Source: Cetorhinus maximus
Lineage: Eukaryota
NCBI RefSeq assembly: GCF_964194155.1
Contig: NC_135901.1
Span: forward strand, 4,278,001 to 4,342,000
Length of the DNA stretch: 64,000 nt
Reading direction: 5' to 3'
The position numbers and the translations under genes were made by a program. The stretch's first letter is position 1; each line of letters begins with the position of its first letter. A model generated the notes under the pieces. The model worked only from the letters and a program-made list of their open reading frames with translations, ran no database searches and was not told where the DNA came from. Below, in pieces: positions 1-64,000 of this stretch.

Positions 1-290
1 CAGCCTTCAATGTGAGACCCCTTATTTTGAATCTGTGCCCCCTAGTTCTAGATTCCCCCAAGAGGGGAAACATCCTCTCAGCATCCACCCTATCAAGCCC
101 CCATCAGTATCTTCTATGTTTCATTAAGATAATCTCTCATTCTTCTCAACTCCAATGGATTCAGATCCAATCTATTAATCCCTTCCTCAGAAGACAAACC
201 CCTTCATCCCAGGATTCAGCCTTGTCAATATTCTCTGAACTGCTTCCAGTGCAAGTAAGTCCTTCCTTAAGTATTGAGACCAAAATTGTA
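1..290 (-). mobile_element. CR1-clade LINE 3' fragment
   Basis: The reverse complement resembles the CR1 ORF2 C-terminal region seen at 7069-7488 and 20084-20506. Degenerate; boundaries approximate. Confidence 0.65.
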
Positions 291-492
291 CAAAGTACGT
301 CCGATCAAAATATCCATCTGACTTTTACGCAGGGAACATGGGGAACCGAGTTTGGATTTCAGCCCAGGAAGGAGGGACAGTTTGGGATGGGGATTTACAG
401 CTTTGGGTTAACAAAAGAGGAAAAATTGTTCCATAGAAACTAGAATTTCTATCCTATACATACAGTGATTACGTTTCTAAACTCCTTTCACA

Positions 493-780
493 GGGTATGA
501 GAAAGGAAGGATTTGCAGATTCACAATGGGAGAAACCGTACACGTTTCGTGTGTGAACAAGGCTTCAACGGACCATTGAACCTGGAGGGACAAAAGGATA
601 CCTACGCCATGGAGAAACCATGGAAATATCTGGACTGTGGAAAGGATTCAATTACCCATCTGAGCCTTGAAAGTCATCAGTGCAGTCACAGCAGGGAGAG
701 ACTGTTTCCCCGCTCTATGCGCTGGAAGGGATTCAGTCAGTCACCCTAATGCTCAGACACAGTGAGCTCACATGTGACTG
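493..780 (+). pseudogene. Degenerate C2H2 zinc-finger gene remnant
   Basis: Acceptor tttcacag|ggtatgag matches the paralogous acceptors. Peptide YAMEKPWKYLDCGK...LESHQCSHSRER with frameshifts, followed by the shared 3' UTR motif gttggattctg...ttaatcac. Confidence 0.8.
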
Positions 781-839
781 CAGAAGTTGGATTCTGGTGT
801 TATTACTGTTGTTAATCACGCCCAACAACTTGCCTTCAT

Positions 840-2770
840 TTAGCACATTTACCAGAGGAGAATTCTCCAAAGGAGAATTATCAAATTAAATTTGGCAGAG
901 CCACATACAGAGAAATTAGGACAGGCGGCCAAAAGAATGATTAAAAAGTTCAATTTTAAGCAGTAGCTTAAGGAGGGAGGTGGGTGAGGGAGGTTACAAA
1001 GGGAGGGACTGACGAGGTGAAGCACTGATTGAAAACAAGGATGATCATTTTAAAATCAATGTGCTGCTACACCAGGAGCTAATGCATGCAGTGAGAATGG
1101 GGGTGATAGGTGAATGGGATTTGGTCTGTTAGGACATAGGTAACAAAGTTTTGGATGACCTTGAGTTTTCTGATCCATTACCATCCAGAAGGACAAGGGC
1201 AGCAGATAGATGGGAACACCACCACCTAGAAGTTCGCCTCTAAGCCACTCGCCAGTCTGACTTGGAAATATATCGCCGTTCCTTCACTGTCGCTGGGTCA
1301 AGATCCTGGAACTCCCAACCTAACAGCACTGTGGTTGTACCTACACCACATGGGCTGCAGCCGTTCAGGAACACAGCTCACCAATAAATGCTGGCCTAAC
1401 CAGCGACGTCACATCCTATTAAAGGATAAAAAAGGCGTGGGGGGCCGGCCAGGAGTATGTTGGAATAGTTCAGTCTTGAGGTAACAAAAGGATGGGGTGA
1501 GGTTCTAAATGAGCTGTGGCAGGGGTGGAGCTGGGTGATGTTACAGAGGTGGAAGGAGGTGGTATTAGTGATGGAGCAAATCTGTGGTCAGTTGCTAATC
1601 TCAGGGTCAGATCTGAATCAAAGCTGTGAAAAGTCTGGTTTAGTCTCAGACAGTTGCCAGGGAGAAGGTTGGGAATGGAGGTTGGTCAGTAGGTTGGGAA
1701 TGGAATTTGGAGCAGGGGACCATAAACAATGTCATCAGCCTTTTCAACATTCAATTGTAGGAAATTTCTGAAGGTCCAGTACAGGATGATGGATAAGCAG
1801 TCTGAACATTTAGTAACAGTGGAGGAGTCAAGAGAGATGGTGGAGTAATCTGCATAATGTGAAATCAAACACTTTTTTCAGATGACATCCTTCAGGGGCA
1901 GCATGTAGATTGAAATAGGATGGGCCAAGGATAGATCCTCAGGAATTACAGAGGTAACTGTGTGGGAGAGAGAAGAGAAACATTGTGGGCTGTACTCTGG
2001 CTGCCAATAGATAAGCAACGAACCAGGAGAGAGCAGTCCCACCAGCTGGACAACAGTGAAGAGATGCTGCTTGATCAGGAGCCAATGTAGGTCAGTGAGA
2101 CCAGAGGTGTTAGGTGAATGGGATTTGGCGAAGGAGGATTGTGTGGTAAACCATGTCCAAGGCTGCAAACAGACCAAGAAGGACAAGGAGGAATAGCTCA
2201 TCTCTGTCAGTTACATGGGATATGTTTTGTGACTTTGATAAGAGCTGGTTGGTTACTGTGATCGAGGGGCAGGAATCTGCTGGGAGGGATTGAAACATGG
2301 AATTCCAGGAAAGATGGGAACGGATTTGGGAGGCGACAAAATGTTCTCAGACTTCGGGGAGGTGAGCTGGGGCAGTAGTTTGCAAGGACAATGGAGTTGT
2401 GTTCTTTGAGGATGGGGGTGATGACAGCAGATTTAAAGGAAAGTAGGAAATCACCTGATGAGAGAGAACCAGCAACAATATCTGGTAAGGTGGGGTGTTT
2501 GGGCAGTCAGTAGTTCAGTGGGAATAAGGTTCGGGGAAGAGGAAATAGGTCTCATGGACAAGATTAGACCTGAGAGGGCATGAGAGGAGATTGGAGAGAA
2601 ATTAAAAAAAGATGAGAGTTCAGGGCTCAGACAAGGGAGAACTTTAGAGACAGTTTTGTCCAGTGTGTTAGTGGAAGACAGGGAAGTAGCAGAGGCAGCC
2701 GATCAGATTGTCTCAATCTTAGTGACAATGAAGCTCCATGAGCTCCTCACACTTGTTGGAGCTGAGGGTA
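840..2770 (-). mobile_element. L2-clade LINE fragments, interrupted by another LINE 3' end at about 1180-1433
   Basis: The reverse complement is homologous to 41020-41730 and 59830-60680. No intact ORF. Clade assigned from recall. Confidence 0.55.
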
Positions 2771-3000
2771 TTAGAGGTGGGGAGATGGAGAGTAATTCAG
2801 AAGGAACTAACTTGTGTTGGAGATATTAAAAAGACTCAACACACTGTGTGTTTAACACAAAACTGATTTATTTGACATTTATCCACAATGTTAATGCCCA
2901 TTACTGGGCTGGAATTTATTAACATCCACAGAAACAGATTCAAATTAACAGAGTTCAGCCCTGAATGTGATTAACAGAAAAATCCAATCATTGTAGTTAC

Positions 3001-4115
3001 TCATGAACTCGCTAGCGTCTCAGCAGGGTGGATCACCAAGTGAATCCGTTCCCACACTCGGAGCAGGTGAACAGCCTCTCCCCATGTGAACTCGCTGGTG
3101 ATTCAGCAGGTGGGATGACCGGGCGAATTTCTTCCCACACTCGGAACAGGTGAACGGCCTCTCCCCAGTATGAACTCGCTGGTGATTCAGCAGGGTGGTT
3201 GACTGAGCAAATCCCTTCCCACACTCAGAGCAGGTGAACGGTCTCTGTCCAGTGTGAATCCGCCGGTGTACAGTGAGTTGAGATGAGTGCTTGAACCCAG
3301 TCCCACAGGAGGAGCACTTGAACGGTCTCTCACCAGTGTGAATTCGCTGGTGTGCGGTTAGTTCAGACGATCGAATGAACCCAGTCCCGCAGTGAGAGCA
3401 CTTGAATGGTCTCTCATCAGTGTGAACACGTTGATGGGACATCAGTTCCCCGGAGCTTTTATAGCACTTCTCACAGTCTGGACATTTAAAAGGTCTCTCC
3501 CCGGTATGAACTCTCATGTCTCAGCACATGGGACAATTGAGTGAATCTCTTCCCACACACATAGCAGGTGAATGGCCTCTCACCAGTGTGAATTCGCTGG
3601 TGTACAGTGAGTTGAAACGATCCCCTGAACCCAGTCCCACAGTGAGAGCACCTGAACGGTCTCTCATCAGTGTGAACACGTTGATGGTACATCAGGTCCC
3701 CAGAACTTCTATAGCATTTCCCACAGTCTGGACATTTGAAAGCTCTCTCCCCAGTGTGAACCCGCTGGTATGTCAGCAGGTTGGATGACTGAATGAATCC
3801 CTTCCCACACTCAGAGCAGGTGAATGGCCTCTCCCCAGTGTGAATTCGCTGGTGTGTTAACAGGTCGGATAGCCGAGTGAATCCCTTTCCACATTCGAAG
3901 CAGGTGAACGGCCTCTCCCCAGTGTGAATGCGTCGATGAGCTTCCAGCTCAGACGGGTAACTGAACCTCTCCTCACATTCCCCACATTTCCACAGTTTCT
4001 CCCCACTGTAAACGGTGCTTTTTCCTTCCATGTTCAAAATCTGATGACATTCAGGTGACGATAAATTGAGCGACTCCATCAGATCCCGATGTGATATTTG
4101 CTTTGAGTTTCCCAA
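3001..4115 (-). pseudogene. C2H2 zinc-finger pseudogene (ZNF-B), about 12 fingers
   Basis: ORFs 3486-4115 and 3020-3517 carry CxxC...HxxxH fingers with TGERPF linkers. Frameshifts at about 3515 and 3087, and a TAG in the last finger. Paralogue of 39712-40833. Confidence 0.85.
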
Positions 4116-4689
4116 AGTGCAAATCCTCCCCCTCTAATACTCTGTGAAGTTGATTTAAAACAGAAAAAAATGGGAGTGAGAAAGAACCCACAAAAACACA
4201 AAGGCAAGTTGTGAAATTGAGCTGAATGAATCTGGTCATTTGTGGAGCTAACACTAGCAAAAGTGACCATGAAATCTGCTGGATTGTCACAACAACCCAA
4301 CTTTTTCACTGATGTCCTTCAGGGAAGGGAACCTGCCATCAACACTGGGCCTACACAAGTCTCTGGCCTCTATGGGGGGGATGAGGGAGAAAGAGAAAGG
4401 GTGAGAGGGATAGCAAGAAAAAGGGGAGGCAGAGAGTGAAAGAGAGGGATTTTAAATATCTACAGCTCAACTAGAACTTTGACAGAATCTCCCAAATCCT
4501 CAACCTCCACTAACTAAAAGTATGAGGGGAGCAGGTGTATGTGAACACCATCACCTCCAAGCTTCCCTCCATGGACTGCAGCGGTTCAAGAAGATGGCTC
4601 ACTCCCACTTTCTCAAGGGCAATTAGGGATGGGCAATAAATGCTGGCCCAGCCTGCAATGCCCATAAATGAATTTTAAAAAATCCAAGT

Positions 4690-5665
4690 CACACAGTGCT
4701 GATTTGTCTGACATCCAGCACTGGATGAGCAGAAATCTCCTCCATTTAAATATTCCTTCCCTGCCACTGGGTCAAAATCCTGGAACTCCCTTCCTAACAG
4801 CACTGTGGGTGTACCTATACCACATGGACTGCAGTGGTTCAAGAAGGCAGCTCACCACCACCTTCTCAAGGGCAGTTAGGGATAGGCAATAAATGCTGGC
4901 TGAGCCACCAATGCTCACATTATTGCTTTCAGTGCCTACTACAAATTCCACTCCCTAACCACTGACTCTCTCCCTCTCCTTGGCAACTGCCTGAGGCTGA
5001 ATCACACTGTTCACAATCGCGAGATGAGCTTACAGCCACATATCCGCATCAACACGAAGACCACCTATTTCTGCCTCAGTAACATCACCCGACTCCGCCC
5101 TAGTTTCAGTTAATCTGCTGTTGAAAGTGTCATCCATTCATTTGTTACCTATAGTCTAAATTATCCTAATGCATACCCAACCGGCCTCCAACATTCAACT
5201 CCATCCTCCTACCCCCAGAATCTTGAGGTCATCCAAAACTCTGCTATCTGTGTGCTTACTCACACTCAGTCTTGTTCACACATCACCCCTGTGCTCACCG
5301 ACCAACAAAGGCTCTCATTTTAAAAGCACCAAAACTTTAAAATTCTCATGTTTTCCTCCATGGTTGTGATGATCCCGATCTCTGTATTCTCCTCCAGCCA
5401 CAGCCCTCGCCAGGATCTCTACACTGATCTAATTCCAGCCACTTGAGCATTCCCGATTTTAATCGCTCCACCATCAGTGACTGTTCTTTCAGTTGCCTAG
5501 GCCACAGCTCTACGCCTCACTCTTCTTCTTTAAAATACTCCTTAAAACCTACCTCTTTGACAAAGCTTTTGGTCACCTGCCCTAATATGGCTCATGTGGC
5601 TCAGTGTCAAACGTCACTTTGTAATATTTCAGTGAAATGCCTTGGAAAATTTTATTATGCTAAAG
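4690..5665 (+). mobile_element. L2-clade LINE 3' fragment, interrupted at about 4757-4920 by another LINE tail
   Basis: Ends in an L2-like tail (gtgaaatgccttggaaaattttattatgctaaaggc). Homologous to 41600-41730 plus 42705-42830. Confidence 0.55.
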
Positions 5666-5799
5666 GCATAATTATTGTCACTGCCTTGGACATATATCGT
5701 TGATTTGCCTCATCAATTACACATTGTAACTCAAAGTGTGAAGCAGCTTGATGGACAATTGTCCTCAGTCTGTCATTGGGAACATTTCAAAAAATGCCC

Positions 5800-6180
5800 A
5801 CAGTAAAGATGGCGGCTGCGCACGCGCCCCGCCCACAATAAAGATGGCGACCGTTACCTCGGGGCTGCAATCGGAACAAAACTGCCGTCCTGGCTCCGTA
5901 CAAAAGTGGGAACGCTATGGTCTTTTTCGGGGTTTTGCGGATTACGCAACATGTTTACAAAACCTTTCCGCCTACCCACCGGATCCATCGCTTCCTCCGT
6001 CCCCCGATTTTCGCCCTTACCGATACGGATCTGACAAAGCCTTCTCCCCATCGTCATTACTGGCTCTGCGCATGCTCCAATGTTTTTCTCCACTGCGCCT
6101 GCGTATTGCTCTCCTGTGATGTGGATAGCGGATATTCCCCACCGCGGGGGATGATGGGTGAAGGCCCCGCCATTGAAAAT
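5800..6180 (-). promoter_or_regulatory. CpG-rich promoter / first exon region of ZNF-B
   Basis: YY1-like AAGATGGCGGC at 5806-5816, a GC box, NRF1-like TGCGCATGC at 6067-6075 and TGCGCCTGCG at 6094-6103, ZNF143/Staf-like site at 6142-6161. Local CpG enrichment. Confidence 0.7.
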
Positions 6181-6282
6181 ACAAATTATTGTATCGAGAT
6201 TTGTTTTCCTGGTGTGGTACGGAGACTGGGGCCGGAGGATCAAACAATTAACTTAGGAAACAAATAATATCGTTATACTATA

Positions 6283-7565
6283 TTGAAACTATTGGAGAAA
6301 ATTCTGAAGGAGAGAATCTATCTCCACTTGGAGAGGCAAGGTTTGATCAGGGATAGTCAGCATGGCTTTGTCAGACGGAGGTCATGCCTAACAAATTTGA
6401 CTGAATTTTTTGAGGGGGTGACCAGGTGTGTAGATGAGGGTAGTGCAGTTGAAGTAGTTTATATGGATTTCAGCAAAGCCTTTGACAAGGTTTTGGCTTG
6501 TAGGTGGCAGAGGTTGATGACAGAAGGATGCTTTAGTGACCTGAAGCCAGTGTCCAGTGGCGTACCACAGGGATCTGTGCTTGGTCCCCTATTATTCATC
6601 ATTTATATAAATGACATAGATGACTATGTAGGGGGTAGGTTTAGTAAGTTTGCGGATGACACAAAGATTGGCCGGGCGGTTAACAGTGAGGTTGAGTGTC
6701 TTGGGCTACAGCAAGATATAGACGGGATGGTCAAATGGGCAGATAAGTGGCAGATGGAATTTAACCCTGAAAAGTGTGAGGTGATACACTTTGGAAGGCG
6801 TAATTTGACAAGGAAGTATTCAATGAACGGCATGACATTGGAAGTTCTGAAGAACAAAGGGTCCTTGGCGTGTGTGTCCACAGATCTCTGAAGTCGGAGT
6901 GGTATGTTAGTGGGGTGGTGAAAAAGGCATTTGGGACACTTGCCTTTATCAATCGAGGCATAGGTTACAAAAGTAGGGAGGTCATGTTGGAGTTGTATAG
7001 AACCTTGGTGAGGCCACAGCTGGAGTACTGAGTGCAGTTTTGGTCACCACATTATAGGAAGGATGTGATTGCACTGGAGATGGTGCAGAGGAGATTCACC
7101 AAAATGTTGCCCTGGGATGAAACATTTAAGTTATGAAGAGAGGTTGGATAGACTTGGGTTGTTTTTGTTGGAGCAGAGAAGACTGAGGGGTGACCTGATC
7201 AAGGTGTACAAGATTATGAGGGTCATGGACAGGGTGGATAGGGAGCAGCTGTTCCCCTTAGTTGAAGGGTCAGTCACAAGGGGGCATAACTTCAAGGTGA
7301 GGGGCAGGAGTTTTAGGGGGGATGTGAGGAAAAACTTTTTTAACCAGAGGGTGGTGACGGTCTGGAATGCGCTGCCTGGGAGGGTGGTGGGGGCAGGTTG
7401 CCTCACATCCTTTAAAAAGTGCCTGGATGAGCACTTGGCACGTCATAACATTCAAGGCTGTGGGCCAATTGCTGGTAAATGGGATTAGGTAGGGAAGTCA
7501 GGTGTTTCTCATGTGTCGGTGAAGACTCGATGGGCTGAAGGGCCTCTTCTGCACTGTGTGATTCT
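6283..7565 (+). mobile_element. CR1 LINE, 5'-truncated, internally deleted and frameshifted
   Basis: RT motifs QHGF, DFSKAFDKV, SGVPQGSVLGPLLF, FADDTK; C-terminal LERRRLRGDLI-type and KNFF.QRVV..WN.LP segments; deletion right after AFDKV. Confidence 0.92.
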
Positions 7566-7619
7566 GTAATTCTGAAACCCAACTGTGCGGACCCTCCATT
7601 ATCCAGCAGAAAGGAGAAT

Positions 7620-7850
7620 GGGATTTGGTGGAAAATAGAGAGTCTCCAAAGAGCAGCAATAACAGCAGAATCCAACCCCTACAGTCACATATGAACTTAC
7701 TGGTGCCCCAGCAGGCGGGAAGAACAACTGAATCGCTGCCCACAAACACAACGTTTAAAAAGCCTCTTTCTACCAGGTGGGAAAATTCAGTCAATGCTTT
7801 CACACGTGTAAATTATCTGAATGGTCTGTCACAATGTGGCTATGCTGCCG
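7620..7850 (-). pseudogene. Highly degenerate ZNF remnant
   Basis: Carries the cluster's 3' UTR signature (aacagcagaatccaacccctacagtcac) and decayed finger sequence. Confidence 0.5.
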
Positions 7851-9214
7851 TGTCCTGTCAGCTCTGAAAATCCTCCCCCGGTGCAACTACACAAGAGTTT
7901 CCATCTTAAATGGCAATGGAATCACTCCTCACAGTCAACAACAACAAAAATCTGCATTTATTTTACACCTTTACTTTAATAAAACATCCCAAGATGCTTA
8001 GCATGGGTGAAATTGTAGCAGTGTTTTTGCGACCAAATTAAAGACAAAAACACAATTTCCAAACAATAAAAATGGAAACGCACACATTTTAGCAACATAA
8101 ATCCGTGGCTCTGTTAAATGGTTCATCACATTGTATAACATTCCTATGGTTGTAAAACAGCAGATAATCTGGCTCAGTATGATCTGTGCTTTGGTAGATC
8201 TGCTGTGAATATAACACATAGGGAATAGCTGCGCATTTCATATTTGTTCTATCACATACATTTACTTTAATCAAATGTCTTGAAGCTGATTGTCTCCCAG
8301 GCTAATTTATTCAAAAGCCTTAATAACCAGTGTTTCTTGTTTCCCATTTTTTTTTCTACAGCTCCAGCATTCATCTGATCCAATTGTTATTTCTCACCTC
8401 AGTTTTCAATCACTGTTGTCTTCAATATCCTTTCTCATAATCCACTTCCCATCTGTGTCCACCCAACTATTCAGATTTTGTTACAAAAGCTGGTAACGAT
8501 GTGAAATATGTCATGCAGCCTGATATTTAACACTATTTTGGGTGGTGGGGATTGATTATTGAGTACAATTTATGCAAAATGTATTCCTTCTTAGGGAGTC
8601 CCATCTGAAACATTAACCATCACATGACGTTTATATGGGAAAATGTTTTTTTATCGAGACCAAGGAAGCGCAAAAATTGTCCCAAAGTTCATGGCCATGA
8701 GCGTGGGTGTCGAGTCCACATAGATGAAGCACAATTGCCAGTTGGTCCTCACCAGCAACAAGAACTCCCACTCCCCATCATCCCCCAGACCCCTCAGCAC
8801 AGCTCCTGGCCTCTCCCTGCCATTTGATGCTCCTCACATCTGCATCCTGTTGTTGTTGTATCAAGTGATTAAACACAGCTCCGCACTGTGCCCAGGAATT
8901 CCTTCCCATAATGTGCAAAAGCACTCAGTCACTTCAAACACATCAACAAGACAATAAGTAATGGTGGAGGCACTGAAATGGCAGGTGCTGGAAACGTGGT
9001 GAGAGCAGGAAAGTGATAGCATGAAGTTAGAGGGAAGGAGGAGTAAGATGTGTCAGTGCGAAATTGGAGGGGGGGGAAAAGAGGAATGTCTGTGTGAATT
9101 CCTCTATCAAAGCCTTTCCTCATCCTCAGAATACAAATGTGATTTGAAGGTGTTTCGAAACAGCAACACGCCATGCAGTGGAAGAACACTAATTTATACC
9201 TGGGTCTGGCAGTT

Positions 9215-9830
9215 CCTCCAGGGTTTAATAGCCTGCTGCCTCCAGCTCTGTCAGACTGGAGCTGTGGCAACTGGTGAGGGAATCAACAAGAGGGAAAATC
9301 CTTGAACTCATTCTCACCATTCTACCTGTCACAGATGCATCTGTCCATGATAGTATTGATAGGAGTGACCCCACAAGGCCCTTGTGGAGTCAGAGTCCCA
9401 CCTTCACCCTGACAATTCCCTCCATCGTGTTGTGTGGCACTGCCACTGTGCTAAATAGGATAGATTCAGAAGAGATCTAGCAACTCAAGACTGGGAACCC
9501 ATGAGGCAGTGCGAGCCATCAGCAGCAGCAGAATCGTATTCAACCACAGTCTGTAAACTCATGGCCCAGCATATCCCTCACTCCACAATTACATCAAACC
9601 AGGCGATCAAGCCTGGTTCAATGAAGAGTGCAGGAGAGCAGGTCAGCAGCAGCACAAGACATATTGGAATGTCAACCTGGTGAACTACAACACAGGACTG
9701 CTTGCCAAACAGTGGAAGCAGCCTATGATAGCCAGAGCTAAGCGATCTCACAACCAATGTATCAGATCAAAGCTCTGAAGACTTGTGTTCCAGAACTAGT
9801 GACACCTCCAGCCAAACCGTTCCAGCAGCT
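9215..9830 (+). mobile_element. Degenerate non-CR1 LINE internal fragment (end of the endonuclease region)
   Basis: ORF 9274-9480 reads TRGKILELILT.LPVTDASVHDSIDRSD, resembling the C-terminal APE endonuclease motif (LDL...SDH). Confidence 0.55.
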
Positions 9831-10271
9831 TTCCAAAGAAAATAAAACCCAGCCTATGAAATGCTTCCTCTTCCCAACTGTTTTTGATGTGAATAAGGTT
9901 GAGTGGGAGTTCGCTAATTTCTCTCCCTTAATCTTATGAATCAGATCATTCTTGACATGGGTCTGCTGCTATTGGGCACCCAGGGAGTGACCATTCTAAT
10001 TCGGTGACTCTGAGCAGTTTTGTTGGTCCAGGGACTTGAGTGAAACTTGCCACTTTTAAAGCGTCATCATTCATTGTACATTAGGCCACACCTACAAACT
10101 GATTTCTCACATTTCCAGTGAAGTGGAGGAAGTTTGCTTTCATAAACCAGCAACTGTGATAAAGACAAAGCAGGATGGAGAAAGACTCATTTGGAGCACA
10201 GTGACGCAGTGGATGAATGGAGAGCTGAGGTTCACCCATGAAAGCAGCAAAGTTTTTTAAAAAAGCAACAG

Positions 10272-10344
10272 CACCCAAAGTGGGGCTTGAACCCACAAAC
10301 CTGAGGTTACAGGCCTCATGCACTACTGACTGTGCTAGCCAGAA
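10272..10344 (-). pseudogene. tRNA-Lys(CTT)-derived pseudogene with downstream oligo-T
   Basis: Minus strand TTCTGGCTAGCACAGTCAGTAGTGCATGAGGCCTGTAACCTCAGGTTTGTGGGTTCAAGCCCCACTTTGGGTG is colinear with vertebrate tRNA-Lys(CTT). The acceptor stem and anticodon loop are mutated; a T6 run lies 8 nt downstream. Confidence 0.75.
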
Positions 10345-11074
10345 TCTCAAGGGACTGATGCTTTCCATTCAATCATTCACAGCTTCCCTTTCTTTGTTGC
10401 ACCTCCTTCCAAACACTGTGATCCATTTTCTTCAGGATTTCTTCCTGGATTTAATATTTACCTGCTTTGTGACCTCATTTTGAGATCAGATTCTCTTCGA
10501 TCTCCAACACAAATTGAGTGGCAAAGCTGTCGGACAAACAATGGAAAACAAGTCAGTCGGTAACACAAATCCCATGGTGCTCATTTACAGATTCACAACA
10601 GTCAATTTTTAAATAAAAGGAAGGAATTTTGCAGGGAAAATATTTAGAAAGTTGTTTTTATTTGTGACACACTCACTCGGGTATTTTGTAAATGCTGCTT
10701 GGAGGTTCAGTAACCGGGATATAATCTACCTGTATTTCCCTGAGCCGGTGCTCGGTGTATTGGGAGGTTTGACCTGGGTTGGAGTATCTTGCGTCCCAGG
10801 GATGGGCACTAACCCACTGTTTGAAGCTGCAGTCACCGCCTTCTGCTGGCAGCGGGCGATTGGAGAGTGCGGGGCCGGAATATTGCTGCTTTTCTGCTTT
10901 TCCCTGTCTCACTCACTGTGGAGCTGAGGAGGAGCGAATGGGTTTGTTTGAATCCAATAACTTCACAGATTTCCAATGGGTTAGATATAGGTACAGGGTA
11001 GGTCCAATCATTTTCTCATTAAACTTGAAATAAATTAATCTATAATCCATTTGTGTGTGGCATGGGGCAGGGAG

Positions 11075-11390
11075 GGGGATATGGTGGCATAGTGGGAATA
11101 TCACCTAACTAGTAATCCAGAATCCCAAACTAATGATCTGGGGAACAAGGTTCAAATCCCAGTGGAATTTGAATTCAAGTAATAATCTGGAATTGAAAAG
11201 CTAATCTCAATAATGATGACTATGAAACCATTGTTGTAAAAACCCATCTGGTTCACCAGTGCCCTTTAGGGAAGGAAACCTGCTGTCCTTACCTGATCTG
11301 GCCTACATGTGATTCCAGACCCACAGCAATGTGGTTGACTCTTAACTTCTTATGAAATGGTGTGACAAGCGACTCAGTTCAAGGACAACA
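11075..11390 (+). mobile_element. tRNA-derived SINE (abundant family in this window)
   Basis: A box (tggcatagtgg) and B box (ggttcaaatcc); body shared with 15825-16065, 14575-15037(-), 21655-21935(-) and 39385-39545(-). Confidence 0.75.
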
Positions 11391-11493
11391 AAACCATAAA
11401 ATGCTGGAAAAACTCAGCAGGTCTAACAACATCCGTGGAGAGTAAAAGAAACAGAGTTAACATTTTGAGTCTGTATGATTCTTCTTCAGAGTC
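11391..11493 (-). mobile_element. Penelope-like pLTR fragment with decayed hammerhead motif
   Basis: Minus strand ctgaagaagaatcatacagactcaaaatgttaac...gacctgctgagtttttccagc; same family as 13729, 18455, 19590, 26180 and 56885. Confidence 0.6.
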
Positions 11494-12117
11494 ATCCCTT
11501 CAAGCCTTTCAGTGTCTTGTCTGTTACCAAGTATTCTGATTGTCCCAAAGTCGAAATTAGGTTGAAATCCCTGATGTGCTGTAACGAGAATCCTTTCAAT
11601 TTCTCAGATCAGTTAATTTCACTGATAACATCAGAATCAATGTTCCAGCGTCTTAAAGAAGGGAAAGGTGCCTTGACTGACACACACTAAGTCAAGATGT
11701 CAGTTTATCTCCTCTTAACCCTGAGAAATTAAGACCACAGATGCTAAAACTGATTTCCTTGACATATTCTGATATATCCTGACCATTGACTAACTGTAAA
11801 TTTCTCCTGAACCTTGGGGCTGTGACTGCTTCCTGAAAGAAAGTGTCCAGCTAACTCTCCCCCTCCCTGACAGCCCTGATGTCTGCAGCTCAGAGTGCAG
11901 CTCAATAACCCTGAGACCAGGTTTCCTGAGCTGCAGACACTCACCGCAGATATGATGGTCCAGGATCGCAATATTCTCCAGAAACTCCTACTTGTTGCAG
12001 TCCCGGCACAGCACCTGCCCTGCAAAGAACTTTAAACTCTGGCCCAGTGATGGGAGTTATTACCTTCAGCAGAAATAAACAAAGCATGTGATTAACAGCA
12101 GCATCCAACCCCTGCAG

Positions 12118-12789
12118 TCACACATGAACCCGCTGGTGTCTCAACAAGTTGGATGGTCGATTGAATCCCTTCCCACATTCGGAGCAGGTGAACGGCCTCT
12201 CCCCACTGTGAGTGCGTTGGTGTCTCTGGAGATTGAATGACTGAGTGAATCGCTTCCCACACACGGAACAGGTGAATATCCTTTCCCCAGTGTGAACTCG
12301 CTGATGTTGAATAAGGTGAGATGATTGTCTGAATCTCTTCTCACAGTGAGAGCAACTGAATGGTCTCTTGTCAGTGTGAACAAGCTGGTGTTTAATTAGA
12401 TCAGGAGAGGTTTTAAAGCAATCTCCACAGTAAAAGCATTTAAAAGGCCTCTCGTCACTGTGAACTCTCTGGTGTGACCCCAGGCTGGATGACTTAATGA
12501 ATTCCTTTCCACACACAGAACAGGTGAACGGTCTCTCCCCAGTGTGACTGCGTCGATGAGTTTCCAGCTGGGATGGGAAACTGAATCCCTTCCCACAATC
12601 CCCACATTTCCACGGTTTCTCAATGGTGTGGGTATCCTTGTGTCTCTCCAGGTTGGAAGATCTGTTGCAAACTTGTCCACACACAGAACACATGTACAGT
12701 TTCTCCCCGCTATGAATGGTGTGATGTTTTTTCAGGCTGTGTAACTGGTTAAAGCTCTTTCCACAGTCAGTGCACTGGAAGACTCTCAC
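12118..12789 (-). CDS. C2H2 zinc-finger protein (ZNF-C), 8 fingers
   Basis: Open frame with 8 fingers and TGERPF-type linkers. Start is uncertain: the paralogous MEKPW ATG reads IEKPW here, and the first in-frame ATG is near 12693. Confidence 0.75.
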   Translation of the reverse strand: MRVFQCTDCGKSFNQLHSLKKHHTIHSGEKLYMCSVCGQVCNRSSNLERHKDTHTIEKPWKCGDCGKGFSFPSQLETHRRSHTGERPFTCSVCGKEFIKSSSLGSHQRVHSDERPFKCFYCGDCFKTSPDLIKHQLVHTDKRPFSCSHCEKRFRQSSHLIQHQRVHTGERIFTCSVCGKRFTQSFNLQRHQRTHSGERPFTCSECGKGFNRPSNLLRHQRVHV

Positions 12790-13129
12790 ACGGGTGTGTG
12801 TGTCTCGGTGCTTTTCTGGTCACACTGATGTTTGTTATCTTTTCCCACAGACAGATCAGAGAAACATTTCTCCTTCCACATTCAAAGGTTGATGATATTC
12901 AGGTCCTGATGAATCGACTGACTCTGGGAGGTCTTGATGTGATGTTTGGTTAGTTTCCTGTGCAAATCCTTTCCTTCTAATATCCTGCAGAAAGAGTTGA
13001 CAGTGTCAGTATCGCTATCAGTCCATGTTAGAAATTCAAAACAGACAATTCTAGTTTCTATGCAATCTTTTTCTCTCTCTGTTCTTCCAAACATGTGATC
13101 TAAATCAATCTAAAAGAAGCCCCAAAAGG

Positions 13130-13570
13130 CAAAAAAAGCAAATGGAATTTTCACAATTAAACCACAATGTTAATTGCAGTGACTATGAGACACTCTGCAC
13201 TCTGAGGTGCCCACTGTTTGTGGAAGGCATCAACCATACGGATTGACACTGCATCCTCGCTGGCCACCAGGGCGCAGGCAAGACCATAGAAGACTGACCC
13301 GCAGCCAAAGGGTCCCACCCACCCTAGATCTACAAGTTGTAACCACGCTGAAGAGCAGCTCCAGGACAAGATCCTCTTATGTACCTAGTCCCCTCCACAC
13401 TGGACAGATAACGATAAGGAGCCTGGGTCTGAAGTGTGACCAAACATTGAAGAGCAGACCTTCAGGTAATTATACAGGGGCTGCAACATCTCACAATGAA
13501 TATATACATGGCCCATAGACTCCCGTAGGCTGCAAACATCATCTGCAGCCTGGGAGTGGGTGAAGCTGTT
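13130..13570 (-). mobile_element. Old Tx1/L1-like ORF2 C-terminal fragment, a different family from the 26-37 kb array
   Basis: Decayed CCHC region (C..RE...HVYIHCE.LQPLYNYL) and a terminal ...F..QWAPQ..EC segment. Confidence 0.5.
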
Positions 13571-13669
13571 TAAAAATGTGTTGCGCAATAAAACCAATTC
13601 TGGGGCACTGGGACCCAGTTGGGAACAGATTCCCCCCTGCGGCCCCGCCCACTCCCTGTTGGGGCACCA

Positions 13670-14210
13670 TGACGTCCGCGCATGCGCTCTGCTCCCCGCT
13701 CAACCAAAATGGCGGCCGTTAACTTGAATAAAAACAAAAAACTGCGGATGCTGGAAATCCAAAACAAAAACAGAAACACCTGGAAAAACTCAGCAGGTCT
13801 GGCAGCATCGGCGGAGAAGAGCAAAGTTGACGTTTCGAGTCCTCATGACCCTTCAACAGAACTGTTCATTTCTGTTGCCGTTAACTTGAACTTGTTCGGA
13901 AAAAAGAACCGGGCTGCAAACGGGAGTATCTCAGGGTCTTATTCGAGGTTGGTGCCTTTACGAGGTGTTTAGAAACCCTCCCCGTCCTCCCGCCGCCTCC
14001 ATCGCTCCCTCCGCCTCCATCGCTCCCTCCGTGTTTTCACTTCCTTACCAGTTTGGAGATAAGACAGACAGAAGACTCCGCATCGCCATTATGGCGCATG
14101 CTCCAAACACTGGGCGGTACTGCGCCTGCGCACTGCTCTCCTGTGGTGGGGGATAGGGGACATTCCCCACCGCGGGGGATGCTGGGTAAAGTCCTCGCCA
14201 TCGAGTGGCC
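13670..14210 (-). promoter_or_regulatory. CpG-rich promoter / first exon region of ZNF-C
   Basis: NRF1 GCGCATGCGC at 13678-13687, YY1 AAAATGGCGGC at 13706-13716, TGCGCCTGCGC, ZNF143-like site at 14170-14189. Homologous to 5800-6180. Confidence 0.7.
13729..13876 (-). mobile_element. Penelope-like pLTR fragment with hammerhead motif, flanked by a 14-bp TSD
   Basis: GCCGTTAACTTGAA at 13715-13728 and 13877-13890; hammerhead-like motif at 13825-13863. Confidence 0.75.
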
Positions 14211-14574
14211 TAATTGGTGAATCGTGAGTCCTTATTTTTGCAACGATGTGGGGATTGGGGCGAGTGTTGGGCAGTCAATAAAATTAGCAACCAAATTATA
14301 CAGAGGCCCAAGTGCACAGAACCTCCATTATCCACCAAAAAGAAGGGAACTGATGGTGAATTGCAAATCCCCCAAAGTTTTACCGAAACAGCAGCAATGA
14401 CGCGGAATCCAATCCCTCCTGTCAAATATGAACTCAGGAGATGGGGTGACTGAGTGAATCCTTTCAGTGAGTAACTGTCAGGATTGTTGTCTTGTGGATA
14501 TTCCTGGTTGTGTATTTTTAGTTATGCTGTCACACACCAATAACACAGAGAAACCTGGAAACAGGCTGCAGTTC

Positions 14575-15037
14575 CTTTTTTTTCATTCATCACAGGATAT
14601 GGGTGTCACTGGCAATGTGGGCATTTATTACCATCCCTAATCGCCCTTGAGAATGTGATGGTGACCTGCCTTCCCAAACCGCTGCAATCCAATTGAATTT
14701 TACTTTCTCTGAGCGGTTTTGATATGACCAAGTGGCTTATGCACCATTTCAAAGGGTCAAAGGTTCAAAGCACATTGCTGTTGGTCTGGAGTCACCTGAA
14801 GACCAGATAAGGCTGAGATGGCAGATTTCCGCTCCTCGAGGATGTCAGGGGACCAGCTGGACTTTTGTAACAATGCATTTGTTTCATAATCACTGATAAC
14901 AGCTTTTACAGTGGATTTTTATTCCAGATTTATTGAATTAACTGAATTTAAAATCTCTAACTGTTGTGATGGGATTTGAACTCACATCTCCAGATCATTA
15001 TTCCCTCTCAATTACTAATCCAGTAATGTAACCACTA
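14575..15037 (-). mobile_element. tRNA-derived SINE
   Basis: Reverse complement of the 11075-11390 family, including a B box (gagttcaaatccc) and tail. Confidence 0.65.
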
Positions 15038-15480
15038 TGTCTGGGCATGTCATCAGAATGCTTGAATTCAGATTGACAAACAGGCGCTGTACTCAGAGCT
15101 ACACCAGGGAGACCCTTCACATGGGGCCAAAGGAAACTTTTCAAAGACAATCTCAAGGCCTCTGTGACATTCTGCTCTATCAACATAAACACTTGGGAAG
15201 CAGATTCCCAATCGCCTCCAAAATGGCGATTCATCATCCAAAAACGTTTCAATCAACAAGAGCAGCCACTGAGAGAGACAAACAGAGAGGGCAGCTGCTT
15301 ATGTCAACAATCCACCACCAACTCCACTGGCTGACAACCCCCATGTCCTCACTGTTGGGAGAGCCTGCAAGGCTAAAATAGGGCTCTTTAGTCATTTGTG
15401 AACCCACAGCTAACGCTGACATCTCACTTCCACCGAGTCATCAACAAAAAAGAATCATCCCTGACATGTGGGATTGTCAA
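15038..15480 (+). mobile_element. RTE-clade LINE 3' fragment
   Basis: Frameshifted GHVIRM...RL..QALYSEL..G....GQRK.FKD.LKASL, typical of the RTE C-terminus. Confidence 0.65.
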
Positions 15481-15649
15481 TGGATAACCACAATGTTATC
15501 TTCTTTATCTGCGGATCGAATGTCAGTTACATAATTGCAGCAGCAGTTAACAGCCTCCTGTGAACTCCTCCATGCGATATCTTAGTGCAGATTTTCAATA
15601 ATTTATTTTGAGTGTGTTTATGTTAAATGAGTTAATACTGATTTTATAA

Positions 15650-16440
15650 ATCAATTGTTAGGCCTCAGTTGGAGTGCTATATTCATTTCTGGGCATCACA
15701 CTTTAAACAGGATTTCAAAGCCTTAGAGAAGGTGATTTACTAGAATGGTACCAAGGATAAGAGGCTTCAGTTATATGGAGAGACTGGAAAAACTGGGATT
15801 GTTTTCCTTGGAGCAGAGGGTCAAAAATGGAGGTGGTGGCATCGTGGTATTGTCACTGGGCTAGTAATCCAAAGACCCAGGGAAATGCTCTGGAGACTGG
15901 GTTCAAAACCCACCAAATCTCATGATGACCATGAAGTCCTTTTCAAATGTCATAGAAACCCATCTGGTTCACTAATGTCCTTTAGAGAAGGAAATCTGCC
16001 ATCCTCACCTGGTCTGGCCTGCATATGACTTTAGACCCACAGCAATATGGTTGACTCTTAAAATGCCCAGAACTGACACCACATGGACTGCAGCAGTCTG
16101 AAAGAAAAAAGATACAATAGCAGTTTTCAAAATCATGAATGGCTTTGACAAACTAAAGAAAGAGGAAGGGTCTCCAGTAGCAGAAAAATAGCTAATCAGA
16201 GGACACAGATTTCAGAACATCTTTTTTAAGCAGTGTGTTTTTGTGATCTGGAATGCACTGCCTGAAAGGGTGCTGCAAGCAGAATCAATAGCAACATTCT
16301 TGGGAGAATTGAATAAATAGTTGAAGAGAAGAAATATCCAAGTCTAGGAGTAAAGAGCAGGGGAGTGGGACTAATTCGATAGCTACACTAATGAGCTGGT
16401 ACAAACATGATGGACTGAACACCTTCCTTTAGCCCCTGTA
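15650..16440 (+). mobile_element. CR1 3' fragment interrupted by a tRNA-derived SINE (15825-16065)
   Basis: CR1 sequence breaks after ttggagcagaggg and resumes near 16110; the SINE head and body lie between. Confidence 0.65.
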
Positions 16441-18454
16441 CCATCTGAAGACAATGGCAGATGATGCTACCCAGAATGCTTCAGGTGGTAGCATATGGCC
16501 CATCAACATCAACAGGGATGCAACACTCAGATTTTGCTCCCTTTCTTTCGTGCTGTGTGATGGTGGGGTTCAATCCCAGTCACTGTTTACCTGCCTGTAC
16601 CCTGCTGCAAAGTAGTAATGCTAAGCTTATGATCCTATACTGTGAGCTATAATAACGGTATTTTATTCAAGAAACAAGTTTTCAGACCAAAGACTGAATT
16701 GCAGTGTGACTTACATGAGGAAATTCACATATAGACTAAATAAAGTTAAAAACATGGAAATGTGACAATCAAACACCAGAAACAGGTTCCAGTTGAAAAC
16801 TGGCAGGGAAAATGTTTCCAATGATAATAATAAAGTCGGACACCAGAACTGAAATAAAAGGCAGGTTATTTTCTAATAATAACAGTGGCAGAGTATGAGT
16901 GTAACAATGACACACACGGTCTGATACAGTAAGAGTGCAGATGGGGCCCGAAGTAAGAACAGCAAAGGTTTGGCTAACTTTGAGTGTAACAAACACAATG
17001 TTTGTTTCAATAATAAGAGTCAGGTTGCAGTGTGTTAGTGAATTCATCATTGGATCCAATGTGATGATAATACAGTCAGTATCTAGTGCACCAAAACCAA
17101 AGATTAGGTCTCATATAGCAGTGCGAGCGAGTCATGGTCTATTGATATAATATGATATCAATGTGTTGCCTAATCCCTAATAACAGAGCCAAGGATCAAT
17201 GCAATGTGAATGGGATGGGGTTGAGTGTAATAACACAGACACGGTCTATTGGAATATGAACTGACGTCAACATTGACTAATTGGTGGCACACTCACCCCG
17301 AATCAGAAGGATGTGGGTTCAAGCCCTCTCCAGAGACCCAACCACATCATCTAAGCTGATGTGCCTGGTCTCATTATAAATGGGAGTCTCTGTTCTTTTG
17401 CTGGCTATTTTCTTAGACTCAGAAGGAGTGAAGGGAATGACAGACGGGACAATTCTGGGCAGTTGCTCCATCCAGCAAGGCAGGGATTTCTGGGACATGA
17501 TTGCAGGTTTGAGGTGTCCGCCCACTCATTAAAAAACAACCTCTTCCTCTTTGGGTTTGTGAAGGGAGTTATGGCTGCAGCACGCGAGGCCGACTAGAGT
17601 CTGGTGTAAAAATAATCACAAAGGCCAATTCCAGTTCTTAATAACGGAGGTGGCTTTAACTACAGGTAATCTTACATTAAGGGAGACAAGAGGCTGAGTA
17701 AAGATTCGATTGTAATAGGAGGACAAGGTGTAAGGAAGCAATGATATTTGGGTGTCTGTGTTATGGTGAGTGTCACAGGGAGGTGTGTGATAAAAAAGAA
17801 GTGGAAATGTCATGACAGAGACACGTGTGACTGACTCCACCTGACTGAGAGCTGTTATACCCAAGGGGAGGGCAATGACGACATGGGGAACTCCAGAGAT
17901 TTCTGGTGTCTGAGGTGACAATGGTGCATCTGTTAGAGGAACTGAAAAGCATTGGTTCCTTCTCACCCTTGCCTGCAGTTCCTGAGTTACACAGACACAC
18001 AGGAAACAGATCTGACAGCTCGTAGAAACTAATGTTTTAAATCTTCTGTTTGAGACACATTACGATTGAAAAGATCAAATGTTAAAACCTCAGGAGAGGA
18101 AAATTCAGAATGTCACAAAGATGAGTGAACTGTCCAATTAGTCCCATTCACCATAACTCTGCGAATTTTCCCCTCTTCGAGTATTGATCCAATTCCCCTT
18201 TGCGAGTTTCCAACTCCCTGTCAGTGTCTGCATTCCAGATCATATCAAATCACTGTGTAAAAATGTTCTCATCACACCCTCCAGTTCTGTTGTCAAACAT
18301 CTTAAATTTCTGTGTCTTCTGGTTACAAACCTTCCTGCTCCTGGAAACAGTTTCTCCCTATCAATACTATCACAAATCCTTCCTCATTTTGAACACCTCC
18401 ATTAAATTTCCCCCTAAACTTTTCTGATCTAAGAAGGACAGCCCCTGTTTTTCC

Positions 18455-18555
18455 CGCTCAAAAGAAGCGTCACATTGGACTCGAAACCTTAAATCTGTTT
18501 CTCTGTCCACAGATGCTGCCAGACCTGCTGAGTTTTTGCAGCATTTTCTGCCTTT
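18455..18555 (+). mobile_element. Penelope-like pLTR fragment
   Basis: ggactcgaaaccttaa...cagatgctgccagacctgctgagtttt, same family as 13729. Confidence 0.6.
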
Positions 18556-19589
18556 AGCCGTTTTTCCTTCTTTAATCAATCAAAAACCCTTCATGATAAC
18601 CCTCAATTAAACAGGCACACACTGACATCAAGAGAGATTAAGAGGAAAGGAGAGACAAAGACAGAGAAAAACTGAGACACTTAAAAAAACAGAAAGATGA
18701 GGCGGTGAGAGATAAAGCTGAGAAATAGAGAAAGCAAGTAATACAGAAAGATGTGAGAGAATGATATAAAATGGAAAGGAGCAGGCTAGCAGTTCCTGGC
18801 TATGGAAAGCAGAGGGAACTCAGTGACTGACCCACAGACACGGCCACGTATGTCCGGGAATGGAGACTCTGAACAGAAGCAACAGACTCATTTGTAAATG
18901 TCACCGCAATGTGATCTGTGTGACTCTGCCCTAACTCTGTGGCCAGATATAGGCCGCCTTGACAGATGTTCTCACCCGACCGTGGCCTCTGGATTTATTT
19001 TCTGCTCAGAAGTGAGATGTGTGGTTAGGAACCAGCAGCAGAGAAACAGGAAGTTGTGTTTCCTGAGAATGAAACAGCAGGTGTTAGTTTCATGTTATCA
19101 CCGTGAACAGTCTTCCTGCCTGTGAGGGTGGACTCACTCTGACAGCATCAAGAACAACCACACAGATTGCTGCCAGTCTCAGCATTACATTCACCTCCAT
19201 TCCCAATTTAAAGATTTAAACATATGAGCTTATTTGGGGTTTTACCATATTCACTGAAGGGGGAAACGAGCTGATGGTTATCCTTGGGAGAAATAAGGGG
19301 AAATTATATAAAATGAATAATTTTGCCCAAAAACAGTTATCAGAAAATAGGAGAGTTAAAGTGAATCGAGGCCTGTCTGAGAGTGAGAGAGTGAAACAGA
19401 GAGAGAGGGGAATGACTCTCTGTACGTTGAGCACTGCCTCAGACAGAGAAGAGAGGCTAAGTAAGGTTAAGTGTGTTAGGTTCTTTCTCAGAGAGAGATA
19501 AAAAAATTAAGTGAGTTTAGGTGCTCTCTGAAACAGAGAGATTAAGTGACTCAGTATCTGAGAGAAAGAGGAGAGAAGTTAAGTGAAAT

Positions 19590-19756
19590 AAAAGCAAAAT
19601 ATTGTGGATGCTGAAAATCTGAAATAAAAACAGAAAATGTTGGAAAAACTCAGCAGGTCTGACAGTATCTGTGGAGAGAGAAACAGAGTTAACGTTTCAA
19701 GTCTGTATGACTGAAGACGACCATACGCTCTGAAGAAGAGTCATACGGACTCGAGA
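19590..19756. mobile_element. Penelope-like pLTR fragment (minus, 19590-19712) joined to a short inverted copy (plus, 19728-19756)
   Basis: Plus-strand ctgaagaagagtcatacggactcga directly follows the reverse-oriented copy. Confidence 0.65.
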
Positions 19757-20004
19757 GTTGAAGTGAGTTTGGGGACAGATGTGCTCATATTGGTAATTGA
19801 ATGGTCAATGTGAGATTGTTTTCTAAACAGCAGCACCCCAGAGAATGGGTTCCAGATAATTGTCAGTGCTATGAAAAGATTTGCAAAGATATTACATTTG
19901 GAATAAATGGAAATAAAGGACTAAAATACTTGCTGGGGATAATTACTTCAGGAAATACATTGCAAACGTGAAGAATGATGCGTTCACAATCAGACACATA
20001 GACA

Positions 20005-21060
20005 CAAGAACAAAGAAGAAAAGGACAGCACAGGAACAGGCCCTTCGGCCCTCCAAGCCTGCGCCGATCATATTGTCTGTCAACTAAAACATTTTGCACT
20101 TCCGGTGTCCGTATCCCACTATTCCCATCCTATTCATGTATTTGTCAAGTTGCCTCTTAAAAACCACTATCATACCTGCTTCCACCACCTCCTCTGGCAG
20201 CGAATTCCAGACACTCACTACCCTCTGCGTAAAAAACTTGCCCTGCACATCTCCTCTAAAGTTTTCTCCTCTCACCTTAAATCTATGTCCCCTAATAATT
20301 GACTCTTCCACCCTAGGAAAAAGTTTCTGACTATCTACTCTGTCCATGCCACTCATAATTTTGTAAACTTCTATCAAGTCGCCCCTCAATCTCCGTCGCT
20401 CTAGTGAGAACAATCCGAGTTTCTCCAACCTCTCCTCATAGCTAATAACCTCCAGACCAGGCAGCATCCTGGTAAACCTCCTCTGCACCCTCTCCAATGC
20501 CTCCATATCCTTCTAGTAATGTGGCGACCAGAATTGCACGCAATATTCCAAGTGTGGCCTAACCAAGGTGCTATACATTTGCAGCATGACTTCCCAGCTT
20601 TTATACTCAATACCCCTGCCAGTGAAGGCAAGCATGCCATATGCCTTCCTGACTACCTTATCCACCTGCGTTGCCACTTTCAGTGACCTGTGGACCTGTA
20701 CACCCAGATCCCTCTGCCCGTCGATGCACTTAAGGGTTCTGCCATTTACTGTATAATTCCTGCCTGTATTAGACCTTCCAAAATACATTACCTCGCATTT
20801 GTCCGGATTAAACTCCATCTGCCATTTCTCCGCCCAAGTCTCCAACCGATCTATATCCCGTTGTATCCTTTGACAATCCTCTTCACTATCTGCAACTCCT
20901 CCAACCTTCGTGTCGTTTGTAAACTTACTAATTAGCCCAGTTACATTTTCCTCCAAATCATTTACGTATACTACAAACAGCAAAGGTCCCAACACTGATC
21001 CCTGCGGAACACCACTAGTCACAGCTCTCCATTCAGAAAAGCATCCTTCCACTGCTACCC
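20005..21060 (-). mobile_element. CR1 LINE, 5'-truncated
   Basis: ORFs 20513-21082 and 20084-20506 (SGVPQGSVLGPLLF, WQMEFN..KC, LVRPHLEYCVQFWSP) separated by a single stop; short-repeat tail. Confidence 0.92.
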
Positions 21061-21654
21061 TCGAGTGTGTGCGCGCACACACTCACACACACCATTTTGT
21101 GTTGAGCTGGTTTCAGTTGTGCCTGTTAACCAGTTGATAGATTTTTAATTGGATACCATTAGGATTCTGCAGCAGTCCATTCGACTGAGGAGACAGTTCT
21201 AGATTCTGTCTGACACCATCAGTGGGTCAGGTGGAAGCTTAATAGAAAATCCTGCAGGAAAAATAATCCTTAACATTAAAAATCTATCTGAGCAATTGAC
21301 TCAGTGCTACACCAGTGTGAATTAGTAAACTTTAACACAACAGGGTTTGTCACTAAGTAGTGTAAAGTACAGTGCACTAATGCTCACCTTTAGTCTTGCC
21401 CCTCAATCCCAGTTAATCTCTGGGAGATTGTTACAAGATTCACCCCATCCTTTCGACACAAATATTACCCACATAACACTAGAGTCATTAGAAATTGATG
21501 TGTGCTTCCCACACACTGTCCTTTTAAATATACTTCACTCCTACCAGCCTTTAACTATCAAAAACATAACAGAGTTAATAGCTGCTGATAGCTGTCAATG
21601 AGATTAAATTTATGCTTGAAATGATTAAATCTTCACATGCAAAATATATTTTGT

Positions 21655-21935
21655 TTTATTCTTTGATGGGATGTGGGTGTCACTGGCAAGGCCAATATTT
21701 GTTGCCCAACCTTAACTGCCCTTGAACAGAGTGGCTTCCTCGGTTATTTCAGAGGGCAATTAAGAGTTAACCACATTGCTGTGGGTCTGGCCTCACATGT
21801 AGGCCGGACCAGGTGAGGACGGCAAATTTCCTTCCATAAAGGACATTAGTGAAGCAGATGGGTTTTTACAACAAGCAATGATAATTTCATGGACACTATC
21901 ACTGAGACCAGCTTTCAATTGCAGATTTTGAATAT
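21655..21935 (-). mobile_element. SINE 3' part
   Basis: Reverse complement of the 11075 family body and tail. Confidence 0.65.
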
Positions 21936-23194
21936 GAGGTTAGAAGCCTGGTCAATATGCTCAGGTTCTGAAGGTGAAATCCACAATTTAGAGATCCTGA
22001 AATCAGTGTCGTCACTGTAACCAAGCTGCTACTAAAATGTTTAAGGAGCTAAGGTGACATTTTACATCTACAGTTTGACCATAACATTGGTTAATACCAT
22101 TACTGTTAAACTTCCAGATAATAAAATCACAAACAGCAACTTCAAGCAGAAGGAGCAGAATAAACGAGATGGAGAGAAACACGAGAACCCACAGGCGAGT
22201 ACCACATAGAGCAGGTTCACACACCCGCGGACAGGGTGGGTTGGCGCGCCCAGGGGTGGGGCGGGTTCATACACCCAAGGCTCACCGGGAATGATCAGAA
22301 TAAGGAAACCACCCAGAAAACTACCAATAGGAATCTTCAGCTGAACACATCACTCATTCTTAAAGGGACCGAAGGGGTCCTGACACTGTGAAGTTAAAGG
22401 GGCAGACACAGCTTCAGCCTTCTCTCTGTTACCTTTCTGATAGTTAAAGGCTGGTAGGAGTGAGGTATATTTAAAAGGACAGTGTGTGGGAAGCACACAT
22501 CAATAAAACTGGGAATTCTTGGACATACGCTGCAGGTCGTTCTTTTTCTGGGAATCAAACTGTTGTATTATTGTCCCAGCAGTTAACAGCCTCCTGTGAA
22601 CTCCTCCAGCTTCTAGTTTAATGCAGATTTTAACCCAATAAATTTCACCATGTTTCGATTCAGTGACTCGGGACTGACACACAAACACGTTGAACCATTT
22701 TAGACTTATTAAGAACCATTCTCCGTCTGGAAACTTAAACCTGCTGTTTCACTTTCAGTCAGGAACAGATCACAATTTTACACCAACCTTTGATTTGGCA
22801 GCACATTTCCAGCATTCACCATTGTTCTTCCTGACTCTAAACCCAGTTGTAAAAGAGCCTTCTGTTCTGTGTCTAGGAGCTCTGAACCATGGAAGAGAGC
22901 AACTGAGACACATTTCTTACACACCTCAGGATTCACCCACATGGGGATTGTGCCGTCAGTGAAGAAAGATAAGAAAGACCAAAGAGTTGTTTAGGGCTCC
23001 CTCAGTGTGACCCTGATGGACTGTGTCCAGGCTGAAGTTCTGTTCCTACCGTAAGATCTTCCCCAAGATTGTCCTTTATGACTCCAGCCAGGTGATGTTA
23101 AACACTCAGATGGGGAAAAACAAAAATCTACAAACAAAGCTGATTTATTTCACATTTATTCAGAATATTGAACCTCATCAACAGGTCAGGACAG

Positions 23195-24358
23195 TCAGAA
23201 TGAACATGGTTCAGTCCTGGTATGATTAACAGCATCAACAGGAGTAGAATCCAAACCTTGCAATCGCCTGTGAACCCACTGGTGTGTTCGCAGGTGTGAT
23301 GACTGAGTGAATGCCTTTCCGCAGGCATTACAGGTGAACGGCCTCTCCCCACTGTGAACTCGCTGGTGTTTCAGCAGATAGGATGAATGAGAAAATCTCT
23401 TCCCACACACAGAGCAGGTAAATGGCCTCTCCCCACTGTGAATGCTCTGGTGTGTCAGCAGGTTGGATAACTGAGTGAATCCCTTCCCACACACAGAGCA
23501 GGTGAACGGCCTCTCTCCAGTGTGTACTCGCTGGTGATTCAATAGGTTGGATGACCGAGTGAATCCCTTCCCACACACGGAGCAAGTAAACGGTCTCTCC
23601 TCAGTGTGAACCTGTTGATGTGTCAGAAGGTTAGATGAACGGGTGAATCCCTTCCTACAGTCAGAGCAGGTGAATGGTCTATCCCCTGTGTGAAGTTGCT
23701 GGTGTATCAGAAGGTTGGATGAATTAATGAATCCCTTCCCACAGTCAGAGCAGGTGAACGGCCTCTCCCCAGTGTGAATTCGCTGGTGATTCAGTAGGGC
23801 AGTCGGACGGGTGAATCCTTTCCCACAGTTGGTACCGGTGAATGGCCTCTCTCCAGTGTGAGTATATTGATGTGTTAGCAGTTCCTTTTTGCTTTTAAAG
23901 CTCTTGTCACAGTCAGAACAATTAAAAAATTTGTTATCAGAGTGAACAAGTTGATGTGTCAGAAGGTGGGATGACTGAATGAATCCCTTCCCACACACGG
24001 AGCAGGTGAACGGCCTCTCCCCAGTGTGAATACGTTGATGTATCAGCAGATCTTTTCTGCATTTAAAACTCTTCTCACAGTTAGAACATGTAAACGGTCT
24101 CTTATCAGTGTGAACAAGTTGGTGTGTCACAATGTGGGATGACCGAGTGAAGTCCTTCCCACACACAGGGCAGGTGAATGGCCTCTCCTCAGTGTGAACT
24201 CGCTGGTGTGTCCGAAGGTTGTACAAATGGGTGAATCCCTTCCCACAGATAGAGCAGGTGAACGGTCTCTCCCCAGTATGACTGCGCCGATGAACTTCCA
24301 GTTGGGATGGGAAACTGAATCCCTTCCCACAGTCCATACATTTCCATGGTTTCTCCAT
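23195..24358 (-). CDS. C2H2 zinc-finger protein (ZNF-D), 13 fingers (finger 7 has C to G)
   Basis: 387-aa ORF from MEKPWKC with tandem fingers and TGERPF linkers; AATAAA downstream near 23145; acceptor near 24722. Confidence 0.9.
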   Translation of the reverse strand: MEKPWKCMDCGKGFSFPSQLEVHRRSHTGERPFTCSICGKGFTHLYNLRTHQRVHTEERPFTCPVCGKDFTRSSHIVTHQLVHTDKRPFTCSNCEKSFKCRKDLLIHQRIHTGERPFTCSVCGKGFIQSSHLLTHQLVHSDNKFFNCSDCDKSFKSKKELLTHQYTHTGERPFTGTNCGKGFTRPTALLNHQRIHTGERPFTCSDCGKGFINSSNLLIHQQLHTGDRPFTCSDCRKGFTRSSNLLTHQQVHTEERPFTCSVCGKGFTRSSNLLNHQRVHTGERPFTCSVCGKGFTQLSNLLTHQSIHSGERPFTCSVCGKRFSHSSYLLKHQRVHSGERPFTCNACGKAFTQSSHLRTHQWVHRRLQGLDSTPVDAVNHTRTEPCSF

Positions 24359-24999
24359 GGTGTGGGGGTCCTTGTCTCTCTCCAGGTTGGACGCTTAGTT
24401 GAAGCCTTGTCCACACACAACACGTGAACAGTTTCTCCCCACTGTGAATGGTGCGATATTTTTGCAGACTGTGTAACTGCTTAAAGTTTTTTCCAAAGTC
24501 AATTCACTGGAACACTCTCACTCGGGTGTGTGTGTGTTGAGGCTTTTCCAGTCACACCGATGTTTGAAATCCTTTCCCAAAGACAGAATAGACAAAAATT
24601 TCTCCTTCCACATTCAAAAGTTGATGATACTCAGGTCCTGATGAATTCAGTGCCTCTGACAGATCTTGATGTGATGTTTGCTTTGCGTTTTCTGTCTGCC
24701 AGTCACCTCCGTTTAATACCCTGTAAAACGAGTTTACAAAAGTCATCACTTTAAATCCAGGACTGAAATTCAGAACAGAGTTTCTATGGAACATTTATTC
24801 CTCTCTTGTTCCCCCAAAGCTGTAAATCCCTGTCCCACACACTCTCCCTCCTCCCTGGGCTGAAATCCAAACCCATCTCACCATCTCCACCATTTCTTTC
24901 CTCCACTCCCAGTTTTCTCCCTCCCTCTCCTCTGCCTGGGTTCAGTTCTCCAGCTCCTGTGTCTCTGATTCAGGGTCTCAGGCGGGACCCCAGCTGCCT

Positions 25000-25450
25000 T
25001 CGGGCGGGACACAGGACAGGGGACCCTCCTGGGTGTGTCTTACCCGGACCCTGAGTCCGTCCCCCCAGTTTCTGAGCCCCCGGGCGGCCCGCGGTCTCCC
25101 CGCAGTTTCTGAATCTCCCGCTCCGGAGCCTCTTCCTCTGAACCCGGCTCTGTCACCGGGAAGAAGCCCCGGAGCTGCAAACACGGGTCATGGAGACTGT
25201 GATCCGGGATTGCGGCCTACACCGGGTGTTTCTGGATCCTCCCCACCCCGGCTCCCGGCTCCCAGAACCGCTCCTCCCTCCGCCTCAGCGACTCTCACTC
25301 GCGTCTCCCGCACTCCCAGGGCTCTGATCAAACTGACACTGCGCATGCTCCAGGTATCATCATCAGCATTGCGCCTGCGCGTTGGGCTCCTGTACAGTGA
25401 CTAGGGCACTTTCACACACGCAGGTGATTGTGGGTATCGGCAGTGCCATT
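25000..25450 (-). promoter_or_regulatory. CpG island promoter of ZNF-D
   Basis: High CpG density; TGCGCATGC at 25340-25348; TGCGCCTGCGC; ZNF143-like TACCCACAATCACCTGCG on the minus strand at 25419-25436. Confidence 0.72.
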
Positions 25451-26179
25451 GAAACACAAAATAGAGAACGAAAACAATTTTCTGATACCCAATTGTGAAC
25501 AAATAAAAAGGAAAATCACACGCAAATCCTAGTAAATGGGTGCTTTGCCATGTTCCATTTCTCGAAGTGATTTAAACATATCTCAAGCCAGCTTAAACGT
25601 GTTAAGGGCAAGTCATGTTCAACTAACTTGCTGTAAATTATTCACAAATGCCCATTCCCCTTCCTTCTGTTGTATAATGGAAGTTCCGTGCATTGGTGTT
25701 TCTTTATCATTTGGTTCTGATCTTTATTGATTGGTCTATGGTCAAAGTTTCAATCCCATAACCACAAAGTAATCATAAAAAAAAATATTTTTCACTCACA
25801 ATTACCCAGCACCCCAGCAGCTGGGATTCTGCATTGCGACTGGAGGAGCTCCTGCTCATAGATTCTGCTTCCAACAAATGTTGTTCTTATAGTGGCTGTC
25901 CCTGTGATTGCGGGCTTTTCTGGGGTGAAATTGCCCGTTGCCCCCGTGTAGTTGGAACCCTGGTTCTGAAATACTGTCCGTATGATTTTAAGGTTTCCTG
26001 GAATAATGCACCGATGGAAATCTGCAATAATCCATGGTCCCATCTGAGTTGCAGATTTTAATGTGATTGTCCAATCTAGAAAAAATATCATTTCACCCCT
26101 TTAAACCTGATTCAGCTGATCCCCTCCACACATGCTACAAAAGATTATTTTTGAGATCAGCTGTTCCTTTTCGTCTGGA

Positions 26180-26285
26180 AGAAAAACAAAAAATGCTGGA
26201 AAAATTCAGCAGGTCTGATAGCATCTGTGGAAAGAAAGACAGAGTTAACGTTTTGAGTCCGTATGACTCTTCTTCAGAGTCTGTG
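26180..26285 (-). mobile_element. Penelope-like pLTR fragment with hammerhead motif
   Basis: Minus strand acagactCTGAAGAagagtcatacggactcAAAACgttaactctgt. Confidence 0.65.
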
Positions 26286-26299
26286 TTATTTTGAATTAT

Positions 26300-26316
26300 G
26301 ACATTCTCCTGAACCT
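26300..26316 (+). repeat. Left target-site duplication of the Tx1 array
   Basis: GACATTCTCCTGAACCT is identical to 37715-37731 (19 bp if one mismatch is allowed) and abuts the poly(A) tail. Confidence 0.92.
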
Positions 26317-26552
26317 TTTTTTATTTTTTTGCAAAAATATACTTTATTCATAAAATATCTTCAATCACATTCCAAACCATTTCAAAAACACCATTTCGAG
26401 GGTACAATCAGGTTCAACTTTTACAAAATGTATCACCAGGTGCATCAGTATAAACAATATTACAGTCATTTACAGCCTTTCATTTTGAGCTGTACAGCCC
26501 GAGGGGCTTTTAAACAGTTCCCAGTCCCTCGGTGCACTGTGGCAGAAAGGTC

Positions 26553-29500
26553 TTAGATAGCGACCCTTCCCCATTGCGCCTTTGCGGCAGCTGCCCCAAG
26601 CTTCAGTGCGTCCCTCAGCACGTAATCCTGGACTTGGATTGTGCCAGTCCGCAACACTCGGTCGGGGACAACTCTTTGTGCTGGAAGACCAACAAGTTTC
26701 GGGCAGACCAAAGCGCGTCTTTCACCGAGTTGATGATCCTCCAGCTGCAGTTGATGTTTGTCTCGGTGTGTGTCCCTGGGAACAGCCCGTAGAGCACAGA
26801 GTCCTGTGTCACAGAACTGCTCGGGATGAACCTCGACAGCAACCACTGCATCTCTCTCCAGACCTTCTTTGCAAAGACACAATCCACAAGGAGGTGAACA
26901 ACGGTCTCTTCCCCACCACAGCCACCTCAAGGGCAACGTGCAGAGGGGGTGAGACTCCTGGCGTGTAGGAAGGATCTAACGGGAAGGGCCTTTCTCACCA
27001 CCAGCCAAGCCACGTCTTGGTGCTTGTTGGAAAGTTCTAGCGATGAGGCATTCTGCCAAATGACTTTGAGTATGCTCGGGGAACCATCCCACAGGATCCA
27101 CCCTCTCCTTTTCCCTCAGGACCTCTAAGACTTTACGTGCTGACCACTGCCTGATGGACTTGTGGTCAAAGGTGTTTTTCTGCATAAATTTTTCCACGAG
27201 GGACAGGTGGTACGGCACGGTCCAACTACTTGGAGCATTCCGCGGCAGCGTGGCCAGACCCATCCTTCGCAACACCGGGGACAGGTAGAACCTCAGCACG
27301 TAGTGACACTTGGTGTTTGCGTACTGAGGGTCTACGCACCGCTTGATGCAGCCACACACAAAGGTGGCCATCAGTATGAGGGCGATGTTGGGCACGTTTT
27401 TTCCCCCTTTATCTAGAGGCTTGTACATCGCGTCCCTGCGGACACGATCCATTTTCGACCTCCAGATAAAGCGGAAGATGGCTCGAGTGATCGCCATCGC
27501 GCAGGAGTGTGGAATGGGCCAGACCTGCGCCACGTACAGCAACAGCGAGAGTGCCTCACACCTGATGACCAGGTTCTTACCCGCAATGGAGAGGGAGCAT
27601 CGCTCCCACATGCCCAGTTTCCTTTTCACCATAGCCACTCGCTCCTTCCAGTTTCTAACGTATGCCCTGGTCCCTCCGAACCATATCCCCAGCACCTTCA
27701 GGCCATCAGCCCTGACAGTGAAGGGGACAAAGGATCGGTCAGCCCAGTTCCCAAAGAACATGGCCTCGCTCTTCCCACGATTTACCTTGGCTCCCGAGGC
27801 CAGTTCGAACTGGTCGCAGATGTGGATCAGTCTGCGCACCGACAGCGGATCCGAGCAGAAGACGGCGACATCGTCCACGTACAGGGAGGCTTTTACCTGA
27901 GTGCCTCCACTGCCTGGGATCGTCACTCCTCTTATGCCCGGATCCTTCCTGATGGACTCGGCAAAGGGTTCTATGCAACACATGAAAAAAACAGGCAAGA
28001 GAGGACAGCCCTGCCTGACTCCAGATTTAATCGGAAAGCTATCTGTTTCCCACCCATTGATTGAGACTGCGCTACTGATGTTAGTGTAGAGCAGTTGGAT
28101 CCAATTTCGAATTCCCTCCCCAAACCCCATTTTGGAGAGCACATCCACCATGTAGGTGTGCGATATTCTGTCAAAGGCCTTCTCCTGATCCAAGCTGATG
28201 AGGCAGGTATCCACACCCCTGTCCTGTACATAGACAATCGTATCCCTGAGCAGCGCGAGGCTGTCAGAGATCTTCCTGCCTGGCACAGTGCAGGTCTGGT
28301 CAGGGTGAATCACCAATTCCAGAACGGATTTGACCCGATTGGCGATGACCTTGGACAGAATCTTATAGTCCACATTCAACAGTGCAATGGGTCGCCAATT
28401 TCTAATTTCCTCCCTTCCCCCCTTGTGCTTGTAGATGAGGGTGATGATGCCTTTCCTCATTGATTCTGACATGCTGCCAGCCAGTAGCATACTCTCGTAC
28501 ACTTCTAGCAGGTCTGGGCCGATCAAGTCCCACAGCGCCGAATACAACTCCGCCGGCAAGCCATCGCTTCCGGGAGTTTTACTCTTCTCGAAGGACTCAA
28601 GGGCCTTAGTCAGTTCATCAGGAGTTAGCGATTTGTCCAGGCTCTCCCGCGTACTGTCGTCTAAGACCTCCGTGATAGAGGACAGGAAGGACTGGGAGGC
28701 CGTGCTGTCCGTGGGCTTCACGTCATACAATCCGGCATAAAAGGATTTGCTGATCCTCAAAATGTCAGACTGTGATGACTTTACTGAGCCGTCTTCTTCC
28801 TTCAGGCTGCTGATCACAGAGCTCTCTCTGTGTACCTTTTGGAAGAAGAAACGTGAGCACGTCTCATAATGCTCCACGGAGCGGACTCTGGAACGGAAGA
28901 TGATCTTGGAGGCCTCCGAGGCAAAGTGCGAGGCTTGCTGGCTCTTCACCTCTTGGAGTTCCTCCTTGACATCGACGCCCATCGACTGCAGTCGGAGCAG
29001 ATTCTGAATGTTTTTCTGGAGTCGAGACATTTCCCTCTGTTCCTTTCTAGCTTTCTGGGTGCCTTTGAGGATGAAAAACCTCTTGATGTTTCCCTTGATC
29101 GCTTCCCACCAGTGTGTCAGGGACTCAAAGAGGGGTTTCACGGTTCTCCAACCTTTGTAATCCCTCTTGAGCTCCTCAATGTTCTCTGGGGTCAGCAGTT
29201 GCACATTTAGCTTCCATGCCCCCCTGCCCACCCTCAGGTCCTTCACTAAGTGGCAGTCCGCCAGTAGGAGGCAGTGGTCAGAGAAAAACACCGGCTTGAC
29301 GTCGGTGGATCTGACTGTGAATGCACGGGACACAAATAGGAAGTCTATCCTGGAACGAATGGACCCGTCTGGCTGCGACCAGGTGTATCTACGCTGCGCT
29401 CCGTCTGCAGGGTTGCTGAAGACGTCGTGCAACTTGGCATCCTTAACTGTTTCCATCAGGGATCTGGACGTAGCGTCCAATCTGCTGTCGGCCCTGCTGG

Positions 29501-29957
29501 ATCGTCCAGCCGTATCGATGATGCAGTTGAAGTCACCGTCCAGAATGACCAGCCTGGAGGTTGCCAGCAGCAGTGGGAGCTGCTGAAAAACCTCCAGCCG
29601 CTCGGCCCCTTGTGACGGGCCATACACGTTAATTAACCGGAGTGGAGCATTCTTGTATATTACGTCTGCTACGAGGAGGCGCCCGCCCACCACCTCCTTA
29701 ACCTCAGAGACGGTGAAGTTGCCTCCCCGCAGCAGAATACCCATGCCGGAGCAACGAGAGTTGTTTCCGCCCGACCAGATCGATGGCCCATGGGACCACC
29801 ATCGTGACCATTGCCTGTAGGAGCTGAGGTGTGGTATCGCACACTCCTGCAGAAACAAAATGTCAGCTTTGACCTTGGCAAGGTAGTCCAAGGTCGCAAC
29901 ACGTCGCGTAGTCGATTTAATGCTACGCACATTTATGGATACAATCTTTAAACCCAT
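26553..29957 (-). pseudogene. Tx1 ORF2 (APE endonuclease, RT, C-terminal CCHC); open for about 960 codons, C-terminus disrupted
   Basis: SINVR, LQE, GDFN, SRID, FSDH, PGSDG, NWRPI, DQEKAFD, GVRQGCPL, YVDD motifs. A 2-nt deletion near 27070, a TGA near 26928 and a 1-nt deletion near 26635. Confidence 0.9.
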
Positions 29958-29967
29958 TTTAAAGCAT

Positions 29968-31506
29968 TTATTCTCTTACCAAACCTGTTGTCTCTGAGAG
30001 TCCCAGAGCTTTAGTCTGCTCCTTCATACCCGTAGTGAACTCAAATTGCTTCACTTTGGATGGGCTGAGGAAATTTTCCTGAACCTCCCCATTGGCGGTG
30101 TTCTGCTCGGGTGGCATCTGGGGGACTGAGCAGAGAGTGGGGTTTGAAATGACCTTTGTTGGAGAAGCTTCTCCAATCCTCTCACCCTCTGGGACGTTCC
30201 TGCTCCCGGCTTCCCGGAGCTGGGGTGCGCTGAGCGTCTCACTGCTCCCAGATTCCTGGGGCTGTGGTGCGCTGGCCTCTTCGGGTTGTAGGCAAAGTTG
30301 GGGTGCGCTGGTCTCCTCATTGTCTCCAATGTTCTGAAGCTCGGGTGCCTCGTCCTCCAACTCCCGAGAGCTTTGCCACTTCTTCTGTCGGTGCCGCCTT
30401 GGCCCTTCTTCATCCGAAGAGCTGCTGCCCTTGTCATCCATTTCAAATGGGAGATGCCTCTTGCCACTTGTCTGGGAAATGGCTTGGTTTCTTCTTAGCC
30501 CCTTCTTCCTTTTGGCTCTCTTCACCGTCTGCCACTCCCCCTGCTGCTTTGCCACTGCTGCCTCCTCCCCCTCCATTGATTCGCTGTCCTGAGGACTGGG
30601 AGGTTCAGGGGGCAGTGCTGTTGATTGGCTGTCAGTTGCCTCAATCTTTTCCTCCACCTTATCTCTCTCTGTGTCCTCCTTTGTCCCATTGTTCTTCCTG
30701 GGGGCCTTGGTGGTTGGAGTGACACGAAGCATTTCTTCTGCTTCCCTCTCATTGGCTTTGGCTGCCTGTACATAAGTACGGCAGCGTTTGGGGCAGGTCC
30801 TGTAGAGGTGACCTGCCTCGACACACAGGTTGCAGCACTTAGCCTGTTTGCAGTCTTTTGTCTGGTGCCCTTCCTGTTTGCAGTTCTTGCAGAGGACGGC
30901 ACTGCAGTTGGCTGCCACATGACCAGACTTGCCGCATGAGCGACAAAGTTTGGGTTGCCCAGCGTAGACGAGGTAACCACAGCTTCCCCCGATAGCGAAT
31001 CTGGAAGGAGGGTTGAAGGTGGCTCCCTTACCGTCGGTTTTGAGCGTGACCTTAATCTGGCGTTTGCATATCCAGATCCCCAAATCGTCTCTAACCGCGG
31101 TGCAGCTCCCCACCTTATCGAAGTACCTGGTGAGGAAGGTGAGCACGTCGGCGACAGGGACGAAGGGGTCATAAAGATGCACATTCACCACCCTGTCCCG
31201 TTGCGACAGCAGAGCAAAGAGCGGCTCCGCTGTCAGGATCTTCATCTCCGGCAGGTCTCTCTTCTTGAACACCTTCAGGAGCTTGACGCAGTCTGCCACT
31301 CGCTTGAACGTCACATCAAAATATCCAGCGCTGGGGAAGTCCTGCAGGCAGTAGATTTCCGCAGCTTCGAAACCACACACCTTTAACAGGATCCTCCTGG
31401 CGAAGACTGCCCGATCCACAGGTGCTCCTCCTTCTTCGCTGCCCTTCACCATGACTTGGATGGTGTTAGGTACCCCATGGTATGGGGCTTGATTGGTTAT
31501 AGCCAT
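29968..31506 (-). CDS. Tx1 ORF1 (ZCCHC3-like N-terminal domain, three CCHC zinc knuckles, disordered C-terminus)
   Basis: 512-aa open frame with CRSCGKSGHVAANC, CKNCKQEGHQTKDC and CNLCVEAGHLYRTC; ends 10 nt before the ORF2 ATG. Confidence 0.9.
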   Translation of the reverse strand: MAITNQAPYHGVPNTIQVMVKGSEEGGAPVDRAVFARRILLKVCGFEAAEIYCLQDFPSAGYFDVTFKRVADCVKLLKVFKKRDLPEMKILTAEPLFALLSQRDRVVNVHLYDPFVPVADVLTFLTRYFDKVGSCTAVRDDLGIWICKRQIKVTLKTDGKGATFNPPSRFAIGGSCGYLVYAGQPKLCRSCGKSGHVAANCSAVLCKNCKQEGHQTKDCKQAKCCNLCVEAGHLYRTCPKRCRTYVQAAKANEREAEEMLRVTPTTKAPRKNNGTKEDTERDKVEEKIEATDSQSTALPPEPPSPQDSESMEGEEAAVAKQQGEWQTVKRAKRKKGLRRNQAISQTSGKRHLPFEMDDKGSSSSDEEGPRRHRQKKWQSSRELEDEAPELQNIGDNEETSAPQLCLQPEEASAPQPQESGSSETLSAPQLREAGSRNVPEGERIGEASPTKVISNPTLCSVPQMPPEQNTANGEVQENFLSPSKVKQFEFTTGMKEQTKALGLSETTGLVRE

Positions 31507-31515
31507 TGCTTGACG

Positions 31516-31568
31516 ACCTTTCCCTGGCAGAAACCGTGATCAGGGTCTCTCCCCTGCCAGGTAAGTAT
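31516..31568 (-). ncRNA. U1 snRNA-derived 5' head of unit C (fragment, not a U1 gene)
   Basis: ATACTTACCTGGCAGGGGAGAGACCCTGATCACG matches 32 of the first 34 nt of human U1 as recalled; weaker similarity continues (GTTTCTGCCAGGGAAAGG). Confidence 0.9.
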
Positions 31569-31569
31569 C

Positions 31570-32489
31570 TTTATAGTCTTTGTCTTTTTTTTTGCAAAAA
31601 TATACTTTATTCATAAAATATCTTCAACCACATTCCAAACCATTTCAAAAACACCATTACCAGGGTACAATCAGGTTCAACTTTTACGAAATGTATCACC
31701 AGGTGCATCAGTACAAACAATGTTTCAATCATTTACAGCCTTTCATTTTGAGCTGTACAGCTCGAGGGGGTTTTAAACAGTTCCCAGCCCCTCGGTGCAC
31801 TGTGGCAGAAAGGTCTTAGACAGTGACCCTTCCCCATTGTGCCTTTGCGGCAGCTGCCCCAAGCTTTAGTGCGTCCCTCAGCACGTAGTCCTGGATTTTG
31901 GATTGTGCCAGTCCGCAACACTCGGTCGGGGACAACTCTTTGTGCTGGAAGACCAACAAGTTTCGGGCAGACCAAAGCACGTCTTTCACCGAGTTGATGA
32001 TCCTCCAGCTGCAGTTGATGTTTGTCTCGGTGTGCGTCCCTGGGAACAGCCTGTAGAGCACAGAGTCCTGTGTCACAGAACTGCTCGGGGTGAACCTCGA
32101 CAGAAACCACTGCATCTCTCTCCAGACCTTCTTTGCAAAGGCACAATCCACCAAGAGGTGAACAACAGTCTCCTCCCCACTACAGCCACCTCGAGGGCAA
32201 CGTGCAGAGGGGGTGAGACTCCTGGCGTGTAGGAAGGATCTGACGGGGAGGGCCTTTTTCACCACTAGCCAAGATACGTCTTGGTGCTTGTTGGAAAGTT
32301 CTAGCGATGAGGCATTCTGCCAAATGACTTTGACAGTCTGCTCGGGGAACCATCTCCTGACGTGTAGGAAGGATCTGACGGGGAGGGCCTTTCTCACCAC
32401 CAGCCAAGCCACGTCTTGGTGCTTGTTGGAAATTTCTGGCGATGATGCATTCTGCCAAATGACTTTGACAGTCTGCTCGGGGAACCATC
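31570..32489 (-). mobile_element. 5'-truncated Tx1 unit B with an internal 135-bp tandem duplication
   Basis: ORF2 C-terminus plus 3' UTR and A tail. 32220-32354 and 32355-32489 both encode the 45-aa WFPEQTVK...RSFLH segment. Confidence 0.9.
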
Positions 32490-32726
32490 TTTGTCTTTTT
32501 TTTTGCAAAAATATACTTTATTCATAAAATATCTTCAATCACATTCCAAACCATTTCAAAAACACCATTACAAGGGTACAATCCAGGTTAAACTTTTACA
32601 AAATGTATCACCAGGTGCATCAGTACAAACAATATTACAATCATTTCCAGCCTTTCATTTTGAGCTGTACAGCCCGAGGGGCTCTAAACAGTTCCCAGTC
32701 TCTCGGTGCGCTGTGGCAGAAAGGTC

Positions 32727-35700
32727 TTAGACAGCGACCCTTCCCCATTGCGCCTTTGCGGCAGCTGCCCCAAGCTTTAGTGCGTCCCTCAGCACATAGT
32801 CCTGGACTTTGGTTTGTGCCAGTCCGCAACAATCGGTCGGGGACAACTCTTTGTGCTGGAAGACCAACAAGTTTCGGGCAGACCAAAGCGCGTCTTTCAC
32901 CGAGTTGATGATCCTCCAGCTGCAGTTGATGTTTGTCTCGGTGTGTGTCCCTGGGAACAGCCCGTAGAGCACAGAGTCCTGTGTCACAGAACTGCTCGGG
33001 ATGAACCTCGACAGCAACCACTGCATCTCTCTCCAGACTTTCTTTGCAAAGGCACAATCCACAAGGAGGTGAACAACGGTCTCTTCCCCACCACAGCCAC
33101 CTCGAGGGCAATGTGCAGAGGGGGTGAGACTCCTGGCGTGTAGGAAGGATCTGACGGGGAGGGCCTTTCTCACCACCAGCCAAGTGGTGCTTGGTGCTTG
33201 TTGGAAAGTTCTGGCGATGAAGCATTCTGCCAAATGACTTTGACAGTCTGCTCGGGGAACCATCCCACAGGGTCCACCCTCTCCTTTTCCCTCAGGGCCT
33301 CTAAGACTTTACGTGCTGACCACTGCCTGATGGACTTGTGGTCAAAGGTGTTTTTCTGCATAAATTTTTCCACGAGGGACAGGTGGTACAGCACGGTCCA
33401 ACTACTTGGAGCATTCCGCGGCAGCGTGGCCAGACCCATCCTTCGCAACACCGGGGACAGGTAGAACCTCAGCACGTAGTGACACTTGGTGTTTGCGTAC
33501 TGAGGGTCTACGCACCGCTTGATGCAGCCACACACAAAGGTGGCCATCAGTATGAGGGCGATGTTGGGCACGTTTTTTCCCCCTTTATCTAGAGGCTTGT
33601 ACATCGCGTCCCTGCGGACACGATCCATTTTCGACCTCCAGATAAAGCGGAAGATGGCTCGAGTGATCGCCATCGCGCAGGAGTGTGGAATGGGCCAGAC
33701 CTGCGCCACGTACAGCAACAGCGAGAGTGCCTCACACCTGATGACCAGGTTCTTACCCGCAATGGAGAAGGAGCATCGCTCCCACATGCCCAGTTTCCTT
33801 TTCACCATAGCCACTCGCTCCTTCCAGTTTCTAACGTATGCCCTGGTCCCTCCGAACCATATCCCCAGCACCTTCAGGCCATCAGCCCTGACAGTGAAGG
33901 GGACAAAGGATCGGTCAGCCCAGTTCCCAAAGAACATGGCCTCGCTCTTCCCACGATTTACCTTGGCTCCCGAGGCCAGTTCGAACTGGTCGCAGATGTG
34001 GATCAGTCTGCGCACCGACAGCGGATCCGAGCAGAAGACGGCGACATCGTCCACGTACAGGGAGGCTTTTACCTGAGTGCCTCCACTGCCTGGGATCGTC
34101 ACTCCTCTTATGCCCGGATCCTTCCTGATGGACTCGGCAAAGGGTTCTATGCAACACATGAAAAAAACAGGCAAGAGAGGACAGCCCTGCCTGACTCCAG
34201 ATTTAATCGGAAAGCTATCTGTTTCCCACCCATTGATTGAGACTGCGCTACTGATGTTAGTGTAGAGCAGTTGGATCCAATTTCGAATTCCCTCCCCAAA
34301 CCCCATTTTGGAGAGCACATCCACCATGTAGGTGTGCGATATTCTGTCAAAGGCCTTCTCCTGATCCAAGCTGATGAGGCAGGTATCCACACCCCTGTCC
34401 TGTACATAGACAATCGTATCCCTGAGCAGCGCGAGGCTGTCAGAGATCTTCCTGCCTGGCACAGTGCAGGTCTGGTCAGGGTGAATCACCAATTCCAGAA
34501 CGGATTTGACCCGATTGGCGATGACCTTGGACAGAATCTTATAGTCCACATTCAACAGTGCAATGGGTCGCCAATTTCTAATTTCCTCCCTTCCCCCCTT
34601 GTGCTTGTAGATGAGGGTGATGATGCCTTTCCTCATTGATTCTGACATGCTGCCAGCCAGTAGCATACTCTCGTACACTTCTAGCAGGTCTGGGCCGATC
34701 AAGTCCCACAGCGCCGAATACAACTCCGCCGGCAAGCCATCGCTTCCGGGAGTTTTACTCTTCTCGAAGGACTCAAGGGCCTTAGTCAGTTCATCAGGAG
34801 TTAGCGATTTGTCCAGGCTCTCCCGCGTACTGTCGTCTAAGACCTCCGTGATAGAGGACAGGAAGGACTGGGAGGCCGTGCTGTCCGTGGGCTTCACGTC
34901 ATACAATCCGGCATAAAAGGATTTGCTGATCCTCAAAATGTCAGACTGTGATGACTTTACTGAGCCGTCTTCTTCCTTCAGGCTGCTGATCACAGAGCTC
35001 TCTCTGTGTACCTTTTGGAAGAAGAAACGTGAGCACGTCTCATAATGCTCCACGGAGCGGACTCTGGAACGGAAGATGATCTTGGAGGCCTCCGAGGCAA
35101 AGTGCGAGGCTTGCTGGCTCTTCACCTCTTGGAGTTCCTCCTTGACATCGACGCCCATCGACTGCAGTCGGAGCAGATTCTGAATGTTTTTCTGGAGTCG
35201 AGACATTTCCCTCTGTTCCTTTCTAGCTTTCTGGGTGCCTTTGAGGATGAAAAACCTCTTGATGTTTCCCTTGATCGCTTCCCACCAGTGTGTCAGGGAC
35301 TCAAAGAGGGGTTTCACGGTTCTCCAACCTTTGTAATCCCTCTTGAGCTCCTCAATGTTCTCTGGGGTCAGCAGTTGCACATTTAGCTTCCATGCCCCCC
35401 TGCCCACCCTCAGGTCCTTCACTAAGTGGCAGTCCGCCAGTAGGAGGCAGTGGTCAGAGAAAAACACCGGCTTGACGTCGGTGGATCTGACTGTGAATGC
35501 ACGGGACACAAATAGGAAGTCTATCCTGGAACGAATGGACCCGTCTGGCTGCGACCAGGTGTATCTACGCTGCGCTCCGTCTGCAGGGTTGCTGAAGATG
35601 TCGTGCAACTTGGCATCCTTAACTGTTTCCATCAGGGATCTGGACGTAGCGTCCAATCTGCTGTCGGCCCTGCTGGATCGTCCAGCCGCATCGATGATGC

Positions 35701-36133
35701 AGTTGAAGTCACCGTCCAGAATGACCAGCCTGGAGGTTGCCAGCAGCAGTGGGAGCTGCTGAAAAACCTCCAGCCGCTCGGCCCCTTGTGACGGGCCATA
35801 CACGTTAATTAACCGGAGTGGAGCATTCTTGTATATTACGTCTGCTACGAGGAGGCGCCCGCCCACCACCTCCTTAACCTCAGAGACGGTGAAGTTGCCT
35901 CCCCGCAGCAGAATACCCAGGCCGGAGGGACGAGAGTCGTTTCCGCCCGACCAGATCGATGGCCCATGGGACCACCATCGTGACCATTGCCCGTAGGAGC
36001 TGAGGTGCGGTATCGCACATTGCTGCAGAAACAACAGGTCAGCTTTGACCTTGGCAAGGTAGTCCAAGGTCGCAACACATCGCGTAGTAGATTTGATGCT
36101 ACGCACATTTATGGATACAATCTTTAAACCCAT
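32727..36133 (-). pseudogene. Tx1 ORF2 of unit A, frameshifted near 33185
   Basis: 987-aa ORF 33170-36133 plus a C-terminal frame 32727-33263; near-identical to unit C ORF2. Confidence 0.9.
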
Positions 36134-36143
36134 TTTAAAGCAT

Positions 36144-37650
36144 TTATTCTCCTACCAAACCCGTTGTCTCTGAGAGTCCCAGACCTTTAGTCTGCTCCTT
36201 CATACCCGCAGTGAGCTCAAATTGCTTCACTTTGGATGGGCTGAGGTAGTTCTCCTTGGCGGTGTTCTGCTCAGGTGCAATCAGGGGGTTCGCGTTGAGA
36301 GCAGGTTTTGAGATGACCTTTGGTGGAGAAGCTTCTCCAAAACTCACCCCCTCTGGGGCATTGCTGTTCCCGGCTTCCCGGAGCTGGGGTGCGATGATTG
36401 CCTCACTGCTCCCAGGTTCCTGGGGCTGTGGTGTACTGGCCTCCTCAGGTTGCAGGCAAAGTTGGGGTGCTCTGGTCTCCTTGTTGTCTCCAATGTTCTG
36501 GATCTCGGGTGTCTCGTCCTCCAACGCCCTGGAGCTTTGCCGCTTCTTCTGTCGGTGCCGCCCTGGCACTTCTTCATCCGAAGAGCTGCTGCCTTTGTCA
36601 TCCATGTCGGATGGGAGACGCCTCTTGCCACTTGTCTGGGAAGTGGCTTTGCTTCTTCTTCGCTCCTTCTTCCTTTTGGCTCTCCTCACCGTCTGCCACT
36701 CCCCCTGCTGCTTTTCCACTGCTGCTTCCTCCTCCATTGATTCGCTGTCCTGAGGAGTGGGAGGTTCAGGGAGTGGTGCTGTTGTTTGGCTATCTGTTGC
36801 CTCAATCTCTTCCTCCACCTTGTCTCTCTCTGTGTCCTCCTTTGTCCCGTTGAGCTCCCTGGGGGCCTTGGTGGTTGGAGTGACATGAAGCATTTCTTCT
36901 GCTTCCCCCTCGTTGGCTTTGGCTGCCTGTGCATAAGTACGGCCTGTAGAGGTGACCTGCCTCGCCACACAGGTTGCAGCACTCAGCCTGTTTGCAGTCT
37001 TTTCTCTGGTGCCCTTCCTGTTTCCAGATCTTGCAGAGGGAGGCGCTGCAGTTGGCCGCCACATGACCAGCCTTGCCGCATGAGCGACAATGCTTGGGTT
37101 GCCCAGCGTAGACCAGGTAGCCACAGTTTCCCCCGATAGCGAATCTGGAAGGAGGGTGGAAAATGGCTCCCTTACCGTCGGTCTTTAGCGTGACCTTAAA
37201 CTGGCGTTTGCCTGTCCAGATCCCCAAGTCGTCTCGAATCTCGGTGCCGCTCCCCACCTTATCGAAGTACCTGGTGAGGAAGGTGACCACGTCAGCGACA
37301 GGGACGAAGGGGTTGTACAGATGCACCATCACCACACAGTCCCGTTGCAACTGCAGAGCAAAGAGCGGCTCCGCCGTCAGGATCTTCATCTCCGGCAGGT
37401 CTCTCTTCTCCTCGAACACCCTCAGGAGCTGGACGCAGTCTGCCACCCGCTTGAACGTCATGTCGAAAAAACCAGCGCTGGGGAAGTCCTGCAGGGTGAA
37501 GATCTCCGGAGCTTCAAAACTGCACGCCTTCAACAGGATCCTCCTGGCGAAGAAGGCCCGATCCATAGGTGATCCTCCTTCGCTGTCCTTCACCGTGACT
37601 CAGACGGTGTTAGATAACCCATGGTATGGGTTTTGATTGGTTATAGCCTT
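36144..37650 (-). pseudogene. Tx1 ORF1 of unit A, disrupted
   Basis: Start ATG changed to AAG (37648-37650), an early TGA near 37600, and a deletion/frameshift near 36943. Split over ORFs 36802-37593 and 36144-37124. Confidence 0.88.
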
Positions 37651-37659
37651 TGCTTCCCG

Positions 37660-37711
37660 ACCTTGCCTTGGCAGAACCATGCTCATGGTCTCTCCCCTGC
37701 CAGGTAAGTAT
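37660..37711 (-). ncRNA. U1 snRNA-derived 5' head of unit A (fragment)
   Basis: ATACTTACCTGGCAGGGGAGAGACCATGA matches 28 of the first 29 nt of human U1 as recalled. Confidence 0.9.
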
Positions 37712-37714
37712 CAG

Positions 37715-37731
37715 GACATTCTCCTGAACCT
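37715..37731 (+). repeat. Right target-site duplication of the Tx1 array
   Basis: Identical to 26300-26316. Confidence 0.92.
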
Positions 37732-37738
37732 GTCCTAA

Positions 37739-38171
37739 ATTCTTTCGAGTTATCAACAGTCACAGATTGCAACTCTTTCGAGTACAATCACAGTTCTTGG
37801 TTTCCGGGAGTGGGACATGAACCCACAACCCTCTGATTCAAAGGCGAGGGTGCTATGGACTGAGCCACAGCTGACACCTCCTCAATTCTTTCGAGTTATC
37901 AACAGTCACAGATTGCAACTCTTTCAAGCACAATCACAGTTCTTGGTTTCCGGGAGTGGGACATGAACCCACAACCCTCTGATTCAAAGGCGAGGGTGCT
38001 ATGAACTGAGCCACAGCTGACACCTCAAAAATTCTTTCGAGTTATCAACAGTCACAGATTGCAACTCTTTCGAGTACAATCACAGTTCTTGGTTTCCGGG
38101 AGTGGGACATGAACCCACAACCCTCTGATTCAAAGGCGAGGGTGTTATGGACTGAGCCACAGCTGACACCC
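37739..38171 (-). mobile_element. Three head-to-tail copies of a 140-bp tRNA-headed mini-SINE within one 12-bp TSD
   Basis: Units at about 37739-37879, 37884-38025 and 38030-38170. AACCTGTCCTAA at 37727-37738 and 38172-38183. A-box-like TGGCTCAGT and B-box-like GGTTCATGTCC. Confidence 0.9.
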
Positions 38172-38419
38172 AACCTGTCCTAACCCTTCTGCCAGTTCAC
38201 TTATTGGAAACAGGGACTCTCCTTGTTTTAATGTTAACACTCCATGTCTCCCCAGTTATTCATTTAAGTCAGCCCATGAATTGTTTGTGCATTGTTTCAT
38301 CATGTTCCCACATTTCATTAACAAATGTTGAAACGTTTGCTTCGCACCCACAGGGTTTCATCTGTTTAAAGCCACAAATAAAGGTCCAGTTTTCTCCTGG
38401 AGGTTGAGACAAATCAGCT

Positions 38420-38845
38420 TTCAAAATGATGCAGAGTTTCAGCCAATGAGGGACATCCGAATTCAACCCCGCCCCTCATTCACTCTGATTGGTTGGAGGA
38501 TCACACGCTCACGATTGGACCTCCAGGTCCGCCCGCTCTTCCTATTGGTCCGGAGTCTCCGTCAATCCACCGGGCACTGTGATCTGGAGCATGCGCAGTG
38601 TGGGTAATGGCGGAGGACAGAGGCTTGTTTGTCGGATCCACAGGAGGTAAGATAAAGGGTGGAGTGCAGGGAGAAATAGAGCCGGTGGGTGGACGGGGAG
38701 CGTTCATAAGCACTTGATGCGGGTCTGAACCCTAAATAAGAAACTATCTGCGGGGCGAAGGCTGCGGGATCGCGTCTCCAACAAAAGGCCCGGGTTAACG
38801 GCCGCCATCTTGAGCGGGGTTAATGTGCAGCAGGGCGCATGCGTG
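38420..38845 (+). promoter_or_regulatory. CpG-rich promoter / first exon region of ZNF-E
   Basis: Four CCAAT/ATTGG boxes, two GC boxes, GCATGCGCA at 38589-38597, donor gag|gtaaga near 38647, YY1 GCCGCCATCTT at 38800-38810. Confidence 0.75.
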
Positions 38846-39711
38846 GTCATCCCTGTCAGCAGGAGGAGAGAATGTTGTGCATTTCTATCCTGGACTGACG
38901 GGGATGGGTTTTGGAAACTCCTTTTATAGGGAATTGGAAGGGGAGGATTTACACACAGCCATTCAAAGCAAAGATCACATTAAGATCTGACTCAAGTCAC
39001 TCGATTCATCAGGACCTGGATATTATCGGTCTTTGAGTTTAAGCATTGAGTTCCAGGTCATTAACACTCAATGTGTGAAATTTCTTCCTCACATTCCCCC
39101 TGTAGATCTTACCCTAAATCTTAAATCTGTGTCTGTGATACTTTTATGATTAGCTAATACCTTATGTATTTTTCATTCACAGGATGTGGGCTTTGCTGGA
39201 TGGGCCAGCATTTATTGCCCATCCCTAGTTTCCTTTGAGAAGGTGGTGGTGAGCTGGCCCTTCTTGGTGGTGGAGGTTCAGGGTTTTGAGTTTCTGTCAA
39301 AATTCTGGTTGAGTTGTAATCCCTCTTTTTCAACCGTTCCCTCTCCCACCCCGACCCTTCTCTCTCTTCCTGTCTTCTCCCATCTAGGCCTGTGCCTTGT
39401 GTAGGCCCAGACTGGGTGGCAGATTCCCTTCCCTGAAGGACATGTGAACCAGTTGGGTTTTTATGACAATCCAGCAGTTTTCATGGTCACTTTTCCCTGG
39501 TGCCGGCCCCACAAATTACCAGATTCATTCAGCTCAATTTCACAACCTGTTTTTGTGGGTTCTCTCTCACTCCCTTTTCTCTGTTTTAAATCAATTTCAC
39601 AGGGTATTAGAAGGGGAGGATTTGCAGTTGGGAAACTGAAACCAAACATCACATCAGGATCTGACAGAGTTGCCCAGTTTATCATCACCCAGATATCATC
39701 GGAAGTTGAAC

Positions 39712-40833
39712 ATGGAAGGAAAAAGCACCGTTCACAGTGGGGAGAAACCGTACACGTGTTCTGTGTGTGGACGAGGCTTCAACCGATCATCTAATCTGTT
39801 GAAACATAAATGCAGTCACAACAGGGAGAAACTGTGGAAATGTGGGGACTGTGGGAAGGGATTTAATTACCCATCAGAGCTGGAAAATCATCAACGAATT
39901 CACACTGGGGAGAGGCCATTCACCTGCCCTGAGTGTAGGAAGAGATTTACTTGTTCGTCCAGCCTGCTGAAACATCGGCGAGTTCACACTGGGGAGAGGC
40001 CGTTCACCTGCTCCGAGTGTGGGAAGGGATTTGCTCGGTCATCCACCCTGCTGACACACCAGCGAGTTCACACTGACGAGAGACCTTTCAAATGCCCAGA
40101 CTGCGGGAAGTGCTTTAAAAGTCCCCGGGAACTGACTGCCCATCAACGTGTTCACACTGATGAGAGGCCATTCAGGTGCTCGCACTGTGGGACTGGGTTC
40201 AAGACATTATTTCACCTCACTGTTCACCAGCGAATTCACACTGGGGAGAGCCCATTCACCTGCTCCAAGTGTGGGAAGGGATTTGCTAACGCATCCACCC
40301 TGCTGAATCACCAGAGTGTTCACACTGACGAGAGACCTTTCAAATGTCCAGACTGTGGGAAGTGCTTTAAAAGTTCCGGGGACCTGATGATCCATCAACG
40401 TGTTCACACCGATGAGAGACCGTTCAGGTGCTCTCACTGCGGGACTGGGTTCAGACAATCATCTCAACTCATTGTACACCAGCGAATTCACAATGGGGAG
40501 AGACCATTCACCTGCTCAGAGTGTGGGATGGGATTCACTCGCTTATCCATCCTGTTGACACACCAGCGCACGCACACTGGGGAGAGGCCATTCACCTGCT
40601 CTGAGTGTGGGAGGGGATTCACAACCACATCCTCCCTGCTGAGACACCGGCGAGTTCACACTGGGGAGAGGCCATTCAGCTGCCCCGAGTGTGGGAGGGG
40701 ATTCACAACCACATCCTCCCTGCTGAGACACCGGCAAGTTCACACTGGGGAGAGGCCATTCACTTGCCCCGAGTGTGGGAGGGGATTCATAACCTCATCC
40801 AAACTGCTGAAACATCAGCGAGTTCACAAGTGA
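39712..40833 (+). CDS. C2H2 zinc-finger protein (ZNF-E), 13 fingers
   Basis: ATG (MEGK) at 39712 within ORF 39670-40833; acceptor tttcacag|ggtattag near 39602; AATAAA at about 40900. Confidence 0.9.
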
Positions 40834-41019
40834 TTGGGTTTTTCTGTTAATCACATCCAGGACTGAACTGTGCCCATTTGGTCTGTTTCTGCTGATGTTA
40901 ATAAACTCCAGTCCAATTAATATTCTGGATAAAGTCAAATAAATCAGCTTTGTGTTAAACTTGCACCGTGTTGAGTCTTTTTAATATCTCTAACACAAAT
41001 TAGTTCCTTTTGAAGTGCT

Positions 41020-41730
41020 CTCCCTCTCTGTCTCCTTCATCCACACCTCCAACAACAAGTGTGAGGAGCTCATGGAGCTTCTTTGTCACTAAGATTGAGA
41101 CAATCCGATCAGCTGCTTCCCTCCTTCCACTGGCCCACCGGGCCAAACTCTTTCTAAAGCTTCCCCCCTGCCCCTTGCCCTGAATCTGTTTTTCTCCCGT
41201 TTCGCCCCTCTCCCACTTCTTGCCGTCTCAGAGCTCATCTTGTCAATGAGACCTGCCTTCTGCTGCCTTGACCCTATTCTCACGAAACTGCTGACCATCC
41301 ATTTTCTCTATGTTAGCTGATATTGTTAACGGTTCTTTCTCATATCTGTCCCTCTTGCCTTAAAATCCACCACCATCACCCTCCTGAGAAGAAACAAACC
41401 TTTATCCCACCATCTTTACAAACTACCACCCCATCTCCAAACTCCCTTTTCTCCACAAAGTCCTTGAACTTGGTGTCCCCCAAGGATCTATCCTTGGCCC
41501 CTCCTATTTCTCATCTACCCGCTGCCACTAGGTGACATCACCCAAAAGCACCGTGTTAGTTTTCACATGTACACTGACAATGCCCAGCTCTACCTCACCA
41601 CCATCCCTCTCCATTCCTCCACTGTTACTAAATTATCAAACTGTTTATCTGACACCAAGTACTGAATGAGCAGGAATTATCTCCAATCAAAATTTGGGAA
41701 GACCAAAGCTATTGTCTTCAGTCACCACTT
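41020..41730 (+). mobile_element. L2-clade LINE fragment (continues at 42705-42830)
   Basis: GVPQGSILGPLLF and YTDNAQLY (YADDTQLY-like) remnants. Confidence 0.7.
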
Positions 41731-41735
41731 TGAAT

Positions 41736-42702
41736 TGTCAAGGAACTATCAGATTTTTTTCTGATATTATTGTGGGATATTGTGAAACAAGCTTATGGTT
41801 CTGTGTGTGTGTGGCTAATTTAATTAACTAAAGACAATTAGACTGCAAGGTTTAAATTATCAAAGGAGTGAGTTGTAAAAGAAGCATTTGAAATGGGGAT
41901 GAGTGAGCTGGAATGAGGTCTCAGTGGATAAGGTGTGAAGGTAATTTATATGTTTAGATAAAGAAGGAGTTGTTTGATTTTCAAAGGGATGGTGTAATGT
42001 TTACAACTGACAAGATAAGTCAGGCAAAGTGATTGCATTCGTTTTTCCCAGAAGTGCTGGCCATAATAACAACGTGAAAGATTTTTATATTCTGGGAAAA
42101 GTAACTTTGAAAGAGAAACAATGGGATTTACAAATCAAAAGGTATAAAATATATTTAAAGAAGGATGGAAGGTTGTGTGGGGTATGGCCATGTGAGAACT
42201 TGAAAGGTGCAACGTGTGAAACAGACTTGGGGGGGGGGGGGAAAAGCCTCAAGCTACCCTCCAGAAGTTTGCTGTTCCAGTAACCAAGGTTGTGTTAAAA
42301 GCCGTTGGAATTTCACTGTCGAGTGGGTGCTAGTGGTAATAGTATTGAATGTGTTTATAAATTGGGAATCTATTTGGGCTGTTGCCTTAAAGGAAGTGTG
42401 TAGTTGGTAGTCTGGTTAAGTATGAATTTTGCGAAATGCTATAAGATTAAGTAACTGTGTAACCGTGATTTTGTGTGTGCGTGTTTAAGTTTTTTCTTAT
42501 TTTTATTTTCTTAAGTTTTTATTAAAGTTAATAAATACTTTAAATTAATCTTTAAAATCTCTGAAGGTGGCTGTGGACTCATTACTTCTGACTTCAGTGC
42601 ACAAGCCTCCTTGTAATAAATGCAAATAGAAAAATCATTGTGATAGTTTGGCCAAGTCTCCCTTGTGGATTTGATCAGCCTGGAAAATTCTGTTCCATAA
42701 CG
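41736..42702 (+). mobile_element. Candidate solo LTR inserted in the L2 fragment
   Basis: Starts TGTCAAGG and ends CCATAAC(G); TATAAAA near 42143 and AATAAA near 42531; interrupts colinear L2 sequence. No clear TSD. Confidence 0.45.
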
Positions 42703-42844
42703 GCCGTGTGCATCCCTCTCCCTGGGAACTGTCTGAGGCTCAACCACACTGTTCACAATCCTGGTGTCAGATTTAACCCCAAGATAAGTTTCTGACCACA
42801 TATCCGCACCATCACTAACACCAGATATTCCACCCCACCCCAGC

Positions 42845-43045
42845 TCATGTGGGACACTTGCCTTTATTAGCCGAGACACAGAATATAAGAGCAGGGAGGT
42901 TATGTTGGAGTGTATACAATGTGAGTTAGGCCACAGCTGGAGTGCTGTGTGCAATTCTGGTCACCAAACTATAGGAAGGATGTGATTGCACTGGAGAGGG
43001 TGCAGAGGGGATTCACCAGGATGTTGCCTGGGCTGGAGCGTTTCA
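42845..43045 (+). mobile_element. CR1 fragment
   Basis: Homologous to 6930-7110. Confidence 0.75.
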
Positions 43046-43348
43046 GCCAGACCTGACTTGATTTATGGGAGCTCAATATCATCAGCCTTTGAACTAGAAA
43101 GAGAAATGTTTGTTCTGTCTGCTTCAACAGATTTTAAACGTCACTGTGTCTGGAAAATCACCAAGAAGCTCGTGTACACACATGTGCGAGAGTTCCAATG
43201 CACTGACTGTGGAGAAAACTTTAACCAGATACACAGACTGAAGAAACATTGCACCATTCACAGCCAGGAGAGACCGAACACGTGTACTGTTTGTGGATGA
43301 GGCTTCAGTTAAACATCTTACCTCAAGGAATGCAAGGACACCTGAACC

Positions 43349-44107
43349 ATGGAGAAACCATGCAAATGTGGGGAATGTGGGAAGGGATTCCGGTCCCCAT
43401 CTGCACTGGAATCTCATCGCCGCATTCACACTGGGGAGAGGCCGTTCACCTGCTCTGATTGTGGAAAGGGATTCACTCAGTTATCCCACCTGCAGATACA
43501 CCAGCGACTTCACACCGGGGAGAGGCCGTTCACCTGCTCTGATTGTGGGAAGGGATTCACTAACTCTTCCAATCTGCGGACACACCAGCGAGTTCACACG
43601 GGGGAGAGACCGTTCACCTGCTCCATATGTGGGAAAGGTTTCAGTGATTCATCCAGCTTGCTGATACACCAGCGAGTTCATACTGGGGACAAATCATTCA
43701 ACTGCTCTGTATGTGGGAAGCAATTCAGTCGATTATGCAACCTTCTGCGACACCAGCGAGCTCACACTGGGGAGAGGCCGTTCACCTGCTCTGAGTGTGG
43801 GAAGGGATTTGCTGATCCATCCATCTTGCAGAAGCACCGGCGAGTTCACACTGGGGAGAGGCCATTCAGCTGCTCCATGTGTGGGAAGGGTTTCACTCAG
43901 TTAACCAACATGCTGACACACCAGCGAGTTCACACTGGGGAGCGGCCTTTCATCTGCTGTGAGTGTGGGAAGGGATTCAGTGATTCATCCACCCTACTGC
44001 GACACCAGGGTGTTCACACTGGGGAGAGGCCGTTCACCTGCTCCATGTGTGGGAAACGATTCACTCGGTCATCTCACCTGCTGAGACACCAGCGAGTTCA
44101 CCAGTAA
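43349..44107 (+). CDS. C2H2 zinc-finger protein (ZNF-F), 9 fingers
   Basis: Intact 252-aa ORF from MEKPCKC. The usual acceptor and promoter are not visible upstream. Confidence 0.8.
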
Positions 44108-44304
44108 TTACAGGGGTTGGATTCTGCTGTGATTGCTGCTGTCAATCACATTCAAGACTGAACCATGTTCATTCTGACAGTTGGTGAAGTGGGAGGGTCA
44201 AAGGGTTTCTTTCTGCTGTACTGGCCAGTCTTACAACTTTGTTTCCAGTGGTCTGGAAGTGCACATTTCCACTGAAATGTTCCACAGAAGCTGATGAAGG
44301 TCAT

Positions 44305-44560
44305 TTATTGCTGCAAAAAGAGACATGCTCTTGAAGTTTTCATATTGCACTTATCAGGACAAACACAAGAACACCAAATTTCAAAGGGAGCAACTATTTA
44401 TACTATGTGAGAAAAGGGTGCTGATTAGTTGGCAAGTCAGTTGCGACTGGTCAAGTCGTTGCCATGGAGAATTCACCAGAAAGCTCGTGACCTCAGCATT
44501 TAGTTGGATTCAAAAATGTTGCAATGCCTGGACATGTCCATTTTGGCTTCAGAGTATCAG
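44305..44560 (-). mobile_element. Second Penelope-like repeat family with decayed hammerhead motif
   Basis: Homologous to 51062-51425; motif at 44329-44361. Confidence 0.55.
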
Positions 44561-46534
44561 AGCTTTATGATGGTCCAATGTCACTTCCCTGCTTTTTTAC
44601 TCAATGACCTGGATTTTCAGAGTCAGAAAGACTCACCTACCTTCAAAAATTGTGGGTGGGACCCGGATGCGGAAGTCCCACTCCCATTTTTCACAGATCC
44701 AATTTTTGCCAGTAGGGGACAGGGGCAGGGCTTGATTCACACCCAAGTTGAACCTGAACTCAGCAGAGCCATCTGAACTCAGCACTGAGTTCAAACAGGC
44801 ACCATTTTGCCTTCTGCAAGGGAGTTAACTCATAGTGTGAAAGTCACGACTTTATGGAGTAGACGTAAAGACTCTTGTTGGGTGGATAGGGTCTGTTTAA
44901 CTGTCATGATTGAAAGTCTTTTTTAAAATCCCCTGCTCTCCTGACTTCGTCTGCAGCTGTCAGTGTAAGTGAAAAAGATAGTTGGCTGTACAATGTAGCA
45001 TCAGTCCCAGCAGTTTCAGTAATTGCTGGCATTTCCCTAAGGGCTATTTATGAATGCTTGGCTGACTTCCAAAACCTACAGTCATCTCAGCAGCTGTTCT
45101 GAGTCCACACTTTGACAACTTAAAGAGACCATTAAGGGTTTAGCTGCCTTTGAAGTGGTATGGACAGAAGTATGTTGGTTTTTATATGAGATTAACCAAA
45201 AGTTTTGAATAAGGTTGCAAGAATGGGAGTTTTGTTTAAAAATAGTGAAGGCTGTTTTAGATTTTTAGAACTTTATTTTAATTAATCTCAACCTGGCTCC
45301 TGGGGTCTGCCCATAGTGAATAATGTGAGTTGGGATGTAGGGTAAAAGGGGCGATGGGGGATCCATGCCAGGGCAAGAGTTGGCATGAGCGGGCATGGAG
45401 TACATAAGGGCCTTGGGGTGGAATGGGGGCTTGCAATTGGCTCACTTGCAATTAGTGAGGAGGAATTGTGTTGGGCTGCTGCCCCTGGTGGGTGGGCAAT
45501 TATTCCAAATAATCATGTCTATTAATTTATTTTTAAAACATTCTCTTGGCATGTGGGTGCCACTGGCGAGGACCAGAGATTCCAAAAGGTTACAATGCAA
45601 CTGGGATAAAGTCCCAGAGATGGAGGCAGGCCTTTTAACCAGCCCACCTCAGTGCTCGGGCATCCTGTTAGCCGCCTAAGCTCCGATTCCAGTGGCACAG
45701 CAACCAACTCCATCCATAACCGCCCACCTCAAAGCACCACCCCCCTCCCCCCGCCCCCGAGTGAAGATCACAACATTTGGGAACCTTTAAATCGAGGCAG
45801 GTCCGGCAATTGGAAAATTTCCAGATCCAAGCTACCCACCTCGGTACCCAAGATCCAACCCAAGCTCTCTATTTCTGAAGCTCAAGATCCCACATGCTTT
45901 GCTAATTCCTCTCTCACTGTGTCCTGCCACCTTCAAAGATCGCTGCACATGAACCCCCAGGTCCCTCTGTCTCTGCTCACTCTTTGGAACTGTGCCATGA
46001 CATCTGTGTTGCCTCTACCTGTTCCTTCTGCCAAATTACATCACCTCAACTTTCCCTGTATTAAACTCCATCTGCCACTTCAGAGAATGTGAAGGGGAGA
46101 TTGAAGTGTTAAACTAAACATACAGAGAAGAGGAGGCACTGATTGCTTTAATATGTCACCCACATTTGAAGATCCTTTAAATGCACATGAGGCTCATAGA
46201 GCACAGTAGGAGGCAATTGGAGGCTCTTTCCAATTAATCCCATTGCCCTGCAATTTTCTTTTTCTTTCAAGAATCTGTCCAGTTCCCTTTTGAACGATAC
46301 AGTTGAATTTACTTCCAGTCAGTTTTGAGGCAGTGGATTCCAAATCGTAACAACTCGCTGTGTTTTTAAAACAAATAATTCCTCATCTTGTGTGTGGTGT
46401 ATTTGGACTTTCAAAAAGCATTCGGAAAGCTGTCAACCAGGAGGTTCATACACAAAATGAGGTCTCAATCCTTATGAATGATCTAGATGAGGGACTGAGT
46501 GTAATGTGTCCAAATTTGCTGACAATGAAACAAG

Positions 46535-46745
46535 GATTTGCATTTCTATAGCGCCTTTCACAACCACAGGATGTTTCAAAGCCTTTTACAGCCACTTTTG
46601 AAATGTAGTCACTGTTGTAATGTAGGAAACTCGGCAGCCAATTTGCACACGGCAAGGTCCCACAAACAGAAATGTGATAATGACCCAAATGATATGTTTG
46701 TGGTTATGTTGACTGAAGGATAAATGTTGGCCCAAGACACCAGGG
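46535..46745 (-). mobile_element. DeuSINE-like (SacSINE1/AmnSINE-related) 3' part
   Basis: Homologous to 52225-52440. Confidence 0.6.
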
Positions 46746-47154
46746 ATCAAGGCCCGGGAGAGTGGGGTTCAGACAGTGCCAAACAGCAGGGCCTGGGATG
46801 TTATGGGTGGGGGAGGTGAGTAGGTGTGGTCTGGGCTCATTGTTTCAAACAGTTTTGCATCATCCTCACTGAGCAGCCAGAGCTACAAACCTGACAGACC
46901 AGCTTAAAAAACAGATCTGTCAGGCTGAGAGTTCTGATATTTTCGAAGCCAGTCTGTCAGTGTCAGGTCAATTTCACGAGTTGCTGCTGCTGCCTCGAAC
47001 TTCAGGCAGCTTTGCAATTCCAATTTTTTTGAAAAGCCTGCCAGGAAACCACAAAGCTGCCCGAAGGTGAGAAGCAGCAGCAGCAGAAACTGAGAGTTTT
47101 CCTGCTTGAGAAATAGTCAGTCAAATCCCTGTAATTTTACAACCAATTGGATGC

Positions 47155-47510
47155 TGTTGTGGGTAGGGGGTGGGGGGGAGGGGTGGGTGGGAGGAAGGGG
47201 GGGCATGTTTAGAGGGGGTTGGGGGAAGTTTGGAGGGGGTTTGGGGGATGTGGGAGGGGGTTTGGGGGATGTGGGTAGGTTGGAGGGGTGGTTGGGGGTA
47301 GGTTTTGAAAGGGGTTGTGGGGAAGTTTGGGAGTTGGGGAAAGTTTGGAGGGGGGTTGAGGGGTAGGTCAAGGTTTGGAGGGAAGTTGGAGGGATTTGGG
47401 GAAGTTTGGAAGGGGTTGGGGGAAATTTGGAGGGAGGTCAGGGAAGTTTGGTGGAGAAGGGGGGATGGTTGGAGGAGTTCAGGGGAGCTAGAGGGGTTTT
47501 GGGGGTAGAT
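47155..47510 (+). repeat. G-rich low-complexity repeat (GGGGAAGTTTGGA-like units)
   Basis: Many G3-G6 tracts. Confidence 0.8.
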
Positions 47511-48344
47511 TAGGTACAGATTTGAATTGTTTTTGTAAATGTAGCCACTTTGCTAACATCAGTTGATTGCTCGGTGATTAATTATCTTTAAATAATCAGC
47601 ATTGGGCCTCCACTTTCACCATTGCTACTGTCACTCTGCCCACTGCATGCAGTTATAATGAAAGAAAGACAAAACCTACATTTATATAGCACCTTTCACA
47701 ATGTCCTAAATCACTTTCCAGCCAATTCAGCACTTTTGAGTTGTAGTCATTGGTGAAATGTAGAGAATGTTATCTAATGGCGGGGCAGGCTCATGGGGGC
47801 GAATGACCTACTCCTGCTCCTAATACATATGTGTGTATGGAGATAGGTGAGATGAACAGGACTCGATGGCCTTTGTCATCTATAATTATCTTGCGAACAG
47901 AGGGTGGAATCCTGGCTGGAGTTCTGTTTATTTTGTTGCTGGTGAAAGTTTACTGTGAGCAGGATTTGTGGGATGAGATCACCAGGACAGGAGTGCAGAT
48001 TGAGCTCAGAGTGAATCAGTAACCTGTTTTACTGCACATAATTCACAAGAGTCTTTTCCATATACTTCAATCTTATCCTTTTGTCCAGTTACCTGTTATC
48101 CCACTCCATCTTGCTGTTTTTTTCTGAGTTTTTTGAGGTTAGAAATATCGTGATAAAGTTATGGGGCGTTGCAGATATTGAAAATATATTGTGGTGAGAA
48201 GCAGCAATCAGCAGAGTCTTCGGACTTGCTGATGACCAAACAGATACAACTGTGAGCCATTCAGTCTTCGTTCTCTGGCCCCTTAAAAGTTCTGTTGCAC
48301 GGAGAAGCCTGAGAGCCTGGAAACAGGAAAAGCACCGGGGCCCA

Positions 48345-48615
48345 GGATTTCTCTCCCAGTCCCTGCTGGAGATAACTCTTCTGCCCTTCTTCGAAATAGT
48401 GGCTGTGGGTTCTTCTTCGCCCACCTGAGAGGGCAGACAGGGCCTTGGTGTATTGCTCGTCTGAAGGACAGCAGCTCTGACAGTGCAGCACTCTCTCAGT
48501 GCTGGCACCAGGAATGTCAATTTTGATTGTTGTTCTTGGGCCCCTGGATTGGGACTGGAACCAACAACCTTCTGACTCAGAAGTAAGAGTGAGATCCACT
48601 GAGCCACTGCTGACA
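48345..48615 (-). mobile_element. tRNA-headed DeuSINE-like element, 5' part
   Basis: Head gtgtcagcagtggctcagtgg...ggttccagtccc followed by gagtgctgcactgtcagag...gccctctcaggtgg. Confidence 0.65.
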
Positions 48616-49309
48616 CGATAGACAATACAGATTTAGAAAGGGAAAGTTACCCTTTAAAAGCCCCCACCCTTTGCCTCCAGCACCTAAATCTAATAATAAA
48701 AACCCTAGTATAAAAAACACATACAGGACTGACAAATGTTACAGTGTTGGTTTAGAGCCAAAGTTTCGAGTTCCCATTTGAGTTCCTACGCCTTTCTGTC
48801 TCTCTATTGCGCATGTGAATGACAGCCAGGCGATGGAGCTGAAGGCTCAATGTAGCTGAGAATAACAGGGCTTGTGGCCCAGTTGGGAAACTGCCACTGA
48901 CGCCGCACTAATAGAGACAGCAAGGTGCTGGAGGACTGACTGGGAAATGGGTCTCCAGCCAATCAGGGAGGGAGAGATGGTGATGTGACCTCCCCGGGGT
49001 TCAGTGCTCCTGTGTCCAAAGTGGGGAGTCATGAGGACAGGGTACAGAGGAGCCAAAAAGAAACTATTTGGATCGAGAACATTGTGCACATCCTTTTACT
49101 CTGGTTGTCTTTAATCCTCAAGTAATTTTCTGTTTTTTTTAAACCATGTTCTGTGACATTAATAAATTTTATCAGTAAAAATATTTGATTTTGCTGGACT
49201 TTTGATTAGATTTATGCTCTTTAGGGAAAGTGGGTGAAAGGAAGTGGCAGGCTGTTTAACAGAAAGTGAATCCCTCTAAGGTAATTGGCAAAGGATCCAG
49301 AAGGTGAGA

Positions 49310-49610
49310 TGATGGTGGGGGAGTCCAGAACCAGGGGTCACAGTCTGAGGATATGGGGTAGACCATTTAGGACTGAGATGAGGAGAAATTTCTTCATCCA
49401 AAGAGTGGTGAGCCTGTGGAATTCGTTACCACAGAAAGTAGTTGAGACCAAAGCATTGTATGTTTTCAAGGAGTTAGATACAGCTCTTGGGGTGAAAGGG
49501 ATCAAAGGTTATGGGGAGAAAGTGGGAGCAGGCTATTGAGTTGGATGATCAGCTATGATCATAATGAATGGCGGAGCCGAATGGCCTACTCCTGTTCCTA
49601 GTTTCTATGT
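49310..49610 (+). mobile_element. CR1 3' end
   Basis: SRTRGHSL...RTEMRRNFF.QRVV.LWNSLP peptide; tail cctactcctgttcctagtttctatgt. Confidence 0.85.
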
Positions 49611-50079
49611 AAATTTTATTTTTTTCACACAGCGAGTTGTTCTGATCTGCCTGAAAGCAGATTCAATTATTTATTTCCAAGGTGTAAATATTTGAAAGGG
49701 AAGAATTTGCAGGGCTGTAGGGAAAGAGGAGAGCAGTTGGATGAATCAGAAATTCCTTTCAAAGAGATGGCACGGGCATGATGGGCCAAATGGATTCCTT
49801 CTGCAGCCTGTGAATCTGAGCTTCCTGTCTTTGTGCAGGTTAAAAGGTCAGATTTCATTTCAGCCTCATCCTGGTATATATATTTAAAGAGACAAGTTTC
49901 TCTTTAGTTCTGAGGGACCGACATAACAATGTCTCCAATCCTCTGTATATTTAAACATTGAAGATTGCATGGCCAATTGTAGTCAACAGCCTTCCTGTAG
50001 CTCTCTCAGGAGGCAGCAAGAAAGCATTTGACTGCTTAACAACAGCAACCTCCGCTGAACATGATTAAACCACAACAAC

Positions 50080-50570
50080 AAAAACAACCTGCATTTGTAT
50101 AGCACCTTTAATCATGTGCTTCACAGGTGCCATTACTAAACAAAATTTTACACCGAGCCACATAAAGAGATGACCAGTAGCTTGGTTTTAAGGAGTTTCC
50201 TAAAGAAGCACAAGAGATCAAGGGGCAGAGAGGTTTAAGGAGGGAATTCCAGAGCGTGGGACCCAGGCAGCTGAAGGCAAAGCCCCCAGTTGTTGTGCAA
50301 TTGAAATTGGGGATATTGAAGAGGCCAGAATTAGTGGAGCACAGATATCTCAGAGGGTTTTAAGGATGGAGAAGATTACAGAGATGGGGAGAGGGGGATG
50401 TGAGACCACGTGGTGGTTTGAAAAAAAGGATGCTAGGGAGGGATTTGAAAAAAAAGAGAATTTTAAAATCGAGGCGTTGCTTGAGTGGGAGCCAGTGTTG
50501 GTCAGTGAGCACAGCGGGTGATAGGTGAACGGGACTGAGTGTGAGTTGGGAGACAGGCAGCAGAGTTTGT
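50080..50570 (-). mobile_element. L2 LINE 3' end
   Basis: Peptide HLSPAVLTDQHWLPLKQRLDFKIL. Confidence 0.7.
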
Positions 50571-50799
50571 TGACTGAAGAAAACTGGTCCAGTTCTGGAC
50601 ATTTCCCATGACACTACTTATGTCTAAGATTGAGCTGACATCAAACCTTTCCATTGGGATTGCATAATCTGCTGATGTCATCGCATTCTATTGTGATGAT
50701 GTCATAAGATTACATCAGCATTTTTCTGATTATATAATCAGCTGACACCAGACTATATACTTTATTGGGAGTGTGGGATTAGCTGATGCCTGTACAATC

Positions 50800-51590
50800 C
50801 TTTACCTTTACGCAGTAAGCAGAAACGATCGTTTGTGTGATTTCATAAATAAAATTTTTAACTACATGTACATAACTTATTTTTGAATCCGGAAATGGTC
50901 CGGATCGTGAACATTTACCACTAAAATTAACCAATTTGCTAGCGCAAGCGTATGTGACTTTTCAGCCAATTTGTTGTTCTTGTTTACAATAAATTGTTGG
51001 GGAGAAAAAAATGTTATTTCAACCAATCTCCCAATGTTATCAAATCCTTTTAAACATTTGAATATTGCTGAAAAAAGAGACATGCTGTCAAAGCTTTTCT
51101 TCTTGCACTCATTAGGATAGTTGCAAGAATACCAAATGTCAAAGTGAACAACAGTTTATACTGTCTGAGAAACAGGGTGCTGATTGGTTGTCAAATGGAC
51201 CCTGGCTGGTTGAGGCATTGCCATGTAGAATGCACCAGGGAACAGTTACCCAAAGCTTTTGTTCAAATTCAGAAATGGCAAGTCGACTCTGATTGGTTGA
51301 GATGCTGCCATGGGGAATGCATCAGGGAACAATTGTCCCCCAAGCTCCTGTTTAATTAAAAAGGCAAAATGCTTGGACAAATTCCTTTTGTGTGCAGAAA
51401 ACAGGGCCCAGTATTTGAATATGAAAAATCCAGTGCCTGGATCCAGTTTGCACGTTCACTACATCTAATCATTTCTTCCTTTGACCATACTCTATTTGTG
51501 TACCACGTTTTGTTCAAATCCATCCATTAGTTTTTAAGATATATTGTTACAGACAGACAGACAAACAAACAGGGATGAAAACATTCTCTG
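50800..51590 (+). mobile_element. Candidate Helentron-associated non-autonomous element, interrupted by a Penelope-like fragment (51062-51425)
   Basis: aaatccatccattagttttt...(GACA)n(AACA)n gggatgaaaacat resembles the 3' region of these elements, from recall. Confidence 0.45.
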
Positions 51591-52224
51591 TAAGGACAAA
51601 GCTGAAAAAAATAAACGTTTTTATTAAGACCAAGGAAGCCTTAGGCTAATCCACAGCTAACAACCTGCTCTGAAAACTCTGCTGATATTTTGACAGCTGT
51701 GATAAATTCCACCCCAGCAGCGGAGACAATCCACAACATTCCAAAGCAATCGCCATTCGAAATAAAACAAACCACAACAATTGAAAAGAAAAAGTCAATT
51801 CTCCTGATCTCCCAATGTGAACGGATCGTTCAAAAAAATTCCAGGATCTGGAACTGCACCAAAGATAGGACAGTTCTTGCATGGTCGGTGGACCAAGTTT
51901 CGGTAATTCCATCCATTAATTTGTGAGATCAATTGTTTACAGACAAACATCTTCAATGGCAGAGATACTTTCAGTACATTGACCAGCCCCAAAATCTATT
52001 CTCTGCCAGCATTTCACAGGGGGAAAGGGGTGGATTCTCAGACGAGCAAGATAAGGCATCCCCTTTAAATAGCCAGTTCCCACAGTTTATTCAGTGGCCT
52101 TTGGACGGAAGCAGATTGGTCGACACTGGGAGTTCTTGCACTGCCCCTCCCCCCCACCCTCAGGTCAGCTGGCTCCTGCTCCTGCTGGACAATCTGCCGG
52201 TAAGAATAGGAGCGTGTTGATTTA

Positions 52225-52690
52225 AAAATAAACTTGCATTTATATAGCACCTTCCACCACCTCAGGGAGTCTCAAAGTGTTCCACTGCCAATGAAACACT
52301 TTCTGAAATGTGGTCACAATGTAGGAAACGTGGCAACCAATTTGTGCACAGCAAGCTCCCACAGACGGCAATGGCCAGAGTGTCTGTTTTCACTGATGCT
52401 GATTGAGGGAAAAATATCAGGCACCAGGACACCAGGGGAGATCTCCTCCCCCTCCTGCTCTCCTTCCAATTGTGGCCATTAAATCTTTTACATACACCTG
52501 AGAGGGCAGACGGGGCTCTCGGGTTAATGTCTCACTGGAAAGACGGTCCCTCCGACAGGACAGCTGTCCCTCATAATTGGCACCGGAGGTGTCAGCCGTG
52601 GATTCTGGGGGCTTGAGTCTCTGGGTTGAGGATTCGAATGCAGCACCTCCTGAGTTAGAGGTAAGAGTGCGACCCACTGTCATGCTGTGT
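52225..52690 (-). mobile_element. Near full-length DeuSINE-like element
   Basis: tRNA-like head at 52630-52690, central domain, and tail gtgctatataaatgcaag. Confidence 0.7.
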
Positions 52691-53029
52691 TGAATAAAAT
52701 CATCTAGCTGGTGTTCTAGAGTGATGGAATGGTTACAACGCTGAAGGAGGCCATTCAGCCCATTGTGTCTGTGCCAGCCCTCTGCAAGAGCAGTGAACAT
52801 AGTGTCATTTCGCTACCTTTTCCACATAACCCTGTCAATTTTTCCCCTTCAGATAATGATCCAATTTTCTTTTGAAACCCATGACTGAATCTTCCTCCAA
52901 GCCCCTTCATCCCTGGCACCATTCTAGTACATCTCCAATCCTCCCACTTCACCAACTGTCAAGAATGAACATGGTTCAGTCCTGGATGTGATTAACAGCA
53001 GCAATAACGGCAAAATCCAACCCCTGTAA

Positions 53030-53872
53030 TTACTTGTGAACTCTCCGGTGTCTCAGCAGACTGGATAACTGACTGAAACCCTTCCCACACATAGAGCAGG
53101 TGAATGGCCTCTCACCAGTGTGAATTCGCTGGTGTCTCAGCAGGGTGGACGAATCTCTGAATCCCTTCCCACATTCAGAGCAGATGGACGGTCTCTCCCT
53201 GGTATGAACTCGCTGTTGCATCACCAGGTTGCATGACTGAATGAATCCTTTCCCGCATCCAGAGCAGGTGAATGGCCTCTTCCCATTGTGAACATGTTGG
53301 TGTGTCTGCAGGTGGGATAATTGAGTGAATCCTTTCCCACACTCGGAGCAGATGAAAGGCCTCTCCTCGGTGTGAACTCGCTGGTGCGTCAGCAGGTTGG
53401 ATGACTGAGGGAATCCCTTCCCACATGTAGAGCAGATGAAGGGCTTCTCCCCGGTGTGAACCCGCTGGTGTGTCAGGAGGGCAGATGAATCGCTGAATCT
53501 CTTCCCACACTCAGAGCAGGTGAATGGCCTCTCCCTGGTGTGAACTCGCTGGTGCATCAGCAGGTTGGATGACTGAGTAAATCCCTTCCCACACTCAGAG
53601 CAGATAAATGGCCTCTCCCCAGTGTGAACTCGCTTGTGTGTCAGCAGGTGAGATGAATTACTGAATCCCTTCCCACATTCAGAGCAGATGAATGGCCTCT
53701 CCCCGGAGTGAACTCGCTGGTGTTTCAGCAGGGTGGATGACTGAGTGAATGCTTTCCCACACTCAAAGCAGGTGAAAGGCCTCTCCCCAGTGTGAATGCG
53801 TTGATGAGTTTCCAGCGCAGATGGGGTGCAGAATCCCTTCCCACAGTCACCACATTTGTACGGTTTCTCCAT
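53030..53872 (-). CDS. C2H2 zinc-finger protein (ZNF-G), 10 fingers (finger 8 has H to Q)
   Basis: Intact 280-aa ORF; acceptor near 54242; candidate upstream donor gtgagt near 55220. Confidence 0.9.
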
Positions 53873-55299
53873 GGTGCAGGTGTCCTTGTGTCCCTCCAGG
53901 TTAACTGCTCAGTTGAAACCTTGTCTTCACACAGAACATGTGTACAATCTCTCCCCGCTGTGAATGGCGTAATGTTGTTTCAGACTGTATAACTGGTTAA
54001 AGCTCTTTTCACAGTCAGTTCACTGGAGCATTCTCACTCAGTTGTCTGTGTCTCATTGCTTTTCCAGTCACACTGATGCTTGAAATGTTTTCCCACAGAC
54101 AGAACAGGGGAACATTTCTCCTTCCATATTCCACATTCAAAGGGCTGATGATATTCAGGTTCTGATGAATCCAGTAACTCTGTCAGATCTTGACGCGATA
54201 TTTGGTTTGTGTTTCCCAGATACAAGTCCTCTCCTAATATCCTGTAAAAGAAGTTTACAAAAGTCATCATTGTCAGTGCAGGATAAAAATTCACAACACA
54301 TAATTCTAGTTTCTACGGAACATTCTTTCTCTCATATTCCCCAGAAGCAGTAACTCTCTGTCCCTCCATTCTCACTGTGCTGTACCTCCCAAATCTCCTG
54401 AAGGTGCCATTTCATGCTGATCAGCAGATCCATGTGCACTGCTTCCTGTCCAGGGCACAGGGGCCTTGGAAATCATTATGCAGGCTATATATATATGTAT
54501 ACATTACTGGATTTAAAATGTGCATAATATACACTGCACTACTTGATTAAAGATACAGAGAGGATGCAAGGAAGAGCTTTATTTAGGAGCGAGTGTGCAT
54601 GACCTGGAACTCTCTGCCTGCAAGGCTGGAGGAACTCGCGATGATCAGTGATTTCAAAATGAAATTGGTGGACACTTGAAGGAAATAAACTTGTAGGAGA
54701 ACGGGGCATAGAGGGAGAATGGGATGGATAGCTCTACAGAGAGTCGGCATGGACTTGAGTTGCTGAATGCATTCCTGTGCTGTAATGACTCGATGACGGG
54801 AAATATATAACGGTAGCTAGAGTACTATATTACAAGACTAGACATATTTATAAATGAAAGTTATTATTGGTCAACAAAAAATATATCAAATATTTACCAT
54901 ATAAAAACATTCGACATATCTCTGCCCTATATTAGTTTACTGCCACCTTAAATGTCAGGCATCTCCTGGGGAATCCGCCTATTTTATTGGAAATACTAGG
55001 AAAGAGGCTATCCTTTTAGCCAGACAAATAAATGTGTCAAGCTGAGGGAGTAAAGGATGTCATTGTCTTTAAGAGAGAGCGAGAGAGAAGGACAGACCTG
55101 GGCCAACCTTTCCAGAGTCTGCACCCTCTTCCTTTCCCTTCAGTTTCTGCAGGTCAACAATTTAAACCCAGAATTAGAAAAGAAATGGAAAGGGGGAGAA
55201 AAAGAAAGTGTTTTACTCACAGGTATTTGACATGGGACTGGGGAGAAAGTTTTCGTGTGTGAGAAGCTAAATCCTCATTCAGAGAGAGAAGCAGCATCA

Positions 55300-56130
55300 G
55301 CAGCTTTGCTGGGCAGTAATGGACAGGTTTAAAAGCTCATTGTCCAACATGCGCATTCAAACAATGGGGGAAGTTCCGTGTCGTCATTGCGACAGTGGCC
55401 GCGCTCTGATTGGTTGGAGGACCATCCACCTTCCGGTCGTCCAGCTCCTCCCATTGGTTAACCTCGGTCCGACCACAATGAGGGAGAGTAACCCGAGCGC
55501 GTGTTCGGTGGAGAGAGTTTGACCATCAAGCCCAGTGCTCTCAATGTGAACTGGGAACGCTCCTCTGAATCATTGTGACGCCTGAATCAGCCAATAGGAC
55601 TGACTGTGCTCCGCGGTGACGTCCTCGGGTTCCAGTTTGCGGACCAGGCGCGCGGACACGGGAGCCCCACCCATTGTTCCCCCACCCATTGTTCCCCCTC
55701 CCCCACCCATTGTTCCCCCTCCCCCACCCATTGTTCCCCCTCCCCCACCCATTGTTCCCCCTCCCCCACCCATTGTTCCCCCTCCCCCTGCACTTCCTCG
55801 AGCCAAAGTTTCCAGGCAACCGGCTGACGGCTCCGGCCAGAGCGAGAAGCCGCTCAGCGAATTCCCCCTCCCCCCCTCTGTCTACGGCGACCGGCTGGTC
55901 CAAAAAGAGATCGAGAGCGACCGCTGACGGCAGCCACACTGCGCCTGCTTCGGACAGAAAACGCTTTCTGCGCCTGCGTACTGGGCTGCCGGCTATGGGG
56001 GTGCGGGAGGGGACTGTGTAAAATGTCTTCTCATTTTCTTCCAATGCAATTTGACTTTAAACGGCACAGCATTTGTTTTTAGGTTCATAAACATTAAAAC
56101 TTCTTCCTCGGTCCAACATCTGTGAGTAAA
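55300..56130. promoter_or_regulatory. Bidirectional CpG-island promoter between ZNF-G and ZNF-H
   Basis: CpG-rich; CCAAT boxes, CATGCGCA, two TGCGCCTGC, ETS-like CTTCCGG, CRE-like TGACGTC. Homologous donors (tgtgagtaaa) point outward on both sides. Confidence 0.75.
55665..55788. repeat. 21-bp minisatellite (CCCCACCCATTGTTCCCCCTC), 5 units plus one short unit
   Basis: Read directly from the sequence. Confidence 0.95.
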
Positions 56131-56884
56131 TCACTTTCTTTCCTTCCCCTGGGAAATACAGAGAGTTGCGGGAATCTGTAACTGGAATTAGTGCCAAATA
56201 TGCTGAGGGGGGAAATGCTGGTGATTTTGTGAACCAGGCTGATGCTCCAGCTGTTTAAAGTCATATTTATCCGGTCTATTGAAATGCCATTTGTCTGTTA
56301 ATGCAGGCTTCATTTATGTTGAATTTAGTTTGATTGTTACCGGAATCGTTTTTAAAAAATAAAACCTTGTCCTTCTGTTTATTCCGTTGGGGTTGTCTGG
56401 GAATTTGTTTATTTTAAGGTTATTGGTTTCCACAGGGATCGTAACAACAGAGAAATGTCTAGTTATTTATTATTCTGTATTAAAGTTCATTTATTATTAT
56501 TTCTAGTCCTGTAATAATACTGTAGCTGCATTATATATTTCCAGTCATAAACGCATTACAGCACAGATGGTGTCCAATTGGAAACTCAGATCCATGCTGA
56601 CATTCTGTAGAGTAATCCAGTCGATCCCATTCTCCATCTGTATCCTCGTTCCCCTGAAAGTTTTTCTTTCAACTCCCTATCCAATTTCATTTTGAAACCA
56701 TTGATCATCTCCGGTTCTGCCATCCTCATAGGCATCGAATTCCAGGCCATGACTACTTGCTGTCTAAATAAAGTTCTTCCTCATATCCCCTCTGTATCGC
56801 TATTCAAGTATTACAATCTTTTTGGCTCCTTCAGGAGAATTGGGAATGTATAAATGAGATATAACAGAGTGAGAATGAAGGGAG

Positions 56885-56972
56885 TAAAAACAGAAAATGG
56901 TGCAAAAAACTCAGCAGGTCTGGCAGCATATGTGGAGCAAGAAACAGAGCTAACATTTTGAATCTGTCTGAA
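56885..56972 (-). mobile_element. Penelope-like pLTR fragment (truncated)
   Basis: aaaactcagcaggtctggcagcat family. Confidence 0.6.
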
Positions 56973-57489
56973 CATTCCTGAGAGCTCAAAATGCAGGGAG
57001 CATGTTGGGGATGGAGATTTACAGCCTTTGGGGAATGAGAGGGGAAAGAATGTTCCATAGAAACTAGAATTGTCTTCTGAATTTCTATCGCAGACTTTCT
57101 GTGATGACTTTTGTAAACTCCTTTTACAGGACATTAGAAGGGGATGATTTGCAGTCAGAAAACTCAAACCAAAGGTCACATCAAGATCTGGCAGAGCCAC
57201 TTGATTCATCGGGATCGGTATATCAGCAGCCTTTGAATCTAGAAGAAATATTTGTCTGTTATGTCTGCTTCAAAATATTTGAAACATCAGTGTGACTGGA
57301 AAAGCACCGATTCTCACACACCCGAGTAAGTGTATTCCAATGCACTGGCTTTGGAAAGAGCTATGAACTGTTATACAGTCTGAAGAAACATTTCAGCTTT
57401 CACAGCCAGGGAGACCGTACACAGGTTCTGTGTGTGAACGAGGCTTCAACTGATTGTCAAACCTGGAGAGACACAAGGGCACTCGCACC

Positions 57490-58164
57490 ATGGAGAAACC
57501 ATGGAAATGTAGGGATTGTGGGAAGGGATTCCGATGCCCGTCTGCACTGGAAATTCATCAACGCAGTCACACTGGGGAGAGGCCATTCACCTGCTCTGAG
57601 TGTGGGAAGGCATTCAGTGGTTCATGGCAGCTGCACGCACACCAGCGAGTTCATGCAGTGGAGAGGCCATTCACCTGCTCTCAGTGTGGCAAGGGATTCA
57701 GTGATTCATCAACCCTGCTGAGACACCAGCGAGTTCACACTGGAGAGAGGCCGTTCACCTGCTCTGAGTGTGGGAAGGGATTAACCCAGTTATCCAACCT
57801 GCTAACACACCAGGAAATTCACACCGGGGAGAGGCCATTCACCTGCTCTCATTGTGGGAAAGGATTCACTCGGTTATTCAACTTGCAGACACATCAGCGA
57901 GTCCACACCGGGGAGAGGCCGTTCACCTGCTCTGTGTGTGGGAAGGGTTTCACCCAGTCATCCAACCTGCTGCTACACCAGCAACTTCACACTGGGGAGA
58001 GGTCATTCCCCTGCTCTCAGTGTGGGAAGGGATTCACTCGATTATCCAGCTTACAGAGGCACCAGCGAGTTCACACCGGGGAGAGGCCATTCATGTGCTC
58101 TGTGTGTGGGAAGGGATTCACTCAGTCATCCCACCTGCAGACACACCAGCGTGTTCACAAGTGA
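57490..58164 (+). CDS. C2H2 zinc-finger protein (ZNF-H), 8 fingers
   Basis: ATG (MEKPWKC) at 57490 in ORF 57454-58164; acceptor ttttacag|gacattag near 57129. Confidence 0.9.
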
Positions 58165-58241
58165 TCACAGAGATTGGATTCTGCTCTTATTGCTGCTGTT
58201 AATCACATCCAGGACTGAACCATGTTCATCCTGACAGTTGG

Positions 58242-58382
58242 AGGTGTCAGCTGTGGCTCAGTTCATAGCACCCTCGCCTTTGAATCAGAGGGTTGTGGGT
58301 TCATGTCCCACTCCTGGAAACCAAGAACTGTGATTGTACTTGAAAGAGTTGCAATCTGTGACTGTTGATAACTCGAAAGAGT
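58242..58382 (+). mobile_element. Single copy of the 140-bp mini-SINE with a 17-bp TSD, in the ZNF-H 3' UTR
   Basis: TTCATCCTGACAGTTGG at 58225-58241 and 58383-58399; the paralogous 3' UTR at about 44168-44195 lacks the insert. Confidence 0.92.
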
Positions 58383-58809
58383 TTCATCCTGACAGTTGGT
58401 GAAGTGGGAGGATCCCTTTCTGCTGGACTGGCTGGTCTCATACCTTTGTTTCCAGTGAGCTGATGCTCTTTGAGGCTTGTTGCGAGTATCCATTGCACAT
58501 TTCATATGGATCATAAAATAAAATGCTGTAGAGATGGAAAAAGATATTCATGCATTTCTGTTTGGAATCTCCTAAAGCATGCCATGTTGCCATGGAGATG
58601 GGCTGTTGGAGTTAGAAGGTTCTTTTGTTTGATTTATCTGGGTGTTTCCCACAGAAGGCAGTTGCACATCTGGGCTTGTGTAGTTTGCAGCTCACTTGGA
58701 GTTGGTGAGGGAAAAGAAGCTGGAAGATTTGCCTGGCTTGGAGCTAGAGGATGAAATCTACAGTGGCCCTCCCAGTGAAAGGCCTTGTGGTAGAAAGCAG
58801 TTAATCATA

Positions 58810-59510
58810 TGAATTAGGAGCAGGTATAGGCCATTCAGGCCTGTGAGCCTGCTCGGCCATGTGATAAGATCATAGCTGATCTAATTGAGGCCCCAACTCT
58901 ACTTTCCTGTCTACCCCCATAATCTTTGACTCCCTGTCAATCAAGAATTAACTCAACCTCAAAATTATTCAATAGCCTCCACTGCTTTCTGGTGAAGAGA
59001 ATTCCACAATTGACGACCCTGTGAGAGGACAAATTTCTCATCTCTGTCTCAAATGGGAGACCCCTTATTTTTAAACAACGGCCCCGATTTGTCGTCTCTC
59101 CCATAAGGAGAAACATGTTCAGCCTCCGAAGTGGCCAGGAGGCACAGATTTGTTTCAGAGCAAAAGGAGGCCATTCAGCCCATCGTGACTGCACCTGCTT
59201 TTTGAATGGTCATTTGATTTAGAGCCGTTCTCCCGCCTTCTACTTATAACCGTGCACGTTCTTCCTTTTCCGGTAACAATCTAATTCCCTTCTGAATGCT
59301 TCAATTGAACCTGCCTCCACCACACTCCCAGGCAGTGCATTCCAGACCTTAACCACTCGCTGCGCGAAGAAGGTTTTCCTCGTGTCACTTTTGCTTCTTT
59401 TACCAACTACTTTAAATCTGTGCCCTATCGTTTTTGATCCTTTCAGAAGGGGGAGCTCATCTCATTCTCCCCATCAACCCTGTCCAGACCCCTCATGATT
59501 TTGAATACAC
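58810..59510 (-). mobile_element. Two CR1 3' fragments
   Basis: Reverse-oriented CR1 tails at about 58810-59120 and 59150-59510. Confidence 0.7.
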
Positions 59511-59519
59511 TTCAAGCCC

Positions 59520-59630
59520 ACTGAAACACCAGTTCTTCACACTGGGGAGAGGCCATTCACCTGCTCTGAGTGTGGGAAGGGATTCACTCGTCATCCCACC
59601 TACTGGCACACCAGGGAATTCACAAGTAAC
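59520..59630 (+). pseudogene. Terminal-finger remnant of a ZNF gene with its 3' UTR
   Basis: cacactggggagaggccattcacctgctctgagtgtggg...cacaagtaa; downstream 59630-60300 is paralogous to 40830-41500. Confidence 0.8.
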
Positions 59631-61049
59631 TATCGTGATTGGATTTTGCTGTTAATCACAAACAGAACTGAACTATGTTCATTGGGGTCTGTTTCTGCTG
59701 ATGTTAATAAACTCCAGCCCAGTTATAGGGCATAGTATTGTGGATAAAATTCAAATCAGCAGCTTTGTGTTAAATACAGTGTGTTGAGTCTTTTTAGTAT
59801 CTCTGAGACAAGTTAGTTCCTTTTGAAGGGCTCTCCCTCTCCCCTGTCTCCTCCATCCTCATTGCCAACAAGTGTGAGAAGCTCATGGAGTTTCTTTGTC
59901 ACTAAGATTGAAACAATTTGATCAGCTGCCTCTGCTGCCTCCCTCCCTTCCACTAGATCACCTGTCCAATTAACCTTGAATGTTCCCCCCTCGCCCTGAA
60001 CGTACATCTTTCTGTAGTTTCTCTCCCATGTCCCCTCGTTCCTTCTCAGCACTTAGCTTTGCCATGAGACCCATCTCCTGCTACCCCAGCCCTATTTTCA
60101 CTCATTTGTTGATCTCCAAGCTTCCCATGGTCATTAACATTGTTAACAGTTCTCTCTCTTCAGGCACTGCTCCTCTCTCCTTCAAATCTGACATTATCAC
60201 CCCCTCCTCAATAAAATCAACCATTGATCCCACCATCCTTGCAAACCACTCCAAGCTCCCTTTCCCCTTCTAAGTCCTGAAATGCGTTGACACCTCCCAA
60301 ATCCTGCCCATCTTTTTGGAATTCCATTTTTGAATCTGAACATATGAAATAGGAGCAGAAGTAGGCCATTTGGCCCCTCGACACACAAGATTTCTGCCTC
60401 TGCCACATTATCGAAGTAGCTCTTCTCATCGTCCTAAACTGCATCCAATGTAACCAAGGTAAACTCTCCCTCATTGTCCTTTGTCCTTCTTGGCCCATCT
60501 ACAGTCTTTGACACCATTGACCAAACCATCCATAGCGATGGTGAATAAATGCTGGCCTAGCCACATCCCATAAATGAATTAAAACATAAATTCCTTCAAT
60601 GCCTCTTCACTGTTGTCCAGCTGGGTGGGACTGATCCCTGATTCCTTTCTTATCAAATTGTAGCAAGAGGATCAGCTGCAGTAGCTGTGATTATTTGAGG
60701 TTTTTTTTACAAACTGACTCACTGGGAAAATGATCATGTGTCACTAGACATTAACATAAAAATGTTCCATTATCAGTCTCACATTGACTGTCTCTTACAG
60801 ACCAAGTCCTTCTAAATATATCACCGCTCCTGGATTAGATCAACAGGGAAAAGTGAAGATGGTGTAGTCCACAACCCAATCTAATAGCAGTAAAAATATC
60901 TGAAAATTCCCATTAAAATGCAAGGCATTGCAGAGCAACTGTGTCTTCTGTGACTTATTGAAACAGTCATTACACAGATTGGCCAAAAGCTCCATTATTG
61001 CAGGATGCGGATGGTAGAATATGGAGCTTGATCTTTCTTATTTTTCAAC

Positions 61050-61530
61050 ACCGGCATTAGCGGAATCTCACCCCCACTTCCCTAGAATCAAACGAAGATT
61101 ATGTGAGTTCGCTCTCTAATGGCGGCCGCAGTACCCACAATACCATACGGCTCAGAAATCGCTCCATCTGCCGCGGGTTGGCCGGGTGGATCGCGCATGC
61201 TCGGAGGGTCCTGGTCTCTTTGTTTGAGGTTGTTCCCGGAGAGAAGCCGGAAGCGGCGGATAGTGAGAGTGGAGAATGTTCATTGTTTAATATTCGGCTC
61301 TGGGGCCGCACTCGGGATTTGTAAACCCCGCCCCCCTGCCCGGGGTTTATTCACCTGACAGTTCACGATGCGCGGCTGATTGACGGCGGAGCTAGACCAA
61401 TAGGAAGAGGGGGCGGGGTTGGAGGCATGAGCACTGACGGCTGATCCTCCAACCAATTAGAGTGAATGAGGGGCGGGGCTGAGTCCAGATCAGCCTCATT
61501 GGCTGAAACTCTGCATCATTTTTAAATGGG
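61050..61530 (-). promoter_or_regulatory. CpG-rich promoter, inverted paralogue of the ZNF-E promoter
   Basis: 61395-61525 is the reverse-complement homologue of 38420-38550; also GCGCATGC, CCGGAAG and a ZNF143-like TACCCACAATAC. Confidence 0.65.
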
Positions 61531-61564
61531 CAATGGGAGATGTCACAGAGCTGGAAGCAGGCAG

Positions 61565-62125
61565 CCTGGAGTATTGTGTGCAGTTTTCGTCTCCTTACCG
61601 AAGAAAGGATATACTTGTCACAGAGGAAGTGACTGCAAAGCTTCACCAGCCTGATTCCTGGGATGGCAGGATTGTTGTATGAGGAGAGTTTTGGGTCGAC
61701 TAGGGCTGTATTCACTAGAGTTCAGAAGAATGAGAGGGGACGTCATTGAAACGTATAAAATTCGGGCAGAAGTGTACAGACTGGATGCAGGGATGATGTT
61801 TCCCCTGGCTGGGTTTGGGGGAGTGAGTGGTGGGGGGCGTCTGGAACAAGGGATCAATCTCAGGATATGGTGCAGGCCATTTAGGACTTAGTTGCGGAGA
61901 AATTTCTTTGCTCAGTGCGTGGTGAACCTGTGGAATTGTCTACCACAAAAGGCTGTGGAGGCCAAATCGCTGAATAGATTTCTAGACATGAAAGGCATCA
62001 AGGGGTTTGGGGAAAGAGGGAGAGTATGATGTTGAGGTAGAGGGTCAGCCATGATCATTTGAATGGAAGAGCAGGCTCGAGGGGCCAAATGGCCTACTCC
62101 TGCTCCTATTTTCTATGTTTCTAAG
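61565..62125 (+). mobile_element. CR1 3' fragment
   Basis: RLGLYSLEFRRMRGDVIETYKI peptide and CR1 tail. Confidence 0.85.
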
Positions 62126-62234
62126 TGTCTATGCCTTGGTAATGGAGCCGATGTTGGTCACAAAATCAGTTCAAGGTGAAATCAACATTGAGATGATGAA
62201 CAATGTGGCTCAGACTCAGGTGGTGGCCAGAATA

Positions 62235-62470
62235 ACAACAGAACAATAGAATCCAACCAATACAGTCAGATGTGAACTTATTGTTGTGTCAGAAGGTTGA
62301 ATGATCGAGTGAATCCCTTCCCAGATTCAGTGCAGGTGAATGGTTTTCTCTCCATTGGTATTTCATCTGATCTTTAGAGCTTTGAAAACTCTTCAAACAG
62401 TGAGAACAATTAAAAGGTCTCTTATCAGACTGAACAACCTGATTGGCAGTGAGGTTGGACACACAAGTGA
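62235..62470 (-). pseudogene. ZNF remnant
   Basis: Decayed fingers plus the cluster's 3' UTR signature. Confidence 0.65.
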
Positions 62471-63084
62471 ATCAGGATCGGATGTGTCAATAAATTTCAG
62501 TTATGGAGCAGCTCTATTAAGAGAAAGGCAGGACAAACTTAAAGACTAAAGGTAAAGTTCAGGCAGTGATTTACAGAACAACGTGAGCTCTATACTTCCC
62601 TTGTCATATCTGGACAGCAGAGCACACTTCTTCCCTTGGAGCTTCCAGTTTTCTTGTGGAGTTTCCAGCTTTCGTGTTTCTTTCTCTTCTTTCCTTTGTT
62701 CTTTTCTCCACTGCACCAAACCCCTCAGGTGGACTGTTCTTATGCTGGAAACCCCCCAACTGGCTCCCCTGAGGCCACCAATCAGAACTGTCCATGGACA
62801 TTTCACTATTCAATCATGTGGCTCTTGTCCAATCACAGGTGTGTTCATGTGAACAGCATTCGCCTGTTGATGAGAGCACACACATATTCCTCTGTGATTA
62901 CATAGAACTTCTGCACTTCCACCATCTCACAGTTCTAAACTCAGACAAGCCGGTTAAAAGCATGACATCACCTCCACAGATTCTACCCTACAGATCAACA
63001 CACAGGCAAAGAAAGAACACAACTTCTGCAGACTATATTAATACACAGTCAAAGAAAGAACAGAATTCTCACAGACTGTATCCG

Positions 63085-63710
63085 GAGAATGGATGACTGA
63101 GTGAAGCTCTTCCCACACACGGAGTAAGTTTTACGGTTTCTGCTCACTGTGAATGTGCTGGTATTTCTGGAAGCTGGATGATTCGATGAATCCCTTCCCA
63201 CACACAGTGCAGGTGAATGGCCTCTCTCCAGTGTGACTGTGCCAATGAGTTCCCAGCCGGGATAGAGAACTGAATCCCTTCTCACAGTCCCCACATTTCC
63301 ACGGTTTCTCCCTGTTGCTTAATCCTTGCTGACAATTCTTATTGACTTACATACTCTTCAAAGTGAAACCTCCATTATGAAATTAAATTATCAAACAACA
63401 GGAATCAAAACAGTGAAATATTTTACAGGCACATCAATAAAAGTTTAATCAATCGACATTGATATTGATGAAGTTTGGAAGTCGCTGAGTTCAATCATTT
63501 CTTACATAGCAGCAGTAACATTTGGTAAAGGGGAATCCACAACAAAGGCTGGTTTGAGACCTACTCAGCAGAGATGACATCTATCATTGAAGCAAAAAGC
63601 AAAGCTTACCTGATGCACAACATAAACCCAACAGCTAAGTACTGTGTGCAGTACCCTGTTACTAGTGTCCATGTGTCTCTCCAGGTTGGATGATCAGTTA
63701 AGCCTTACAC
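63085..63710 (-). pseudogene. ZNF remnant interrupted at about 63315-63660 by an RTE-like fragment
   Basis: EKPWKCGDC-like and GERPFTC-like sequence at 63085-63312; its upstream part resumes at 63663. Confidence 0.7.
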
Positions 63711-63714
63711 AGGA

Positions 63715-64000
63715 TTATATAGGATATACAGCACAGAAAGAAGCCATTCAGCCCAAACAGTGCATGTTGGTGTTTATGTTCCACTCAAGCCACCTCTCAT
63801 CTTTCCACTTCTAAATCTACCATCATGACCTAATATTTCCTTCAGCCACATATGTTTGTCTAGCCTCCCCATGAATACATCTATACTATTCCCTTCACCC
63901 ACTTCCTGTGGTCTTGAGTTCCATATTCTCACCACTCTCTGGGCGAAGAAGTTTCTTCTGAATTCCCTATTGGATTTCTCGGTGACTATCTTATATTGAT
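63715..64000 (-). mobile_element. CR1 3' end, running off the window
   Basis: Reverse-oriented CR1 tail (agaaacttcttcgcccagagagtggtgagaatatggaactc). Confidence 0.75.

Follow-up and report, generated by a model that had tools for sequence, protein, structure and literature searches.

A Keno-like LINE of Cetorhinus maximus whose U1-derived 5′ head is probably a borrowed gene front and not a U1 mimic

Among mobile elements that target snRNA genes, the available text of PMC4640811 lists only Keno and Utopia (U2) and Dada (U1 and U6). Keno belongs to the Tx1 clade and is U2-specific (Kojima and Fujiwara 2004, cited in PMC4640811, PMC6136364 and PMC4494074). In these accounts it is an APE-type LINE that forms tandem stacks and whose 3′ end adjoins U2 nt 39 (TCTGTTCTTATC), features shared by the family examined here, which by target site, and as judged from the published descriptions, can be called Keno-like. 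Unlike Keno, this family also inserts in U1 genes at nt 37-41, its U1-headed types are mostly dispersed, short of the U2 specificity described for Keno, and it has a U1 or a U2+U1 head with an apparent ORF1 start at a U1-derived ATG. Heads derived from U1 or U2 are also known from crocodilian Tx1-Mar families (the U1-headed Tx1-2_Crp, Tx1-2B_Crp and Tx1-4_AMi) and from SINEU, including cases of U2 added onto U1 (Kojima 2015, PMC4494074); the U1/U2 junction of SINEU-2, at nt 53-58, lies near the head end that we find. In contrast to our family, the crocodilian heads were ascribed to template switching, with Mariner as target, and the available text of PMC4494074 describes neither insertion into U1 genes nor a start codon derived from U1; SINEU is moreover short and non-coding, whereas the element here is 5.2 kb long with two ORFs. 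How transcription of elements with a U1 or U2 head comes about was left open in that text, because snRNA genes have no internal promoter. As described there, R2 in 28S rDNA is comparable as a promoter-less LINE that is transcribed from its target gene and whose integration is aided by co-transcribed target sequence (PMC4494074), but R2 relies on Pol I, ribozyme processing, a restriction-like endonuclease and strict specificity, in place of the Pol II snRNA promoters, APE and loose specificity that the present family would use. Dada-U1 likewise resides within U1 genes (PMC3706591, PMC8869645, as available to us), but it is a DDE DNA transposon that makes a 6-bp duplication at another U1 sequence and has no RNA intermediate. 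Our searches of the literature, outside Repbase and subscription journals, turned up neither a LINE that enters U1 genes nor a start codon taken from U1.

In this study, we analysed a window of 64,000 nucleotides from the 4-Gb genome of C. maximus, in which a sequence-only reading had noticed U1-like letters at 37660..37711. This stretch belongs to a LINE of 5.2 kb with two ORFs that lies on the minus strand, and forms its 5′ end. The U1-like letters are indeed present in two units of an array, with minus-strand starts at 37711 in unit A and at 31568 in unit C. A full unit A, a truncated unit B and a full unit C follow one another head to tail within a single 17-bp target duplication (Table 1). 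Profile searches place an APE endonuclease (PF03372) and a reverse transcriptase (PF00078) in ORF2, both above cut-off, and PF23057, PF23058 and a zinc knuckle (PF00098) in ORF1. A separate ORF1 with RNA-binding domains and zinc knuckle, a poly(A) end and a target duplication are what we take to be Tx1 anatomy; judged by domains and anatomy the family is a Tx1-type LINE, and the tree that we made holds this genome's copies only. In unit A, ORF1 meets a stop at codon 29 and, further on, a frameshift, and ORF2 (36133-33170, minus strand) ends prematurely at 987 aa, against 1135; the ORF2 of unit C (29957-26976, minus strand) likewise ends early, at 993 aa.

Table 1. Features of the LINE array and of its U1-derived heads, in window positions
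Feature	Positions	Strand	Basis
Unit A, full-length Tx1-type LINE, type I	32495..37711	-	ORF analysis and domain search
Unit B, 5′-truncated copy with 135-bp internal duplication, poly(A) and 16-nt spacer	31569..32494	-	
Unit C, full-length Tx1-type LINE, type II	26317..31568	-	ORF analysis
Unit C ORF1, starting at the downstream ATG (512 aa); RNA-binding domains of ZCCHC3 type plus zinc knuckle	29968..31506	-	
Target-site duplication (17 bp), upstream copy, enclosing units A, B and C	37715..37731	-	
Target-site duplication (17 bp), downstream copy	26300..26316	-	
Three extra bases between target duplication and unit A head, the last a G; possible cap copy	37712..37714	-	
Unit A head: host U1 nt 1-53 minus 6 nt (U1 nt 35-40) at the stem-loop I loop	37665..37711	-	alignment to host U1 genes
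Unit C head, type II: both U1 ATGs gone, one base added, outer helix intact	31521..31568	-	
Outer helix 5′ arm, U1 nt 8-15, unaltered U1 sequence	37697..37704	-	
Outer helix 3′ arm, U1 nt 44-51 with C46G; in unit A also G50A, breaking one pair	37667..37674	-	
First U1-derived ATG, head nt 26, in ORF1 frame; likely start codon of type I	37684..37686	-	
Second U1-derived ATG, head nt 32, same ORF1 frame	37678..37680	-	
Downstream ORF1 ATG position of ancestral and type II copies; AAG in unit A	37648..37650	-	

At their ends, units A and B carry 7-16 nt of genomic sequence from a repeat unrelated to snRNA; the spacers after them (31569-31588; 32488-32494) have the sequence of a zinc-finger-cluster repeat. 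Within that repeat, an independent truncated copy of the element has the spacer sequence as its target duplication (loci L361 and L362). The same repeat also flanks L163, L290, L291 and L305 and is thus an insertion hot spot. A near-identical copy of the whole array is present on an unplaced contig (C1729:28633-35087), and two independent copies (L120, L128) share almost the same position in another repeat. In the window, the array sits between two divergent C2H2 zinc-finger arrays of a cluster that occupies both strands (3003-3928, 23195-24394, 39640-40833, 43425-44101, 53035-53796 and 57567-58159). Next to it, at 37733-38170 and nearly the same nick, stand three tandem copies of a 146-bp SINE, presumably with a tRNA-like head. 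As this SINE shares the nick of the array and also breaks U1 genes, at nt ~44-56 (L233, L234, L238), it is likely mobilised by this LINE.

Aligned with the U1 genes of the host, the head proved longer in its U1 homology than had been seen before, reaching to about U1 nt 53, and both arms of the hairpin proposed earlier are therefore inherited from U1. U1 nt 35-40 are absent or replaced in 42 of the 43 distinct heads; in type I heads the loop of stem-loop I is shortened from 10 nt to 4, with A35-G38 gone. One copy (L173) retains the full loop and matches U1 through nt 53. On this alignment evidence, the head corresponds to the front of a host U1 gene, and U1 genes are entered by the family again and again. 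Full-length U1 retrocopies that have no U1 promoter are also found in the genome (L014, L015 and others), some with an extra G in front.

The first 21 nt had been described as invariant, and nt 1-21 are the same in units A, C and host U1 genes. Since the host U1 genes are themselves invariant across these positions, the block needs no selection on the structure of an element RNA. Young subfamilies differ at 0-1 of 21 positions here and at 2-7 of 66 in comparison, too few changes to call a difference in rate, and most copies had been selected on nt 1-18. Within the head, nt 26-46 drift while the block of nt 1-~24 stays constant.

Insertion into U1 genes is recurrent. A genome search found the element 3′ end followed by U1 nt ~37-50 at 167 places, and directly before U2 nt 39, the Keno site, at 907, with none in either control. 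Of 100 U1-site matches listed, 60 lie on contigs C29 and C30, apparently as segmental copies that go back to a few events. On inspection, 19 of 30 U1-site junctions continue as U1, 10 pass into another element fragment and 1 into other sequence, and in 37 of 40 distinct junctions the U1 sequence sets in at nt 37-41. At 36 U1-promoter loci, some of which, on unplaced contigs, may be duplicates, 30 were read, with 18 intact and 12 interrupted at nt 33-56. Target duplications in U1 genes end near nt 50-59, and the head ends near nt 53. We considered whether junctions of the element with U1 nt 39-164 are short 3′ transductions, which long native U1 flanks rule out there. Specificity is nevertheless loose: a single one of 83 element 3′ ends on contig C1 lies at a U1 site, most U1-headed copies are dispersed, unit A included, and 30 ends at dispersed targets gave no consensus beyond a G or T following the poly(A). 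A dependence of the target on the head, with U1 heads going to U1 genes, could not be shown, as the U2-headed offshoot also hits U1 genes, supplying 13 of 26 classified U1-site insertions (16 of 42 being unclassified), and its 16 of 17 classified U2-site insertions come from a biased sample. Two further features of these loci deserve mention. Three U1-gene insertions (L283, L302, L303) have duplications of ~400-600 bp that rebuilt U1 3′ parts and flanks in tandem; and later elements insert into the heads of earlier copies (L307, L311, L294), which makes the U1-derived head itself a target.

At three of the 12 interrupted U1-promoter loci (L107, L306, L307), the element head stands at +1 behind a U1 promoter, and the remaining U1 follows the last poly(A); a fourth case (L304) has its head at +1 of a U1 gene whose promoter is shortened by another repeat. 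The latter also disposes of a 5′-transduced U1 promoter piece at L163, as it shows that flank to be a U1 gene with its promoter cut by another repeat. The gene's own U1 nt 35-53 are missing on the 5′ side of the heads at +1, so the junction formed inside shared sequence. Variant bases place it upstream of ~nt 25 in L304 and, less surely, in L107, where the crossover is uncertain because a U1 retrocopy (L092) combines both variant halves. The earlier suggestion that the homology may help the 5′ end join at a U1 target is upheld by these insertions in U1 genes and these heads at U1 +1, and we infer that the invariant block serves as joining homology or is refreshed from U1.

A different role had been proposed for the head, namely that it folds into a mini-U1 hairpin which leaves the U1 5′ arm free, with other pairing sequences in each unit. 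For unit C, the outer helix (nt 8-15 with an arm from nt 38-39) is predicted with P 0.70-0.87 at four lengths. The hairpin drawn for unit A is not borne out by the predictions: its minimum-energy fold is the native U1 register, with the outer helix at P 0.02-0.18, and a 6-bp inner helix would close a 2-nt loop, in place of which the folds give 4-5 bp around a 4-nt loop. As the helix of unit C begins at nt 8, only nt 1-7 are left outside it, so of the supposedly free arm these seven stand and nt 8-11 do not. The predictions leave nt 1-7 of units A and C mostly unpaired (0.57-0.89) and give nt 8-11 an unpaired probability of 0.01-0.03 in unit C, 0.11-0.12 in unit A and 0.85 in full host U1. The folding energies of 60-nt heads (z -1.80 and -1.26) are not clearly beyond those of shuffles.

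Pairing was also said to survive sequence change. Across 43 distinct heads, none of the 8 outer-helix pairs shows a two-sided change, and 21% of the inner-helix cells are broken; in the positive control, stem-loop I of host U1, 2 of 11 pairs show such a change among 11 sequences. RNAalifold did not recover the helix either, in a test weakened by the gapped loop. Units A and C represent one of each start-codon type, so the differences earlier read as covariation are largely a start-codon hand-over.

Outside the G50A of unit A, the 3′ arm departs from host U1 by one change, C46G. Of 105 single substitutions, this is the sole one that switches the ancestral head to the outer helix (0.001 to 0.99). 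The helix, at P = 0.00 in ancestral heads, is predicted for types IB and II, with P 0.87-0.99 in L111 and L109, and type II heads keep the 3′ arm, which no longer codes there, and their nt 26-36 are heavily changed. In this post hoc test, the C46G flip, fixed in derived heads, favours a weak form of the hairpin idea, in which the outer helix would have come under selection in types IB and II for masking U1 nt 8-11 from splice donors or for protecting the 5′ end. Such selection would be compatible with the explanation that we prefer below, but we regard it as rather unlikely, given that two-sided change is absent, that in the ORF1 frame C46G is at the same time a silent Leu substitution, that the large type IA subfamily weakened the helix through G50A, and that the ancestral, long-UTR and U2-headed lineages do without it. 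In itself, the hairpin matters little.

Far less credible is that the head acts as a mini-U1 which binds U1-70K and U1C and so brings the RNP to the splice donors of nascent transcripts. Beyond the identity of nt 1-21 to U1 and the mostly unpaired nt 1-7, it can draw on donor matches of at least 8 at 7 of 51 insertion sites, against 5.9% of flank windows. The mean best match, however, is 5.88 at the 51 sites and 5.77 in 1020 flank windows (p 0.48), so the expected bias towards donors is absent from the mean. According to the available text of PMC4383343, the U1-70K structure uses U1 A35, A36, G37 and G38, residues that are lost with the deletion of U1 nt 35-40. The head matches the Rfam U1 model with 13.3 bits, against a cut-off of 69.5, and the youngest, ORF-intact, U2-headed offshoot is without U1 nt 1-11 entirely, yet still enters U1 genes as counted above. 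With no compensatory change, U1 nt 8-11 hidden and the U1-70K loop absent, U1 mimicry is unsupported.

What the head does appear to provide is a start codon. We scored 103 5′ ends, 80 of them short U1 heads. Of these, 58 have the U1 ATG only, 6 have both, 13 the downstream ATG only and 3 private frameshifts; in none of the 80 is an ATG missing at both places. These are counts of related copies, behind which lie a few lineage events. Shared head deletions in the lineages with a U1 ATG are multiples of three; type II alone has recurrent lengths that break the frame. Among the scored 5′ ends are 9 U2+U1 heads, all with the in-frame U1 ATG as their sole start, and the ORF1 of promoter-backed intact U2-headed copies begins at the U1-derived ATG. 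Seven long-UTR copies break the rule, most of them carrying U1 ATGs out of frame and far upstream. As reading frames, then, the lineages keep either the U1-derived AUG or the older downstream one, and the former is likely the start codon at which translation of ORF1 would begin.

To place these types, we built a tree of 71 rows from the genome's own copies, including 18 of 32 type IA and 14 of 30 type IB copies. Its midpoint root does not order the older U2-only against the ancestral U1 types, and four rows (L132, L133, L159, L206) are long branches and unreliable. With starred support, the tree nests the U2+U1 offshoot, which lost U1 nt 1-11 and kept the U1 ATG, within type IA. Two other groups stand apart by their heads. 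An older subfamily (L121, L125, L132, L143, L154, L166, L172) has U1 nt 1-37 only, and the same seven copies have a T-rich 5′ UTR of ~170 nt added before ORF1. In L287, L297, L298, L300 and L246 the head consists of U2 alone (nt 1-34/37), fused to the sequence immediately ahead of the downstream ATG; these copies group with the ancestral U1-headed types in the tree.

The offshoot also points to where active copies may reside. Fifteen U2-headed copies lie at +1 behind 300 bp that match the U2 promoter, and 14 of them are intact (ORF1 520 aa, ORF2 1135 aa), the remaining one being truncated where its contig stops. Among 80 U1-pattern stretches not one has two intact ORFs, which makes the U1-headed types look older; nor did a genome search find an intact U1-headed copy behind an intact U1 promoter, and U1 sources are accordingly deduced from relics and from the U2 offshoot. 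Traces of such sources are seen in dispersed copies. In all six that were examined, poly(A) is followed by U2 nt 38-54/58 and then by another truncated fragment, no U2 gene occurs in 9.5 kb, and three of the six lie inside a clear duplication; L364 begins with G and U2 +1. A matching U1 piece was found at 4 dispersed loci, of which one lies in a 9-bp duplication and one in a low-complexity one, and two gave no duplication. Read-through, or a template jump, from a stack embedded in snRNA explains these pieces behind the poly(A). In addition, 30 of 61 full-length heads have an extra G in front, where the background is 21% (p 1e-6), as expected from capped RNA, some of these G's lying in the target duplication. 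Contigs from three presumed RNA runs and one further run attest presence only. Transcripts from U1 promoters tend to bypass poly(A) signals and, when long, undergo export as mRNA (available text of PMC2241894); weak use of the signals fits read-through, yet implies a low mRNA yield. Taken together, the sources likely sit in snRNA genes.

Alternatively, the head could have arisen by template switching onto U1 snRNA, as in Kojima's model for SINEU, with internal or chance host promoters driving transcription and U1 insertions as a side hot spot. Such an origin accommodates the dispersal of most copies, the failure to find an intact U1-promoter source and the non-snRNA repeat from which the array spacer derives, and repeated 5′ additions are known in crocodilian SINEU-2 (available text of PMC4494074). 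It is harder to reconcile with a head end that coincides with the end of the U1 target duplication (nt ~53), with the start at snRNA +1 of all variants alike, very different though their heads are in length (U1 plus 25 nt to the ATG, U2 heads and the ~205-nt UTR), with the U1 or U2 target pieces behind the poly(A) of dispersed copies, and with the intact copies behind U2 promoters. We therefore hold it to be unlikely.

We consider it probable instead that this Keno-like Tx1 LINE uses its U1 head as a borrowed transcription start, as homology for 5′ joining and as the start codon of ORF1, and not as a U1 mimic. Its insertions fall at nt 37-41 of U1 genes and ahead of nt 39 of U2 genes, and some full-length heads replace the first ~53 nt of the gene at +1 behind the U1 promoter. 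The cDNA end would anneal to gene nt 1-~24, the block being refreshed from U1 or having to match it; this would keep the block invariant while nt 26-46 drift. Copies in snRNA genes would then act as sources, the snRNA promoter making a capped RNA from +1 that sometimes continues beyond the poly(A) of the element, so that dispersed progeny would start at U1 +1, often with an added G and some with a U1 piece. The AUG of U1 stem-loop I became, to judge from the frames, the ORF1 start that would be used in translation, and the tree shows that a type I copy later acquired a U2 head, with loss of U1 nt 1-11 and retention of the U1 AUG; the intact copies belong to this offshoot. Against this explanation, most copies are dispersed, and the ends of units A and B in a non-snRNA repeat may indicate a dispersed source. 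Going a step further, the lineage could be hopping between snRNA genes as promoter donors (U2 to U1 to U2), landing ~38 nt past their start sites and seating its sources at +1 by means of the captured front, with the AUG of U1 stem-loop I permanently recruited; we judge this wider scenario to stand about evenly between true and false.

If true, the ORF1 protein of the present intact copies begins with residues encoded by U1, and a non-coding RNA sequence turned into a protein N-terminus, with a clean hand-over of the start codon, would make a neat case of exaptation. It would also answer how snRNA-headed LINEs and SINEU get transcribed, a question that the 14 intact copies behind U2 promoters, the relics at U1 +1 and the tagged dispersed progeny make directly testable.
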